Both the position numbers and the translations under genes were made by a program. Under the pieces are notes generated by a model. It was not told the DNA's origin, did not search any database, and was given only the letters and a program-made list of their open reading frames with translations. Below, piece by piece: positions 1 to 64,000 of a stretch of 64,000 nucleotides of DNA (positions are counted from its first letter, which is position 1; each line of letters begins with the position of its first letter). The stretch is from Candidatus Sysuimicrobiota bacterium (lineage in GTDB: Bacteria > Sysuimicrobiota > Sysuimicrobiia > Sysuimicrobiales > Sysuimicrobiaceae), in NCBI GenBank assembly GCA_040289515.1, contig PSLI01000004.1, positions 11,111 through 75,110 of the forward strand, read 5' to 3'.

Positions 1-1
1 C

Positions 2-73
2 ATTCTGGAGTTCCTGGCCGGCCGCCGCCCCCACTACGTGGCCAACCCCGAGGTGTTGGAAGGCGAAGGGTGA
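2..73 (+). CDS. 3' end of an unknown CDS, partial at the window edge
   Basis: The open frame from position 2 reads ILEFLAGRRPHYVANPEVLEGEG and ends at TGA 71-73. No family is recognisable from 23 aa. Confidence 0.2.
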   Translation: MLEFLAGRRPHYVANPEVLEGEG

Positions 74-812
74 GGGGGGTCCAGATGGCGACGGAGCTGA
101 CCGCGCGTCACGGCCTGTTCTGGGGAGGGGCGTTTTGCGAGCCACGTTCGGGGAAGTTCTACGAGCTTCGGTACCCCGCGGACCAGCGCCTGGTGGCGGG
201 GGGGGCGGAGGCGGGTCCGGAGGACGTGGCGGACGCGGTGACGGCCGCCGAAGAGGCCCTTGGGGGACTGGGGTCGTCTCGGGCCCGAGCAGCGGGGCAA
301 GCTCCTCTACCGCCTCGCGGACCTGCTGGAGCGCGAGGCGGACCGCCCGGCGGAGCTGGAGACCCTTTGCAACGGCCGGCCCATCCGGGAAATGCGGGCG
401 CAGCCGCCCATCATCCCCTCCTGGTACCGGTACTTCGCGGGGATGGTGGACAAACTGGAGGGTCAGATGGTCTCCGGGGGAGATGCCTGGCTCAACGACG
501 TAATCTGGGTGTCGTTGGGCGTGGTGGCGCAGATCACACCGTGGAACCACCCGCTCCTCATCGGCACCAAGAAAATCGCGCCGGCGCTGGCGGCGGGAGA
601 ACGGGTGGGAGACCATGCGGGAGTACATGGATACCAAGAGCGTGTGGGTGCGGTTGGACCCCACCCCATTCGACTGGTTCTCGGACGAACCCGCGGAGCG
701 CATGCGGATTCCCCTTTGGTCTGACATATGGCAAGGCGATTGTAGACGGGCTGCCGGCGCGTGTCAAGCTGGCAAGTGTATCTTGAAGCACCCCATACTT
801 GTGGTAGGCTAG
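70..812 (+). pseudogene. Aldehyde dehydrogenase pseudogene with frameshifts and an internal deletion
   Basis: ALDH N-terminus (ELTARHGLFWGGAFCEP...AEEALG) sits in frame 70. The middle region (KLLYRLADLLERE...ITPWNHPLLIGTKKIAPALAAGE) is in the frame starting 260. A C-terminal remnant (REYMDTKSVWV) is in a third frame from 615. About 300 aa of the catalytic core are missing. Confidence 0.6.
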
Positions 813-824
813 GAACGTGACCGT

Positions 825-1535
825 ATGATCAGGCCAAACGTCCTGGGGCGACCTACCGCCGTAGAGGCGGTGCTGCAGAAGCTGGAGCGCCTGGTGGCAG
901 AGGGGCGGCTTCCCGGTAGGCGACTGCCCCCGGAGCGCGAGCTGGCAGCACAGTTGCAGACCAGCCGTGCCACCCTGCGGGAAGCTCTGCGTGTGTTGCG
1001 CTCCCTAGGGGTGGTGGAGGCCGCTCCCCGACGGGGCACGCGTCTGGTGAACCCCCTGCCCCTGCCCTTGAAACTGGCCCTGCCGGACCTGGCACGGTTC
1101 GCCAACCCCGCGGAGATCCTGGAGGCGCGGCTTGTAGTGGAACCCGTGGTGACGGCGCTGGCAGCGGTGCGATCGAGCCCCGCGGACTGGCAGCGGCTGG
1201 AGGCGTGTGTTGCGGAGGGGCGCCGCGCGCGCACGCTGGCCGGGTTCGAACGACAGGACCGGGAGTTCCACGTGCGTCTGGCGGAGTGTGCGGGTAACCC
1301 GCCCTTGGCCTTCTTCTCCACCCTGCTGCAGGGGATCCGGGACGAGGCCACGTGGGGCGAGCTCAAGCGGAAGGATCTGGCCCAACCGGGGCACCGGGAG
1401 GCCTACGTGGAGGATCACGCGGCGATTCTGGCCGCCCTGCGGGCCCGCAACGCGGAGGAAGCCCGGGACCGCATGCGGCTGCACCTGCTGCGGGTCCAAG
1501 AGAACCTGTTCGGGGCCGCCGCCCGGTCCATCTGA
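825..1535 (+). CDS. GntR/FadR-family transcriptional regulator
   Basis: N-terminal GntR HTH (PPERELAAQLQTSRATLREALRVLRSLGVVE) followed by an FCD-like C-terminal domain. 236 aa. Confidence 0.8.
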   Translation: MIRPNVLGRPTAVEAVLQKLERLVAEGRLPGRRLPPERELAAQLQTSRATLREALRVLRSLGVVEAAPRRGTRLVNPLPLPLKLALPDLARFANPAEILEARLVVEPVVTALAAVRSSPADWQRLEACVAEGRRARTLAGFERQDREFHVRLAECAGNPPLAFFSTLLQGIRDEATWGELKRKDLAQPGHREAYVEDHAAILAALRARNAEEARDRMRLHLLRVQENLFGAAARSI

Positions 1536-1557
1536 CCCATCTGGATCGGAGGCGCGT

Positions 1558-2292
1558 ATGAAGCGAGCACGCGTTTGGTTCCACGGACAGGCTCACGAAG
1601 CACGCATCGAGGGAGACGTGGCAGTGCTGGCCTCTGGCCAGCGGGTGGCCCGGGGGGAGGTCCGGCTGCTGCCTCCTACCCTACCCACCAAGATCATCTG
1701 CGTGGGGTTCAACTACCGCGACCACGCGCAGGAACTGCAGGTGGAGATTCCCAAGGAGCCCCTGTTCTTCCTCAAACCTCCCAGCGCCCTGGTAGCACCC
1801 GGGGAACCCATCGTGTACCCGGCGCACACCTGGCGGCTGGACTACGAGGGGGAGCTGGCGGTGGTCATCGGGCAACGCTGCCGCCACGTGGGCCCGGAGG
1901 AGGCACGGGAAGTGATCCTGGGCTACTCGGTCCTGAACGACATCACAGCCCGGGACGTGCAGAAGGGGGAAAGGCAGTGGGTGCGCGCTAAGGCCTTCGA
2001 TGGCTCTGCGCCGTACGGGCCATGGGTAGAGACCGAACTGGACCCCACCGACGTGCGCCTGGTCACCCGCGTGAACGGCGAGGTACGCCAAGACTCCTCC
2101 ACCCGCAACATGATCTTCGACGTGTTCGAGCTGGTGGCGGAGGCTTCCCGGTACATGACCCTGGAGCCTGGGGACGTGATCGCCACGGGGACACCGCCGG
2201 GAGTGGGACCGGTGCAACCCGGGGACGTGGTGGAGATCACCGTCGAGGGGGTGGGGACGCTGGTGAACCCGGTGGTGGCGGGGCCCCGGTGA
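1558..2292 (+). CDS. Fumarylacetoacetate hydrolase (FAH) family protein
   Basis: FAH-fold motifs KIICVGFNYRDHA, DYEGELAVVIG, GDVIATGTPPGVG. ATG at 1558 lies inside a longer ORF. Confidence 0.8.
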   Translation: MKRARVWFHGQAHEARIEGDVAVLASGQRVARGEVRLLPPTLPTKIICVGFNYRDHAQELQVEIPKEPLFFLKPPSALVAPGEPIVYPAHTWRLDYEGELAVVIGQRCRHVGPEEAREVILGYSVLNDITARDVQKGERQWVRAKAFDGSAPYGPWVETELDPTDVRLVTRVNGEVRQDSSTRNMIFDVFELVAEASRYMTLEPGDVIATGTPPGVGPVQPGDVVEITVEGVGTLVNPVVAGPR

Positions 2293-2371
2293 GCCTTCCG
2301 GCCCGGAGGTCGGCGGTTACGGCCTCAGGAGGGTATGAGGAGACCAGGACGCAACAGGCTTCGGAGATACG

Positions 2372-2447
<76 letters not shown>

Positions 2448-2458
2448 ACGCGCCCAGG

Positions 2459-2467
2459 ATTGTACCA
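2459..2467 (-). promoter_or_regulatory. Putative extended -10 (TGgTACAAT) for tRNA-Ala
   Basis: The reverse complement reads TGGTACAAT about 12 nt upstream of the tRNA 5' end. No clear -35. Confidence 0.3.
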
Positions 2468-2528
2468 CACCCAGGCCCCCGCGGGCGCCGGCGGCGTATC
2501 ATGGAAGCCGGAAGACCAGGAGGCGGCG

Positions 2529-3005
2529 ATGCTGGAACCGGGTGCGCCGGCACCGGAGTTTGAGCTGGTGGATCAAGCGGGCCAACGGGTGCGGCTCCGA
2601 GACTTCCGGGGCCGCCGCGTGGTCCTGTACTTCTATCCCAAGGACGGCACCCCCGGCTGCACCCGGGAGGCTTGCTCGTTTCGGGACGTACACGGCCAGC
2701 TGCAGCGGGCGGGGGTGGTGGTGCTGGGCGTGAGCCCCGACAGCCCGGAGTCCCACACCAGGTTCCGAGAACGTCACAACCTGCCCTTCCCCCTGCTATC
2801 GGACCCCCAGGGGCAGGCGGCGCGGGTGTATGGGGCGTGGGGCCAGAAGACCATGTACGGCCGGAAGCGCTGGGGGGTGGTGCGGACCACCTTCCTCATC
2901 GGCCCGGACGGGCGGATCGAACGCGTGTGGCGCCGGGTCAGGCCCGACGGCCACGGCGCGGAAGTCCTGGCCGCGCTCCAGGCCGAATCGCGGGAGGGGG
3001 CATGA
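2529..3005 (+). CDS. bcp: Thiol peroxidase Bcp (peroxiredoxin)
   Basis: APEFELVDQAG...YFYPKDGTPGCTREACSFRD. AGGAGG RBS ahead of ATG 2529. Confidence 0.85.
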   Translation: MLEPGAPAPEFELVDQAGQRVRLRDFRGRRVVLYFYPKDGTPGCTREACSFRDVHGQLQRAGVVVLGVSPDSPESHTRFRERHNLPFPLLSDPQGQAARVYGAWGQKTMYGRKRWGVVRTTFLIGPDGRIERVWRRVRPDGHGAEVLAALQAESREGA

Positions 3006-5317
3006 GGCACCAACCCGTGCGGCGGAGGTCGAGCGGCCGCCGGCGTTGGACCCGGTGGCTGGCCGCGGGGCTGGTAGCGCTGGCTGCAGCGGCCACCGTC
3101 GCAACCGTGAGCCTGGCCGTCCTGGTCAGCACGCTGCGAGCCAGCCTGCCGGACTTGGCTACCCTGTACCAGCCCCCGAACCAGGCCACGCGCATCTACG
3201 CGGCGGACGGGGAACTCATTGCCAGCCTGTACCGGGAGAACCGGGCGTCCGTGCGCCTGGAGGCCATCCCGGAGGTTCTGCAGCAGGCGGTGGTGGCCAT
3301 CGAGGACGAACGGTTCTACCAGCACCGGGGCGTGGATCCGCGGGGCATCCTACGGGCTACCTGGCGGAACCTGACCCGGCAAGCGGTGGTCGAGGGTGGC
3401 AGCACCATCACCCAGCAGCTGGCCCGCAACCTGTTCCTCAGCCCGCGGCGGAGCCTGGACCGCAAGCTGCAGGAGATGCTCCTGGCGGTGGAGATTGAGC
3501 GCCGGCTCACCAAGCAGGAGATCCTCGAGCGTTACCTCAACCAGGTGTACTTCGGCAACGGTGCGTACGGCGTGGAGATGGCCGCCCGCCTGTTCTTCGG
3601 CAAGAGCGTGCGCGCCCTGACTCTTCCGGAGGCAGCCCTGCTGGCGGGCGTCATCCAGGCCCCCTCACGGTATTCGCCCTTCGACCACTTCCCGCTGGCC
3701 AAGCGGCGGCAGGAGGTGGTGCTGGATCGCATGGTGGAGCTGGGCTTCCTAAGCCGGGAGGAGGCGGAGGAGGCCAAGAAGGCACCCCTGCGCCTGAACC
3801 CGGGCCCGCGAAATCTGGGCCTGGTGGGGGTTCGGGCCCCATACTTCGTCTCGTACATCCTTCCCTACCTGGTGGAGCGGCACGGGGAGGACGCCGTGTA
3901 CAACGGCGGCCTGCAGGTGTACACCACCCTGGATCCTCGTCTGCAGGCGCTCGCGCAGCAGGTGATCACCCAAGGCGTGGAGGAGGCGCGTCGTGCCGGA
4001 CTGCGGGTGACCCAGGGGGCTCTCGTGGCCCTGGAGCCCGGCTCGGGCAGGATCCTGGCGATGGTGGGCGGGGTGAACTTCCAGCGATCCCAGTTCAACC
4101 GGGCCTGGCAGTCTCGGCGTCAGCCCGGCTCCGCCTTCAAGCCCTTCGTGTACACCGCGGCCCTGGAAGCCGGCGTCTCACCCGACCGGGTTCTCCTGGA
4201 CGCCCCGGTGGGGTACCGGATCGCGGGGTGGGGTTACTGGTGGCCGAAGAATTACGATGGCACGTACTGGGGCCCTGTCTCCCTGCGGGTGGCGCTGGAG
4301 CAGTCCCGGAACATCCCCGCCGTGCGCATGCTGGCGGAGCTGGGGCCTCAGGCGGTGATCGATACCGCGCGGCGCATGGGGATCCGCAGCCCCCTGCAGC
4401 CCAACCTGTCCTTGGCGCTGGGAACCTCGGAGGTGACGCCTCTGGAGATGGCCGCGGCGTTTGCCACCCTGGCTGCGGGGGGCGTGTACGCGGAGCCCGT
4501 GGCCATTACCAAGGTGCTGGACGCCAAGGGGCGCGTGCTGGAGGAGGTCCGGCCCCAGCGGCGCCTGGCCCTGCGCCCGGAGGTGGCCTACCTGATGACG
4601 GACCTTCTGCGGGGCGTGATCCTGCGGGGCACTGGTCGGGCCGCGGATCCAGGTCGGCCCGCGGCGGGTAAGACGGGGACCACGGACGATTATCGGAATG
4701 CGTGGTTTGTGGGCTACACCCCGGAGCTGGCGGTGGCGGTGTGGGTGGGCAACGACGACAACAGCCCCACCAACCGCGTGGTCGGAGGGTCGGTACCCGC
4801 ACGGCTGTGGGCTCGGTTCGTCAGGCGAGCCCTGGCGGGCAGGCCCCCCGCGAACTTCCCGGTGCCCCCGGGAATCGTGCACGTACCGGTGTGCATGCAG
4901 GAACGTGCGGACGGCACGTGCGAGCGGCAGGCGTGGCGGGCGATCCTGCGGGAGCAGCAGGCTTCCCCACCTCCCAGTCCGGAAGCGGTCCAGGTCCCGC
5001 CCCCGGAGGATGCCTCCGTGCGGGCTCCGTCAGTAGTGCTGCTCCAACCGCAGCAGGGAGCTCCGGTAACATCCCCCTTTTTGGTGGAGGGCCGGGCCTG
5101 GCCCGGCGCCCGGGTGCGTTTGCGGGTCGTCATGGAGGGAGGCCCCGCACCGGTCACGGTGGTGGACACGCAGCTTTCCGCGGGGCCGGACGGCTTCTTC
5201 GCGTACACCGTGGAGTCAGCGCTGCGGTTTTCCGGGGCCCGGTACCGCATCGCGGCGGAGGCCACGGGACCCCAGGGTACCGTGGCAAGCGCCGCGGTGA
5301 CGGCGCAGGAACGCTAG
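3002..5317 (+). CDS. Penicillin-binding protein 1A (bifunctional transglycosylase/transpeptidase) with a ~130-aa C-terminal extension
   Basis: GT51 motifs (EDERFYQHRGVD, GGSTITQQLARN) and a transpeptidase domain (SAFKPF, KTGTT). ATG 3002 overlaps the bcp stop as ATGA. N-terminal TM anchor. Confidence 0.85.
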   Translation: MRHQPVRRRSSGRRRWTRWLAAGLVALAAAATVATVSLAVLVSTLRASLPDLATLYQPPNQATRIYAADGELIASLYRENRASVRLEAIPEVLQQAVVAIEDERFYQHRGVDPRGILRATWRNLTRQAVVEGGSTITQQLARNLFLSPRRSLDRKLQEMLLAVEIERRLTKQEILERYLNQVYFGNGAYGVEMAARLFFGKSVRALTLPEAALLAGVIQAPSRYSPFDHFPLAKRRQEVVLDRMVELGFLSREEAEEAKKAPLRLNPGPRNLGLVGVRAPYFVSYILPYLVERHGEDAVYNGGLQVYTTLDPRLQALAQQVITQGVEEARRAGLRVTQGALVALEPGSGRILAMVGGVNFQRSQFNRAWQSRRQPGSAFKPFVYTAALEAGVSPDRVLLDAPVGYRIAGWGYWWPKNYDGTYWGPVSLRVALEQSRNIPAVRMLAELGPQAVIDTARRMGIRSPLQPNLSLALGTSEVTPLEMAAAFATLAAGGVYAEPVAITKVLDAKGRVLEEVRPQRRLALRPEVAYLMTDLLRGVILRGTGRAADPGRPAAGKTGTTDDYRNAWFVGYTPELAVAVWVGNDDNSPTNRVVGGSVPARLWARFVRRALAGRPPANFPVPPGIVHVPVCMQERADGTCERQAWRAILREQQASPPPSPEAVQVPPPEDASVRAPSVVLLQPQQGAPVTSPFLVEGRAWPGARVRLRVVMEGGPAPVTVVDTQLSAGPDGFFAYTVESALRFSGARYRIAAEATGPQGTVASAAVTAQER

Positions 5318-5344
5318 CGGGGACGCAAGGCGAGGTGAGGACCC

Positions 5345-6091
5345 ATGGCAGGCCACTCCAAGTGGCACAACATCCGCATCAAGAAGGAGAAGATGGACAA
5401 GGTGCGGGGACGGCTGTTCAGCAAGCTGACCCGGGAGATCATCGTGGCCGCGCGGGAGGGAGGGGGCAACCCCGACACCAACGTACGGCTCCGCAGCGCC
5501 ATCGACCGGGCCCGGGACGCCGGGATGCCCAACGAGAACATCCAGCGGGCTATCGCCCGGGGCACGGGGGCCGTGAGCGGCGAGCACTACGAGGAGGTGA
5601 CCTACGAGGGCTACGGGCCCGGCGGAGTCGCTATTCTGGTCCGGGCAGCCACCGACAACCGCAACCGTACCGCCGCGGAGGTGCGGGCCGTGTTCCACCG
5701 CTACGAAGGGAGCTTGGCGGAAGCGGGTGCGGTAGCGTGGATGTTCGACCTGAAGGGCGTCATCCAGGTGGAGCGGCCGAAGGTCTCCGAGGACCAGCTG
5801 ATGCTGCAGGCCCTGGAGGCGGGGGCGGAGGACGTACGAGGGGAGGGGGATACCTACGACGTGCTCACTGCACCGGAGGACCTGGGGCGCGTGCGGGACG
5901 CCCTCGTGAAGGCGGGCATCCCCGTCACCCGGGCGGAGCTCCAGCAGGTGCCCAAGACCACCGTGCCCGTCTCGGGGCCGGAGGCAGAACGGGTGCTGCG
6001 CCTGCTGGACGCCCTTGAGGACCTGGATGACGTGCAGCAAGTGTACGCCAACTTCGACATCCCAGAGGAGATCCTTCAGCGGGTGGGCTAG
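5345..6091 (+). CDS. yebC: YebC/PmpR-family DNA-binding regulator
   Basis: MAGHSKWHNIRIKKEK signature. 248 aa. Confidence 0.9.
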   Translation: MAGHSKWHNIRIKKEKMDKVRGRLFSKLTREIIVAAREGGGNPDTNVRLRSAIDRARDAGMPNENIQRAIARGTGAVSGEHYEEVTYEGYGPGGVAILVRAATDNRNRTAAEVRAVFHRYEGSLAEAGAVAWMFDLKGVIQVERPKVSEDQLMLQALEAGAEDVRGEGDTYDVLTAPEDLGRVRDALVKAGIPVTRAELQQVPKTTVPVSGPEAERVLRLLDALEDLDDVQQVYANFDIPEEILQRVG

Positions 6092-6162
6092 GCAGTTTCC
6101 GGAAGCCACCTTCGGGCGGAAAGCAGGCGTCCCAGCCCCCGCCGCAGAATTCCCGTTCGAGG

Positions 6163-6660
6163 ATGTTGGTCGTGGGACTGGATCCCGGCTGGCGGTGCAC
6201 CGGCTACGCGGTGGTGCAGGGGAGCGCCGCAGGCCTGTGGGTGCGGGAGTTGGGGGTGCTGCGGACAGAGGCGACGGACCTTTCGGCGCGGCTGCGGGAA
6301 GTGTACCGGGAGGCCGTGGGGCTGCTGCGGGAGGCCAGGCCGCAGGTGGTGGCGCTCGAGGATTTGTTCAGCCATGCGCACCACCCCCGCACCGCGGTGC
6401 TCATGGGACACGTGCGGGGGGTTTTGTGCCTGGCGGCCGCGGAGTTTGGGGCGCAGGTACGCACATTGGCCCCCGCGGAGGTGAAGGGCGCGGTGTGCGG
6501 CAACGGGCGCGCCACCAAGGCGCAGGTGCAGGCAGCCGTCCGGGCGTCTCTAGGAGTGCAGGAGGCGTTGGACCCGCACGCGGCGGACGCCCTGGCCCTG
6601 GCGGTTACGATCCTCGCGCGGTCGGGGTTCCCCGTAAGGACCCCGGGGGTGGCGCGGTGA
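6163..6660 (+). CDS. ruvC: Holliday junction resolvase RuvC
   Basis: MLVVGLDPGWRCTGYAVV start. RNase-H fold resolvase. 165 aa. Confidence 0.9.
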   Translation: MLVVGLDPGWRCTGYAVVQGSAAGLWVRELGVLRTEATDLSARLREVYREAVGLLREARPQVVALEDLFSHAHHPRTAVLMGHVRGVLCLAAAEFGAQVRTLAPAEVKGAVCGNGRATKAQVQAAVRASLGVQEALDPHAADALALAVTILARSGFPVRTPGVAR

Positions 6661-7289
6661 TCGCCTTCCTGAAGGGGAGGGTGGTTCAGCGAGGGGAGGG
6701 GACCCTCGTGGTGGAGTGCGGGGGGGTGGGCTACGAGGTGGCCTTACCCGCCTACCTGGCGGACCAGTGGAACCCCCGGGAAGGCGACACGGTGGAGCTG
6801 CACGTTTCCTACCAGGTAAGTGCCAACCATCCCAAACCCCTGCTCGTGGGGTTCCTGCGCCGGGCGGAGCAGGAGTTCTTCGAGCGGTTCATCACCGTGG
6901 ACGGCATGGGGCCCACCCGGGCTGTGCGGGCCATGTCCCGGCCGGTGCACGAGATCGCGGACGCCATCGAGCGGCGGGACGTAAGCTTCCTCAAGCGGCT
7001 GCCGGGGCTGGGCGAGCGCACGGCCCAGAAAGTGGTGGCTTCCCTACACGGGAAGGTGGCCAAGTACGCCCTCCTGCGGGAGGACCTGCCCCCGGGCCCT
7101 GCGGGCGCTGCGGACTTCCGGGAGGAGGTCCTGGAGGTGCTGACCCGGCAGCTGGGGCACCGGCCCGCGGAGGCGCGGCGCATGGTGGAGGAGGCGCTGC
7201 GCCGCAACCCGGCCATCTCCAGCACGGAGGAGCTGTTCCAGGAGGTCTACCGGGCCCAGCGCCAGCACGTACCTGAGGAGGCTACGTGA
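6657..7289 (+). CDS. ruvA: Holliday junction branch-migration protein RuvA
   Basis: [10 protein letters not shown]...GVGYEV. GTG start overlaps the ruvC stop as GTGA. Confidence 0.85.
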
Positions 7290-8314
7290 GCCGCGAACGG
7301 TTCTCCACCAGCCAGCTTCCCCCAGAGGAGCTCAACTTCCTGCGCCAGCTCCGTCCCCGCAGCCTGGACGAGTGCGTGGGGCAGACGAAGGTGCGGGAGG
7401 GGCTTCGGATCGCCATCCAGGCCGCGCGGGCCCGCGGGGAGCCGTTGGACCACATCCTGCTGCACGGACCCCCCGGCCTGGGGAAGACCACCCTGGCCAA
7501 CGTGGTGGCTGGGGAGATGGGTGCCAAGCTGGTTCAGACCTCGGGCCCGGCCCTGGAGCGGGGTGGGGACCTGATGGGGATCCTCACCAACCTGGAGTAC
7601 GGGGATGTGCTGTTCGTGGACGAGATCCATCGCCTGCCGCGGGTCGTGGAAGAGTTCCTGTACCCGGCCATGGAGGACTTCTGCGTGCACTTCGTCCTGG
7701 ACAGGGGCGTACACGCTCGGACCCTGCGGTACACCCTGAAGCCCTTTACCCTCATCGGGGCCACCACCCGCGCGGGCCTGCTCACCTCGCCCCTGCGGGA
7801 ACGGTTCGGCATCTTTTACCACCTCGACTTTTACTCCCAGGAGGAGCTCAGCCAGCTGGTGTGCCGGTCTGCCCGCATCTTGGGCGTGCCCATCACCGAC
7901 GGCGGCGCGCGGGAGATCGCCCGTAGGTCCCGGGGTACCCCCCGTGTGGCCAACCGCCTGCTCCGCCGCGTGCGGGACTACGCCCAGGTGCGGTGCGAGG
8001 GCCGCGTGACGGAGGAGGTGGCGCGGGAGGCGCTGGAGTTCGAAGGGGTGGACGAGGTAGGCCTAGATGCCTTCGACCGGGAACTGCTGCGGGTGGTGGC
8101 GGAGGTGTACGGGGGCGGGCCGGTGGGGGTGGAGGCGCTGGCCGCCACCCTCAACGAGGAGCCCGACACGCTGGTGGAGGTGGTGGAGCCCTACCTGCTC
8201 AAGATCGGCTTTCTGACCCGGACGCCTGCGGGCCGACGGATCACCCCCGCAGCCTACGCGCATCTGGGCCTGCCCCTTCCCGGGGACGTCCGGAGCCAGG
8301 GTACGTTATTCTAG
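7286..8314 (+). CDS. ruvB: Holliday junction helicase RuvB
   Basis: AAA+ Walker [15 protein letters not shown] start overlaps the ruvA stop. Confidence 0.9.
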
Positions 8315-8361
8315 GACCCGCTTGCGGGTTTTACCGGACAGCAACGCCGCGGAGGGAGGCC

Positions 8362-8580
8362 ATGGCCGATCTGGGTCGTTTGCTGATGGTTTTCGGCGTG
8401 ATCCTGGTGCTCGTGGGTCTGTTCTTCGTGCTGGTGCCCCGCGCAAGCCTTCCGCGCCTTCCGGGGGACATCCTCATCCAGCGGGACGGCTTCACCTTTT
8501 ACTTCCCCGTGGTAACCAGCATCGTCATCAGCGTGGTCCTGACCTTGCTCCTCAACGCCTTGTGGTGGGCCAAGCGGTGA
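8362..8580 (+). CDS. DUF2905-family small membrane protein
   Basis: 72 aa, two TM helices, GDILIQRDGFTFYFP motif. GGAGGG RBS. Confidence 0.55.
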   Translation: MADLGRLLMVFGVILVLVGLFFVLVPRASLPRLPGDILIQRDGFTFYFPVVTSIVISVVLTLLLNALWWAKR

Positions 8581-9707
8581 GGCGGTGGGTCGCGATCCTG
8601 TCCGGGACGGCCCTGCTGGTCGCCTGCGGAGCACCCGCCTGCGCCCAGCGGGTGCAACTCATCCGGGTGGGCTTGCTGATGGGCCGGCCGGAGGTGGTGC
8701 TGAGCGCGGACGCGCCCTTGCGGGTGCTGGACGTGCAGCTGGACCGACAGGACCAGCTACCGGTGGGCGCGTGGGCCTTCCGGGCGGTGGCAGGCGGCAT
8801 TGAAGTACCCGGGGTGGCCCGCTACGGGCCCATGGTCCGGGTTTCCGCGGAACTGGATCGCCCCGTGCGGGTGGAGGACAAGCTGCGGGCGTACCGAGGC
8901 GTGGTGGAGCTGCGCCGCGGGGAGGCGGGGCTCACGGTGGTCAACGAGGTGGAGCTGGAGGCGTACCTGTACGGGGTCCTGAAGATGGAGATCAACCCCG
9001 CGTGGCCCGCGGAGGCGGTCAAGGCACAGGCGGTGGCGGCCCGCACCCTGGCGGTGGCCAGCCTGGGGCGGTTCGCCCGGGAGGGCTACGACATCCGGGA
9101 CACCACCGACTTCCAGGTGTACGGGGGCGTGACCTTCGAGGACCCGCGTGCCACCGCGGCGGTGGACGCGACCCGGGGACTGGTGATGACCTACCGGGGC
9201 CAGCCCATCCTGGCCGTGTACCACGCGGACTCCGGAGGCCGGACGGAGTCCAGCGAGAACGTTTGGGGGCAGGCGTACCCGTACCTCCGCGGGGTGGAGG
9301 ACCCCTACAGCGCGGGATCCCCGTACGAGCGCTGGAGCTACTCGGTGTCCGCAAACCAGCTGGAGGAATCCCTCCGGCGCGGCGGGGTGGCAGTGCGCGG
9401 CTTGCGAGCGGTCGAGGTGGCGGAGGTCAGTGAGTCCGGAAGGGCCCTGCGCGTGCGTTTGGTGGGCACGGAGGGTCTGGAGATCTCCGGCCACCGGCTG
9501 CGCATGCTCGTGGGGCCCGACGTGCTCCGCAGCACGCTGTTCTGGGTCCGTACCGAAGGCGGTATGGTAACCTTCGAGGGCCGGGGATGGGGTCACGGGG
9601 TGGGCCTGTCACAGTGGGGCGCGCGGGGGATGGCCCTGAGGGGCTTCGACTTTGTCCGCATCCTTCAGCACTACTACACGGGCGTACAGGTGGTGCCGGC
9701 CCCCTGA
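8577..9707 (+). CDS. SpoIID/LytB-domain protein (peptidoglycan lytic)
   Basis: AVYHADSGGRTESSENVWG motif. GTG start overlaps the previous stop. Signal-peptide-like N-terminus. Confidence 0.75.
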   Translation: MRRWVAILSGTALLVACGAPACAQRVQLIRVGLLMGRPEVVLSADAPLRVLDVQLDRQDQLPVGAWAFRAVAGGIEVPGVARYGPMVRVSAELDRPVRVEDKLRAYRGVVELRRGEAGLTVVNEVELEAYLYGVLKMEINPAWPAEAVKAQAVAARTLAVASLGRFAREGYDIRDTTDFQVYGGVTFEDPRATAAVDATRGLVMTYRGQPILAVYHADSGGRTESSENVWGQAYPYLRGVEDPYSAGSPYERWSYSVSANQLEESLRRGGVAVRGLRAVEVAEVSESGRALRVRLVGTEGLEISGHRLRMLVGPDVLRSTLFWVRTEGGMVTFEGRGWGHGVGLSQWGARGMALRGFDFVRILQHYYTGVQVVPAP

Positions 9708-9710
9708 GGA

Positions 9711-10289
9711 TCACGACTCCACGCGGACCCAGCCTCGCGTGAGAGGGTCCCACTCCTCCAGGGGGCGGCCCATGTAGTCGCGGCCCTCTACCTTGTAGCC
9801 CGCAGCCTGCAACCGGCGCTGGGCCTCCCTCCAGTATCGATAGTCCACCTGCCAGTGGCCGCGCCGCAAAGGGTTGGGATAGGCACCCAACCCTCCCAGA
9901 AGCTTGCGCAGGTTTGCTTCCTCGGAAGGGTCAGCCTGGATCTCCACGCCCTGGTTAACGGTCCCCACCGCCACCAGGTGAGGGTTAGCCAGCGGGCTGA
10001 GGGGGCTGGCACCTGGGTTGTGGCTGGCCACCGGGACTGGCACGCTGGGTGCCTGCGGCGCCGCCTGCGTCTGCCGTGCCCCTGCCGCCAAGGCGGCGGC
10101 CTCCCCCGCTATACCCTCTGCCTTTTTGGCGGCCCAACGGGCCTTGGCCTCCTCGATGAGGCGCTTGCGCTCCGCCTCCTTCTGCGGGTCCACCACCGGT
10201 CGGCGCGGCCGCTCCTGTTCGGCCACTGCAACCCTCCTGGGTACGTTCCCAACCGGATTATACGGGAAAGGCGGGGCCTTCGCGGGCAT
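9711..10289 (-). CDS. Hypothetical protein (Ala/Pro/Lys-rich N-terminus, conserved-looking C-terminal domain)
   Basis: Only substantial minus-strand ORF with coding-like composition. 192 aa. Convergent with the SpoIID gene. Confidence 0.45.
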   Translation of the reverse strand: MPAKAPPFPYNPVGNVPRRVAVAEQERPRRPVVDPQKEAERKRLIEEAKARWAAKKAEGIAGEAAALAAGARQTQAAPQAPSVPVPVASHNPGASPLSPLANPHLVAVGTVNQGVEIQADPSEEANLRKLLGGLGAYPNPLRRGHWQVDYRYWREAQRRLQAAGYKVEGRDYMGRPLEEWDPLTRGWVRVES

Positions 10290-10302
10290 CTCCGCCCGCG
10301 CA

Positions 10303-10311
10303 TGTTATACT
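10303..10311 (+). promoter_or_regulatory. Putative extended -10 (TGtTATACT) upstream of yajC
   Basis: TGTTATACT in the divergent intergenic region, about 85 nt upstream of the yajC start. -35 not evident. Confidence 0.25.
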
Positions 10312-10393
10312 GCAGCCGGCCACGCCTCCGGGAGAGGGGTGGCGGGGTGAAGGAATCCGGTCGGGGGCCGATGACAGGGACGAAGGAGGCGCC

Positions 10394-10738
10394 ATGATCT
10401 TCCTGCAGGCCCAGGGTGCGCAGGGACAGACCGGCCTCCTGCCCACCCTGGTGGTGTGGGCGCTGTTGCTGGTGATGTTCTACGTCCTCCTGATCCGCCC
10501 GCAGCAACAACAGCAGAAGCGGCGGAGGGAGATGTTGAGCAAACTGCGCAAGGGCGACCGGGTGGTCACCGTGGGCGGGCTGCACGCCACCATCACGGAT
10601 GTGCAGGACGACGTGCTGACTCTGGAGCTAGCGCCCAACGTCCGGGTGCGGGCGGACCGCACCGCGGTGGCGTCCGTGCGGAGCCGGCGCCCGGAGGCGG
10701 AAGGTAAGGAGCGGGAGGCCAAGGCCAAATCAGGGTAG
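10394..10738 (+). CDS. yajC: Preprotein translocase subunit YajC
   Basis: Single TM helix plus KGDRVVTVGGLHATI motif. Confidence 0.85.
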   Translation: MIFLQAQGAQGQTGLLPTLVVWALLLVMFYVLLIRPQQQQQKRRREMLSKLRKGDRVVTVGGLHATITDVQDDVLTLELAPNVRVRADRTAVASVRSRRPEAEGKEREAKAKSG

Positions 10739-10765
10739 AGGACCTGGCGGATTCGGGGGTGCGGG

Positions 10766-12031
10766 ATGTCGGTGGTACTAGAGGCCGAGCAGGAGAACCC
10801 CTTCGAGGCGGTCTGCCGGTGGATCGACCGGGCCTCCGCCCTCCTCGGCTACGATGAGTCCACCAGCAAGCCGTTAAAACACCCGCGGCGGTGCGTCGTG
10901 GTCTCCCTACCCGTGGAGATGGACGACGGGCGGGTGGAGGTCTTCACGGGCTACCGGGTGCAGTACGACACCGCGCGGGGGCCGTGCAAGGGGGGGGTGC
11001 GGTACCACCCCAACGTGAATCTGGATGAGATGAAGGCCCTGGCCGCGTACATGTCCATCAAGTGTGCGGTGGTGGATATCCCCTTCGGGGGTGGCAAGGG
11101 CGGGGTGGCCTGCGACCCTGCGCGCCTGTCGCACCGGGAGCTGGAGCGCATCACGCGCCGGTACACTGCGGAGATCTTTGACATCATCGGGCCCGATAAG
11201 GACATCCCCGCGCCCGACGTGGGCACCAACGCCCAGGTCATGGCGTGGATCATGGACACCATCTCCATGAAGCGGGGCTACCTGGAGCCTGGTACGGTCA
11301 CGGGCAAGCCCATTCCCCTGGGCGGCTCCCGGGGTCGGGAAGAGGCCACAGGCCGCGGCATCCTGGTGGTGGCCCGGGAGGCGTTCGCGCACCTGGACCT
11401 GTCCCTGGAGGGGGCGCGGGTGGTGGTGCAGGGCTTCGGCAACGTGGGCTACCACACCGCGCGCCTGCTGCACGAGGCCGGGGCCCGGGTGGTGGCGGTG
11501 AGCGACGTGCACGGGGGCATCTACCATCCGGACGGCCTCGTGCCCCGGCTGGTGCGGGAACACCTGGATCGGACGGGCAGCGTGGTCGGCTATCCCGGCA
11601 GCCGGACCCTGACCAACGCGGAGCTGTTGGAGCTAGAGTGCGACCTGCTCGTGCCCGCGGCCATCGAGAACCAGATCACCCGCCACAACGCCCACGCCGT
11701 CCGCGCGCGGGTGCTGGTGGAGGGAGCCAACGGGCCCACCACCCCGCAGGCGGACGAGATCCTGCGGCGGCGGGGCGTGTTCGTGGTGCCCGACGTCCTG
11801 GCCAACGCGGGTGGGGTGGTGGTGAGCTACTTCGAGTGGGTGCAGGACCGCTACGGGTACTTCTGGCGGGAAGACCAGGTGCGCAGCCGGCTAGAAGACA
11901 AGATGCGGCAGGCCTTCCGGGACGTGCTGGCGCTGGCAACCCAGCTGGGTGTGGACCTCCGCACGGGTGCTTTCTGCCTGGGAGTTCAGCGGATCGTGGA
12001 GGCCCGCCGGCTGAGGGGTCTGTATGCCTGA
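10766..12031 (+). CDS. gdhA: Glutamate dehydrogenase (Glu/Leu/Phe/Val dehydrogenase family)
   Basis: FGGGKGGVACDP and GFGNVG motifs. 421 aa. Confidence 0.9.
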   Translation: MSVVLEAEQENPFEAVCRWIDRASALLGYDESTSKPLKHPRRCVVVSLPVEMDDGRVEVFTGYRVQYDTARGPCKGGVRYHPNVNLDEMKALAAYMSIKCAVVDIPFGGGKGGVACDPARLSHRELERITRRYTAEIFDIIGPDKDIPAPDVGTNAQVMAWIMDTISMKRGYLEPGTVTGKPIPLGGSRGREEATGRGILVVAREAFAHLDLSLEGARVVVQGFGNVGYHTARLLHEAGARVVAVSDVHGGIYHPDGLVPRLVREHLDRTGSVVGYPGSRTLTNAELLELECDLLVPAAIENQITRHNAHAVRARVLVEGANGPTTPQADEILRRRGVFVVPDVLANAGGVVVSYFEWVQDRYGYFWREDQVRSRLEDKMRQAFRDVLALATQLGVDLRTGAFCLGVQRIVEARRLRGLYA

Positions 12032-12716
12032 ACCCAGCCCCACCCTAGCGCCCGGCCGGGTCACGGTGGAGGTGGTCAAGCAGGACCCCGAGGTGGCCGC
12101 CTACGTGGAGCGGGCCAACGAGTCCCTGGGCGTGCTGGGCTACACCGAGCACGGGGTCCGCCACGCGTCCCTGACCAGCCGCATCGCCTACAACATCCTG
12201 CGGCGGCTGGGCTACCCCGAGCGGGAGTGCGAGCTGGCCGCCATCGCCGCGTACCTGCACGACATCGGCAACCTCGTGAGCCGCCTCAACCACGAGCACA
12301 CGGGTGCCCTTCTGGCGGGCGCCATTCTGCAGCGGCTGGGCATGGACGCCGCAGAGCGGGCGGTGGTCATGAGCGCCATCGGCAACCACGAGGAGTCCCA
12401 CGGGCAGCCCGTCAGTGCGGTGGGGGCCGCGGTGATCCTGGCGGACAAGTCGGACGTGCACCGCAGCCGGGTCCGCAATCCCGATCCCGCCACCTTTGAC
12501 ATTCACGACCGGGTGAACTACGCGGTGGAGCACTCTTTTTTGCGGGTGGACGAGCGGACCAAGGAGATCACCCTGGAGCTCACCATCAACACGGACAAGG
12601 CCCCCGTCATGGAGTACTTCGAGATCTTTCTGTCCCGGATGGTCATGTGTCGGCGGGCCGCGGAGCACCTGGGCTGCGCCTTCAAGCTGCAGATCAACGG
12701 GGTGCGGTTCCTGTAG
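12024..12716 (+). CDS. HD-domain metal-dependent phosphohydrolase
   Basis: HASL...LHDIGN HD motif. Overlaps the gdh stop by 8 nt. Confidence 0.7.
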   Translation: MPEPSPTLAPGRVTVEVVKQDPEVAAYVERANESLGVLGYTEHGVRHASLTSRIAYNILRRLGYPERECELAAIAAYLHDIGNLVSRLNHEHTGALLAGAILQRLGMDAAERAVVMSAIGNHEESHGQPVSAVGAAVILADKSDVHRSRVRNPDPATFDIHDRVNYAVEHSFLRVDERTKEITLELTINTDKAPVMEYFEIFLSRMVMCRRAAEHLGCAFKLQINGVRFL

Positions 12717-12789
12717 CTGCTGAGGTCTGCGCGGCCGCGGCAGGTTTGACGGTCCCCCCGCAGAGGGCTATCCTCGACGCGGAGCCGCC

Positions 12790-14088
12790 ATGATCATCCT
12801 CTGCGTGGGCACCAGCCACCGGACGGCACCCGTGGAGGTGCGGGAGCGCGTGGCGTTCCCGGAGAGCCGCCTGGGGGTGGCTTCCGCGCTCCTCCGGGGC
12901 CGCGATGGGCTGCACGAGGCGGTCGTTCTGTCCACCTGTAACCGCACGGAGGCGTACGTGGTGGCTGAGGAGGCTTGCGCGGGAACCCGGGCGGTCCTGG
13001 ATTTCTGGGGTGACTACCACGGGCTTCTCCCACAGGAAATGGAGCCATACGTGTACGCCTTGGTGGGTCCGGACGCGGTCCGCCACGTGTTCCGGGTGGC
13101 TGCGGGGCTGGACTCCATGATGGTGGGTGAGGTGCAGATTCTGGGGCAGGTGCGGGAGGCGTTCCGCGCCGCCCGCACCGCGCGGGCCACCGGCCCCCTG
13201 CTGGACGCCCTGTTCCGGCATGCCATCGCCGCGGGCCGCCGGGTCCGCCAGCAGACGGGAATTGAGCGTGGTTCCCTCTCGGTGCCGCAGGCTGCGGTGC
13301 AGCTCGCTCAGCAGCTGCTGGGGGGGTTGGAGGGTCGGCAGGTGCTGGTCCTGGGCGCCGGGGAGATGGCGGAGCTCACCGTGCGCCACCTGGTGGAGGC
13401 GGGCTGCGGGGGCGTGGTGGTGTGCAACCGCACCCTGGAGCACGCGCGGCCGGTGGCAGAGCGGCTGGGAGGGGTGGCGGTCCGGTTCGATGAGCTGAGC
13501 TGCTACCTGAGCCGGGTGGACATCGTGGTCACGTCCACCGCGGCGCCGCACCCGGTGGTGGAACCCGAGCTGGTGGTGCAGGCGCTCGCGGGCCGCCGCG
13601 AGCCCCTGGTGTTCGTGGACATCGCGGTCCCCCGGGATGTCCACCCCGCGGTGGGCCAGCTGCCCGGGGTGCGGCTGTTCAACGTGGACGACCTGCAGGC
13701 CGTAAGCGAGGCCACCCGCCAGGCCCGGCAGGCGGAGGTGATGCAGGCAGAGCGCATCGTGGCGGAGGAAACGGAACGGTTTTTCGGCTGGCTACGATCC
13801 TTGAAGGTGGTCCCCCTCATCACCGCCCTGAGGGCCCGCGCGGAGGCGGTGGCGGAGGAGGAGTGGCGGAGGGCGTTGCCGCGGCTGCAGGGGCTGACGC
13901 ACGAGGAGCGGGAGGCGGTGCGGGCCCTAGTGCACGCGGTGGTGAACCGGCTGCTGCACGGGCCCATCGTGCGCCTCAAGGAGATCGCCCGGCGGGAGGA
14001 GCCGGTTTACGTGGAAGCCGCCCGGACCCTGCTGGGGTTCGAGGAGGAGGGGGTCCGGGCTGCCGCGGAATCTGAAGCAGGCCGTTGA
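12790..14088 (+). CDS. hemA: Glutamyl-tRNA reductase
   Basis: LSTCNRTE motif and NAD-binding GAGEMAE. Confidence 0.9.
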   Translation: MIILCVGTSHRTAPVEVRERVAFPESRLGVASALLRGRDGLHEAVVLSTCNRTEAYVVAEEACAGTRAVLDFWGDYHGLLPQEMEPYVYALVGPDAVRHVFRVAAGLDSMMVGEVQILGQVREAFRAARTARATGPLLDALFRHAIAAGRRVRQQTGIERGSLSVPQAAVQLAQQLLGGLEGRQVLVLGAGEMAELTVRHLVEAGCGGVVVCNRTLEHARPVAERLGGVAVRFDELSCYLSRVDIVVTSTAAPHPVVEPELVVQALAGRREPLVFVDIAVPRDVHPAVGQLPGVRLFNVDDLQAVSEATRQARQAEVMQAERIVAEETERFFGWLRSLKVVPLITALRARAEAVAEEEWRRALPRLQGLTHEEREAVRALVHAVVNRLLHGPIVRLKEIARREEPVYVEAARTLLGFEEEGVRAAAESEAGR

Positions 14089-15008
14089 CCCTGCGCGTTG
14101 GCACCCGAGCGAGCTCCCTCAGCCGCCTCCAGACGGACTGGGTCCTCAAGCAGCTACGATCCCTGGACCCGCGCGTGCGGTTCTCCGTGCTGCCCGTGCG
14201 CACCGCAGGAGACCGATCCGCTCGGCCCATCCCCGAGCTGGGCGGTGCCGGATGGTTCACGAAGGAGCTGGAACGCGCCCTGCTGGACGGCGTGGTGGAC
14301 CTGGTGGTGCACAGCCTGAAAGACTTGCCCACGGAGCCTACACCCGGGCTGGTGGTAGCCGCCGTGCCGCCCCGGGAGGACCCCAGGGATGCCCTGGTGG
14401 GTGCGTGGCCCAGCCTGGACGACCTGCCGGCGCAATCCCGTGTGGGGACCTCAAGCCCCCGGCGGAAGGCGCAGCTGCTGGCGTACCGCCACGACGTACA
14501 GGTCGTTCCCCTGCGCGGCAACGTGGACACCCGGTTGCGGAAGGTGGCTTTTGGGGAACCGAGCGCCGCGGTGCTGGCCGCCGCGGGCCTAGTGCGGGGC
14601 GGCTGGCAGGATCACATCCGTCAGCTCCTGGACCCGGACGTGATCCTGCCGGCACCCGGACAGGGGGCGCTGGCCGTCCAGGTGCGGGAGGCAGACCGGG
14701 CGCTGGTTGACCTCGTGGCCGGGCTGGACCACCCGCCCACGCACGCCGCCGTGCGGGCGGAGCGGGCATTCCTGAGGGCGTTGGGTGGCGGGTGCAGCTT
14801 GCCCGCGGCTGCCCTGGCGGAATTTCAGGAGGGGCGGCTGCGGCTGCGGGTTCGGGTGCTGTCGGAGGACGGCAGCCGTCAGGTGTCGGTGCAGCGCGAG
14901 GGCTCTTTGGACGAGCCGGAACGGTTGGGACAGCAAGCCGCAGCAGAGGTTCGTCCGTTTTTGGCCCTGGTGGGAGGCACGCGGTGGGTGCGCAGCGAGC
15001 CCCGCTAG
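14085..15008 (+). CDS. hemC: Hydroxymethylbilane synthase (porphobilinogen deaminase)
   Basis: LRVGTRASSLSRLQ start. TTG start overlaps the hemA stop. Confidence 0.9.
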   Translation: MTLRVGTRASSLSRLQTDWVLKQLRSLDPRVRFSVLPVRTAGDRSARPIPELGGAGWFTKELERALLDGVVDLVVHSLKDLPTEPTPGLVVAAVPPREDPRDALVGAWPSLDDLPAQSRVGTSSPRRKAQLLAYRHDVQVVPLRGNVDTRLRKVAFGEPSAAVLAAAGLVRGGWQDHIRQLLDPDVILPAPGQGALAVQVREADRALVDLVAGLDHPPTHAAVRAERAFLRALGGGCSLPAAALAEFQEGRLRLRVRVLSEDGSRQVSVQREGSLDEPERLGQQAAAEVRPFLALVGGTRWVRSEPR

Positions 15009-15769
15009 AGGGCCGCACGGTGCTGGTCACCCGACCCCAGGATCAGGCGCAGGGGCTACGGACAGCCCTGCAGGCTCTGGGGGCCACGGTGCACGCGGTG
15101 CCCGTGATCCGGATTCGCGCCCTGGAGGACCCAGGTGCGCTGCGCCGCGCCGCGAGCCAGCTGGGGACCTATCACTGGCTGGTGTTCACCAGCCGGAACG
15201 GTGTCTTTGCCCTCGCGGAGCAGCTGCCTTCCCCGGAGCCGCTGCCCGAGGGCGTGCGGGTGGCGTGCATCGGTCCGGCTACCGCGGAAGCCGTCCGGCA
15301 GCTGGGCTGGCCCGTGCACCTGCAGCCCAGCCAGTACGTGGCAGAGTCCCTGGTGGAGGCCTTCCAGGAGGTGGGGATGGGTGGCCGCCGGGTTCTCCTG
15401 GTTCGCGCACAGGAGGCGCGGGGCGCCCTACCCGAGGGCCTGCGCCGCCTGGGAGCCCAGGTGGAGGTGGTCTGCGCGTACCGCACGGAGCCTGCGTACA
15501 ATGAAGCGGGGCGCCTACAGGAGGTGCTGCGGCAGGGTGTGGACGTGACTACTTTCTGCAGCCCTTCCGCGGTGCGGGCCGCGGTGCAGCTGTGCGGGGG
15601 GGCAACGCTGCTCCTTGAGGCTGTGCCCGCGGTGTGCATCGGTCCGGTGACCGCCTCCGCCGCGCTTCGGGCGGGACTCCGGGTTGCGGCGGTAGCGCAC
15701 CCGCACACCCAGGAGGGGCTCGTGGAGGCGGTGGTACGTTTCGTGCGGGGACAAGGGGGGCAACCGTGA
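14984..15769 (+). CDS. hemD: Uroporphyrinogen-III synthase
   Basis: GRTVLVTRPQDQA...LVFTSRNGV. GTG 14984 overlaps the hemC 3' end. Start approximate. Confidence 0.7.
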   Translation: MGAQRAPLEGRTVLVTRPQDQAQGLRTALQALGATVHAVPVIRIRALEDPGALRRAASQLGTYHWLVFTSRNGVFALAEQLPSPEPLPEGVRVACIGPATAEAVRQLGWPVHLQPSQYVAESLVEAFQEVGMGGRRVLLVRAQEARGALPEGLRRLGAQVEVVCAYRTEPAYNEAGRLQEVLRQGVDVTTFCSPSAVRAAVQLCGGATLLLEAVPAVCIGPVTASAALRAGLRVAAVAHPHTQEGLVEAVVRFVRGQGGQP

Positions 15770-16746
15770 GCTTTCCCGCATACCGGAGCCGACGGTTGCG
15801 GCGCACGGAGGCACTCCGGCGCCTGTCCCGGGAGGTGGAGCTATCTAGCTCCCACCTCATCGCGCCCCTGTTCGTCAAGGAGGGCATCCCGAACCCCGTG
15901 CCCATCCCCTCCCTGCCGGGTCAGGTGCAGCACACCCTGTCCAGTCTCGTGCAGGAGGTGGGCGAGCTGGTGGAGCTGGGGGTAGGTGCGGTGATCCTGT
16001 TCGGGATCCCTGCCCACAAGGACCCGGTGGGAAGCGGTGCCTGGGACGACCAGGGGATCGTGCAGCGGGCCCTGCGGGCGCTGCGGTCGGAGTTCCAAGA
16101 CCGCGTGGTGCTGATGGCGGACCTGTGCCTGTGCGAGTACACCAACCACGGACACTGTGGGGTCCTGGCGGACGGCCCGGAGACGGTGGACAACGACCGC
16201 ACCCTGGAGCTGTACGCCCGCATCGCGACCAGCCAGGCCCGCGCGGGCGCGGACGTCATCGCGCCCAGCGGGGTGATGGACGGCCAGGTGGCCGCCATCC
16301 GCCGGGCCCTCGATGAGACGGGGTTCTCTCAGGTGGCCATCGTAAGCTACGCCGCCAAGTTTGCTTCGGCCTTCTACGGGCCGTTCCGGGAGGCCGCGGA
16401 GTCCGCGCCACGCTTTGGACACCGCCGAGCTTACCAGCTTGAGCCGGTCAACCTGCGGGCGGCGCTGCGCCGGGTGGCGGAGGAGGTGCAGGAGGGCGCG
16501 GACGCCGTGATGGTCAAGCCCGCCCTCCCGTACCTGGACGTGCTGCGGGAGGTGCGTCGACGCTTTTTCGTGCCCGTGGCCGCCTACTGCGTGAGCGGGG
16601 AGTACGCCATGGTGCACGCCGCGGCGCAGCGGGGCTGGCTGGATCTGGAATCTGCCATGATGGAGGTCCTGCTGTCCGTGCGGCGGGCGGGCGCGGATTG
16701 GATCCTCACGTACTTCGCCAAGGACGCGGCGCGGCACCTGCGGTGA
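15766..16746 (+). CDS. hemB: Porphobilinogen synthase (ALA dehydratase)
   Basis: GTG overlaps the hemD stop. Active-site lysine region PSGVMDG and CLCEYTNHGHCG. Confidence 0.9.
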   Translation: MSFPAYRSRRLRRTEALRRLSREVELSSSHLIAPLFVKEGIPNPVPIPSLPGQVQHTLSSLVQEVGELVELGVGAVILFGIPAHKDPVGSGAWDDQGIVQRALRALRSEFQDRVVLMADLCLCEYTNHGHCGVLADGPETVDNDRTLELYARIATSQARAGADVIAPSGVMDGQVAAIRRALDETGFSQVAIVSYAAKFASAFYGPFREAAESAPRFGHRRAYQLEPVNLRAALRRVAEEVQEGADAVMVKPALPYLDVLREVRRRFFVPVAAYCVSGEYAMVHAAAQRGWLDLESAMMEVLLSVRRAGADWILTYFAKDAARHLR

Positions 16747-18026
16747 GGCTGTCCTCCGAAGCCTTGTTCCAGCGGGCGCGGCAGGTGATGCCGGGGGGTG
16801 TCAGCAGCCCCGTGCGCGCCTTCCGCGCGGTAGGGGGCACGCCGCCGTTTTCGGTGCGAGGGATGGGCGCGTATGTGGTGGACGTGGAGGGCCGCCGCTA
16901 CGTGGACTGCGTGGGCTCGTGGGGTGCGCTGATCTTGGGCCACGCCCACCCCGCGGTGGTGCAGGCCGCGCAGGCGGCGGTGGCGGACGGCAGTAGCTTC
17001 GGGGCACCCACCCCGTGGGAGGTAGAGTTCTGTGAGCGCCTGTGCCGGGCCATCCCGGGCATGGAGCGGGTGCGGCTCGTGAACTCGGGTACCGAGGCGG
17101 TGATGAGCGCCGTGCGGGTGGCTCGCGCGGCCACGGGCCGTGAGGGGATCGTGAAGTTCGACGGGGGCTACCACGGGCACACAGACGCCCTCCTGGTGCA
17201 GGCGGGCTCCGGGGCGGCCACGTTCGGCGTGCCCGACAGCGCGGGCGTACCCGCCTCCGCGGTGCGGGCCTCCTTCTCCCTGCCGTGCAACGACCTGGAG
17301 GCGGCCCAGGCCCTGTTCCGGCATCGGGGCCACGAGATCGCGGCGGTCCTGGTGGAGCCCGTGGCGGGCAACATGGGGACGGTGGCCCCTCGGCCCGAGT
17401 TTCTGCAGGGGCTGCGCGCGCTCATCCAAGAGTACGGTGCGCTGCTGGTGCTGGAGGAGGTCATCACAGGCTTCCGCCTGCGCTCCGGGGCGGCGCAGGA
17501 CCTGTTTGGCGTGCGGGCCGACCTTGCGTGCTTGGGCAAGGTCATCGGCGGTGGGTTTCCCCTGGCCGCGTACGGGGGCAGGGCGGACCTCATGGGCTTG
17601 GTGGCCCCGGAGGGCCCCGTGTACCAGGCCGGAACCCTGTCGGGCAACCCTGTGGCCGTGCGGGCGGGCCTGGCCACCCTCCAGCAGCTGGAAGACGGAG
17701 GGGTGTACGGGCGGTTGGAGCAGCATGGTCGGATGCTGGAGGAGGGGCTGCAGGAGGCCGCCCGCAGGGCGGCTGTAGCCGTGCAGGTGAACCGCGTGGG
17801 CTCCATGCTGACGGTGTTTTTCTGCGCGCACCCGGTGGTGGACTTCGCCACGGCCCGGAAGTCCGACGGGGCCCGGTTCGCCCGCTTCTTCCACGCCATG
17901 CTGGAACGGGGGGTGTACCTGCCCCCCTCACCCTTCGAGTCGTGGTTCTTGTCCGCGGTCCACGGGACCCGGGAGGTGGCCCACATCCTGGCGGCCTCGC
18001 AGGAGGCGTTCCGGGAGGCGGCATGA
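16743..18026 (+). CDS. hemL: Glutamate-1-semialdehyde 2,1-aminomutase
   Basis: SEALFQRARQVMPGGVSSPVRAF. GTG overlaps the hemB stop. Confidence 0.9.
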   Translation: MRLSSEALFQRARQVMPGGVSSPVRAFRAVGGTPPFSVRGMGAYVVDVEGRRYVDCVGSWGALILGHAHPAVVQAAQAAVADGSSFGAPTPWEVEFCERLCRAIPGMERVRLVNSGTEAVMSAVRVARAATGREGIVKFDGGYHGHTDALLVQAGSGAATFGVPDSAGVPASAVRASFSLPCNDLEAAQALFRHRGHEIAAVLVEPVAGNMGTVAPRPEFLQGLRALIQEYGALLVLEEVITGFRLRSGAAQDLFGVRADLACLGKVIGGGFPLAAYGGRADLMGLVAPEGPVYQAGTLSGNPVAVRAGLATLQQLEDGGVYGRLEQHGRMLEEGLQEAARRAAVAVQVNRVGSMLTVFFCAHPVVDFATARKSDGARFARFFHAMLERGVYLPPSPFESWFLSAVHGTREVAHILAASQEAFREAA

Positions 18027-18763
18027 GCGGACAGGTGCTGGTGGTGATGCCCCTGTACAACGAGGAGGCCACCGTGGAGGAGGTCCTCCAGGCGGTGTTG
18101 CGCTATGCGCCGCCGGGCGCGGACGTACTGGTGGTGGACGACGGGTCCACGGACCGGTCCCCGGAAATCCTGGCGCGCTTCCCCCAGGTGAAGGTGATCC
18201 GCCACCCGGAGAACCGCGGCTACGGCGCGTCCTTAATCGATGGGTTCCGCTATGCCCTGGAGAGGGGCTACGAGGTGGTGGTTACCGTGGACTGCGACGC
18301 CCAGCACGAACCCTACCTCATCCCGGACCTGCTGAGCGCTTTGGAGAACGCGGAGATCGCCTCCGGGAGTCGCTACCTGCCCGGGTCCTCCCGCGGCCAG
18401 GAGCCTCCGCCGGACCGGGTGCGCATCAACCGGGAGGTGACGCAGCGGGTGAACGCCCTCACGGGCTACCAGCTCACCGACGCCTTCTGCGGCTTCAAGG
18501 CGTACCGGGCGGAGGCCCTGCGCCGGCTGCAGCTGGACGAACCCTCGTACGGGATGCCGCTGCAAGTGTGGGTGCAGGCGGCCCGGTGGGGGCTGCGCGT
18601 GCGGGAGATCCCCATCGGTCGCATTTACAAGAACCCGCACCGACGCTTCTGGGGAGGGCTGGACGATCCCGAGGTGCGGCTGCGCTACTACCTGCAGGTG
18701 CTGGAGCGGGAGGCCTCCCGCTGGCTGCGCCAGCCCACCTGCTCGGGGGAGGGAGGTCCGTGA
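18023..18763 (+). CDS. Family-2 glycosyltransferase (DPM1/GtrB-like, polyprenyl-phosphate sugar transferase type)
   Basis: MPLYNEE, VVDDGSTDRS, NRGYG, DCD motifs. ATG overlaps the hemL stop as ATGA. Confidence 0.8.
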   Translation: MSGQVLVVMPLYNEEATVEEVLQAVLRYAPPGADVLVVDDGSTDRSPEILARFPQVKVIRHPENRGYGASLIDGFRYALERGYEVVVTVDCDAQHEPYLIPDLLSALENAEIASGSRYLPGSSRGQEPPPDRVRINREVTQRVNALTGYQLTDAFCGFKAYRAEALRRLQLDEPSYGMPLQVWVQAARWGLRVREIPIGRIYKNPHRRFWGGLDDPEVRLRYYLQVLEREASRWLRQPTCSGEGGP

Positions 18764-19440
18764 GGACGATCCTGGTCCTTGCCCCGCACCCGGACGACGC
18801 GGAGATCGCCATGGGCGGCACCATGGCGGTCCTGGTGGCGCAGGGCTGGCGGGTGGTGATGTGCGACCTGACGGACGGTGAACCCACCCCCGTGGGGACA
18901 CCCGAGCGCAGACGCCAGGAGGCGGAGCAGGCGGCCCGCATCCTCGGGGTGGAGCGTCAGATCCTGGACCTGCCAAACCGTTTCCTGCTGGACGGGGTGG
19001 AGGCCCGCAAGAAGGTGGCCGCGGTGATCCGCGCGGTGCGGCCGGAGTGGCTGTTTGTGCCGTACTGGGAGGACGCACACCCTGACCACGTGCAGGCCGC
19101 AGCCCTGTGCGAGGCGGCACGGTTTTACGCCAAGCTCACCCACACGGACGTCCCGGGAGAGCCGTGGTACCCGCACCGCGTGGTGCACTTCTTCTCCACC
19201 CACTACCGAATGGTTCGCCGTCCCTCCTTCGTGTTCGACATCAGCGACACCCTGGAGCGCAAAATGGAAAGCCTTCGCGCGTACGAGAGCCAGTTCGGAC
19301 CCGAGCGGGGCAAGCAGGCAGTTCTGGAGGCGGTGCTCCACGCGGCTCGCTACTTCGGTTCCCTCGTGGGCGTCCTGTACGGGGAGCCCTTCCTGCTGCG
19401 GGAGGAGCTCGGGGTGCGAAATCTGGAGGCACTGGTGTGA
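18760..19440 (+). CDS. bshB: PIG-L/LmbE-family N-acetylglucosaminyl deacetylase, BshB1-like
   Basis: HPDDAEIAMGGT, CDLTDGE, AHPDH and AYESQF motifs parallel bacillithiol BshB1. GTG overlaps the GT2 stop. Confidence 0.7.
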   Translation: MRTILVLAPHPDDAEIAMGGTMAVLVAQGWRVVMCDLTDGEPTPVGTPERRRQEAEQAARILGVERQILDLPNRFLLDGVEARKKVAAVIRAVRPEWLFVPYWEDAHPDHVQAAALCEAARFYAKLTHTDVPGEPWYPHRVVHFFSTHYRMVRRPSFVFDISDTLERKMESLRAYESQFGPERGKQAVLEAVLHAARYFGSLVGVLYGEPFLLREELGVRNLEALV

Positions 19441-20969
19441 CCCGGTCCGAAGAACTCTCCCTGCCCACCCGCCACGGGGAGGTGCTGTGCGTCCCGGAGT
19501 TTGGCCGCTGGCTGGAGGTGGCGGAGCAAAACGCCCGCAGGCTGGAGTCCCAGCGGGTGCTGCGGGAGCTGCGGGAGCAGGCCCGGCGCGAGCTGGTGCA
19601 GCGCGCGGGAGCACTGCTGGAGCGCTGGGGCCTGCACCGCCCCGAAGTGGGCGCCGGCCCGTGGGTCGGTACGGGCCACCAGCCCGCCCTGTACCACCCT
19701 GGGATCTGGATCCGCACGTGGGCGGTGGCGGCCTGCCAGCAGCGCGGTGCCGTGGGGGTGCACGTGGGGGTGGACTCGGACGAGTGCGAGCGTTTCGGAG
19801 CGCGGGTTCCCCGCCGGGACGACGGCAGGCTGCGGGTAGTGGAGCGCGTCCTGGCAGAGGGGGGCCGGGACGTGCCCTTCGAGTGCCTGCCGGCTCCCGC
19901 AGAAGAGGCCTGGCGCGCCTTCTGCGCACGCCTTCAGGAGGACGTGGCCACCCTGGGGCTTCCGGAGGTTGAAGGGCGCCTGGCGCGCGCGGAGCGGGCC
20001 GGGCTGGCGAGCTTGGCCCGTGCCCGGCACCTGGGCGAATTCGGGGCCGGCCTGCGCCGGCATCTGGAGCTGGACTGCGCGCCGGTCCGGTACCTGGAGG
20101 TGACCGCCTCGGAGCTTTCTAGAACCCGGGCGTTCGCCCGCTTCGCTAGCTGGATCGCGCAGGACGCAGAGCGCTTCTGGGCATGCCACAACCAGGCCCT
20201 GGAGGACTACCGGCGCCAGCAGGACCTGCGGTCGCCCGCGCAGCCGTTCCCCAACCTGCGGCGGGAAGGTGGACGGGTGGAACTACCCTTCTGGCTGGTG
20301 CGGGATGGAGTGCGGCAGCCCGTGTTCGTGCAGCCAAACCGTCCTCCCGTGGCCTTCTGCCGGGGTGCGGCGGTGGGAGAGCTGTCAGAGGAGGGGCTGG
20401 AGGGCCTGCGGCCCCGGGCGGTGACCCTCACCCTGTTCCTGCGCCTGGCGGTGTGCGACCTGTTCGTGCACGGGCTGGGAGGTGCCCGGTACGACCGGGT
20501 TACCGACCGGCTGGTGCGGGAGTTCTTTGACGTGGAACCGCCGCCGTTCGCGGTGCTGACCGCCACCTACCACCTGCCCCTGGCACGGCATCCGGATCCC
20601 CGGGCCGCGTACCAGACCGCCCAGCGCCTGTGGCAGGACCTCCACCACAACCCGGACCGTCACCTTCCACGGGACGGCGAAGTGGCCAACCTGGTGGAGG
20701 AGAAGTGGCGGTGCATCCAGGCCTTGGAAGCACCGGGCCTACCCCGCCGGACCCGCCGGGAGCTCACGCAGCGCATCCGGGCCCTCAACGAGGCGCTCCG
20801 GGCCCGCCTGCAGGACCGAATCCGTCAGGTGGAGGCGGAGCTGGAGAGCCTGCGGCGCGACGTGGAAGAACACCAGGTGGCCGCGGACCGCACCTACCCC
20901 TTTTTCTTGTTCGACCCGGAGCTCCTGCGCACGTACTTCCGGGCGAGGGAGGAAGCGCGTTGCCGGTAG
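19437..20969 (+). CDS. Hypothetical 510-aa protein, possible bacillithiol cysteine-adding enzyme BshC-like
   Basis: By eye it resembles BshC at GTGHQPALYHPG (cf. GGQQAGLLTGPLY), HVGVDSDECE (cf. WVAGEDHDLDE) and LFVHGLGGARY (cf. AFIAGPGEINY). It also has a C-terminal coiled coil, as BshC does. Needs an HMM check. Confidence 0.4.
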   Translation: MTRSEELSLPTRHGEVLCVPEFGRWLEVAEQNARRLESQRVLRELREQARRELVQRAGALLERWGLHRPEVGAGPWVGTGHQPALYHPGIWIRTWAVAACQQRGAVGVHVGVDSDECERFGARVPRRDDGRLRVVERVLAEGGRDVPFECLPAPAEEAWRAFCARLQEDVATLGLPEVEGRLARAERAGLASLARARHLGEFGAGLRRHLELDCAPVRYLEVTASELSRTRAFARFASWIAQDAERFWACHNQALEDYRRQQDLRSPAQPFPNLRREGGRVELPFWLVRDGVRQPVFVQPNRPPVAFCRGAAVGELSEEGLEGLRPRAVTLTLFLRLAVCDLFVHGLGGARYDRVTDRLVREFFDVEPPPFAVLTATYHLPLARHPDPRAAYQTAQRLWQDLHHNPDRHLPRDGEVANLVEEKWRCIQALEAPGLPRRTRRELTQRIRALNEALRARLQDRIRQVEAELESLRRDVEEHQVAADRTYPFFLFDPELLRTYFRAREEARCR

Positions 20970-21040
20970 CACGTCATGCGGAGAGGGTGCGGGCCTCCCC
21001 GGTTTGGGGAACTCGGGCAGCTTCCGGTCCCCCGAGCCCC

Positions 21041-21673
21041 GTGGTCACGGAGGGGCTGGGCCGGCGTTTTGGGCCCGTGGTGGCGCTGCACGACGTCACC
21101 CTGCGGGTACAGCAGGGTCAGTGCCTGCTGCTGGTGGGGCCCAACGGCTCCGGGAAGACCACCCTGTTGCGGGTTCTGGCCACCGCGCTGCGCCCCACGG
21201 AGGGACGCGCGTGGGTGTGGGGCTATGAGGTGACCGCGGAAGGGTGGCGGGTGCGAGAGGTGTGCGCGTACCTGGGCACCGCCCCGGGGGTGTACGGGGC
21301 GCTTTCGGGCTTCGAGAACTTACGCCTGGCCGCGGACCTGTGCGGAAAGCCCGTTGGGCGTGTCCCTGAGCTGCTGGCGCGGGTCGGGCTGATGCCGGCG
21401 GCGCACCGGCTGGTGGCCAGCTACAGCCTCGGGATGCGCCGGCGGCTGGCCCTGGCCCGGGCCTTCCTGCAGGAGCCCCTGGTGGCGCTGTTGGACGAGC
21501 CTTTTGTGGGCCTGGATGAGGAGGGTCGGGAGCTGGTGCGGCAGCTGGTGGAGGAGGTCAAAAGCCGCGCTGGGGCCGTGGTTCTGGCCACTCACGACGG
21601 GGACCGGGCGCGGGGCCTGTACGACCGGGTCGTGTGCCTGGAGGCGGGCAGTTTGCGGGCAGCGGGCGGATGA
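21041..21673 (+). CDS. ccmA: Heme exporter ATP-binding protein CcmA
   Basis: Walker A GPNGSGKTT and ABC signature. Start ambiguous (TTG 20960, GTG 20984 or GTG 21041). Confidence 0.75.
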   Translation: MVTEGLGRRFGPVVALHDVTLRVQQGQCLLLVGPNGSGKTTLLRVLATALRPTEGRAWVWGYEVTAEGWRVREVCAYLGTAPGVYGALSGFENLRLAADLCGKPVGRVPELLARVGLMPAAHRLVASYSLGMRRRLALARAFLQEPLVALLDEPFVGLDEEGRELVRQLVEEVKSRAGAVVLATHDGDRARGLYDRVVCLEAGSLRAAGG

Positions 21674-22323
21674 GAGCAGCTCGCCGCGTCCTGGCCCTGG
21701 TGCGCAAGGATCTGGTGCTGGAGTGGCGGGGCAGGGACGTGCTGGTGCCCGCGGGTGCCTTCGGGCTCGCGGTGTTGCTGGTGCTGGGCCTGGTTTCCGG
21801 CGGCGGGCCGCAGGACGCGCCCACCTTACTGTGGGTTTCTGTGCTGCTGGCCTCCGTGCTGGCGGCGGGCCGCAGCGCGGAGCGGGAAGGAGAGGAGGGA
21901 ACGCTGGAAGTGCTGCTGCTGTACCCGGGCAGCCGCGAGGACCTGTTCTGGGGGCGACACCTGGCCCTGTGCGTGCTGCTGGGAGCGCTGGCTTTGGGCC
22001 TGTGGGCCGCACAGCTGTTCCTGTTCAACGCTCCGGCCCGCGGGTGGCCCGCCGTGCTGCTGGCGGGGACGCTGGCGACAGTGGGGCTGAGTGCGTCGGG
22101 CACCCTGCTGGCGGCCCTGCTGGGCCACGTGCGGGCGGGTCGGCTGCTGTTGCCCTTGCTGTTCTTGCCCACCTCGGTTCCCGTGCTGCTGGCCGGTGTG
22201 CGTCTCACGGAGGCGGCCGCCGCGGGCACCACACTCGGCCCGTGGTGGGGCGTGCTGGTGGTGTTCGACCTGTTGTTCCTGCTGGTGGGTCCCGTGCTGT
22301 TTGAGGTGGCGGTGGAGGGCTAG
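21670..22323 (+). CDS. ccmB: Heme exporter membrane protein CcmB
   Basis: ATG overlaps the ccmA stop as ATGA. Polytopic; CcmB position and length. Confidence 0.75.
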   Translation: MRAARRVLALVRKDLVLEWRGRDVLVPAGAFGLAVLLVLGLVSGGGPQDAPTLLWVSVLLASVLAAGRSAEREGEEGTLEVLLLYPGSREDLFWGRHLALCVLLGALALGLWAAQLFLFNAPARGWPAVLLAGTLATVGLSASGTLLAALLGHVRAGRLLLPLLFLPTSVPVLLAGVRLTEAAAAGTTLGPWWGVLVVFDLLFLLVGPVLFEVAVEG

Positions 22324-22962
22324 GTGCGGGCCTTCGCCATGGGCGCAACGGCGGCGCTGTTGGCCCTGGGGCTGTGGCTGGCCCTGAGAGCGTCTCCCCC
22401 AGACGCTTACCAGGGGGAATACGTGCGGATCATGTACGTGCACGTGCCTGCCGCCGTGTCCAGCTACGCCGCCGCAGCGGTGGCCTGCGTGAGCGGCGCC
22501 CTGTACCTGTGGCGGCGCCGGTCGGAGTACGACGCGTGGGCCCGTGCGGGGGCGGAGCTGGCCAGCTTGTTCGCGGGCCTCACCCTGCTGACCGGGATGC
22601 TGTGGGGCAAGCCCGTGTGGGGTGTGTGGTGGGCGTGGGATGCCCGGCTGGTCTCCACCGCGGTGCTGTTCCTGCTGTACGTGGGTTGCCTGCTGGTGCG
22701 GGACCTGTCGGAGGATCCGGTGCGCGGCCGCCGCCTGGCGGCGGCTTTGGGCGTGGTGGCCTTCCTAGACGTGCCGCTGGTGCACTACTCCGTGGTGTGG
22801 TTCCGAACGCTGCACCAGGGCCCCTCCATTAGACCTGGAGCCGTGCAGATGGCACCGGAGTTTTTGGCCCCCCTGGCGGTGAACGTGCTGGCCTACCTGG
22901 TGCTGTCGGGCTTCCTCCTGGTAGAACGGGCCCGCCTGGCGCGCCTGGAGGCGGAGCGGTGA
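22324..22962 (+). CDS. ccmC: Heme exporter protein CcmC
   Basis: WWD domain LWGKPVWGVWWAWDARL. Confidence 0.8.
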   Translation: MRAFAMGATAALLALGLWLALRASPPDAYQGEYVRIMYVHVPAAVSSYAAAAVACVSGALYLWRRRSEYDAWARAGAELASLFAGLTLLTGMLWGKPVWGVWWAWDARLVSTAVLFLLYVGCLLVRDLSEDPVRGRRLAAALGVVAFLDVPLVHYSVVWFRTLHQGPSIRPGAVQMAPEFLAPLAVNVLAYLVLSGFLLVERARLARLEAER

Positions 22963-23087
22963 GGGCTTGGGGGTGGGTGCTGGCCGCGTACGGATGCGCG
23001 GCCGTGCTGCTCGGAGCTTACGCGTGGCGGTTGTGGCGGCGTCTGGAGCGAGCCTCGGGTGGCCGTGCGAGGGAGGGCGACGCGTGA
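22959..23087 (+). CDS. ccmD: Heme exporter protein CcmD (42-aa small membrane protein, below the ORF-track cutoff)
   Basis: VRAWGWVLAAYGCAAVLLGAYAWRLWRRLE... is a single TM helix. GTG overlaps the ccmC stop. Correct position between ccmC and ccmE. Confidence 0.5.
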   Translation: MRAWGWVLAAYGCAAVLLGAYAWRLWRRLERASGGRAREGDA

Positions 23088-23092
23088 GGCGG

Positions 23093-23485
23093 ATGCGCGT
23101 GCTGTTGGCGGTGCTCCTGACCGCCGGGTCCCTGGGCTACGTGGTGGCCGGAGGGCTGCGGGAGGCGGTGGTGTACTACCTCACGCCCACGGAGGTGCGT
23201 TCCATGCGCCCGGAGCCCCACAGGCCCGTACGGGTGGGCGGGCAGGTACTGCCCGGCTCCCTGCGAAGGGAAGGGCCGGAGGTGCGCTTCATCCTCTGGG
23301 ACGGCCAGACCCAGCTGCCCGTACGCTTCCGGGGTACCGTGGAAGGGCTGCTAGCGGAGGCACAGGGCGCCGTGGTGGAGGGCCGGGTGGTGGAGGGGAT
23401 CCTCCACGCCCGCACCGTGGTGGTCAAGCACTCGGAGGAGTACACCCCGTCCCGAACTCCGCACGACCGCCCCCGCGGACCGTAA
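23093..23485 (+). CDS. ccmE: Cytochrome c-type biogenesis heme chaperone CcmE
   Basis: MRVLLAVLLTAG anchor, YYLTPTEV, VRVGGQV. The usual heme-binding H-x-x-x-Y region appears divergent. Confidence 0.75.
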   Translation: MRVLLAVLLTAGSLGYVVAGGLREAVVYYLTPTEVRSMRPEPHRPVRVGGQVLPGSLRREGPEVRFILWDGQTQLPVRFRGTVEGLLAEAQGAVVEGRVVEGILHARTVVVKHSEEYTPSRTPHDRPRGP

Positions 23486-23540
23486 GGCCGCTTGACGGTG
23501 AGCGAAAGGCGCGCGGAAAATCGTGACAGGACCTTGACGG

Positions 23541-23566
23541 CGGGGGCCACCGAGCCCCCGTTTGCG
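23541..23566 (+). terminator. Terminator-like hairpin after ccmE
   Basis: A perfect 7-bp G/C stem CGGGGGC-cgagc-GCCCCCG followed by TTTGCGTT. Confidence 0.3.
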
Positions 23567-23693
23567 TTCTGGGCCGAGACGAAGAGGAATCCGGGCACCG
23601 GAAGTCAAAGACACACGCCAGCTCCTCGGTCAGGGAGGCAGGTTGCTGCGACGCGAAGCCAGCTGTTCGTGCAACTGCAGGGTCCCAGGGAGC

Positions 23694-24545
23694 TTGCGAC
23701 TCTCTCTGTCGGTGGCGATGGCGGCGTGGGTGCTGGCGGGCTGCCAGCCGTACGTCCGGGTGAGCAGCCCCGTCCGGGAGGTCTACGAGCCCCTGGAGGG
23801 GTTCGCGGTGCGCATGAACTTCATGCCCCGCAAACCCGACGCGGACGGGGGCCGGAAGATCTACGAGGCGCGGTGCGCGGTCTGCCACGGACCGCAGGGG
23901 CGCGGGGACGGGCCCATGGCCCAGCAGCTCACGGCCCCGGAGAAGAACCCGTACACCGACTTTTTGAGCCTGTTCCGCATCCATCGCAAGGCGGAACCGT
24001 TGCCGAGCCGGCCCGCCCGGTTTGACAACCTGGATCAGATGCGGCTAAACGCCCCCTTCGCTATGTTCGAGACCATCGCCCGCGGGCGTCCCCACACCGC
24101 CATGCCCGGGTTCCAGCACCCCGCCTACGGTGCCACGGACGGCGGCGAGCCGCGCCTACGGGATCAGGAGATCTGGGACGTGCTGTTCTGGGAGTGGAGC
24201 CGCACCACCAGCCGGGAGCGCCTGGTGCAGGGCCGGCGGATCTACAACCAGCTGTGCGCCCGCTGCCACGGCGTAGGAGGGGACGGGAATGGGCCGGAGG
24301 CGGGCCGCATCCGGCAGCAAGTGTGGACGTGGGCGCGGGGCGTGGGGCCGGGTGTTTTCACGGACCGGGACTGGATGGCGTACCGCAAGCCCACGGAGCT
24401 GTACCAGCGGATTTCAGAAGGGGTGCGGCGGCGAGGGCTGGAGCTGATGCCGGCCTACGCCGACAAGCTGTCGGCGGACCAGATCTGGACCGTGGTAGAG
24501 TACCTGTGGACGTTCGTGTACACACCCCCGAAGGACCTGCGGTAG
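23694..24545 (+). CDS. Diheme c-type cytochrome, probable lipoprotein
   Basis: Two CxxCH motifs (CAVCHG, CARCHG). A TTG start at 23694 gives a lipobox LAGC. The alternative ATG at 23718 is in the same frame. Confidence 0.75.
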   Translation: MRLSLSVAMAAWVLAGCQPYVRVSSPVREVYEPLEGFAVRMNFMPRKPDADGGRKIYEARCAVCHGPQGRGDGPMAQQLTAPEKNPYTDFLSLFRIHRKAEPLPSRPARFDNLDQMRLNAPFAMFETIARGRPHTAMPGFQHPAYGATDGGEPRLRDQEIWDVLFWEWSRTTSRERLVQGRRIYNQLCARCHGVGGDGNGPEAGRIRQQVWTWARGVGPGVFTDRDWMAYRKPTELYQRISEGVRRRGLELMPAYADKLSADQIWTVVEYLWTFVYTPPKDLR

Positions 24546-24556
24546 GAGGTGGCCGG

Positions 24557-25201
24557 GTGGATCGTCGCACGTTCTTAAAGGCCCTGAGCGCGCTGCCCGT
24601 GGTGGGGGCTGTGGGAGCCTTCCTGGCGCCCTTGCTGCGCTACCTGAAGCCGAACCTGGAACGGGGACTGGGCCTGCCGCAGGGGAAGCTACCGCCCGAC
24701 CTGGCGGAGGGGGACCTCCCCACGGGCGAGCCGCTGCCCATCGCTACCTTGGAGGAGCTGCGGGAACCGTGGTCCAGCAAGTTCTTCGTGTTCACGCAGA
24801 AGTACCCACAGTACACCCCGGAGCTGGCCAAGGCGGCCACGGTGCCGGGGGTGGCCATCAAGCTGCCGTGGAAGCTGCCCTTTCCGGGCTACAAGGGAGG
24901 GAAGGAGCCCACGGACATCGTGATCTTCTCCCGCATCTGTCCGCACCTGGGCTGCATCTTCAACTACGTGCCCAACTGGCGGGAGGTGACGGCGGGCTAC
25001 GGGGGCTACGTACCGCCGGAGGACCGGCGGCACGGGCTGCTCGCGTGCCCGTGCCACCTGTCCATCTACGATCCCGCGGACCGGGAACTTCCTGGCCGGG
25101 TGCTGTCGGGCCCCGCGCCCCGGCCGCCCCGCTACTTCACCTACGAGATCCGGGGCGGGGTGATCGTGGTCACCGGGGCGGAACCCGGCGGGATCGCCTG
25201 A
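24557..25201 (+). CDS. Rieske [2Fe-2S] protein with Tat signal
   Basis: RRTFLKAL twin-arginine motif. CPHLGC and CPCHLS cluster-binding boxes. RBS AGGAGG. Confidence 0.85.
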   Translation: MDRRTFLKALSALPVVGAVGAFLAPLLRYLKPNLERGLGLPQGKLPPDLAEGDLPTGEPLPIATLEELREPWSSKFFVFTQKYPQYTPELAKAATVPGVAIKLPWKLPFPGYKGGKEPTDIVIFSRICPHLGCIFNYVPNWREVTAGYGGYVPPEDRRHGLLACPCHLSIYDPADRELPGRVLSGPAPRPPRYFTYEIRGGVIVVTGAEPGGIA

Positions 25202-25214
25202 GGGAGCCGGAGCC

Positions 25215-26363
25215 GTGTGGGACCGGTTGCGAGAGTGGTTCCGGGAGCGCAAGGAAAAGCTGGACCTGTTCGACGAGACCCACGTCGACCGCCAGGACAA
25301 CCCCCTGTACATCCTCGGCCAGATCGTCTACTTCGCGTGGATCGCCGTGGTGGTAAGCGGCATCCTCCTCATGATCTGGTACGAGCCTACCACCCACGGC
25401 GCGTACAACTCCATTCTGCGCATCCAGCGGGAGGTGCCCCTGGGTTGGCTGACCCGCGGCGTGCACAAGTACGGCGCGGACATGCTGATCCTGGCCATCA
25501 CCCTGCGCATCTACCGGATGTATTTCCTGGGAGAGTACAAACGGCCCAACGAACTGTCGTGGATGATCCTGTTCGGCTCCCTGGTGCTGGCCATGATCTC
25601 CGGGCTCACGGGCTACCTGCTCATCTGGAACCAGCGGGCCTTCTGGGCGGCCAAGGTGGTGCTCACGGTGGCCGTGTACCTGGACCAGCTCCCCCTGATC
25701 GGCCAAACGCGGTTCGGCAGCGCCATCGCCTTCGCCTTCCTGGGCGGGCCGGCGGAGGGGCAGGGAACCCTCACCCGGTTCTACGCCATCCACTTCGGGA
25801 TCTCCGCGCTGCTGCTGGTGGCCTCGGAGGTGTACTTCTACTTCACCCGCCGGCGCCGGTTCGTCCTGTCCCCCACGGCCCTGGTGATCCTGCTGGCTAT
25901 GCTGGTGGTAACGAGCTACGTGTTCCCCGCAGAGATGGGCCGCCGGGCCGACCCCAACCGCACGCCCCTGCCCATCCTGTCCGACTGGTACTTCCTGGCC
26001 CTGTACCAGTACGTGAAGTATACCCCGCCCCTGTGGGCGGGCCTGGGCCCCGGGCTTTTGATCGCTTACGGCATGCTGGTCCCCTTTTTGGACCGCAGCA
26101 AGGGCCGCAGGCCCTCCGAGCGCCCCTTCTTCACGGTGGTGGGGGTCATGGCCCTGACGTACTTCCTCGTGTTCACGGCCCTCATCCTGTTCAACATCGC
26201 GGTGATCGGCCGGGATCCCCACGTGGTCCTACTGGTGACCGCGGCGACTTTGACCCTGGGCCTGGTGCTGGAGTTCCGCTACCGGCGACGGAAGAAGCTG
26301 GCGGAGCTCGCCGCACCGACTCCCGCGCCGCGCGCGGCGCCAGCTCGGGCCGCGGCGGGGTGA
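25215..26363 (+). CDS. Cytochrome b (full-length b6 plus subunit-IV-like) lacking both heme bH histidine ligands
   Basis: Collinear with cytochrome b6 (GWLTRGVHKYGADM..., TRFYAIHFG...). Helix B has H84 but R98 at the second His position. Helix D has H193 but Y207/F208 where the second His is expected. SDWY sits in place of PEWY. Confidence 0.85.
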   Translation: MWDRLREWFRERKEKLDLFDETHVDRQDNPLYILGQIVYFAWIAVVVSGILLMIWYEPTTHGAYNSILRIQREVPLGWLTRGVHKYGADMLILAITLRIYRMYFLGEYKRPNELSWMILFGSLVLAMISGLTGYLLIWNQRAFWAAKVVLTVAVYLDQLPLIGQTRFGSAIAFAFLGGPAEGQGTLTRFYAIHFGISALLLVASEVYFYFTRRRRFVLSPTALVILLAMLVVTSYVFPAEMGRRADPNRTPLPILSDWYFLALYQYVKYTPPLWAGLGPGLLIAYGMLVPFLDRSKGRRPSERPFFTVVGVMALTYFLVFTALILFNIAVIGRDPHVVLLVTAATLTLGLVLEFRYRRRKKLAELAAPTPAPRAAPARAAAG

Positions 26364-26370
26364 GGGGGCG

Positions 26371-26634
26371 TTGGAAGTCGTGCGGTTCGCGGCAAGCTTC
26401 GGTGTGGCCGTGTTGAGCCTGCACGGAGCCTGGCAGGCATTCGGGCTGGCTTGGGCGGACCCACGGGCGGAGCGCTGGCTCGTCCTGGGCGTGTACCTGG
26501 CCGCCCTGCTGGCCTCAGGAGCATGGGCGGGCTACCTCGTCTACGCCGCGGACCGCAGGGCGGGACGGGTGCGGCGACGGGTGGGGCTGTACGAGCGGTG
26601 GCTGGCAACGCCTCGGGGAGGGAGGGGGCCGTGA
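26371..26634 (+). CDS. Small two-TM membrane protein
   Basis: 87-aa hydrophobic ORF immediately after cytochrome b. Confidence 0.4.
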   Translation: MEVVRFAASFGVAVLSLHGAWQAFGLAWADPRAERWLVLGVYLAALLASGAWAGYLVYAADRRAGRVRRRVGLYERWLATPRGGRGP

Positions 26635-26831
26635 GGAAGGACCGCAGCACATGGCACTTCGCCCTGGCCGGTTTCCTGGCGGTGCTGGCCCTAGCCGGAG
26701 TGGCCCTTATGGTGTACGGGGAGTGGTTTGACCAGCGGCTGGTGGCCTCCGGGGCCCTGGGCGTGATCCTGGTTTTGTACGCGGCCATCGTAGTGCTGTT
26801 CCGGAAGGCGGGTCTCACCGCGGAGGAGTAG
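26631..26831 (+). CDS. Small two-TM membrane protein
   Basis: 66 aa, VRKDRSTWHFALAGFLAVLALAGVALMVYGEW... GTG overlaps the preceding stop as GTGA. Confidence 0.4.
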   Translation: MRKDRSTWHFALAGFLAVLALAGVALMVYGEWFDQRLVASGALGVILVLYAAIVVLFRKAGLTAEE

Positions 26832-26832
26832 G

Positions 26833-28008
26833 GTGTACCGACGGCTGCTTTTGAGCCTGCAGAGCGCCACCCTGAGGCTGGACACCGTCCTAAACCGCGT
26901 CCTGCCCCAGGACTTCAACCCCCTGTACTACACGGGCGGGCTTGCGAACCTGTTCCTCACCATCCTGGTGGTGTCGGGGATCCTCATTTTCCTGTACTAC
27001 GAGCCCAGCCTGGAGGGCGCGTACGCCTCCGTGGAGTTCCTGACCCGGGACGTGCCCTACGGGGTGGTGTTCCGGGGGATCCACCGGTACGCCGCGGACG
27101 CCTACATGGTGGCGATCCTGCTGCACCTGTTCCGCAACTGGTTCACGGACCGCTACCGGGAGGCGCGGGACAGCCAGTGGCTGTCGGGCATGTTCCTGCT
27201 GGTGGTCTCGGGCTTTGCGGGCTTCACGGGCTACCTGCTGGTGTGGGACGAGCGAGCCCAGCTGCTTACAAGCCTCACGGCGCAGGCCCTACGGTCGGTG
27301 CCCCTGGTGGGAGGCTGGCTGGCCCGGGTGTTCCTGGGCGGGCCGGGTGTGAGCGACACGACCCTGTCCCGGTTCCTGTACCTGCATGTGGGGCCCGCCA
27401 TGACCGTGTACGTGCTCCTGTGGTGGCACTACGTACGCCTGCGCCACCCCAAGATCTGGCCTCCCGCGGTGTGGGTGCTGTTCAGCCTGGGCCTGCTGTT
27501 CATCCTCGCCTCCGCGCTGCCCGCGGCCAGCGGCCGTCCCGCGCAGCCGGGCGCGACCCCGGGGGGGTTCGCGGTGGATTGGTTCTTCCTCTGGCCGTAC
27601 GTGCTCGCCCGGTGGCTGGCGCCAGCCTGGGCCATGGTCCTGGTGGGAGCCCTTGTGGCGTACGGCATGGTCATCCCCTACACCCTACGGGAGACGCCCG
27701 AGCAGCGCGGCCTGCGGGCCCTGGGCCAGGCGGTGGTGGTGGAGGAGAACTGCACCGGCTGCGAGCTGTGCTACTACGACTGCCCGTACAACGCCATCTA
27801 CATGGTACCCAGTCCCTACCCCGGCAAGAGCCGGGCCGCGGCCAACCGCAAGCTGCTGGCGGTGGTGGTGGACTCCCGGTGTGTGGAGTGCGGGATCTGC
27901 ATCGGCGCCTGCCCGTTCGAGGCGCTGGAGCTGCCCAGGATGCTGGAAAAGGACGTGCAGCAGAGAATCCGGCGGGGCGCCCAGGTGGAGGCGCCCGTCC
28001 CTTCGTGA
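26833..28008 (+). CDS. Cytochrome b N-terminal domain (four His ligands intact) fused to a C-terminal 2x[4Fe-4S] ferredoxin domain
   Basis: H84/H98 and H185/H199 are at canonical spacing in helices B and D. The C-terminus carries CTGCELCYYDCP and CVECGICIGACP. Confidence 0.8.
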   Translation: MYRRLLLSLQSATLRLDTVLNRVLPQDFNPLYYTGGLANLFLTILVVSGILIFLYYEPSLEGAYASVEFLTRDVPYGVVFRGIHRYAADAYMVAILLHLFRNWFTDRYREARDSQWLSGMFLLVVSGFAGFTGYLLVWDERAQLLTSLTAQALRSVPLVGGWLARVFLGGPGVSDTTLSRFLYLHVGPAMTVYVLLWWHYVRLRHPKIWPPAVWVLFSLGLLFILASALPAASGRPAQPGATPGGFAVDWFFLWPYVLARWLAPAWAMVLVGALVAYGMVIPYTLRETPEQRGLRALGQAVVVEENCTGCELCYYDCPYNAIYMVPSPYPGKSRAAANRKLLAVVVDSRCVECGICIGACPFEALELPRMLEKDVQQRIRRGAQVEAPVPS

Positions 28009-28017
28009 GGCGCAGCC

Positions 28018-28452
28018 ATGGGGACAGCACCGGAGCGCACCCCGCAAGCCAATCCCCAAGGACCGGCGCGGGTGGTGGGGTTTTTGTGTGACTGGGCGGT
28101 GCGCAGCGAGGGACTGCTGAACGCGGACGACACCCTGGTGGGCATGCCCCACGTGACCGTGATCCGGGTGCCCTGTTCCGGTTTCGTAAAGCCCGCGTGG
28201 CTGGAGCTGGCCCTGCGCAGTGGTGCTGCGGGCACCTTCGTGTGCGGGTGCCCCATGGGCGACTGCCTGAACCGGGAGGGTAACTGGATCATGGAGGGCC
28301 GCATCGACCAGCTGCGCAAGCGGCTGAGCCGCCAGAAGGTGGATCCCGACCGGGTGGCCTTTTTCGCCTTCGGGCTGCACGAGCGGGAGGCCTTCCTTCA
28401 AGCCGTGGCGGAGTTCGTGAACAGGCTCGCCGGATCCGGAGGGAACCGGTGA
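28018..28452 (+). CDS. MvhD/FlpD-like iron-sulfur protein (methyl-viologen-reducing hydrogenase delta-subunit family)
   Basis: FLCDWA, VIRVPCSGFV and FVCGCPMGDC cysteine pattern typical of PF02662-type proteins. Confidence 0.65.
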   Translation: MGTAPERTPQANPQGPARVVGFLCDWAVRSEGLLNADDTLVGMPHVTVIRVPCSGFVKPAWLELALRSGAAGTFVCGCPMGDCLNREGNWIMEGRIDQLRKRLSRQKVDPDRVAFFAFGLHEREAFLQAVAEFVNRLAGSGGNR

Positions 28453-28565
28453 TGCGGTTCGGCCCGAAGCGGTGGAAGACGTACCTGTGGTACGTTGTCT
28501 TCTACCTCCTGTTCTTCGCCCTGCTCCTGTTCGTAGCCGCCTTCGGGTTGGTGGCGGAGGCGTAG
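28452..28565 (+). CDS. Unannotated 37-aa single-TM peptide
   Basis: MRFGPKRWKTYLWYVVFYLLFFALLLFVAAFGLVAEA. ATG overlaps the MvhD-like stop as TGATG. It is absent from the ORF track because it is under 60 aa. A CcoQ-like position. Confidence 0.4.
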   Translation: MRFGPKRWKTYLWYVVFYLLFFALLLFVAAFGLVAEA

Positions 28566-28579
28566 GGCGGGAGGGTCGC

Positions 28580-29974
28580 ATGCTGGTGTGGATGTTCACG
28601 GACGAGCGGTGGAGTTCTGCCCGCAGGTTCCTGTACGCGGGCACCCTGTGGGCGCTGGTGGCCCTGGCGTACGAGGCCCTGGCGGCCGCCCAGCGGGCGT
28701 GGCCGGCCCTGCTGTCGGAGTTTCCATGGGCTTCCCACGGGCGGGTGGTGGCCTTAAGCCACGACCTGTGGGTTTTCGGCTTTTTGTCCCAGCTGCTGGT
28801 GGCCTCGGCCCTGCGGGTGATGGGGCAGACGGACCGGGAGGGGATCTGGAGCGAGCCCGTAGCGCACCTGGCTGTTTGGCTGTGGAACCTAGCCCAGGCC
28901 CTGAGCTGGTGGTGGCTGTCGGTGGGCTGGACCCGGGGAAGGCCGCTGGCGGAGGCCCCGTGGCCGGTGGACGGGCTGCGTGTGCTGGCCGCTTTGGCGC
29001 TGTGGTGGGTGGTGCGCAACAGCCTGGTTCGGTCGTCCCGGCGGGAAGCTGGCTTGGCCCTGGTGGCGGTGGCCTTCGCGGGTCTGCCGCTGGTGCTGGT
29101 GCTGGGCAAGGGGCTGTTCTCGCCCTTCGACAACCCTTACCACGGCCTCCTGGACGCCCTGAGCCAGGCCTTCCTGCGGGCGGGCTTGGTGTGGCTGTGG
29201 CTAGTACCTCTGGCGGGCGGTGTGTCTTTGTACGTGCTGTCCGCCCTTACGGGCCGGCCGGGTCTGTCGGAGGGCATGGGCCTTTCGGCGGTGGTGGGGC
29301 TGGTGAGCTTTGGCGCCCTGGCGGGGCCTGCGGAGTTTGTATGGGGCCCGGTCCCCTTCTGGGTGCAGACCGTGGGCACCGTGGCGCGGGGCCTGCTGCT
29401 GCTGCCCGCGGCGACCCTCCTGGCCGGCGTGGTTCGGTCCCTGGACGGCCATTGGCGCAGCCTGGGGAACCACCCGGGCGTGGTGCTCACCCTGGCGGGA
29501 TGGCTCGCGGTGTTCTGCGGGGCGGCGGCGGACGCCCTCGCCTCCCTGGTGGGGCCCAGCCGGCTGGTGCACCTGTCCCTGTGGGGTGAGGGTGTTCGGG
29601 TGCTCCTGCTGACCGGCGCGGGTGCGGTGGCCGCCGGATGCGTGTACCTGTTGACCCCTCATGTGCTGGGCCGATCCCTGGTCAGCAGGGCTGCCGCGTG
29701 GCGCCACCTCTGGCTGGTGGTGGTGGGATGGTCGCTTTCCGCCCCCTTCCTTCTGCTGGGCGGGTTGGTGCAGGGTGCGGTGTGGGTCACGGGCACAGTC
29801 CCCTTCGCGCACGCGGTGCAGGCCGTGCGGCCCTTGCTGGGGGGGGGCTTTGTGGGCCTGCTGGTGGCGTGGGCCGCGCAGGGAGTGTTCGCGTGGAATG
29901 TGTTCCTGACCGCGGACTCCGGGGAGCCCGTGCCCGCCGCAGAGCAGGAGCTGGCCGCGGTGGCGGGGTCCTGA
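28580..29974 (+). CDS. Polytopic (about 12 TM) membrane protein in the CcoN/NorB position, with no canonical heme-copper-oxidase metal ligands
   Basis: ATG 28580 is preceded by GGGAGGG. 464 aa, Trp-rich. The single His residues do not form the HH and HxH ligand pattern of HCO subunit I. Confidence 0.55.
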   Translation: MLVWMFTDERWSSARRFLYAGTLWALVALAYEALAAAQRAWPALLSEFPWASHGRVVALSHDLWVFGFLSQLLVASALRVMGQTDREGIWSEPVAHLAVWLWNLAQALSWWWLSVGWTRGRPLAEAPWPVDGLRVLAALALWWVVRNSLVRSSRREAGLALVAVAFAGLPLVLVLGKGLFSPFDNPYHGLLDALSQAFLRAGLVWLWLVPLAGGVSLYVLSALTGRPGLSEGMGLSAVVGLVSFGALAGPAEFVWGPVPFWVQTVGTVARGLLLLPAATLLAGVVRSLDGHWRSLGNHPGVVLTLAGWLAVFCGAAADALASLVGPSRLVHLSLWGEGVRVLLLTGAGAVAAGCVYLLTPHVLGRSLVSRAAAWRHLWLVVVGWSLSAPFLLLGGLVQGAVWVTGTVPFAHAVQAVRPLLGGGFVGLLVAWAAQGVFAWNVFLTADSGEPVPAAEQELAAVAGS

Positions 29975-29989
29975 GGTGCAGGAGGTGTC

Positions 29990-30451
29990 GTGGTGAGGGA
30001 TCCCGTAGCGCACCTGGTGCGACTGGCGGTGGCGGCCGTGCTGTGCGGGTTCGTGGCCACCGTGCTCCTGCCAGCGTTGGACCCCGCGGTGCGCACGGCG
30101 CGGGCAGCGCCCCTGTCGGCGCAGGCGGCGCGGGGACGGTGGGTGTACGCCCGGGAGGGGTGTGCGGCCTGTCACACCCAGCAGGTGCGTACGGTGGAGG
30201 CGGGGTTCGGCATGGTGCGCCGGAGGGGCGACGTGGGAGAGGCTTCCTCGCCAAGCCAGTACGCGGGGCAGGACCCGGCCCTGTTGGGGCGGCTGCGGAT
30301 GGGGCCGGACCTGACGCACGTGGCCTCCCGTGCCTCCGCGGAAGAGCTGCGTTCGCTAGTTCGGTCCGGCACGGGAGGGATGCCCGCGTACCGGCACCTG
30401 CCCGATCCGGAACTGGCGGACCTCGTGGCGTACCTGCTGACCCTGCGATAG
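29990..30451 (+). CDS. CcoO/NorC-like membrane-anchored monoheme cytochrome c
   Basis: GRWVYAREGCAACHTQQVR matches the CcoO GxxVYxxEGCxxCHSQ signature. A downstream ...GPDLTHV...GMPAY box and an N-terminal TM anchor are present. Confidence 0.6.
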   Translation: MVRDPVAHLVRLAVAAVLCGFVATVLLPALDPAVRTARAAPLSAQAARGRWVYAREGCAACHTQQVRTVEAGFGMVRRRGDVGEASSPSQYAGQDPALLGRLRMGPDLTHVASRASAEELRSLVRSGTGGMPAYRHLPDPELADLVAYLLTLR

Positions 30452-30459
30452 GAGGAAGG

Positions 30460-30999
30460 ATGGAGGCCCAAACGCCGCGACCGTCCCGCTGGCTGGCGCT
30501 GCTGTACGTGCTGCTGCCTCTGTGGGCAGTGACGTACCTGTTCGTGGCGGGAGGACTGGTGGCTCCGGAGGTCCGGCCGGTGGCCCGGAACGTGGAGGGC
30601 GTCTCGGCGGGTGTCGGCGCGGCACCGGACGGGTCCGAGCAGGTGCTGGGGATCCTCGAGGTGGTGCCTGAGGACGCGCGGGACGACCAGCCGCCCCGTC
30701 CGGTTACCGCGGCCATGCTGGCGCAGGCGAAGGCACGGTACGACACCCTGTGCGCCGTCTGCCACGGCCCGGAAGGCCGGGGCGACGGCCCCGCGGGCGC
30801 GGCTCTTAACCCCAAGCCGGTCAACTTCCATTTCCGCGCTTTCCAGGAGCGCATGCCCGTGGGTGCCACGCACTGGGTGATCAAGAACGGCCTGGGTAAC
30901 ACCGCCCGCCGCAGCGGGATGCCCGCCTTTGGCCAGCTGCCTGACGACCAGATCTGGGCCCTGGTGGAGTACATACGGCGGCTGGGCCGCCGGCCATGA
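30460..30999 (+). CDS. Membrane-anchored monoheme class-I cytochrome c
   Basis: CAVCHG heme site, GMPAF Met-ligand region, N-terminal TM helix. RBS GGAGGAAGG. Confidence 0.75.
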   Translation: MEAQTPRPSRWLALLYVLLPLWAVTYLFVAGGLVAPEVRPVARNVEGVSAGVGAAPDGSEQVLGILEVVPEDARDDQPPRPVTAAMLAQAKARYDTLCAVCHGPEGRGDGPAGAALNPKPVNFHFRAFQERMPVGATHWVIKNGLGNTARRSGMPAFGQLPDDQIWALVEYIRRLGRRP

Positions 31000-31979
31000 G
31001 CGCTCCCGCCAACCCCGACGTGGCCCTGGCGTCCGCGTATGCACCGGTTCGGGAGGACTTGGAGCGCCTGCAGGCCCTCCTGCAGGAGGAGCTCGCGTCC
31101 CACGACCCCTTCCTGCGCGAGCTGGTGTCCCACGTGCTGCAGACGAGGGGCAAGATGGTGCGGCCGGCTCTGGCGTTCCTCTGCGCGCGGCTCGCGGGCG
31201 GAGGAGGCGCCCACCGGGACCTGGTGGCCGCGGCGGTGGAGCTCATCCACGTGGCCAGCCTGATCCACGACGACGTCATCGACGAGGCGGACCGGCGCCG
31301 GGGCCAGGCCACCCCCAACGCCCGCTGGGGCAACCACGTGGCGGTGCTTCTGGGCGACTACCTGTTCAGCAAGGCTTTCCACCTCCTCAGCCGGGTGGGC
31401 CGGGACGACGTGGCCAGCCGGGTGGCGTTCGCCACCGTGCGCATGAGTCAGGCGGAGCTGCTGCAGGTGAAGTATGGCAGTACCCCCCACACGGACGAGT
31501 CGGTGTACTTCGCCATCGTGGAGGGGAAGACCGCCCAGCTGGTCTCCTCCGCGTGTGCGGGAGGGGTCCTGGTGGGCGGGGGTGACGGCGGCCTGGCGGA
31601 TCGGCTTGGCACCTTTGGGCTGCACTGGGGAGTAGCCTTCCAGATCACCGACGACACCCTGGACCTCACCAGCGACCCGGAGGTCCTGGGCAAGCCCATC
31701 GGTAGCGACGTGCGGGGGGGCAAGGTCACCCTACCCCTCATCCACGCCCTGCGCCACGCGGACTCCCAAGACCGCCAGCGGCTGGAGGCTTGGATCCGCT
31801 TGGGGGAGCTGGAACCCTTGCGGCAGGCCCTGGAGCGGTCCGGATCCCTCGCCTACGCCCTGGAGGTGGCCCGGCAGCATGCCCGCAGGGCCCTGCGGAT
31901 CCTGGACACCCTGCCCAGCAGCCCCGAACGCGACAGCCTCGCAGCCCTTACGGAGTTCGTGGTCTCCCGCCACCATTAG
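30996..31979 (+). CDS. Polyprenyl diphosphate synthase (hepta/octaprenyl type)
   Basis: LIHDDVIDEADRRRG and FQITDDTLD DDxxD boxes. ATG overlaps the previous stop. Confidence 0.85.
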   Translation: MSAPANPDVALASAYAPVREDLERLQALLQEELASHDPFLRELVSHVLQTRGKMVRPALAFLCARLAGGGGAHRDLVAAAVELIHVASLIHDDVIDEADRRRGQATPNARWGNHVAVLLGDYLFSKAFHLLSRVGRDDVASRVAFATVRMSQAELLQVKYGSTPHTDESVYFAIVEGKTAQLVSSACAGGVLVGGGDGGLADRLGTFGLHWGVAFQITDDTLDLTSDPEVLGKPIGSDVRGGKVTLPLIHALRHADSQDRQRLEAWIRLGELEPLRQALERSGSLAYALEVARQHARRALRILDTLPSSPERDSLAALTEFVVSRHH

Positions 31980-32083
31980 CGGCAGCTGGTGGAACGCCGG
32001 CGCCTCCGCTACACTGCCTGTCGGTGGACGGGCGCAGGTGGGTGCGGGTGCTCGCCGGGCCGCTGCGGAAGCTGCGGGAGGCC

Positions 32084-33223
32084 ATGGTGTCCTTCGCCGT
32101 GGCCACTACCTCCCGGCACCTGGAGGCCAACCGAGACGCGGTGGTGCGCCGGTGGCGGGCGTGGCTCCATGGGCGGGCGGCGCGGTACGCGGAGCACCCC
32201 GACCTTGCGGAGCGCTGGGGTGCGCAGACAGTGGATCTCTTGGTGCGGGTGATGCGGGCCCAAGGCGAGGCGGAGGGTTCGGAAGCGCGGGACCGGGTGT
32301 TCGAGTACGCGCACCGCGTGGCCACTGAACAGCTGGCCCTGGGCTTCCGGCTGGAGGAGATCCTGCAGGCTTTGAGCCTGCTGCGCAGCAGCGTGTCCTG
32401 GCAGGTGCAGGTCATGTTGAGCCGGCGGCTGTGGGTGGCCTTCCCGCCCGACGTCATGCGGGCCACCCAGCGGGTCCACGAGGCCATCGACCTGCAGATG
32501 CTGGCCATTGGGCAGGCGTACCTGGAGACCCGGGATCGGGTGATCCGCCAGAAGCAGCGGGACCTGGAGGAGAGCAACGCCAAGCTGCGGACCCTGCTCC
32601 GGGAGATGCACCACCGGATCAAGAACAACCTGCAAACCCTGGCGGATCTTTTGTACCTGGAGACCCTGGGCGCGGAGGAACCCGCCCGCAGGAGCCTGCT
32701 GGACAGCATCGGCCGGGTGAAGAGCATCGCCGCAGTCCACCAGATGCTGTCCGCAGACCACATCGAGGCGGTGGAGGTGCGGCGGCTGGCGGAACGCATC
32801 GGGGAGATTCTGGGGCGGGACCTGACCCGCGGGGGCCGTGCGGTGCGCGTGGAGGTACGGGGTCCGGAGGTGTGGCTGCCCAGCAAGCAGGCCACCGCCC
32901 TGGCCCTGGTACTTACCGAGCTGCTGCACAACGCCACCGAGCACGCCTTCCCCCACGGCCGGGGCCGGGTGGCGGTGGAGCTGGGACGGGAGGCGGGTGA
33001 GGTGTGGGTGCGGGTGCGCGACGACGGTGTGGGGCTCCCTGCGGACTTCTCCGTGGAGCGGGACGGCCACCTGGGGCTGCGCATCGTGCAGGACCTGGTG
33101 AGCCGGGAGCTGCGGGGAACGTTCGCCCTGCGGTGCGAGGCTGGCACGGTGGCGGAGGTGCGGTTCCGGCCGCCGCAGGCGGGCGAGGGTGCGGAACGGG
33201 TGGTGGGGGAGGTGCGGGTGTGA
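32084..33223 (+). CDS. Cytoplasmic sensor histidine kinase (HisKA_2-type, HHRIKNNLQ box)
   Basis: H-box EMHHRIKNNLQTL. ATPase N-box ELLHNATEHAF, then DDGVGLP, then GLGLRIV. No TM segments. Confidence 0.75.
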   Translation: MVSFAVATTSRHLEANRDAVVRRWRAWLHGRAARYAEHPDLAERWGAQTVDLLVRVMRAQGEAEGSEARDRVFEYAHRVATEQLALGFRLEEILQALSLLRSSVSWQVQVMLSRRLWVAFPPDVMRATQRVHEAIDLQMLAIGQAYLETRDRVIRQKQRDLEESNAKLRTLLREMHHRIKNNLQTLADLLYLETLGAEEPARRSLLDSIGRVKSIAAVHQMLSADHIEAVEVRRLAERIGEILGRDLTRGGRAVRVEVRGPEVWLPSKQATALALVLTELLHNATEHAFPHGRGRVAVELGREAGEVWVRVRDDGVGLPADFSVERDGHLGLRIVQDLVSRELRGTFALRCEAGTVAEVRFRPPQAGEGAERVVGEVRV

Positions 33224-33801
33224 AGGACCGGCTGCGCATCCTCATCGCGGACGACGAGGCCATCCGCGTCATGACCTTGCGCACGCAGCTGCGGGCCCTG
33301 GGGTTTGAGGTGGTGGCGGAGGCCACCAACGGCCAGGAGGCGGTGGACCTGGCCGACCGCCACCAGCCGGATTTGGCCATCCTGGACATCAAGATGCCGG
33401 GGCTGGACGGGATCGCGGCCGCGCGGGAGATCACCGCCCGCCGCCCCGTCCCCGTGATCTTGCTCACCGCCTACAGCGAACCGGAGCTGGTGGAGCGGGC
33501 CACGGAGGCGGGGGTGTTCGCGTACCTGGTGAAGCCCGTGAGCGAGGAGGATCTGCTGCCCACCATCCTGCTGGCGCGGGCGCGGTTTGAGGAGTTCCGG
33601 CTGCTGCGCAGGGAGGTGGAGGACCTGCGGGAGGCCCTGGAGGCCCGGAAGATCATCGAGCGGGCCAAGGGGATCCTCATGAAGCGGCTGGGGATCAGCG
33701 AGGTGGAGGCCTTCCGCCGCATGCAGGTGCAGAGCCAGAAGGAGAACAAGAAGCTGGTGGAGATCGCGCGGGCCATCGTGACCGCCCACGGGGTGCTGTA
33801 G
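33220..33801 (+). CDS. Response regulator with ANTAR RNA-binding output domain
   Basis: REC domain (ILIADDE...DLAILDIKMPGLDG) plus ANTAR (KIIERAKGILMKRLGISEVEAFRRMQ). GTG overlaps the kinase stop. Confidence 0.85.
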   Translation: MKDRLRILIADDEAIRVMTLRTQLRALGFEVVAEATNGQEAVDLADRHQPDLAILDIKMPGLDGIAAAREITARRPVPVILLTAYSEPELVERATEAGVFAYLVKPVSEEDLLPTILLARARFEEFRLLRREVEDLREALEARKIIERAKGILMKRLGISEVEAFRRMQVQSQKENKKLVEIARAIVTAHGVL

Positions 33802-34214
33802 TGGAACCCTCCGGCAGCCAGGACAGGTGGGAGGCCCTGTTGGAGGACCTGGCCCGGGTGGTGCGGGCCCACGGGGAGCTCCTGCGGCTGGAAGGGCAGG
33901 CGGCCGTGCAGGACGTGGTCCGGGGTGGCCTGGGCCTGCTGGCCGGGCTGTCCGCGGCCGCGGGTGCCCTTCTGTTTTTGCCCGCGCTCCTGGCGCTGTT
34001 CCTGGCGAGGTGGCTGCAGCCGTGGGCGGCGGGGCTGGTGAGCTGGTGCGCGGTGGCGGCGGTGGCGCTAGGACTGAGCGCGTGGGGCTGGCGCAGGCTC
34101 CGCCGGCCTAAGCTGGCCCGGGTACGGGAGGTGCTTCAGGAGGATGCCCGGTGGATCCGCGAGTTGACCGCGTCTGTGCGGAGCTCCGGGCGGCCCGGCT
34201 CCGGGTCGCCCTGA
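33801..34214 (+). CDS. YqjE/holin-X-like membrane protein
   Basis: 137 aa with a central hydrophobic hairpin. Confidence 0.45.
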   Translation: MEPSGSQDRWEALLEDLARVVRAHGELLRLEGQAAVQDVVRGGLGLLAGLSAAAGALLFLPALLALFLARWLQPWAAGLVSWCAVAAVALGLSAWGWRRLRRPKLARVREVLQEDARWIRELTASVRSSGRPGSGSP

Positions 34215-34362
34215 GCCTATCGCAGCTGGTGGAGCAGGTGCGGGCCGGCCGCGGGCCAGCGCTACCCGACGGCGCCCTCGTGCTGGCGGGCGCGGTGGTG
34301 CTGGCCGCGGTGTTGCTGGCGAGCCTGTGGGAACGGCGGTACAATGCCACCGGAGGTGGCGG

Positions 34363-34530
34363 ATGCCCTTCGGGATCGGGACGACCGAGCTTGTCATCAT
34401 CCTCCTCATCGCCCTGTTGATCTTCGGCCCCGCGCGCCTGGCTGGCATCGGGAGCTCCCTGGGGAAGGCTATCCGGGACTTTCGGAAGTCGGTCCGGGAA
34501 GAGGACTCCGACGAGGCGGCCAAGAAGTAG
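34363..34530 (+). CDS. tatA: Sec-independent translocase TatA/E
   Basis: MPFGIGTTELVIILLIALLIFGPARL. RBS GGAGGTGG. Confidence 0.8.
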   Translation: MPFGIGTTELVIILLIALLIFGPARLAGIGSSLGKAIRDFRKSVREEDSDEAAKK

Positions 34531-34581
34531 CGCGGGGCGCTGGAGGGGGAACTGGCGGGCGGCCGGTGGGGTGGTGGGCGG

Positions 34582-34842
34582 GTGACGCGACGCAGCCGGC
34601 GGCCGTGGGGGGCGGTGCTGCTGGTGGTGCTGGCCGGGGGGATCCTTGGGCACGTGGTGGCCGAAGCCGCCTCCTCCGTGCCGGCGCTGGCGTTTCTGGC
34701 ACGCTCCGTGGAGCCCGGCCTGGACCCGGCCCTGCACCTCGACCTGGGCCTTGTGACCTTCACCCTGGGCTTCACCGTACGCCTGAACCTCGCGGTGGTG
34801 CTCGGGGTGGTGTTCACCCTGTGGCTGTGGCGCTGGTTGTGA
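34582..34842 (+). CDS. Small membrane protein (DUF4321-like)
   Basis: 86 aa, two TM helices. Sits beside radC/mreB. Confidence 0.4.
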   Translation: MTRRSRRPWGAVLLVVLAGGILGHVVAEAASSVPALAFLARSVEPGLDPALHLDLGLVTFTLGFTVRLNLAVVLGVVFTLWLWRWL

Positions 34843-34889
34843 GGGCTTGTGGTCGCAAAGCGGCTTTCGGGCACGTTTAATCGTACGGA

Positions 34890-35582
34890 ATGGGAATCTC
34901 CGGGCCCACCATCCGCGAACTGCCCTTGGAGGCGAGGCCGCGGGAGCGGCTGCTGGCCTCCGGCCCTGAGGCCCTCGCGGATCGGGAGCTGCTCGCCGTC
35001 CTGCTGCGGGCGGGCACCCGGTCCCGCTCCGCGCTGCACGTGGCGGACGACCTGCTGCGCCGGTTTGGAGGCCTGCGGGGCCTCAGCCGCGCGCGGGCCG
35101 AGGAGCTGGGCACCCTGCGCGGCGTGGGGCAGGCTAAGGCAGCTACCCTGGTGGCCGCTTTCGAGCTGGCCCGGAGGATACAGGGCCCGGACCCCGCCAG
35201 CCGGCCCGCGGTGCGCAGCGCCGCAGACGCCGCAGCTTTGCTGGGCCCCCGCCTGGCCCACCGCGAGCAGGAGCACTTCTGCGTGCTGCTCCTGAATACC
35301 CGCCACGAGGTCATCGGCCTGGTGGAGGTGTCCCGCGGCGGCCTCAACGCCGCCTCCGTGGAACCCCGGGAGGTGTTTCGGGAGGCCATCCGTCGCGGCG
35401 CCTGTGCGGTGATCGTGGCTCACAACCACCCCTCTGGCAACCCAGAACCCAGTCCCGACGACGTGCGCCTGACCACCGGTCTTCGGCAGGCGGGGAGTCT
35501 GGTGGGGGTAGCGGTGCTGGACCACCTGGTGGTGGGGGATGGACGATTTGTCAGCCTGCGGGAGCGGGGGTTAGGATTCTAG
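34890..35582 (+). CDS. radC: RadC-family JAB-domain protein (UPF0758)
   Basis: HhH N-terminus plus [18 protein letters not shown] motif. Confidence 0.85.
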
Positions 35583-35625
35583 GGGCTGCGGTAGTGCCGC
35601 GGCCAGCACCTCCTCGGAGGCCGGA

Positions 35626-36660
35626 ATGATCCGGAACGGGTTCCTCAGCCGCTTCTCTCGGGACATGGGCGTCGACCTGGGCACCGCCAACACCGTGGTG
35701 TACGTGCGGCACGAGGGCATCGTGTTGCGGGAGCCTTCGGTGGTGGCCAAGCGGGCGGACGGTGCCATCCTGGCGGTGGGCGACGAGGCCAAGCGCATGA
35801 TCGGCCGCACGCCGTCGGACATCCTGGCGGTGCGCCCCCTCAAGCACGGCGTCATCGCGGACTTCGACACCACCGCGGCCATGCTCAACTACTTCATCCG
35901 CAAGGGCATGCGGGGCCGGTCCCTGCTCCGGCCGCGGGTCATCGTGGGGATCCCCTCCGGGGTCACGGAGGTGGAAAAGCGGGCGGTCATCGACGCTACC
36001 CTGCAGGCGGGCGCGCGGGAAGCGTACCTCATCGAGGAGCCCATGGCGGCCGCCATCGGCGCGGGCCTACCTGTCTCCGAGCCGGTGGGCAGCATGGTGG
36101 TGGACATCGGGGGCGGAACCACGGAGGTGGCGGTGATCGCCCTCGGCGGGATCGTCGCCAGCAAGTCCATCCGCATCGGCGGGGACGAGATGGACGAGGC
36201 CATCATCCAGTACGCGCGCAAGGCCTACAGCCTCCTCATCGGGGAACGCACCGCGGAGGAGATCAAGATCGCCATCGGGTCCGCGTACCCCCTGCGGGAG
36301 GAGCAGGCCGCGGAGGTGCGGGGGAGGGACCTGGTCTCCGGGCTGCCCCGCACGGTGCGCATGACCAGCGCGGAGATCCGGGAGGCGCTGCGGGAGCCGG
36401 TGGCGGCCATCGTGGACGCGGTGAAGCAAACCTTGGAGCGTACGCCCCCCGAGCTGGCCGCGGACATCGTGGAGCGCGGGATCGTACTGGCCGGGGGCGG
36501 CTCGCTGCTGCGTGGGCTGGACCGGCTCCTGGCGGAGGAGACGGGGATGCCCGTCACGCTTACGGACGACCCCCTCTCCGCGGTGGTACTGGGGACGGGG
36601 CGGGCTCTGGAGGAGATCGACACCCTCAGGAAGGCCCTGGTGGGCAACAAGCGCGCCTAG
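35626..36660 (+). CDS. mreB: Rod shape-determining protein MreB
   Basis: [13 protein letters not shown] actin-fold signature. 344 aa. Confidence 0.95.
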
Positions 36661-36667
36661 CAGCGGG

Positions 36668-37498
36668 ATGATTCTCACGGGATCGAGAAGGCGGGCGGGG
36701 ACTCTGGTAGTCCTGCTGCTGGGGGCGGGCGTTCTGCTGACGCTGCAGCTGCGTACCCCGGACCGCCGGGCTCTGGGGCCGGTGGGCCGTGCGGTGCTGT
36801 CGGTGATCCTGCCCGCACAGGTTTCCCTGACCCGGGCCACGGACGCCGTGGCCCGCTCCTGGCGCGCGCTCAACGAGATCGGGCAGCTGCGGGCGGAGAA
36901 CGCCCGGCTGCGGGCGGAGGCAGAGCGGCTGCGTCGGGAGGTGGCGCAGCTGCAGGAGGTTTCGGCGGAGGCAGAGCGGCTGCGGCGGCTGGTGGGATTC
37001 CGTCCGCCGCCCTCCTACGCCACGGTGGCCGCGCGGGTGGTCACGCGCGACCCGAGCCGCTGGTACACCACCCTCACCGTGGACCGCGGCAGCCGTGACG
37101 GGCTTTCCCGCGACGATCCCGTGGTGACCGCGGACGGCCTGGTGGGCCGGGTGTTCGAGGTGTACCCCACTGCTGCGCGGGTACTGCTGGTGACCGACCC
37201 GCGCAGCGCCGTGGGGGTGCTTGTCCAGAGCACCCGGGAGGCCGGGGTGGTGGAGGGTACCGCAACGGAGTGGCTGCGGCTGCGCTACCTGTCCCGGTCC
37301 GCCCCCCTTCGGGAGGGGGACCTGCTGGTGACCTCTGGCCTGGGCGGGGTGTTCCCCAGGGGGATCCGGGTCGGGGTCGTGCGCACGGTGGTCCGCACCG
37401 CGGGCGCGCTGTTCCAGGAAGCGGAGGTGGAGCCCGCCACGGACCTGTCGCGCCTCGAAGAGGTGTTGGTGATGGTGCGGGGCGCGGGCTCCAGGTAG
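36668..37498 (+). CDS. mreC: Rod shape-determining protein MreC
   Basis: N-terminal TM, coiled coil, DGLVGRV beta-domain. Confidence 0.85.
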   Translation: MILTGSRRRAGTLVVLLLGAGVLLTLQLRTPDRRALGPVGRAVLSVILPAQVSLTRATDAVARSWRALNEIGQLRAENARLRAEAERLRREVAQLQEVSAEAERLRRLVGFRPPPSYATVAARVVTRDPSRWYTTLTVDRGSRDGLSRDDPVVTADGLVGRVFEVYPTAARVLLVTDPRSAVGVLVQSTREAGVVEGTATEWLRLRYLSRSAPLREGDLLVTSGLGGVFPRGIRVGVVRTVVRTAGALFQEAEVEPATDLSRLEEVLVMVRGAGSR

Positions 37499-37500
37499 CC

Positions 37501-38049
37501 GTGGGGACGGGTCGTTTGTGGAACCTGTTGGCCCGCCTGCTGGCGTGCGCGGGATTGTTGCTGCTGGCGGTGGTGGTGGAGGGTGCCTGGGGGTGGAGGA
37601 TGAATTTCGCTGGCGGCGCTCTCGAACCGGTGGTCGTGGTGGTGCTGGCAGTGGGGGTTCGCACGGTGCCCGAGCTGGCAGCGCTTGTAGGCTTGGCCGC
37701 CGGTTTGTTGCAGGACTTGGCCGGGGGCCACGCGTTGGGGCTTGCGGGGATCTCGAAGCTGCTGTTGGGCTTCTGGGCCAGCACCGCTGCGCGGACGGTA
37801 GCGCTGGACAGTCCGTGGGCTTCCTCGGCCCTTGCGGCGGCGGGCACGGCGGGATCACGTGCGGTGGAGGCGGCCCTGCGTTGGCTGGCGGGTGAGCCCG
37901 CACCAGCCCTACTGCCCTGGGCAGGCGGAGTGGCGGTGAGCTCGTGCTATAATGCGTTGGTTGCGCCCCTGGTGTTCGCCGGCTTCCAAACGGTGAAACG
38001 GTGGCCGCGGCGCATGCGGCGGGCGGCACCCTCCCGGCTAGCCTCGTAG
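37501..38049 (+). CDS. mreD: Rod shape-determining protein MreD
   Basis: Polytopic small membrane protein directly after mreC. GTG start, approximate. Confidence 0.65.
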   Translation: MGTGRLWNLLARLLACAGLLLLAVVVEGAWGWRMNFAGGALEPVVVVVLAVGVRTVPELAALVGLAAGLLQDLAGGHALGLAGISKLLLGFWASTAARTVALDSPWASSALAAAGTAGSRAVEAALRWLAGEPAPALLPWAGGVAVSSCYNALVAPLVFAGFQTVKRWPRRMRRAAPSRLAS

Positions 38050-38092
38050 CCTCCGGGGACCGCCCGGGTGACTTTTGGGGCGCCGGGCTCGC

Positions 38093-39874
38093 ATGGAACC
38101 ATCGAAGTCGGTTGACCTCACCACGCGGCTGGCATCCCTGGGCGTGGGCCTCACCGTGGCGCTGGCAGCCCTTGGGCTGCGCCTGTGGCAGCTGCAGATC
38201 CTCCAGGCTGACTACTACGCGCAGCTGGCGGACGTCAACCGCCTGCGGGTGCACCGCCTGCCTTCCCCGCGGGGGCTGATCCTGGACCGCCGCGGCACCC
38301 CGTTGGTGACCAACCGGCCAGCCTTCTCCGTTTGGGTGGTGCCCGCGGAGGTTGTGGACCCGGGCCGGGTGCTACCCCAGCTGGCGCGCGTGGTGGGCGT
38401 CCCGGAAGACGACCTTTGGGCCCGGTGGGAGCGCAGCCGGCGTCGTCCCTTCGAGCCCATGCGGGTCCGCCGCGACGTGGGGATCCGGGTGGTCACGGCG
38501 CTAGAGGAGCGGCGGCAGAGTCTGCCTGGCGTGCAGGTGGAAGCGGAGCCGGTGCGGGTGTACCCCTTTGGACCTGCAGCCGCCCACGTCCTGGGTTATC
38601 TGGGGGAGGTGAGCCCCGAGGAGTTGGAGGCGTTGCGGCCCCGGGGCTACCGGGCGGGCGACCTCATCGGGAAGGCGGGTGTTGAACGCGCGTACGACGA
38701 GGTGCTCCGGGGGAGCGATGGCGAGCACGCGGTGGAGGTGGACGCCGCGGGCCGGCCGCTGCGCGTGCTGAGGGAGCAGCCCGGTCAGCCCGGGCACACC
38801 CTGGTGCTGGCCTTGGACCGGGAGCTGCAGGAGGAGGCCGCCCGACAGCTGCAGGGCCGTTCGGGTGCCGTGGTGGCCATGGATCCCTGGACCGGGGAGG
38901 TCCTGGCCATGGCCAGCAGCCCCTCCTTCGATCCCAACCTGTTCTCCGTGGGTATCTCGGAGCAGGACTGGCAGCGGTTGTCCGCGGACCGCCGCAACCC
39001 CCTGCTGAACCGGGCCACGGCCAGCGCTTACGAGCCCGGGTCGGTGTTCAAGGTGGTCACGGGCCTCGCGGCCCTCCAGGAAGGGCGCGCGGCCTCAAGC
39101 TCCCGGTTCTTGTGTAAGGGATCCTTGCAGCTGGGCCGGTGGGTGTTCCGGGATCTGGTGGCGCACGGGGTTGTGGACTTCACCACGGGGGTGGCTCAGT
39201 CATGCAACGTCATGTTCTGGACGCTGGGCTTGGCCCTGGGTCCGGACCTGCTGGCGGAGTACGCGCAACGCCTGGGCTTCGGCAGCCCCACGGGGGTAGA
39301 CCTGCCCCTGGAGGTGCCGGGCATGATCCCGGACCCTGCCTATAAGCAGCGGACCTGGCAAGAGCCGTGGTACCCCGGGGACACGCTCAATATGGCGATT
39401 GGGCAGGGCTTCGTGCTGGTCACCCCTCTCCAGGTGGCCAGGGCTATGAGTGCGGTGGCAAACGGCGGGATTCTGCTGCGGCCGCGCCTGGTCCGGGCGG
39501 TGGTGTCCCCGGAAGGGCACGTGGTGCGGACCTTTTCGCCGGAAGCGCAGGCGCGCCTGCCGGTGTCCGACCAGGCTCTGGCAGCCCTCCGGAGGGGGCT
39601 TGTGGCGGTGGTGGACCGCGGCACGGGACAGGCTGCCAGGGTGGAAGGACTGCAGGTGGCCGGCAAGACCGGCAGCGCGGAGACCGCCAGGGGACGTCCG
39701 CACGCGTGGTTTGCTGGTTACGCGCCCGCCAGTCAGCCGCGCATCGTGGTGGTGGTTCTGGTGGAGCATGGATACCGGGGAGGCGTCAGCGCCGCACCCA
39801 TCGCGCGAGCCATCCTGGAACGCTGGTGGACCGGGCTGCGATCGGCCCGGGGGGGAAATCTGTGGGCCCGGTGA
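38093..39874 (+). CDS. mrdA: Penicillin-binding protein 2 (elongasome transpeptidase)
   Basis: PRGLILDRRG, SVFK and KTGSAE motifs. An alternative TTG start at 38075 is possible. Confidence 0.85.
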   Translation: MEPSKSVDLTTRLASLGVGLTVALAALGLRLWQLQILQADYYAQLADVNRLRVHRLPSPRGLILDRRGTPLVTNRPAFSVWVVPAEVVDPGRVLPQLARVVGVPEDDLWARWERSRRRPFEPMRVRRDVGIRVVTALEERRQSLPGVQVEAEPVRVYPFGPAAAHVLGYLGEVSPEELEALRPRGYRAGDLIGKAGVERAYDEVLRGSDGEHAVEVDAAGRPLRVLREQPGQPGHTLVLALDRELQEEAARQLQGRSGAVVAMDPWTGEVLAMASSPSFDPNLFSVGISEQDWQRLSADRRNPLLNRATASAYEPGSVFKVVTGLAALQEGRAASSSRFLCKGSLQLGRWVFRDLVAHGVVDFTTGVAQSCNVMFWTLGLALGPDLLAEYAQRLGFGSPTGVDLPLEVPGMIPDPAYKQRTWQEPWYPGDTLNMAIGQGFVLVTPLQVARAMSAVANGGILLRPRLVRAVVSPEGHVVRTFSPEAQARLPVSDQALAALRRGLVAVVDRGTGQAARVEGLQVAGKTGSAETARGRPHAWFAGYAPASQPRIVVVVLVEHGYRGGVSAAPIARAILERWWTGLRSARGGNLWAR

Positions 39875-40989
39875 GAGCCTCGGTCAGGGAACCCTCCCGC
39901 CCGGGCGCCCTCCGCCACGTGGACTGGGTGCTGGTCGCCTGCACCCTGACCCTGGTAGCCATCGGTACCGTGGCGGTGGCCAGCGCCAGCAGCACCCCTG
40001 AGCAACCCCTTGGGCTGCTGCGGCCGCGGCTGGTTCACACGGCGGTGGGGCTGGCAGTTCTGGCGGGGTTTGCAGCGCTCCCCTACCGGACTCTGGGGGA
40101 GGTGTGGAAGTTCGCCTACGGCTCGAGTCTCGTGCTGTTGGTGGCGACGGACGTGGTGGGCCGGACAGCCCTGGGCGCCCAGCGGTGGCTGCACGTGGGC
40201 CCGGTGAGCCTGCAGCCCTCGGAGGTAGCGAAGCTGGGGCTCATCGTGGCACTGGCGTGGTCCCTGAGCCGGCGCAAAGAGCCGCCGACGCGGGCGGTGG
40301 ACCTGGTTCCGTGCCTGGCCCTTGCGGGCCCCATGGTGGCCCTGGTGTTCCTGCAGCCCGACCTGGGTAGCGCCATGAGCTTCGTGGCCGTGGCCGCGGG
40401 CATGTTGTGGGCGGCGGGCGTGCCCGCACGGCTGATGGGCGCCGTTGCCCTGGGGGGGTTGCTGGCCGCGCCTTTGGCTTGGCCCCTGCTGAAGCCCTAC
40501 CAGCGAACCCGCCTGCTGGCCTTCCTCGACCCCGGCGTGGATCCCCTCGGCGCAGGCTACAACCTCATCCAGTCCAAGATCGCCATCGGCTCGGGCGGCC
40601 TGTGGGGAAAGGGTCTGTTCGCGGGCACCCAGAACACCCTGCAGTTCCTGCCCATGCAGCACACAGACTTCGTGTTCTCCGTGATCGGGGAGGAGCTGGG
40701 GTTCGTGGGCACAATAGGGGTGTTGGTGCTGTTCTGGGTGTGGTTGCTGCGGGTGCTGCGGGTGGCGGCCTCCACCCGGGACGCCTTCGGCAGCTACCTG
40801 TGTGTGGGTGTGGCGAACCTTGTGGCGTTCCACGTGCTGGTGAACGTGGGGATGACGGTGGGCTTGGCCCCTGCCACGGGAATCCCCCTCCCCTTCGTGT
40901 CCTATGGGGGCACCGCCCTGGTGACCCAACTGGCCGCGGTGGGGATGGTCCTCAGTGTGGCCCTCCGCAGGCCCAAGATCCGCTTCTAA
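39862..40989 (+). CDS. rodA: Peptidoglycan glycosyltransferase RodA (SEDS family)
   Basis: SEDS motifs LQPSEVAKL, QTDFVFSVIGEELG, PFVSYGG. GTG overlaps the mrdA 3' end. Start approximate. Confidence 0.85.
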   Translation: MGPVRASVREPSRPGALRHVDWVLVACTLTLVAIGTVAVASASSTPEQPLGLLRPRLVHTAVGLAVLAGFAALPYRTLGEVWKFAYGSSLVLLVATDVVGRTALGAQRWLHVGPVSLQPSEVAKLGLIVALAWSLSRRKEPPTRAVDLVPCLALAGPMVALVFLQPDLGSAMSFVAVAAGMLWAAGVPARLMGAVALGGLLAAPLAWPLLKPYQRTRLLAFLDPGVDPLGAGYNLIQSKIAIGSGGLWGKGLFAGTQNTLQFLPMQHTDFVFSVIGEELGFVGTIGVLVLFWVWLLRVLRVAASTRDAFGSYLCVGVANLVAFHVLVNVGMTVGLAPATGIPLPFVSYGGTALVTQLAAVGMVLSVALRRPKIRF

Positions 40990-41002
40990 GCTCGGAGGAG
41001 GT

Positions 41003-42661
41003 ATGCGACGGCTCATCGTGGCGAACGTGGAACCTTTCGAGACCCGGGTGGCGGTGTTCGAGGACGGGCAAGTAGTGAACCTGTTCGTGGAGCGGGGCGA
41101 GCCCCTGGCGGGCAACGTATACAAGGCCCGGGTGGCCAACGTACTGCAGGGGATGGATGCCGCCTTCGTGGACATCGGCCTGGAGCGCAACGCCTTTTTG
41201 CAGGTGGGCGACGTGCGCAGCCAGCGCATCGGGGGTGAGGAGCTGGAGGATGCGATCGGGCGGGGCGCCATCCAGCAACGGCTGCGGGTGGGCCAGGAGA
41301 TCCTTGTGCAGGTCACCAAGGAGCCCATGGGCAGCAAGGGGGCCCGGGTGACGACCTACATCGCCATCCCGGCCCACTACCTGGTCCTCATGCCCACCGT
41401 CCCGTACGTGGGGGTGTCCCGCAAGATCGAGAGTGAGGGCGAGCGGCGCCGACTCCGGGAGTTGGCCCAGCGGCTGCGGCCGCAGGGGATGGGGCTGATC
41501 GTGCGCACGGCCGCACAGGGCGCCACGGAGAAGGACCTGCAGGACGACCTGCGCTACCTGCTCAGCGTGTGGAACCGGGTGCTGGAGCGGGCGCGCACGA
41601 GCCGGGCACCTGCCCTCCTGTACCAGGACCTGCGCCTGCTCCGCCGCGTGGCCCGCGACCTGTTTACGGGGGAGGTGGAACGGTTCGTGGTGGACTCCCC
41701 GCGGGAGTACGAGCGGCTGGTGGACCTGGTGGGATCCTACGCGCCCCACCTGCGGGACCGCCTGGAGCTGTACCGGGGCAGCGAGCCCATCTTCGAGCAC
41801 TACGGGGTGGAACGGGAGATCGAGACGGCCCTGCGGCGCAAGGTGTGGCTGCCCTCGGGGGGAACCCTGGTGGTGGACCGTACGGAAGCCCTCACGGTGA
41901 TCGACGTGAACACGGGCCGCTACGTGGGAAAACAGGACCTGGCCACCACCATCCTGCACACCAACCTGGAGGCCGTGCGGGAAGTGGTGCGGCAGATCCG
42001 GCTGCGGGACATCGGCGGCATCATCCTGGTGGACTTCATCGACATGGACAACGAGAAGCACCGCCAGCAAGTCTTCCGGGCTCTGCAGGAGGCGGTGCGG
42101 CAGGATCGCTCCAAGACCCACGTGATGGACCTGACACAGCTGGGACTGGTGGAGATCACCCGCAAGCGGGTGCACCAGGATCTGGAGGCGGTGCTGCGGA
42201 TGCCGTGCCCCTACTGCGACGGGCGGGGCCGCGTGCTGTCCCCGCAGACGGTGGCCAACCGCATCCGGCGGCAGCTGCGGGCCCTGTGCGCGGCCTGCCG
42301 GGATCCGGTCCTGGTGCTCCGGGTGCACCCCCTGGTGCACGCGGAGCTGCTACGGGACGGGGTGTGGCTGCGGAAGGTGGAAGAGCAGACGGGAAAGGCC
42401 ATCCGGGTGATCCCCAAGGAGGCGCTGCACGTGGAGCAGTTTGAGACCTCAGGCGCCGCCTGTCCGGAGGAGGCGGAGGTGGTGCCCGCGTCCTCCCAAC
42501 GGGCGTATCCGTGGGGTCCGGAGGAGGTGCTGGACGTGGCCGCGGAGCGGGACGAAGAGTTGGAGCGGGCGGAACCCCGCCGGCAGCCCGTGGGCTGGTG
42601 GGACCGCCTGCGCCGGTGGCTGGCGGAGCGACGGACGGCGCAGACGGGCCCGCGGCTATAA
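41003..42661 (+). CDS. rng: Ribonuclease E/G family (RNase G-like)
   Basis: S1 domain plus catalytic domain (DVNTGRYVG, IIVDFIDM). RBS GGAGGAGG. Confidence 0.85.
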   Translation: MRRLIVANVEPFETRVAVFEDGQVVNLFVERGEPLAGNVYKARVANVLQGMDAAFVDIGLERNAFLQVGDVRSQRIGGEELEDAIGRGAIQQRLRVGQEILVQVTKEPMGSKGARVTTYIAIPAHYLVLMPTVPYVGVSRKIESEGERRRLRELAQRLRPQGMGLIVRTAAQGATEKDLQDDLRYLLSVWNRVLERARTSRAPALLYQDLRLLRRVARDLFTGEVERFVVDSPREYERLVDLVGSYAPHLRDRLELYRGSEPIFEHYGVEREIETALRRKVWLPSGGTLVVDRTEALTVIDVNTGRYVGKQDLATTILHTNLEAVREVVRQIRLRDIGGIILVDFIDMDNEKHRQQVFRALQEAVRQDRSKTHVMDLTQLGLVEITRKRVHQDLEAVLRMPCPYCDGRGRVLSPQTVANRIRRQLRALCAACRDPVLVLRVHPLVHAELLRDGVWLRKVEEQTGKAIRVIPKEALHVEQFETSGAACPEEAEVVPASSQRAYPWGPEEVLDVAAERDEELERAEPRRQPVGWWDRLRRWLAERRTAQTGPRL

Positions 42662-42700
42662 TCGTGTCGGCCACGCAGCAACAGGTGGGAGGTCGGTGCG

Positions 42701-45375
<2,675 letters not shown>

Positions 45376-45379
<4 letters not shown>

Positions 45380-45801
45380 GGGGTCGGGTGCTGGCGGTGG
45401 ATTACGGGAGCCGCCGCATCGGTCTGGCCCTCAGCGACCCCACGGGGGTAGCCACCCAGATGCTGCCCGACGTGCGGCGGCACGGGGACGACCCGCGGGC
45501 CGCCCAGGAGGTGGCGGAGGTGGCGCACCGCTACGAGGTGCGGACCATCGTGGTGGGTTTGCCGCTGCGCCTGGACGGGACCGAGGGTCCTCAGGCCCAG
45601 GCGGCGCGTCGGTTTGCACGCCTTCTGGAGCGCACCGCCGCGCTGCCCGTGCGCCTGTGGGACGAGCGACTCACCTCGGTGCAGGCGGAGCGGATCCTCC
45701 TGGAAGGAGGACTCCGCCGCAAACGGCGCCGCCAGCTGCGGGATCGTCTGGCGGCCGCCCTGGTGCTGCGCAGCTTCCTCCAAGCACAACCGGACTCCTG
45801 A
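45376..45801 (+). CDS. ruvX: Putative pre-16S rRNA nuclease / Holliday-junction resolvase-like RuvX (YqgF)
   Basis: LAVDYGSRRIGLALSD motif. GTG overlaps the alaS stop as GTGA. Confidence 0.85.
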
Positions 45802-45936
45802 GACCCACCCCGCGCGGAGCAGACGAACGGACCCTCCGGGAGGTATCATAGCCATGAGCAACGGTCCGGGGTGCCGCGCGCCGCGGCCGCGACGGGTGGG
45901 CCTCCCGCTGTTGCCACACTCTGCGGAGGTGCGGAC

Positions 45937-46221
45937 GTGGGCCGGGCGGACGGCACGCAGCTGGATGTAATCACCGTGAGCGACGAGCAGGGGCACCAGC
46001 ACGAGTTCACGGTGCTGGAGTACGTGGAGGTGGAGGATCGGCGCTACGTGGTGGTGGTCCCCACAGACGCCCCGGAGGACGAGGCCGCGGTGGTCCTGCG
46101 GGTGGAGGGCGATACCCTGGTGAGCGTGGACGACGACGAGGAGTTCGAACAAGTGGTGGCCGCCCTGGAGGGTAGCGCCGACGACCTCGAGGGGGAGGAA
46201 GTAGAGGAGGACTCGCAGTAG
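45937..46221 (+). CDS. DUF1292-family acidic protein
   Basis: ITVSDEQGHQHEFTVLEYVEV...acidic tail. GTG 45937 is preferred (RBS GGAGGT) over the track's ATG 45871. Confidence 0.55.
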   Translation: MGRADGTQLDVITVSDEQGHQHEFTVLEYVEVEDRRYVVVVPTDAPEDEAAVVLRVEGDTLVSVDDDEEFEQVVAALEGSADDLEGEEVEEDSQ

Positions 46222-46250
46222 GGCTGCGGGGTTGGCATCTGGCACACCGG

Positions 46251-47210
46251 TTGGTGGCCGTTCTGGCCGCGGGAACTGCGGCTTTTGCTGTGCACGGGTG
46301 GAGTGCGCCTGTCTCCAGACAGCCGGTGGTGTTGGTGATCCCGCCCGGGGCGGACGCGTCCTCTGTGGCCGAACGGTTGCACCGGCACGGGCTGGTCCGC
46401 AGCCCCGCCGCCTTCCGGCTGCTGGCCCGCTGGCAGGGTCTCGATGGACGCATCCAGGCGGGTGAGTACCGCTTTTCCGGCGGGGAGAGTATGGGTGCGA
46501 TCCTCCGGCGGCTGGCTGCCGGCGACGTGATTCGGCACCGCCTTGTCCTTCCCGAGGGGCTGTCCGCGCGCGAGCTGGCCCGGCGCCTGCAAGAACAGAG
46601 AGTGGTGGAGGCAGAAGCCTTCCTTGCGGAGGTCCGGCGTGCCCACCGGTACTGGATTCCGCAGATGGAGGGCAACACCACCGGCAGCGTGGAAGGGTAC
46701 CTGTTTCCCGACACGTACGAGTTTCCCCGGGGCTACTCCGCGGACCGGGTGGTGGCGGCCATGGTGGCTCGCTTCCATGAGGCCACCGCACCCCTGTGGT
46801 CGCTGGCCCGGCCGTTCGGGCTTTCACCTCACCAGGTGGTGACCTTGGCCTCCCTGGTGGAGCGGGAGGCCCGGCACGACGGGGAGCGGGCTCGGATCGC
46901 GGGCGTCCTGTACAACCGACTGCGCCTGGGTATGCCGCTGCAGGTGGACGCCACGGTCCTGTACGCCCTCGGCCAGCACAAGGAACGCGTGCTGTACAGG
47001 GACCTGGAGGTGGACTCCCCGTACAACACGTACCGCAGGGTGGGTCTGCCCCCCGGGCCCATCGCCAACCCTGGTCTGGCAAGCCTACTGGCGGCGTTGC
47101 AGCCTGAGGCACACGACTACCTGTACTACGTGGCCCGTCCGGATGGCACCCACGTGTTCAGCCGCAGCCTGGCGGAGCACGAGCGTGCCCGCAAGGCCCT
47201 GCAGAAGTAG
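46251..47210 (+). CDS. mltG: Endolytic murein transglycosylase MltG (YceG)
   Basis: YceG-like motifs EGYLFPDTYEF, ASLVEREA and the C-terminal catalytic region. Confidence 0.85.
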   Translation: MVAVLAAGTAAFAVHGWSAPVSRQPVVLVIPPGADASSVAERLHRHGLVRSPAAFRLLARWQGLDGRIQAGEYRFSGGESMGAILRRLAAGDVIRHRLVLPEGLSARELARRLQEQRVVEAEAFLAEVRRAHRYWIPQMEGNTTGSVEGYLFPDTYEFPRGYSADRVVAAMVARFHEATAPLWSLARPFGLSPHQVVTLASLVEREARHDGERARIAGVLYNRLRLGMPLQVDATVLYALGQHKERVLYRDLEVDSPYNTYRRVGLPPGPIANPGLASLLAALQPEAHDYLYYVARPDGTHVFSRSLAEHERARKALQK

Positions 47211-47212
47211 GG

Positions 47213-47740
47213 ATGCGGCCGGGCGAGGGTTGGATCCCTCACTTGGCGGTGCTCCGTGTAAGCCACGTCCCCCTGGAGCTGCTGCTTCGGCGGGGGATTC
47301 GGGGCGTGGTGTTCGACCTGGACAACACCCTGGTCCCGTACGGCTCCTGCCACGTCCCGGAGGACGTGCACGAGTGGCTGGAGCGCTTCCGGGCCTGCGG
47401 CCTGCGGGGAGCCGTGGTGTCCAACGCCCTGCCCTGGAGGGTGCGGGGGCTTGCGCAACGCCTGGGCTGGCCTGCGGTGGCGGGCTGGCCCAAGCCCAGT
47501 CCGGCGCGGCTGCGCAGGGCCATGACCGTACTGGGCACCACGCCCGGGACCACCGCCCTCGTAGGCGACCAGCTGTTTACGGACATCTGGCCCGGGAACC
47601 GGTTGGGGCTGTTCACCATCCTGGTGGAGCCCCTGGACCGGCGGGAGTTCCCTACCACCCGCATCAGCCGCTGGCTGGAGGGCCTCGCCGGGCGCGACAG
47701 GATGGCCGAGCAGGGCAGGACTCCGGCGGGGACGGGTTGA
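47213..47740 (+). CDS. YqeG-family HAD-IIIA phosphatase
   Basis: VVFDLDNTLVPY and GDQLFTDI motifs. Confidence 0.7.
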   Translation: MRPGEGWIPHLAVLRVSHVPLELLLRRGIRGVVFDLDNTLVPYGSCHVPEDVHEWLERFRACGLRGAVVSNALPWRVRGLAQRLGWPAVAGWPKPSPARLRRAMTVLGTTPGTTALVGDQLFTDIWPGNRLGLFTILVEPLDRREFPTTRISRWLEGLAGRDRMAEQGRTPAGTG

Positions 47741-47759
47741 AGCACAGCCAGAGCCGGCC

Positions 47760-48131
47760 ATGGCGCTGCGGGACTTCCTGAAGGAGATCCTGGCCAGCGT
47801 GGAAGGGGCGCTGGGGGTGGCGGTCGTACGCCTGGACGGCGAGGTGGTGGACGCCCACACCCTGGACGGGGGTCTGCGGATCGAGAAGGTCGCTCCGGAC
47901 CTGGGGATTCTGGCCAAGGTGTCCGCGTACGCCGCCCGCAAGCTGAGCGCCGGCCCGGTGGACTACTCCGTGGTGTCGGCGGAAAAGTACGTGCTGCTTT
48001 TGTCCGCGGTGGAGGTGGACTACGCTCTCGTGATCGCCCTCCGGCAGGGTGGAAATCTTGGGAAGGCGCGCCTGCTGATGAAGAAGAACCTGGAACGGGT
48101 GGCCGCCCAGCTGCGCAGCCTCGGCTCGTGA
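47760..48131 (+). CDS. Roadblock/LC7-domain protein
   Basis: About 120 aa with a Roadblock/LC7 alpha-beta pattern. Confidence 0.55.
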   Translation: MALRDFLKEILASVEGALGVAVVRLDGEVVDAHTLDGGLRIEKVAPDLGILAKVSAYAARKLSAGPVDYSVVSAEKYVLLLSAVEVDYALVIALRQGGNLGKARLLMKKNLERVAAQLRSLGS

Positions 48132-49024
48132 CCGCTCGACTCTACGGGATCCCGGCGGCCGCGTGGGCTGTGCTGTGCTTTGTGGTGGGTGCCGCCTGGG
48201 CTTCAGGTCTGGCCGAAGGAGAGGCGCTGTTCATCCGCGGACGGTATCGGGAGGCCGCCGCGGCATTCCGCCAGGCGCTTTTGGCAAGGCCCCGCGACCC
48301 GTGGTTGTGGCTGTGGTACGGCGCCTCTTTGGTGCAGGCAGGGGACCTCCGGGGGGCTCTCCACGCCCTCCGGCCGGCCACGGGCTCCAGCGTGGAGGCG
48401 CACGCGTGGCTGTGGGCAGGTGCCGCGTACGAGGGCCTGGGGATGGACAGCCAGGCCCGAAACGCCTACCGGCGGGCATTGGCTCGCAGCCAGGACGCGG
48501 CCTCCGCGTACTGGGCCCGCCGGAAGCTGCGCGCTCTGACGGCAGAATCTGCCCCGGAGCTGCCGGCCACGGACCCCGGCACGTACGAGCGCCTGGCGGT
48601 GCGCTACAACCCGCGGCTTTCCGCCTGGGAGGCCCGCCGCATCGGGCGGGCACTGGTGGAGCTTGGGCGGCACTTCAACGTGGACCCGAGACTCACCGCT
48701 GCCCTGGTGGTGGTGGAGTCCGGGTTCGAGCCGCGTGCTGTCTCGCCTGCGGGCGCCCTGGGGCTGGGCCAGCTCATGCCCGAGGTGGCACGGGCCGTGG
48801 CGGTACGGGATCCCTTCTCCATCGAGGAGAACCTGTACGGTACCGTGCGGGTGCTGCGGGGACACCTGGACCGGTACGGTTACCACCGTGTGGATTTGGC
48901 CCTGGCCGCGTACAACGCGGGCTCCGGTGCCGTGCGCCGCCACGGCGGGGTTCCGCCCTTTGTTGAGACCCGCTGGTACGTGTTCCGCGTAAGCCGCCTG
49001 TATTTGCGCTTCCTGGGCCAGTAG
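48128..49024 (+). CDS. Lytic transglycosylase (SLT domain) with N-terminal TPR-like repeats
   Basis: ESGFEP...GLGQLMP...AYNAG SLT catalytic motifs. GTG overlaps the previous stop. Confidence 0.75.
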   Translation: MTARLYGIPAAAWAVLCFVVGAAWASGLAEGEALFIRGRYREAAAAFRQALLARPRDPWLWLWYGASLVQAGDLRGALHALRPATGSSVEAHAWLWAGAAYEGLGMDSQARNAYRRALARSQDAASAYWARRKLRALTAESAPELPATDPGTYERLAVRYNPRLSAWEARRIGRALVELGRHFNVDPRLTAALVVVESGFEPRAVSPAGALGLGQLMPEVARAVAVRDPFSIEENLYGTVRVLRGHLDRYGYHRVDLALAAYNAGSGAVRRHGGVPPFVETRWYVFRVSRLYLRFLGQ

Positions 49025-49082
49025 GTGGTGGCCCCGAACTTGCTCCCTAGCTGCCCGTGACGCCGCGAAAAGGGGGTGCAGT

Positions 49083-50207
49083 GTGGTGCGCGGGAGGTTG
49101 TGGTGGACGACACTGGCGTTGGCAGCGGTGCTGCTGACCGCGTGCGGCCAGCGTGCCTCCCCGGTCACGGTGCGGGTAGGGGTGGTGCTGCCCCTTACCA
49201 GCGGGGTGGCCTCGGCGGCCGGCAGCGCTCTGCGGGGCGCGCAGATGGCCGCGGACGACGTGAACGGGGAGCGCGCGGTGCGGCTCGTGCTGGTGACGCA
49301 CGACGACGGCGGCTCCCCTCAGAAGGCCATCGAGCTGTTCCAGCAGCTGAGCTCCGACGCGAGAGTGGCGGCGGTTGTGGGTGCCTTCACGGACGCGGTA
49401 GCCGTCCAGCTTTCCGCGGTGGCCGCGGCGCTCCAGACGCCCCTGGTGAGCCCCGGGGCCACGGGCCCGGTTCCGTTCTCCGGCCAGTACTTCTTCCGGA
49501 CCGCGCTGCCGTCCTCCGTGCAGGGCAAGGCGCTGGCCGAGTATGCCCTGGCGAAGGCCCTGCGACGGGCCTCGGTGGTGCAGGACCGCAACGAGTATGG
49601 GACCGCGGTGGCAGAGGGGTTCGCCCAAGCCCTGCGGGCTGGGGGCGGGGAGGTGCTCAGCCAGCACGTGTTCGCGGACGGGACGCGGGACTTCACCGAG
49701 GTGGTACGGTCCCTGCGCCGGGAGCAGCCGCAGATGGTGCTGTTTGCGGGTTACCCCGACGAGGGGGCGACTTTCCTCCGGCAGATGGCGGACTCTGGTC
49801 TGAGCGTGCCCCTGCTGGTGCCGGACTCCTTCGCCAATGAGGAGGCCGCTTCCCTTCTGTCGGGCAAAGGGGCGGTGGTGGCGTCCGTGTTCTTCGCCGA
49901 AAGTCCGTTTCCCCGGGTGCGCAGCTTCGTGCGGGAGTTCCGCACCCGCTACGGCCGGCAGCCAGATGCCTTCGCAGCCCAGGCCTACGACGCCGTACGG
50001 GTGGTGGCCCTGGCGGCCAAGCGCCTGGGTGCTTCCGTGTACCGCGCGCCGGACAGCATCGAACGTCCCACGCTCCGGGACGCCCTGGCATCCACGCGGG
50101 ATTACCCCGGGGTCACAGGCACCATCACTTTCGACCGCCTGGGCAACCCCGCCCGGGACGTGCAGCTCCTGCGGGTGGACGGGGGTAAGCTGGTGCTCCT
50201 CCCGTAG
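49083..50207 (+). CDS. ABC-transporter substrate-binding lipoprotein, branched-chain amino acid (LivK/PBP1) type
   Basis: Lipobox LLTACGQ and a type-1 periplasmic binding fold. No cognate permease or ATPase is adjacent. Confidence 0.75.
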   Translation: MVRGRLWWTTLALAAVLLTACGQRASPVTVRVGVVLPLTSGVASAAGSALRGAQMAADDVNGERAVRLVLVTHDDGGSPQKAIELFQQLSSDARVAAVVGAFTDAVAVQLSAVAAALQTPLVSPGATGPVPFSGQYFFRTALPSSVQGKALAEYALAKALRRASVVQDRNEYGTAVAEGFAQALRAGGGEVLSQHVFADGTRDFTEVVRSLRREQPQMVLFAGYPDEGATFLRQMADSGLSVPLLVPDSFANEEAASLLSGKGAVVASVFFAESPFPRVRSFVREFRTRYGRQPDAFAAQAYDAVRVVALAAKRLGASVYRAPDSIERPTLRDALASTRDYPGVTGTITFDRLGNPARDVQLLRVDGGKLVLLP

Positions 50208-50348
50208 GCCCGGGTTGGTCCGGACGTTGCTCTGAAGAGTTTTCGAAAGATCTGTGGACGTTGCGGGAAGGATGCGAAGCGGCCGGAGTAGAACCGGTTA
50301 ACCCACGCGGGTCGGCTCCACGGCCGACCGAATCCACGGGCGGGAGGG

Positions 50349-51341
50349 ATGGACCTGAGGCGCTGGGCTCATTGGGTTGCAGCGGTGGTGGGGCTGGCGG
50401 TGGTGGCCTCCGGGGCGGCCACCGCGCAGCCCCGGCGGTTCGTGAACGTGGCCACGGGGGGTACCGCGGGGGTGTACTTCCCCCTGGGCAGCGCCCTCGC
50501 CAGGCTGTGGACCGAGCGCATCCCGGGCCTGCAGGCCACCGCGCAGGCCACGGGTGCCTCCGTGGCCAACGTGCGACTGCTGCAGCGGGGCGAGGTGGAG
50601 GTGGCCTTCGCGCAGAACGACATCGTGTTCTATGCCTTCCACGGTGTGGAGATGTTCAGCCGTGACCCGCAGACCCGCCTGCGGAGCATGGCCATGCTCT
50701 ACCCGGAGACGGTGCAGATCGTCACCCTGCGCCAGAAAAACATCAAATCCGTGGCGGATCTGGCTGGCAAGCGGGTGGCGGTGGGCGCACCCGGGAGCGG
50801 CACCGAGGTGAACGCGCGCCAGATCCTGCGCCTGTACGACATCGGGTATGCCCAGACGCGCCAAACTCACGGCCTACCCCGCACTGTGCAGGCAGACTTC
50901 CTCAGCTTTGCGGAGGCCGCGGACCAGCTCAAGGATGGGATCATCGACGCGGCTTTCCTGACCGCGGGGGTGCCCACCGCGGCCGTGCAGGACATCGCCG
51001 CCGCCCGGGACCTGCAGCTGGTGCCCATCCCTGAGGCCGCGGCCGCCCGTCTGCGGGAGCGCTACCCGTACTACGCGCCCGTGGTCATCCCCGCCAACAC
51101 CTACCGCGGGCAGCCGGAGCGGGTACCCACGGTGGCCGTCATGGCCATGCTGGTCACGCGGTCCGACCTGCCGGAGGATCTCGTTTACGACCTCACCCGG
51201 ACCCTTTGGGAGAACGTCACGGTGCTCCACCAGGCGCACGCCCGCGGGCGGGACATCCGGCTGCAGAGCGCGCGCACTGGCATGCCCATCCCCCTGCACG
51301 CGGGCGCCTTGCGCTACTACCGGGAGCGGGGGGTGCTCTGA
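50349..51341 (+). CDS. TAXI-family TRAP-transporter solute receptor
   Basis: FVNVATGGTAGVYFPLG and the TAXI fold. Signal peptide. No TRAP membrane component follows. Confidence 0.75.
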   Translation: MDLRRWAHWVAAVVGLAVVASGAATAQPRRFVNVATGGTAGVYFPLGSALARLWTERIPGLQATAQATGASVANVRLLQRGEVEVAFAQNDIVFYAFHGVEMFSRDPQTRLRSMAMLYPETVQIVTLRQKNIKSVADLAGKRVAVGAPGSGTEVNARQILRLYDIGYAQTRQTHGLPRTVQADFLSFAEAADQLKDGIIDAAFLTAGVPTAAVQDIAAARDLQLVPIPEAAAARLRERYPYYAPVVIPANTYRGQPERVPTVAVMAMLVTRSDLPEDLVYDLTRTLWENVTVLHQAHARGRDIRLQSARTGMPIPLHAGALRYYRERGVL

Positions 51342-51403
51342 GGCGGGTGGGGGTGAAGGGGAAGACGAGCCGTCCACCGCAGGTGGGGAGCGCTGACGGG
51401 AAG

Positions 51404-51598
51404 GTGCCCGTGTACCCCATCCGAACCGTGGCGCAGCTGACGGCTTTTTCACCGCCCCGTACGCGGGGCGGGCACCGGCTGTTCAGCCAGGAGGATGTGG
51501 AGCGGCTGCTGTGGATCAAGCGGATGGTGCAGGAGCGGGGACTGAGCCTGCAGGGTGTGAAGCGCCTGCTGGAAGCGGGCCCCCGCCGGCGGCGGTGA
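51404..51598 (+). CDS. Short MerR-family (HspR-like) HTH protein
   Basis: VYPIRTVAQLTAF...GGHRLFSQEDVERLLWIKRMVQERGLSLQGVKRLLE. Start uncertain (GTG 51347, 51353 or 51404). Confidence 0.5.
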   Translation: MPVYPIRTVAQLTAFSPPRTRGGHRLFSQEDVERLLWIKRMVQERGLSLQGVKRLLEAGPRRRR

Positions 51599-52452
51599 GC
51601 GAGGTGGCGCAGCCGGGTGCTGGCACGTGGGAGGCGGAAGCCCTGGTGGCCGAGGCCGGGGAGGCTCCCGCGGTGTACCGGGGTTTATCGACCGAGTACA
51701 CGGACGTGGGCCGCCTGGTAGACTACCTGGGCGACCGGCTGTTCTCAGGGGTCGTGCGGGTGACCCTCCCGGGCCGGGAAGCGCACGTGGTGCTGTTTCG
51801 GGGCAAGCCGCAGGCCGTCCGTTATCTGGTGGAGGGGAGGACCCTGGAAGCAGAGCAGGCCGTCCGGGCTCTGCTGGCGGACAGCCGGTGGATGGACGGT
51901 GAGGTGTGGGTGCACCCCCTGCCGGAGGAGCTGTTCCCTGAGGAGTGGGAGGACCGAGAGCCCCTGGCGTGGGAGTCCGCACAGGTCGCGCGCTTGACCC
52001 AGCGGGAAGAAGACGGCCCGCAACCCGCCCCGGAAAGCGCGGCCGCGGAAGGCCCGCTGCTGGTTTTGTCGGGCCTACAGCCGCAGCCTTCCGCGAAGGG
52101 GGCCCCGCGCGAGCCGAAGCCCGAGCCCGAGGCCACGGTGGACGTGGTGGCATGGGTGCGGTTGCTGGAGGGCCTGGTGGCGCGGTTCAAGCGGTACCGG
52201 GGACCGACCGCCGCCGGCCGGCTGGAGGCCGAAGTGAACGTGGCCCTGCACGGCAGCGGGCTGAGGTTGCACCGGGGGCGCGTGGAGGGCCAGGCCCTTG
52301 ACCCCCAGGTCCTGTCGGCGGCCGTCGTGCGGGCCGTGGGGCTCCTCAAGGGAATGGCGGGGCAAGCCTTCGCGGAGCACAGCGTGAGCGGAGTCGCCCG
52401 CGAGGCAGGCATCCGCGACGAGGCCCCTCTCAAACGCCTGCTGGAGCTGTAA
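51595..52452 (+). CDS. Hypothetical protein
   Basis: 285-aa ORF with coding composition. GTG overlaps the MerR-like stop. Confidence 0.4.
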   Translation: MSEVAQPGAGTWEAEALVAEAGEAPAVYRGLSTEYTDVGRLVDYLGDRLFSGVVRVTLPGREAHVVLFRGKPQAVRYLVEGRTLEAEQAVRALLADSRWMDGEVWVHPLPEELFPEEWEDREPLAWESAQVARLTQREEDGPQPAPESAAAEGPLLVLSGLQPQPSAKGAPREPKPEPEATVDVVAWVRLLEGLVARFKRYRGPTAAGRLEAEVNVALHGSGLRLHRGRVEGQALDPQVLSAAVVRAVGLLKGMAGQAFAEHSVSGVAREAGIRDEAPLKRLLEL

Positions 52453-52463
52453 GGAGGTCGCGG

Positions 52464-53237
52464 GTGCGACAGGTGGCATGGCTGGCGTTGTCGGTGCTGG
52501 TACTGGTCGCGGTGGCCGCGGTGGTGGTGCTGCAGCGGCCCGTCCGGGCGGCGGAAGTGCAGCGGCAGCACACCCTGGTCAGTGCGGGGCTAGTTTTGTT
52601 CCCGCTTCTGGCAGGGGGAGCGGGTTTTGCGGCCGCGCTCAGCTACCGGCCCAAGGACCGGGAGCGGGCAGTGTGGACCAGCTTGGGAGCCGCCTGCGTT
52701 CTATGGGGAACCGGACGGGCGGTGTTCTGGTACGAGCAGGCGGTGGGGCAGGCGCCCAGCTTCCCGTCCGCGGCGGAGCTGCTCACCGCGGGGTTCTTCG
52801 TGTTGGGTCTTTGGGCCGTCTATCAGGAGTACCGCGCTGTGCGGGAGCTGGTGGGGCCCGCCCAGCGGGCGGCCATAGTGGCGGTGGTGTTGGCAACCCT
52901 GGTGGCCGGCTACGCCCTGTTTTTGCGGCCGGTGGTGACCGCCGCGCCCTGGGGGCTCAAGGAGGGAACAAGCCTGGCCTTGTCCGTGGCCGGCCTCGCC
53001 ATGATTCCCTTGGCCACCGCACCGGTTCTGGCCTTCCTCGGCGGGCTGGAGGGCTACGTGTGGGGACTGATCTCCGCCTCCCTGATCTGCATCTCCGTGG
53101 CCGTGATGTGGTACAGCAACGCGGTGTTCTTTGACACCTGGTTTGCGGGCCACCGCAGCAACCTGCTGCAGATGGTCGGGTTCGCCCTGCTGGCGATGGG
53201 ATCCTTCTGGCACCGGGCGCTGATGCGGGAGGGATAG
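52464..53237 (+). CDS. Hypothetical polytopic membrane protein
   Basis: 257 aa, about 7 TM helices. Confidence 0.5.
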   Translation: MRQVAWLALSVLVLVAVAAVVVLQRPVRAAEVQRQHTLVSAGLVLFPLLAGGAGFAAALSYRPKDRERAVWTSLGAACVLWGTGRAVFWYEQAVGQAPSFPSAAELLTAGFFVLGLWAVYQEYRAVRELVGPAQRAAIVAVVLATLVAGYALFLRPVVTAAPWGLKEGTSLALSVAGLAMIPLATAPVLAFLGGLEGYVWGLISASLICISVAVMWYSNAVFFDTWFAGHRSNLLQMVGFALLAMGSFWHRALMREG

Positions 53238-54167
53238 GTGCTCTACCGGCTGCCTGCGGGAGACGTTCGGGAGGAGTGGAGCGCGATTTCCGGGGAACAG
53301 CTGCGTATCCTCGTGGAAGGGCTGCGCGGCCAGGACTTCTGCGGGTACGTGGAGCTGCGCTGGCCCGACTGTGAGGGCGCCTTGATTCTGTCCGGGGAGG
53401 GGCAGGTGTTCGCCGTCTTTCAGGCGGACGCGGTGGACCTGCGGGGGCCCGAGGCCCTCCGTCACATCACCAGCCGCATGGCCCGCGTGCAGCCTCGGGC
53501 GCGGGTGGTCGCCCTGCCGTACACCCTGGGCCCCCTCCTGGGAGCGCTGAGCGAGCTGCAGCCGCTGCATATGGGGTTGCACACCCGTTTCGTGGACCTG
53601 GAGCGGTTGAGTGCCCGCCTGGTGAGGGATGGGCTGTCGGGGCTGATGGTGCTGGAGGGGGATGGTTGGTGGGGGTTTTTGCCCTTCGGGGAAGAGGGGA
53701 ACGGCGCGGTGTACTACGACGGGCGCACGGTGATGGGGGAGGACCGCACCAAGCTCATCGAGAGCCTGGTGGGGTTGGGTGCCCAGGTCGAGGTGTGGGT
53801 CAGGTCCTCCCCGGCAGCACAACCCGTGGAGTTCGAGTGCCCGGCGGAGGTGCAGGAGCACTCCGCGCCCGCCCCGGCGCCGACGCCAGTGGAGCCGGGA
53901 TGGCAAGCGTACAGGGGTTCGGAGACGTTCGTGGCGATCCCAGCCCTGGTTGAGCCTCCGGGCCCCGGCGGAGCCCTGCAGGAGCTCCGGGATCGGTTCG
54001 GGGAGCTGGGCGTGGAACTGGCCCGTCGGCTGGACGGGACCCGCACGCTGGAGGAGGTTCAGACCGAACTCGGCCGATCCTGCGCCGAGTTGGAACCGAT
54101 CTTGCTCTACCTCCAACAGCGGAAGTGGATGGCCCGTTACTTCCGCCGACGGGGGTCGCATCGGTGA
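53238..54167 (+). CDS. Hypothetical protein (possible DUF4388-like N-terminal domain)
   Basis: 309-aa ORF with coding composition and a GTG start. Confidence 0.45.
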   Translation: MLYRLPAGDVREEWSAISGEQLRILVEGLRGQDFCGYVELRWPDCEGALILSGEGQVFAVFQADAVDLRGPEALRHITSRMARVQPRARVVALPYTLGPLLGALSELQPLHMGLHTRFVDLERLSARLVRDGLSGLMVLEGDGWWGFLPFGEEGNGAVYYDGRTVMGEDRTKLIESLVGLGAQVEVWVRSSPAAQPVEFECPAEVQEHSAPAPAPTPVEPGWQAYRGSETFVAIPALVEPPGPGGALQELRDRFGELGVELARRLDGTRTLEEVQTELGRSCAELEPILLYLQQRKWMARYFRRRGSHR

Positions 54168-54922
54168 GGAGGCGTGCGAGTGCAGAGCTACCCGACGAGA
54201 GCGCGGCCGTGGCCTTGTTCCGGCAGTACCGCGCCACGGGCGACCCCGTGCTGCACGCCCGCATCTGCGCCGCCTACGCTCCTCTGGTGCACCGCATCGC
54301 GCGCGCCTACCGGTCCAGCGGCGAGCCCCTGGAGGATCTCCTGCAGGCGGGCTACGTGGGCCTGCTGCTGGCCGTGAGCCGCTTCGACCCGGACCGCGGG
54401 GTGAAGTTCCAGACCTACGCCTCGCACCTCATCGTGGGGGAGATCCGACACTACCTGCGGGACCAGGCGGCGGTGATCCGCCGGCCGCGGTGGCTCGGAA
54501 AGCTCAGCCGGCAGCTGGAGACCACGGTGGAGCGCCTGCAGCGCGCGGCGGGACGCCTGCCCACCGTGGAGGAGATCGCGCAGGCCATGAACATGGCCCC
54601 GGAGGGTGTCCGGGTCATCCTGCAGGCGCGGGCGGCGGCAAACCCCCTCTCTTTAGACGGTACGCAGGAGGGGGTTCGGCACATTCGGCACCTCCGCTAT
54701 GACAGCTTCCAGCTACCCGTGGAGGACCGCATCGCGGTCCAGCAGGCCATGGAGCGGCTGACGGAGTTTCAGCGGAAGGTCCTGTACTTGCTCTTCTACC
54801 AGGACCTGACGGAGACCGAAGCTGCCCGGCGGCTGCGGATCTCCCAGAAGCACGTGTCACGGGTGATGCACAAGGCGTTGCGGCAGATGGCACAGGTCCT
54901 GCGGGGTGCTGTGTGGTCGTAG
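54164..54922 (+). CDS. RNA polymerase sigma factor, group 3 (SigB/F/G family)
   Basis: Regions 2, 3 and 4 present (DLLQAGYVGLLLAVSRFDP, YASHLIVGEIRHYLRD, LTETEAARRLRISQKHVSR). Confidence 0.8.
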   Translation: MRRRASAELPDESAAVALFRQYRATGDPVLHARICAAYAPLVHRIARAYRSSGEPLEDLLQAGYVGLLLAVSRFDPDRGVKFQTYASHLIVGEIRHYLRDQAAVIRRPRWLGKLSRQLETTVERLQRAAGRLPTVEEIAQAMNMAPEGVRVILQARAAANPLSLDGTQEGVRHIRHLRYDSFQLPVEDRIAVQQAMERLTEFQRKVLYLLFYQDLTETEAARRLRISQKHVSRVMHKALRQMAQVLRGAVWS

Positions 54923-54955
54923 CCGCCACACCAGACCGAGGGGGAGGAAGCCAAC

Positions 54956-55309
54956 ATGTCGGACCTGCGGAAGATCCTGGGCGAGCTGACCCAGCTGGAC
55001 GGCGTGAGCGCGGCCCTGGTGGTGGGCCGGGACGGCTTCGTGATCGAGGGCGCGGCCACGGAAGACGTGGACCTGGAGGCCCTGGCGGCGGTCACCGCCA
55101 GCAGCCTTGCAGCCTCCGACGCCCTGTCCGTGGATCTGGGCCGCGGCAGGCTGTTCGGCCTCATGCTGGAATACGAGGGCGGGCCTCTGGTGGTGTCGCC
55201 CGTGGGGCCGGAAGCCATGCTGGTCATCGTGGGCAACGGTACCGCCAACCTGGGCCGCATCCGACTGGAGCTGAAGAAGCGGCAGCAGGCCGTGGCCGAC
55301 GCCCTGTAG
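54956..55309 (+). CDS. Roadblock/LC7-domain protein
   Basis: LDGVSAALVVGRDGFVIE motif. [13 protein letters not shown]. Confidence 0.6.
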   Translation: MSDLRKILGELTQLDGVSAALVVGRDGFVIEGAATEDVDLEALAAVTASSLAASDALSVDLGRGRLFGLMLEYEGGPLVVSPVGPEAMLVIVGNGTANLGRIRLELKKRQQAVADAL

Positions 55310-55323
55310 GCGGGGAGGTCACA

Positions 55324-56046
55324 TTGCACCGCACAGCCTGGCGCGTGGACCTGCCGGGCCTGGCCCCCTACGGGGCCACCTGGCAGCTTCAGCGGGAGCT
55401 CGTGGCGTACCGCCAGCAGGGTCGGACACCCGATGTGCTGCTCCTGGTGGAGCACGCGCCCGTCATCACCTGCGGCCGCGCCACCCGCCCCGAGCACCTC
55501 CGTACGCCCCGCGAGGCCCTCCAGCGGATGGGGTTCGAGGTGCACGACGTGGAGCGGGGCGGCAGCGTGACCTACCACGGCCCCGGCCAGCTGGTGGGCT
55601 ACCCCATCGTGGACCTGCGGGCCTACGGGGAGAACGTGGTGGGGTACGTGCGCCTCCTGGAGGAGTCCGTCATCCGCACCTTGCGGGCTTTCGGGGTGGT
55701 TGGGTCCCGCCGGCCGGGTTTTCCGGGCGTGTGGGTTGGCGGGGAGAAGGTAGCAGCCGTGGGGGTGGCCGTCAAGCGCCGGGTCACCCTGCACGGGTTC
55801 GCCCTCAACGTGAACACCGAGCTGGCTGCCTTCCGGGTGATCAACCCCTGCGGCATCGACTATACCCCCACCTCCCTCCAGCGGATCCTGGGCCGGACCG
55901 TGCCCCTGGACGAGGTCCGCGAGGCCTACGCGGCCGCCTTCGAGGAAGTCTTCGGCCTGCGGCTGGTGCGGGTCGCGCTGGACCAGCTGCCCGCTGTCGG
56001 CATGGGAGCGCCTCCAGCACCTGCCAGCCCCGCGCGCCCCGCGTGA
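55324..56046 (+). CDS. lipB: Octanoyltransferase LipB
   Basis: LLLVEHAPVITCGR, TYHGPGQLVGYP and the catalytic KVAAVG lysine. TTG start. Confidence 0.8.
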   Translation: MHRTAWRVDLPGLAPYGATWQLQRELVAYRQQGRTPDVLLLVEHAPVITCGRATRPEHLRTPREALQRMGFEVHDVERGGSVTYHGPGQLVGYPIVDLRAYGENVVGYVRLLEESVIRTLRAFGVVGSRRPGFPGVWVGGEKVAAVGVAVKRRVTLHGFALNVNTELAAFRVINPCGIDYTPTSLQRILGRTVPLDEVREAYAAAFEEVFGLRLVRVALDQLPAVGMGAPPAPASPARPA

Positions 56047-56112
56047 TAGACTGCTGCGTAGGCGGCGGGTCTGGCAGGCTCGCGGCCGGATGCCACGAGG
56101 AGGTGCGAACCG

Positions 56113-56409
56113 ATGCCCACCGTATACCTGCCCGCGCCCCTGCGGCGGCTCACCGGGGGCGTGTCCCGAGTCCACGTGCCGCCCGGAACCGTGGCGGACG
56201 TACTAAGCGCCCTGGACGAACACTTCCCGGGCATACGGGCGCAACTGTGCGACGAGAACGGTTCCGTGCGGGCCTTCATCAACGTGTTCGTGAACGGCTC
56301 GGAGATCCGGACCCTGCAGGGCCAGCAGACCCCTGTGGGCGAGGAGGACGAGGTGTCCATCGTCCCCGCCATGGCGGGTGGGGGTCCCCGGAGGTGGCTT
56401 TGTCGCTAG
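56113..56409 (+). CDS. cysO: MoaD/ThiS-family sulfur carrier CysO-like, with an 8-aa extension after the Gly-Gly
   Basis: The sequence tracks M. tuberculosis CysO closely, ending ...VSIVPAMAGG. It then continues GPRRWLCR before the stop. Confidence 0.75.
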   Translation: MPTVYLPAPLRRLTGGVSRVHVPPGTVADVLSALDEHFPGIRAQLCDENGSVRAFINVFVNGSEIRTLQGQQTPVGEEDEVSIVPAMAGGGPRRWLCR

Positions 56410-56505
56410 TTCCCCGTCCGGCCGGCCCCCATCGGTAGGTATCCAGCAGGCCCCCGGAGGGCATGCGTGAGTCCGGGTGCGCCGCACCCCTCCCCCGCGG
56501 GCCCG

Positions 56506-57315
56506 ATGGCGCTGCCGGAGCTGCGGTTCTTCCCCACCCCGCAGGTGCTGCCGCACGAGGAGCACGACCCCCAACGGGTGGAACGGTTGGTGCGCCGGCT
56601 GGAGGAGGAGGGGGTACTGCGGAACCCTCCCGTGGTCGCGGAGCTGGGGGACGGACGGGTGGTGGTCTTGGACGGTGCCAACCGGGTGGCGGCCCTGGCC
56701 CGCATGGGAGCACCGCACCTACCGGTGCAGGTCGTCCCCTACCAGGATCCCTCCGTGGTCCTGGACCGGTGGCACCACCTGCTGGTAACAGTACCGGAGG
56801 GGTTTCCGCGAACGCAGGCGGAGGGCCTGGGCCTTCAGCCCAGCGACCCTGAGGTGGCGTCCCGGCGCCTGGCGTCCGGCGACTTGGTGGCATACGTGCG
56901 GGTGGGCGACAGCGCGTACGGCTTGCCCCGGGCGTCCACCTTGGTGGAGGATGCAGAGCGCCTGCGGCAATTGGTACATGCCTACCGGGGCCGGCACCCC
57001 TACCACCGGGTGGACTGTGAGGACCTGGAGGAACTGGCCGCCCGGTACGGGTCGCCCCGGGCCCTGGTGGCGTTCGGGCGGTTTCAGAAGGCGGAGATCC
57101 TGGAGCTGGCTCGCAACGCAGCCAAGCTGCCCGCAGGGGTCACACGCCACGTGGTGCCCGGCCGCGTCCTGCGGCTCAACCTGCCCCTGCTGGTGGCGTT
57201 CCGGCCCGGGTCCCCGGAGGAGAAGGACGCGTGGCTGGCCACGTGGGTGCAGCAGCGGCTGCGGGACGGGCGCGTGCGCTACTACCCGGAGCCCACCATC
57301 CTGTTCGACGAGTGA
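56506..57315 (+). CDS. ParB/sulfiredoxin-fold protein, candidate free L-serine kinase (SerK/SbnI-like)
   Basis: ParB/Srx box VVVLDGANRVAALARMG. Embedded between cysO and cysM. Start approximate (ATG 56506 or GTG 56467). Confidence 0.5.
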   Translation: MALPELRFFPTPQVLPHEEHDPQRVERLVRRLEEEGVLRNPPVVAELGDGRVVVLDGANRVAALARMGAPHLPVQVVPYQDPSVVLDRWHHLLVTVPEGFPRTQAEGLGLQPSDPEVASRRLASGDLVAYVRVGDSAYGLPRASTLVEDAERLRQLVHAYRGRHPYHRVDCEDLEELAARYGSPRALVAFGRFQKAEILELARNAAKLPAGVTRHVVPGRVLRLNLPLLVAFRPGSPEEKDAWLATWVQQRLRDGRVRYYPEPTILFDE

Positions 57316-57338
57316 ACCGGCGAAGGAGCGTGCGGAGC

Positions 57339-58277
57339 GTGGCGTACCGATTCGAGACCAAGACGCCCCGGATCGGCGAGGATGTGCTGCAGCGTATCGG
57401 CAACACGCCCCTGCTGCGCCTGCGGCGGGTGACCCGGGGCTTGCCGGAGGGTGTGGAGGTGTACGTGAAGGCGGAGTGGTTCAACCCCGGGGGGTCCGTG
57501 AAGGACCGGCCCGTGCTGCGCATGATCGAGGACGCGGAACGCGCGGGCCTGGTGACCCCGGACAAGGTGCTGCTGGACTCCACCTCCGGGAATGCGGGCA
57601 TCGCGTACGCCATGATCGGTGCGGTGAAGGGGTACCGGGTGAAGCTGGTGATGCCCGCCAACGCCAGCGAGGAGCGCAAGCGCATGATCCGCGCGTACGG
57701 GGCGGAGCTGGTGTTTAGCGACCCCCTGGAGGGGTCCGACGGTGCCATCCTGCTAGCCCGCCGGATCCAGGAGGAGGACCCCGACCGCTACTACAAGCCC
57801 GACCAGTACAACAACCCGTCGAACTGGAAGGCCCACTACGACACCACCGGGCCGGAGATTTTGGCGCAGACAGACGGCCGCGTCACCCACTTCGTGGGGA
57901 CCCTGGGGACCACGGGGACGGTGGTGGGCGTGGGGCGCCGGCTGCGGGAGGCCAGCCCGGAGGTGGAGATCGTAGCCGTGGAGCCCGACAGCCCCCTGCA
58001 CGGCATCGAGGGGCTGAAGCACATCGCCAGCTCCATCCGGCCGGGGATTTACGACCCCTCCGTCCACCACCGGACGATGGGCGTAAGCACCGAGGTGGCC
58101 TACGCGATGGCGCGGAGGCTGGCACGGGAGGAGGGCCTGTTCGTGGGGGCGTCCACGGGTGCGGCGGTGTGGGCGGCGCTGCAGGTGGCCCGAGACTTGC
58201 GGGAGGGGTTGGTAGTGGCCCTGGGTCCGGACGGGGGGGACCGCTACCTGAGCACCGCCCTGTGGCGGGACGCGTAG
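57339..58277 (+). CDS. cysM: Cysteine synthase, CysM-type (O-phosphoserine sulfhydrylase-like)
   Basis: PLP lysine region GGSVKDRP plus STSGNAGIAYA and GTTGTVVG. Start is one of three in-frame GTGs (57312, 57330, 57339). Confidence 0.85.
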   Translation: MAYRFETKTPRIGEDVLQRIGNTPLLRLRRVTRGLPEGVEVYVKAEWFNPGGSVKDRPVLRMIEDAERAGLVTPDKVLLDSTSGNAGIAYAMIGAVKGYRVKLVMPANASEERKRMIRAYGAELVFSDPLEGSDGAILLARRIQEEDPDRYYKPDQYNNPSNWKAHYDTTGPEILAQTDGRVTHFVGTLGTTGTVVGVGRRLREASPEVEIVAVEPDSPLHGIEGLKHIASSIRPGIYDPSVHHRTMGVSTEVAYAMARRLAREEGLFVGASTGAAVWAALQVARDLREGLVVALGPDGGDRYLSTALWRDA

Positions 58278-58307
58278 GCCCCTGGCGTGTGGTATGTTGC
58301 TAAAGGG

Positions 58308-58742
58308 ATGCCGGACGGTTGGGCGGGCCCCGGAACGGACGCGGAGCGGCTCCAGGTAAGCCGTGCGCACCTGGAGACCATCGTGGCGCATGCCCGGGCG
58401 GAGCTGCCGAACGAGTGTTGCGGGGTGCTGGCAGGCCGCCACGGTCGCGTGGAGTGGGTGCGGCCAGTGGCCAACGCGGACCGCAGCCCCTACACGTACC
58501 GTATGGACCCGCAGGAGCTGCTACGGGCCTATCGCGAGGCCGACGCGGAGGGGCTGGAGGTGCTGGGCTACTACCACTCCCACCCCGCCACGCCCGCGGT
58601 GCCGTCCCGCACGGACGTGGTGCGGGCCACCGACCCCTTCGCGGTGTACGTCATCGTGTCCTTGGCCACTGATCCACCCGAGATCCGGGCGTACCGGATC
58701 CTGGATGGGCGCTACCGGGAGCTGGAGTTGAGTGTGGCATGA
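58308..58742 (+). CDS. mec: JAMM/MPN+ metalloprotease Mec-like (CysO C-terminal peptidase)
   Basis: NECCGVL...YYHSHPATPAVPSRTD JAMM motif (E-x-n-H-S/T-H-x7-S-x2-D). Confidence 0.8.
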   Translation: MPDGWAGPGTDAERLQVSRAHLETIVAHARAELPNECCGVLAGRHGRVEWVRPVANADRSPYTYRMDPQELLRAYREADAEGLEVLGYYHSHPATPAVPSRTDVVRATDPFAVYVIVSLATDPPEIRAYRILDGRYRELELSVA

Positions 58743-59197
58743 GGTTCTCCACGCGGGCGGAGTACGGGCTGCGGGCCCTGATTGACCTCGCTTTGTTCGG
58801 GGCAGAAGGTCCGGTGCAAACCCACGACATCGGGCGTCGCCAGGGCCTGCCGGAGCCCTACCTGAACCAGCTGCTGGCGCAGCTGCGGCGGGCGGGACTG
58901 GTGGTGAGCAAGCGCGGGCCCCACGGCGGCCACCGCCTGGCACGTCCTCCGGAGGCCATTCGGCTGCACGAGGTGTTCCGGGTGCTGGAAGGGAGCACCG
59001 CCCCGTGGGAGTGCGTGGATCGCGACGACCCCGCCTGTACGTACGCCTACGGCTGCGGGCTCCGACCCCTGTGGCTGCGCCTGAAGGAGGCTACCGACCA
59101 GGTCCTTCGCAACACCACCCTGGCGGACCTGCTGCCCAGCTTTGTGGCGCCTCTGGAGTCCCGCCCGGCCGGACACCGCACCCGCTCGGTGCTATAA
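58739..59197 (+). CDS. Rrf2-family transcriptional regulator (IscR/CymR-like, Cys-cluster type)
   Basis: Rrf2 [21 protein letters not shown]. Cys residues in [17 protein letters not shown]. Confidence 0.8.
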
Positions 59198-59346
59198 TCG
59201 ACTTGCGAGCGTCGGTTCGGAACACGATCGGGAACAGGGTTTTCCTGGAAACGCGGGTTGTGTCCGACCGAGTGGGCGGCGGGAGCAAGCCCCGCAGGAG
59301 CGTTGTCCAGGAGGGCCCTGTTCCTCGTTTGTTGCACGGCAGGCGC

Positions 59347-60003
59347 ATGGAGATGCTGGTGGCGCAGCAGCGGCAGTCGGTTCGATCCAGCGAAAGGTCG
59401 GATCCTCCGGCCGGCGGGGAGGCCGACCGCGCGCGGTTTGAGGCCCTGGTGCGGGAGCACCTGGACAGCCTGTACGGGGCGGCCCTGCGCCTAACCCGCA
59501 ATCGCAGCGACGCGGAGGATCTCCTGCAGGAAACCCTCCTGAAGGCGTGGCGGTCCTTCCACACCTTCGCGGAAGGGACCAACGCGCGGGCGTGGCTGTT
59601 TCGCATCCTCATGAACGCCCACATCGACCGGTACCGGAAGACCACCCGGGAGCCGGAGACCGCGGACATGGAGGACGTGGGCGAGTTTTACCTGTACAAC
59701 AAGGTGCAGGAGTCTGAGCTGCTGCGCCGCGTGGGCGACCCCGAGAAGCTCCTGGAGCGGGTGATGGAGCACGAGGTCCGCGAAGCACTGGAATCCCTCC
59801 CGGAACATTTCCGGAGCGTGGTGATCCTGGCGGACCTGCAGGGGTTCTCCTACCGGGAGATCGCGGACATCCTGGGGATCCCCATGGGCACCGTGATGTC
59901 CCGGCTGTTCCGTGGCCGCCGGCTGCTCCAGCGGAAGCTGTGGGACTACGTACGATCCCACCACCGGATCACCGTGGCGGAGGGGGCCGCCGTTGGACTG
60001 TAG
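59347..60003 (+). CDS. ECF RNA polymerase sigma factor (SigR/SigE-like)
   Basis: Region 2 [17 protein letters not shown] and region 4 [21 protein letters not shown]. Confidence 0.8.
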
Positions 60004-60220
60004 GGAGTTCGAGGCCAAGCTGTGGGCGTTCCTCGATGGCGAGCTGGAGGCTGCAGTGTGCGCGGAGCTGCGGGCCCACCTGGAGCACTGCCCCGGCTGT
60101 CTGCAGCACTACCGGTTCGAGGACGCCCTGCGCCTGTTCGTACGCCGCTGCTGCTACGAACGCGCCCCGCAAGCTTTCCGCGACCGGCTGGTCCAGCTGC
60201 TGGCCCGGCTGGAGGAGTAG
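59993..60220 (+). CDS. Zinc-binding (ZAS) anti-sigma factor, RsrA-like
   Basis: [38 protein letters not shown] carries the HxxxCxxC ZAS motif. TTG start overlaps the sigma gene by 11 nt. Confidence 0.6.
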
Positions 60221-60261
60221 CCCCTGGCCGGCCTGATGTGCCAGGGGCCGGCCTTGGCGCT

Positions 60262-61155
60262 GTGCGGCGAGCTGCCATCGACGTGGGAACCCACTCCGTG
60301 CGCCTGCTGGTGGCGGAGCTGGCAGGCGGTACGGTGCGCCCCGTGCTCCGCCGACTGGAGGTGACCCGGCTGGGGGAAGGGGTGGACCGCACGGGGGTCC
60401 TGCTGCCCCAGGCCATCGGCCGCACCGTGCGCGCGGTGCGGGAGTTTTGGCAGTTGAGCCGGGAGGCAGGCGCGCAGCGCACCGTGGTCGTGGGCACCAG
60501 CGCGGTGCGGGAGGCTGCCAACCGCGCCACCCTCCTTCGCGACCTCAAGCCCTTGCAGGTGCGGATCCTCACGGGGAAGGAGGAGGCGGAGCTGGCCTAC
60601 CTGGGCGTGCGGGCAGGCCTTCCGGGCGTGCCGGACCCGCTGCTGGTGGTGGACGTGGGGGGCGGCAGCACGGAGCTCGTGCTGGGACGTGGGGAACGCG
60701 TGCTGTACAAGGCCAGCCTGCCGGTGGGCTCGGTGCGGCTGACGGAGCGGTACCTGCACGCAGACCCGCCTGCGGAGGTGGAGCTGCAGGCGGTGGAGCA
60801 GGACGTGGCGGACCACCTCGCCGCGCACCGGGCGGCCTTGGCGGGCGCACGGGTGGCTGTGGGCGTGGGCGGGACAATTACCTCCCTGGCCGCGGTGGAC
60901 CTGAGCCTGGACCCGTACGACCCGCAGCGGGTGCACGGGCACCGAATGAGCGCAGGGCGCGTGGATTCCCTGGCGCGTGGGCTGTGCACCATGCCCCTGG
61001 CCTTGCGTCGGCGCCTGCCGGGCTTGATGCCCGAGCGTGCGGACGTGGTGTGCGCGGGCGCCCGGGTGGTACGGACGGCCCTCCAGGTGCTGCAGGTGAC
61101 CGAACTGGTGGTCAGCGAGAGCGACCTTCTGTGGGGAGCCGTGCTCCGCCTGTGA
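60262..61155 (+). CDS. Ppx/GppA-family exopolyphosphatase/guanosine pentaphosphatase
   Basis: AAIDVGTHSVRLLV, VVGTSAVREAANR and DVGGGSTEL motifs. Confidence 0.8.
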   Translation: MRRAAIDVGTHSVRLLVAELAGGTVRPVLRRLEVTRLGEGVDRTGVLLPQAIGRTVRAVREFWQLSREAGAQRTVVVGTSAVREAANRATLLRDLKPLQVRILTGKEEAELAYLGVRAGLPGVPDPLLVVDVGGGSTELVLGRGERVLYKASLPVGSVRLTERYLHADPPAEVELQAVEQDVADHLAAHRAALAGARVAVGVGGTITSLAAVDLSLDPYDPQRVHGHRMSAGRVDSLARGLCTMPLALRRRLPGLMPERADVVCAGARVVRTALQVLQVTELVVSESDLLWGAVLRL

Positions 61156-61200
61156 GGACCCGGCGGGCAGCGGGCGTCTAGCTTGCCGTAGCATGGAGCC

Positions 61201-62676
61201 ATGCGGACCAAGCTGGGACTGCTGGTGGTGGTGCTAGCGGCGGTCGCCGGGCTGCTGTGGTCTCTGGGGGTGGGGTTTCCCAGCGCCCCCGGGCCGGTGG
61301 ACGCGTTCCGGGTTCGGCGCGGCGACCTGGAGGTAACCCTCGCGGTCACGGGGGTGGTGGAGGCCCGCACCGTGGACTTGGCGTTCTCGGTGCCGGGTCG
61401 GCTGCTTCGGGTGGCAGCAGAGGGAGAGCAAGTGGCCGCAGGCCAGGTGGTGGCGACCCTGGAGGCCGGGGAGCTGCAAGCCGACGTGGAGCAGGCCCGC
61501 CACGCGCAGCGGGCCGCGGAGGAGGAGGTCCACCGGGCTCGGGCGCAGGTGCGCGCCAGCATGGAAGAGGTGCGCAGGGCCGCCGGCGCGGTGCAGGCAG
61601 CCCTGGCGCAGGTGCAGCAGGCCCAGGCGAACGTGGGCGTGGCCCGCGCGAGGCTACAGGAGCTGCGGGCGACCCCCCGGCGGGAGGACCTGCAGCAGGC
61701 AGAAGCGGCTTGGAAGGCGGCGCACGCGGCCTGGGAACAGGCCCGCCAGGTGCTCCAGGCGCAGGAGGAGCTGTACCGGCAAGGTGCCACCAGCCGCGCC
61801 CAGTACGATGCGGCACGGGCCCAGCACGACGGCGCGTGGGCGCAGCTGCAGCAGGCGGAGGCCCAGCTGGACCGCGTGCGCTCGGGTCCGTCGCAGGAAG
61901 CCCTCGCGTCCGCCCGGGAGCAGCTTCGCCAGGCGGAAGCGGCGTACCGGGTGGCCCTGGCTCAGCTGGAGCAGGCTCGGGCCGCACGTTCGGCCGCGCA
62001 GGGGGCTTGGGAGCAGGCACGGGCCGTGGCCGCTTCAGCCGTGGAGCGGGCCCGCCAGGCCCAGGCGGCACGGTGGGCTGCGGAGGAGCGGTTGGGCCGG
62101 GCCGTGCTGCGGGCGCCGTTTCCCGCTGAGGTGACCCGCACCTACCTGCGGGAAGGTGCTTACGCCGCGCCGGGTGTGCCCGTCCTCACCCTGACGGACG
62201 CCAGCCGTTGGGTCACCGCGGAGGTGGAGGAGGCGGACGTGGGCAAAATCCGGGTGGGCCAGCGCGCGCGGGTGACGGCAGACGCCTACCCGGGGCTGGT
62301 TCTGACCGGACGGGTTCTCCGGCTGGCAGGTCAGGTGGACACCAAGGTGGGCACCCGGGTGGTGCGGGTACGGGTGGAGCTAACTCCCCCCGCCCGCTTG
62401 CGGGTGGGGACAGGTGTGGACGTGGACGTGGTGGTGCGGAAAGTCCCCCGAGCGCTTTTGGTGCCCCTGGAGGCGGTGGTGTCCGTGGCGGACGGCGGAA
62501 GCCAGGTGTACGTGATCGAAGGGGGCGCGGTACGGGTCCGGTCGGTGCAGATGGGCGAACGCAACGAGGCGTACGTAGCGGTGCTGGCGGGCCTGCGGGA
62601 GGGAGACTTGGTAGCCGTGGCGGAGCCCGGGAGGCTCCGGGACGGCCAGCGGGTGCTGGTGCGGTCGGTGCGATGA
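61201..62676 (+). CDS. Efflux membrane-fusion protein (HlyD/MacA family) with a long coiled coil
   Basis: N-terminal TM, lipoyl/beta-barrel segments and a roughly 250-aa alpha-helical hairpin. Confidence 0.8.
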
Positions 62677-63416
62677 CAGCCGTGGTGGAGCTGCAGGAGG
62701 TGACCAAGGTGTACCGCCTGGGCGCGGTGGAAGTGCGGGCCCTGCGCGGGGTGCGGCTGGTGATCGAGCGGGGGGAGTTCGTGGCCATCATGGGGCCCTC
62801 GGGGTCGGGGAAGTCCACCCTGCTCAACATCGTGGGCTGCCTGGATCGGCCCACGGAGGGCCGCTACCTGCTGGATGGTCAGGACACCCGCCACCTGGAC
62901 GACGACGCCCTCAGCGAGGTGCGGAACCGCAAAGTGGGGTTCGTGTTCCAGACGTTTAACCTGCTGCCGCGGCTTACGGCCCTGCAGAACGTGGAGCTGC
63001 CCCTCCTGTACGCGGGCGTGCCTCGCCCGATGCGACGTCGGCGGGCCGCGGAGCTGCTGGCGCGGGTGGGGCTGTTGGATCGTGCCCACCACCGCCCCCA
63101 GGAGCTATCGGGCGGGCAGCAGCAGCGGGTTGCCATCGCCCGGGCGCTCGCCAACGACCCCGCCATCGTGCTGGCGGACGAGCCCACGGGGAACCTGGAC
63201 AGCCGTTCCGGAGAAGAGGTGCTGGCGTTGTTCCAGGAGCTCAACGACGGGGGGGTGACCATCTTCCTGGTGACCCACGACCGGGAGGTGGCCGAGCACG
63301 CGCGCCGCATCGTCCACCTGCGAGACGGGCGGCTGGTACGGGACGAGCCGGTGGCGTCTCCCCGCAGGGCCCGGGAGGTGCTGGTGCGCATAGCCGCAGG
63401 GCCGGAGGCGTTGTAG
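62673..63416 (+). CDS. ABC transporter ATP-binding protein, MacB/LolD type
   Basis: [40 protein letters not shown] overlaps the previous stop as ATGA. Confidence 0.85.
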
Positions 63417-63425
63417 GAGGTCGGT

Positions 63426-64000
63426 GTGGGGCTGCTGGAGGCGCTGCGGGTAGCCCTGGAGGCGCTCCGGGCCAACCTTCTGCGGTCGGTCCTCACCACC
63501 CTGGGGGTGGTGATCGGGGTTGCCGCGGTGATTACCCTGGTGTCCGTCGGGCAGGCAGCCCGCAGCCGCGTGGTGGGGGAGTTCGCCAGATTGGGCCCCG
63601 ACCTGCTGTGGGTACTTCCCGGCAAGGCGGAGGAGGGCCGGCAGTTTGCCCCCCAGGAGGGTCGCCTCACCCTCACCTTCTCGGACGCGGAGGCGGTGCA
63701 GCGGGAGGCCCGCGGGGTGGCGGCGGTCGCGCCGTGGCTTCAGACCTCCATCGAGGTCGCAGGCGGCGGGCGGCGTGAGGTGACCACGGTGATCGGCACC
63801 ACCCCCAGCTACCTGCAGGTGCGGGCCCTGCGGGTGCAAGTGGGCCGGTTCTTACAGGAGGCGGACGAGCAGCGGCGCAAGCGGGTGGTGGTCCTGGGCC
63901 CGGTCCTGGCTGCCCAGCTGTTCCGGTCCCCGGAGCTGGCCCTCGGACGTCGCGTGGTGGTCGCCGGGCGCGCCTTCGAGGTGGTGGGGGTTCTGCGGGC
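63426..64000 (+). CDS. ABC transporter permease, MacB/FtsX family (5' partial, runs off the window)
   Basis: LRANLLRSVLTTLGVVIGVAAVI is a canonical FtsX N-terminus. RBS GGAGGT. No stop within the window. Confidence 0.75.
   Translation, partial: MGLLEALRVALEALRANLLRSVLTTLGVVIGVAAVITLVSVGQAARSRVVGEFARLGPDLLWVLPGKAEEGRQFAPQEGRLTLTFSDAEAVQREARGVAAVAPWLQTSIEVAGGGRREVTTVIGTTPSYLQVRALRVQVGRFLQEADEQRRKRVVVLGPVLAAQLFRSPELALGRRVVVAGRAFEVVGVLR

Follow-up and report, generated by a model that had tools for sequence, protein, structure and literature searches.

The product of a gene lying between cysO and cysM in Candidatus Sysuimicrobiota bacterium is probably a free L-serine kinase akin to SbnI and SerK, and the O-phosphoserine (OPS) that it makes would feed the co-transcribed CysM. 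Homology, fold, residue conservation, operon structure, linkage to PLP enzymes and gene fusions all support this serine-kinase interpretation, and point to an activity that would supply the adjoining pathway with its activated amino acid. To our knowledge, the free-serine kinases characterised so far number two, SerK from archaea and SbnI from Staphylococcus. The features on which the argument draws are listed here by their positions in the window, by which we mean the whole 64,000-nucleotide (64-kb) stretch of DNA that was analysed.

56113 to 56409, plus strand: cysO-like sulfur carrier with a ThiS/MoaD beta-grasp fold, 98 aa (Pfam ThiS, 7.8e-14)
56383 to 56406, plus strand: C-terminal extension GPRRWLCR, 8 residues beyond the CysO Gly-Gly (...PAMAGG), read directly from the sequence
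56456 to 56461, plus strand: Shine-Dalgarno-like GGAGGG, 6 nt 5' of GTG 56467, read directly from the sequence
56467 to 57315, plus strand: predicted free L-serine kinase (O-phospho-L-serine synthase), SbnI/SerK-like, two domains, 282 aa (profile, structure and residue matches)
56554 to 56559, plus strand: codons for His30-Glu31; Glu31 aligns to SerK Glu30 and SbnI Glu20 in the family profile alignment
56671 to 56685, plus strand: codons for Asp69-Gly-Ala-Asn-Arg73, the ParB/Srx-fold DGxxR nucleotide-phosphate box
57142 to 57150, plus strand: codons for Thr226-Arg227-His228 in the C-domain motif LPAGVTRH; Arg227 aligns to SbnI Arg202 and SerK Arg224
57339 to 58277, plus strand: cysM-type cysteine synthase, a fold-type-II PLP enzyme, 312 aa (PALP, 1.8e-71; start according to the JGI call)
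58287 to 58742, plus strand: JAMM/Mec+-type metalloprotease, 151 aa (Prok-JAB, 4.2e-30)
58739 to 59197, plus strand: Rrf2-family regulator, CymR/IscR-like, 152 aa (Rrf2, 4.2e-38)

The five genes follow one another in the order cysO, SbnI/SerK-like ORF, cysM, JAMM and Rrf2, with successive intergenic gaps of 57, 23 and 9 nt and then a 4-nt overlap. No riboswitch, promoter-like or terminator-like sites were found within this five-gene block. The carrier passes the cut-off of the NCBIfam SAMP1 model (NF041918; 63.2 bits, cut-off 60), and the CysM scores 389 bits against TIGR01138 (cysM) and 357 bits against the cysKM subfamily model TIGR01136 (cut-off 344). The JAMM protein scores 107 bits against the desampylase model NF041370, under the cut-off of 130, and the Rrf2 protein is likewise under the cut-off of the CymR model NF047409, at 99.5 bits. 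With the flanking genes identified by profile, and with the ORF list in agreement, the original prediction was correct in placing an ORF of 269-282 aa between cysO and cysM.

Because GC3 of this ORF is ~0.9 in the coding frame, more than 450 homologues match at E<=1e-3 and relatives occur in at least 518 species-level genomes, it is a real gene and no chance ORF of a GC-rich genome. Its ORF-list entry allows a start at GTG 56467, giving 282 aa, or at the in-frame ATG 56506, giving 269 aa. The GTG is more likely to be the true start, since the Shine-Dalgarno-like sequence lies upstream of it whereas inspection revealed none upstream of ATG 56506, and since two further observations agree: the JGI gene call on the same contig is 282 aa, and the N-terminus MSPGAP/MSAGG is common to the starts of close homologues. 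The peptide VVVLDGANRVAAL is found in the 282-aa ORF, and the DGxxR box that had been noticed earlier is indeed present, as DGANR at 56671-56685.

A Pfam scan of the ORF returned no family at E<=0.01, and Pfam alone therefore leaves it unassigned. Among NCBIfam models, the only matches are SbnI (1.8e-17) and SerK (6.6e-10), with ORF residues 19-275 aligning to positions 8-247 of the 254 in the SbnI model. A sequence search of the PDB retrieved SbnI (2.8e-14), the SerK homologue PF0380 (4.8e-10) and SerK (3e-9), and a profile built from the family recovers SbnI with an E value of 3.3e-29 and SerK with one of 3.6e-13; Noc is a weak match (E 0.012-0.03) in the sequence and family profile searches. 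Thus, the profile comparison with SerK and SbnI that had been proposed as a check is positive, and the outcome named beforehand as counting against a kinase, in which sulfiredoxin or partition ParB would match best and SerK and SbnI not at all, is the opposite of what was found, SbnI and SerK being the only significant matches. Identity to either is just 18-24%, and the scores fall far under both equivalog cut-offs (NF033589 for SbnI, 63.5 bits against 350; NF053625 for SerK, 38.6 bits against 380). On this sequence evidence the ORF and its homologues form a clade apart from SbnI and SerK, one that is a relative of SbnI and not its orthologue.

The predicted structure agrees with the profiles. 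An AF2 model of the ORF product (pLDDT 89.5, pTM 0.85) was compared with the PDB by using Foldseek, and the top nine entries are all SbnI, SerK or PF0380 (5UJE, 5UJD, 6NR6, 5X0B, 5X0E, 5X0G, 5X0J, 5X0K and 1VK1). These matches span both domains, with 228-264 aligned columns, E values from 2e-18 to 2.5e-15 and target TM scores of 0.76-0.81. After the top nine, E values rise by 10 orders of magnitude or more and the alignments are confined to the N-terminal domain: ParB, Noc and Srx structures align over the ~80-residue N-domain alone (E>=7e-5, TMq ~0.25), with Srx structures giving 75-95 aligned columns at E>=1.8e-3. The modelled protein is accordingly a predicted two-domain fold, an N-terminal ParB/Srx-like domain joined to an SbnI/SerK-specific C-terminal domain.

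Eight residues of the predicted active site, H30, E31, P54, D69, G70, R73, W102 and R227, do not vary among 84 family members and recur unchanged in both SbnI and SerK; Glu31 is found in 84 of 84 members as well as in both reference enzymes. SerK Glu30 and SbnI Glu20 (the putative base), and the Asp and Arg of the DGxxR motif (SbnI Asp58), reportedly have catalytic roles. By their titles, PDB entries 5x0e, 5x0g, 5x0j and 5x0k are E30A and E30Q mutants of SerK. The box itself reads DGANR in the window ORF, DGVHR in SbnI and DGHHR in SerK, and its middle pair differs, Ala-Asn against Val-His and His-His, which counts against the kinase reading.

SbnI from S. aureus and S. pseudintermedius (5UJD, 5UJE, 6NR6; NF033589) is the best match by sequence, profile and structure (259-264 columns, Foldseek 2e-18). 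It has the same two-domain architecture as the window protein and shares with it the motifs LHE, DGxxR, WHH, PAGVTR and a C-terminal R-x-Y-x-E, although identity is 21-24%. The sbnI operon also contains a fold-type-II PLP enzyme, SbnA, which SbnI supplies and which consumes OPS (PMC7139808). However, the SbnI pathway is one of siderophore (L-Dap) synthesis, whereas that of the window is cysteine synthesis via a protein thiocarboxylate, and the heme-linked and DNA-binding regulatory role is a feature of SbnI. SerK (T. kodakarensis TK0378, 5X0B and related entries; P. furiosus PF0380, 1VK1; NF053625) is alike in fold over both domains (target TM 0.81), with Glu30 aligned to Glu31, DGHHR to DGANR and TTRH to VTRH. 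Its physiological role is similar to the one proposed here, serine being converted to OPS and then to cysteine by an OPS-using cysteine synthase (PMC5120207). Nonetheless, SerK is more distant than SbnI (18-19% identity, profile E 3.6e-13), is archaeal and ADP-dependent, and is partnered by a CysK that takes sulfide without a CysO thiocarboxylate. Makino et al. noted that bacteria have no clear-cut SerK homologues (PMC5120207). Another proposed bacterial family of free-serine kinases, the DUF1015 'SerBK' proteins, was put forward from serA/serC context in the GapMind 2026 preprint (10.1101/2024.10.14.618325); it is a different family whose predicted structure is only remotely SbnI-like. The window protein, in contrast, has no DUF1015 match (no Pfam family at E<=0.01) but matches SbnI directly in sequence.

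The family is large and has been recorded under uninformative names. In a protein library clustered at 50% identity, 444 representatives match at E<=1e-30, and members are named only 'hypothetical' or 'ParB N-terminal domain'-containing. They come from uncultured Sysuimicrobiota/Armatimonadota-like bacteria, Chloroflexota, Eisenbacteria and Betaproteobacteria; SbnI is from Staphylococcus. Neighbours were counted in 80 loci from tblastn with defined queries, called genes and Pfam/NCBIfam scans; all-versus-all ORF clustering of the loci and GC-frame gene calling were dropped on account of antisense ORFs in the 70% GC DNA. In 42 of the 80 loci the gene has a fold-type-II PLP enzyme no more than 1.1 kb away, against an expectation of about 2.4% from the background density of PLP enzymes in the same loci, so that the neighbourhood statistics called for originally are strongly positive. 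CysM is the partner in 25 loci, TrpB2 in 6 and an IlvA-like enzyme in 6, with CBS as the sole partner in another 5, and these contexts are scattered across the family tree. Counting the other way, approximately 48% of loci have no adjoining PLP enzyme, and the callable flanking ORFs of 30 such loci show no recurrent alternative context. In Thermoflexus, whose loci in this set all come from MAGs, an S1-domain gene lies upstream and an RluA-type pseudouridine synthase gene downstream. TrpB2 proteins are OPS-dependent tryptophan synthases (Busch 2014, as cited in PMC11917138). The family most likely makes OPS that is used by the neighbouring PLP enzymes. A literature search found no earlier description of bacterial SbnI/SerK-like kinases beside cysO/cysM or TrpB2.

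Gene fusions lend independent support to the serine-kinase reading. Three independent representative proteins carry a SerA catalytic core fused to the SbnI-like domain (382, 357 and 163 bits for the SerA part against the PGDH model). One of these fusion genes is preceded by a class-V aminotransferase gene and another by TrpB2. Fusions of ThiS and of JAMM to the SbnI-like domain each occur on at least two contigs. In archaea, serK clusters with serA and an aminotransferase gene (PMC5120207), an arrangement mirrored by the SerA fusions and the class-V aminotransferase neighbour.

The window encodes together a Gly-Gly ThiS-fold carrier, a CysM-type PLP enzyme and a JAMM hydrolase, the same set as in mec+-cysO-cysM of M. 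tuberculosis (Rv1334-Rv1336). The M. tuberculosis cluster, however, lacks a serine kinase gene and has a different gene order. OPS in that organism presumably comes from SerA/SerC. As a counterpoint to a dedicated kinase, this route could supply OPS elsewhere too. A Pfam scan of 20 other ORFs in the window found housekeeping genes only, none of them serA, serC or serB. The window CysO has a tail after its Gly-Gly, unlike the M. tuberculosis carrier, and every CysO homologue in related loci is also extended beyond this point. A search of the 64-kb window for ThiF/MoeZ-type E1, CBS, CGL and TrpB2 proteins found none besides cysM and cysO, and the earlier description of the cassette as 'self-sufficient' is therefore an overstatement, there being no ThiF/MoeZ-type E1 for CysO in the window. 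A ThiF-rhodanese gene lies in or near the same cluster in two relatives (loci L082 and L083).

The identity of the substrate taken by the window CysM bears directly on the proposal. M. tuberculosis CysM uses OPS and the CysO thiocarboxylate (PMC9547175); the premise that CysO-dependent CysM enzymes use OPS was demonstrated with that enzyme only. The window CysM is 42% identical to M. tuberculosis CysM and lacks its C-terminal extension. Conversely, it is 48% identical to enterobacterial CysM, which uses O-acetylserine, and is thus closer to that enzyme. At the position of M. tuberculosis Arg220, all nine kinase-linked CysM sequences aligned (the window and eight related loci) have Lys, in IEGLKH, and the O-acetylserine-using CysM of Salmonella has Arg. 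This position was considered as a marker of CysM substrate and rejected as non-discriminating, because the O-acetylserine-using enterobacterial CysM carries a basic Arg there too. Under the kinase reading, the window CysM would be expected to prefer OPS to O-acetylserine.

In the predicted reaction, the kinase would move a nucleotide phosphate onto the side-chain hydroxyl of free L-serine, with the N-terminal ParB/Srx-fold domain binding the nucleotide and the C-terminal domain being the part specific to SbnI and SerK. The base would be Glu31, with the phosphates held by the DGANR box together with Arg227. ATP is probably the phosphate donor, since SbnI, which uses ATP, is the closer relative; a SerK-like archaeal protein has been reported to bind CTP and not ATP (PMC12704722). 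CysM would then convert O-phospho-L-serine to the PLP-aminoacrylate, which would be attacked with the CysO thiocarboxylate. The JAMM protease would presumably hydrolyse the CysO-Cys adduct to release cysteine, and it probably also trims GPRRWLCR from CysO, a step that would be required before thiocarboxylation. The Rrf2 protein may regulate the operon.

It is conceivable, though unlikely, that a kinase of the same fold acts on another hydroxyl, such as that of L-homoserine, L-threonine or D-serine, and feeds a related PLP reaction. The low identity to characterised enzymes and the sub-equivalog scores mean that the substrate could have shifted, and the IlvA/EutB-like and CBS-type neighbours have no characterised OPS-dependent member. 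A Streptomyces thiocarboxylate pathway with O-phosphohomoserine, as cited in 10.1101/2024.10.14.618325, points the same way. Both characterised relatives are nonetheless serine-specific, SerK being inactive on threonine and homoserine (PMC5120207). Moreover, the PLP enzyme next to it in the window belongs to the cysteine synthases (above the cysKM cut-off) and not to the threonine-synthase-like homocysteine enzymes, and the links to TrpB2 and SerA suggest a C3 compound, phosphoserine.

We consider it quite unlikely that the protein is mainly a regulator of the cys operon with little or no catalysis, in the manner of the second role of SbnI as a DNA-binding, heme-responsive activator of sbn. 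SbnI carries a double annotation, as transcriptional regulator and as OPS synthase (NF033589; PMC7139808), and DNA binding is frequent among ParB-fold proteins. Yet neither an HTH nor a ParB DNA-binding domain was detected with Pfam and Foldseek, an Rrf2 protein is already there as the operon's own regulator, all 84 members keep the catalytic Glu, Asp and Arg, and fusions to SerA, JAMM and a ThiS-fold carrier suit a metabolic role. A regulatory role and a kinase role are mutually compatible.

The enzyme could in principle run in reverse or as a phosphotransferase, taking phosphate off OPS and substituting for SerB, as has been proposed for the unrelated DUF1015 'SerBK'. We regard this as very unlikely, even though the SerA fusions, one of them preceded by a class-V aminotransferase, are reminiscent of an operon for serine biosynthesis and the GapMind preprint makes the case for a kinase-fold protein taking over from SerB (10.1101/2024.10.14.618325). 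The same preprint estimates an equilibrium constant of ~4e-4 for the reverse reaction, which is thermodynamically unfavourable, and the window, like 42 or more loci, has a PLP enzyme as the partner. Synthesis of OPS is the favoured direction because, for two of the four subfamilies of partner, the relatives that have been characterised (M. tuberculosis CysM and TrpB2) consume activated serine.

A role in activating the sulfur carrier, for example with phosphorylation of the C-terminal carboxylate of CysO standing in for the adenylation that a ThiF/MoeZ-type E1 would carry out, is highly improbable. It would fit the absence of ThiF/MoeZ from the 64-kb window and the ThiS and JAMM fusions, and Srx, which has the same fold, phosphorylates an acidic sulfinate. 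Against it, relatives retain the ThiF-rhodanese gene, many family members lie beside TrpB2 or SerA with no CysO nearby, and the residues common to the serine kinases are conserved.

That an ordinary ParB (partition/CTP clamp), ParB-like nuclease or sulfiredoxin has come into the operon by chance is scarcely credible: the 282-aa, two-domain product is unlike sulfiredoxin, a single domain of ~100-130 aa with a catalytic Cys in its nucleotide box, where LDGANR has none; it gave no Pfam ParBc match at E<=0.01, has no HTH or dimerisation domain and is covered by ParB, Noc and Srx structures over its first domain only; and no parA was found among the neighbours annotated by Pfam or NCBIfam at loci L081-L084 and L086 (called genes), at L085 (two fusion-gene flanks) or among the flanking ORFs of 30 further loci, the remaining loci having been screened for the window's own cluster genes and the four PALP types. 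The DGxxR box, the N-terminal fold and the weak Noc matches are what would favour such a protein, together with a report of PF0380 as a nuclease (PMC5120207).

An OPS-forming serine kinase, the reading that we prefer, extends a known enzyme type and introduces no new principle. It gives a candidate function to a large bacterial clade related to SbnI and SerK that was previously without functional annotation. If the activity is as predicted, a serine to OPS step would be added to the CysO/CysM/Mec+ pathway, known mainly from M. tuberculosis; the enigmatic TrpB2 enzymes would gain a source of OPS; a systematic mis-annotation would be corrected; and a rule for reconstructing cysteine synthesis would become available in several uncultured phyla. 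More tentatively, the family could be a general bacterial 'O-phosphoserine supply module', recruited repeatedly beside different PLP enzymes. Were this broader proposal to hold, CysO-dependent CysM outside Actinobacteria would have OPS, and not serine or O-acetylserine, as its physiological substrate, and the kinase-linked CBS-type and IlvA/EutB-like enzymes, for which there is no OPS-dependent precedent, would use OPS as well. The kinase would then also explain where TrpB2 tryptophan synthases obtain OPS in vivo, a source so far missing, and the SerA::kinase fusions would unite both routes to OPS in one polypeptide.

The predicted free L-serine kinase gene lies in a block of five closely spaced plus-strand genes at 56.1-59.2 kb of the window.

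Genes of the cys block
56113-56409, +, ThiS-fold carrier, cysO (Pfam ThiS 7.8e-14; NCBIfam SAMP1 63 bits)
56467-57315, +, kinase-like ORF, 282 aa from GTG 56467
57339-58277, +, cysteine synthase (PALP 1.8e-71; TIGR01136 cysKM above cut-off; TIGR01138 cysM 389 bits)
58287-58742, +, JAMM/Prok-JAB protein
58739-59197, +, Rrf2/CymR-like regulator

The intergenic gaps are 57, 23 and 9 nt, followed by a 4-nt overlap. Consensus scans revealed no promoter-like or terminator-like sites within the block, and the block gave no Rfam matches. The original prediction placed an ORF of 269-282 aa with the motif VVVLDGANRVAAL between cysO and cysM, and both the peptide and the flanking genes are indeed present. 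The 282-aa version is favored, as its GTG at 56467 has GGAGGG 6 nt 5' and is also the start in the JGI gene call of the same contig, whereas the internal ATG at 56506, which would give 269 aa, lacks a ribosome-binding site.

A Roadblock/LC7 gene and lipB (octanoyltransferase) occupy 54956-56046, directly upstream of the cys cluster, and the upstream lipB is kept in 24 of 80 genome loci carrying relatives of the ORF (L001, L003-L005, L007, L008, L010 and others), plus the further locus L082. On the 3' side, an ECF sigma factor and zf-HC2 anti-sigma pair follows the Rrf2 gene (58739-60220 for all three), as it does in relatives (L082), and the three genes may together form a control unit responding to redox state or thiols. 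Where the Rrf2 gene ends, a promoter-like sequence (CGGACA-17-TATAAT, extended TG) spans 59170-59198. Elsewhere in the window, a heme biosynthesis cluster (12724-18023) contains GlutR_N/GlutR_dimer (hemA-type), Porphobil_deam (hemC-type), ALAD (hemB-type) and class-III aminotransferase (hemL-type) genes. This cluster and the core housekeeping genes that fill the remaining sequence (PBP1, RuvB, SpoIID, GDH, MreB, PBP2, RNase E/G, AlaRS and YceG) indicate a chromosomal, not mobile, context. An unusual respiratory module includes an ORF at 26794-28005 with a cytochrome b N-terminal domain and a C-terminal 4Fe-4S dicluster ferredoxin domain, adjoining a second cytochrome b gene, a di-heme cytochrome c and a divergent COX1-like gene.

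A Pfam scan of the 282-aa ORF yields no family at E<=0.01, and NCBIfam yields exactly two matches: SbnI (1.8e-17, ORF residues 19-275 aligned to positions 8-247 of the 254 in the model) and SerK, titled 'ADP-dependent L-serine kinase' (6.6e-10). Because the scores are far under both cut-offs (63.5 bits versus 350 for SbnI and 38.6 versus 380 for SerK), the protein is, judging by sequence, an orthologue of neither. An all-PDB sequence search returns SbnI (2.8e-14), P. furiosus PF0380 (4.8e-10) and the T. kodakarensis free serine kinase (3e-9), with Noc the next match at 0.012. The profile comparison that had been proposed as a check bears out the relationship, since a profile from 22 homologues matches both SbnI (3.3e-29) and SerK (3.6e-13), each match being full-length. 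This is contrary to the result that had been set as refuting the idea, a profile best matched by sulfiredoxin or chromosome-partition ParB and lacking SerK/SbnI similarity. The alignment of this profile was used as input for an AlphaFold2 model, which is confident (mean pLDDT 89.5, pTM 0.85) and whose top nine Foldseek matches in the PDB are all SbnI, SerK or PF0380 (228-264 aligned columns, target TM 0.76-0.81, E 2e-18 to 2.5e-15).

The family-invariant His-Glu pair (H30, E31) aligns with H29-E30 of SerK and H19-E20 of SbnI in the profile alignment. Glu30 of SerK was reportedly described as the catalytic base by Nagata in 2017, and deposited SerK structures carry E30A and E30Q mutations; Glu20 and Asp58 of SbnI are said to be needed for activity (Verstraete, in 2018). 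Eight positions (H30, E31, P54, D69, G70, R73, W102 and R227) are invariant in 84 family members and identical in SbnI and SerK, and the motifs WHH, PAGVTR and C-terminal R-x-Y-x-E are common to the family and SbnI only. The nucleotide box differs in its middle, reading DGANR in the window ORF, DGVHR in SbnI and DGHHR in SerK. The window ORF probably encodes a free serine kinase of the SbnI/SerK type.

A kinase-like protein with a shifted substrate is unlikely. A mainly regulatory role resembling that of SbnI, whose NCBIfam title is 'bifunctional transcriptional regulator/O-phospho-L-serine synthase', is slightly less likely again and would be compatible with kinase function. Operation in reverse, in the manner of SerB, is improbable, and direct activation of CysO by the kinase-like protein is more improbable still. 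That the ORF encodes an ordinary ParB or sulfiredoxin is hardly credible, because sequence, profile and Foldseek matches favor SbnI, SerK and PF0380, and Noc, ParB, sulfiredoxin and PadC align only over the ~80-residue N-terminal domain (Foldseek E>=7e-5, query TM ~0.25).

More than 450 homologues of this putative kinase were found by word-indexed search. An exhaustive search with the profile, covering 1.84 billion cluster representatives, gives 1,934 matches at E<=1e-3, of which 1,203 reach E<=1e-10 and 444 reach E<=1e-30, and relatives occur in 518 genomes in a scan of one genome per species. Source names are all 'hypothetical protein' or 'ParB N-terminal domain-containing protein'. A neighbour-joining tree rooted on SerK places the family as one monophyletic group, sister to SbnI. 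All 80 fetched loci belong to assemblies of uncultured organisms, of which 79 carry the label MAG and one is an 'isolate' contig assembly. Their assignments include Armatimonadota/Sysuimicrobiota-like lineages, Chloroflexota (with Thermoflexus and Anaerolineae), Eisenbacteria, Betaproteobacteria and Dormibacterota. Candidatus Tepidifontimicrobium thermophilum (phylum Ca. Sysuimicrobiota) is among the nearest relatives of the window ORF.

These 80 loci were screened by tblastn with the window proteins and three further PLP enzymes from nearby, and PLP partner types were assigned by NCBIfam. The neighbourhood statistics sustain a link with PLP enzymes: one of fold type II lies within 1.1 kb in 42 of 80 loci, compared with ~2.4% expected from the density of PLP genes in the loci's own distal flanks. 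When only loci that extend 1.5 kb or more to either side are counted, the figure is 34 of 62. A CysM-type gene follows immediately downstream, in the same orientation, in 25 loci and is 2 kb off, after cysO, in two more; most of these have a true cystathionine beta-synthase (CBS; TIGR01137, 531 bits, above cut-off) directly upstream, and five Chloroflexota loci have CBS as their sole PLP partner. A TrpB2-type enzyme (NF009057, 663-678 bits) adjoins in six loci (five labelled Betaproteobacteria, one Chloroflexia), and an IlvA/EutB-like dehydratase homologue in six from Eisenbacteria. Within the family tree, the CBS and TrpB2 contexts are each found in at least three distinct positions. The remaining loci, about half, lack a PLP neighbour, and their heterogeneous flanking genes show no other recurrent context.

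SbnI provides O-phosphoserine for the PLP enzyme SbnA (PMC7139808), M. tuberculosis CysM uses O-phosphoserine and CysO thiocarboxylate (PMC9547175), and TrpB2 is an O-phosphoserine-dependent tryptophan synthase homologue according to Busch 2014, as cited in PMC11917138. The adjacent kinase-like gene may explain the source of TrpB2's O-phosphoserine. TrpB2 stands beside the kinase-like gene in L030, L038, L039, L041, L055, L079 and L085 (labelled Betaproteobacteria or Chloroflexia), and in L008 and L027 a TrpB2 also lies upstream of the cys cluster, ~4.6 kb away. The Eisenbacteria partner (L016, L049, L051, L054, L072 and L080), a serine/threonine-dehydratase homologue, has a best NCBIfam match of 235 bits, below all cut-offs; L072 has a methionine sulfoxide reductase gene upstream. 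Called genes run lipB-CGL-CBS-kinase-CysM-JAMM-Rrf2-ECF-antisigma...ThiF/rhodanese in L082 and MTHFR-ThiS-Sulf_transp-TusA-rhodanese/ThiF-CysM-kinase in L083. L023, L058 and L065 (Ca. Nitrosymbiomonas) have lipB, the kinase-like gene, JAMM and Rrf2 in that order, lacking cysO and cysM in between; the kinase-like gene keeps the company of JAMM and Rrf2 even with the synthase elsewhere or lost.

Several of the best 150 representatives in the profile search are long proteins. Three mutually distant proteins (P0169, P0266 and P0235) carry an N-terminal D-2-hydroxyacid dehydrogenase followed by an SbnI-like domain. The dehydrogenase part best matches phosphoglycerate dehydrogenase SerA (TIGR01327; 382, 357 and 163 bits) over the catalytic part only, and the SbnI-like domain stands in place of the usual regulatory C-terminus. 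One such fusion gene (L086:6001-7764) belongs to a PGK-glpX-aldolase cluster, where it lies downstream of a class-V aminotransferase, and another (L085:859-2670) lies downstream of TrpB2, mirroring the serK-serA-aminotransferase clusters of Desulfurococcales (PMC5120207). ThiS::SbnI-like (P0125, 371 aa, three cluster members) and JAMM::SbnI-like (P0154, 438 aa, two members, from contigs of 32 kb and 61 kb) fusions each occur on at least two contigs. Through these fusions the family is linked with phosphoserine metabolism on the one hand and with the CysO/JAMM system on the other.

The window CysM shares 48% identity with Salmonella CysM and 42% with M. tuberculosis CysM (sequence checked against PDB 3DWG), and lacks the C-terminal extension of the latter. 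At the position of M. tuberculosis Arg220, the phosphate-recognising residue, the window enzyme and eight other kinase-linked CysM proteins (9/9 aligned) have Lys in an IEGLKH motif. An analogous basic residue is cited for the A. pernix and T. kodakarensis enzymes (PMC5120207). This position is non-discriminating because enterobacterial CysM also has Arg there, and we therefore infer O-phosphoserine use by the window CysM from the presence of the kinase gene.

The window CysO has a tail, GPRRWLCR (56383-56406), beyond Gly-Gly, and all CysO homologues beside the kinase family (L001-L075) have 1 to ~25 variable residues after AMAGG. These extensions imply that C-terminal processing would be obligatory, with the co-encoded JAMM protease presumably trimming the tail. 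In seven loci (L010, L013, L021, L027, L034, L040 and L075), the CysO frame runs stop-free from ...AMAGG into the CBS gene, with predicted products of 543-582 aa (e.g. L021:1002-2650) resembling a ubiquitin-fusion precursor. We know of no described case of such a sulfur-carrier::CBS fusion.

In the proposed pathway, L-serine and a nucleotide, probably ATP, would yield O-phospho-L-serine, with Glu31 as base and DGANR and Arg227 acting on the phosphates. CysM would then eliminate phosphate to form a PLP-aminoacrylate, and attack by CysO-COSH with an S-to-N acyl shift would give CysO-Cys, which JAMM would hydrolyse to cysteine and free CysO. Beforehand, pro-CysO would lose its tail after Gly-Gly, probably via the same JAMM. 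The cassette had been proposed to be self-sufficient from serine to cysteine, but it is not fully so because the 64-kb window has no ThiF/MoeZ-type E1.

The operon corresponds to the M. tuberculosis mec+-cysO-cysM system, which has carrier, CysM and JAMM hydrolase, with an inserted kinase gene. In function it would resemble two known pairings, that of SerK and an OPS sulfhydrylase (Thermococcus) and that of SbnI and SbnA (Staphylococcus). No description of SbnI/SerK-like kinases from bacteria beside cysO/cysM or TrpB2 emerged from the literature searched. A recent ParB-fold survey mentions SerK, SbnI and Srx alone as ATP-using outliers (PMC12704722), and a 2026 GapMind preprint (10.1101/2024.10.14.618325) proposes another family, DUF1015. 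The family is a large unannotated clade that probably belongs to a known kind, the free serine kinases, and the finding would gain interest if the links to TrpB2, CBS and IlvA-like enzymes prove to reflect O-phosphoserine-dependent chemistry.
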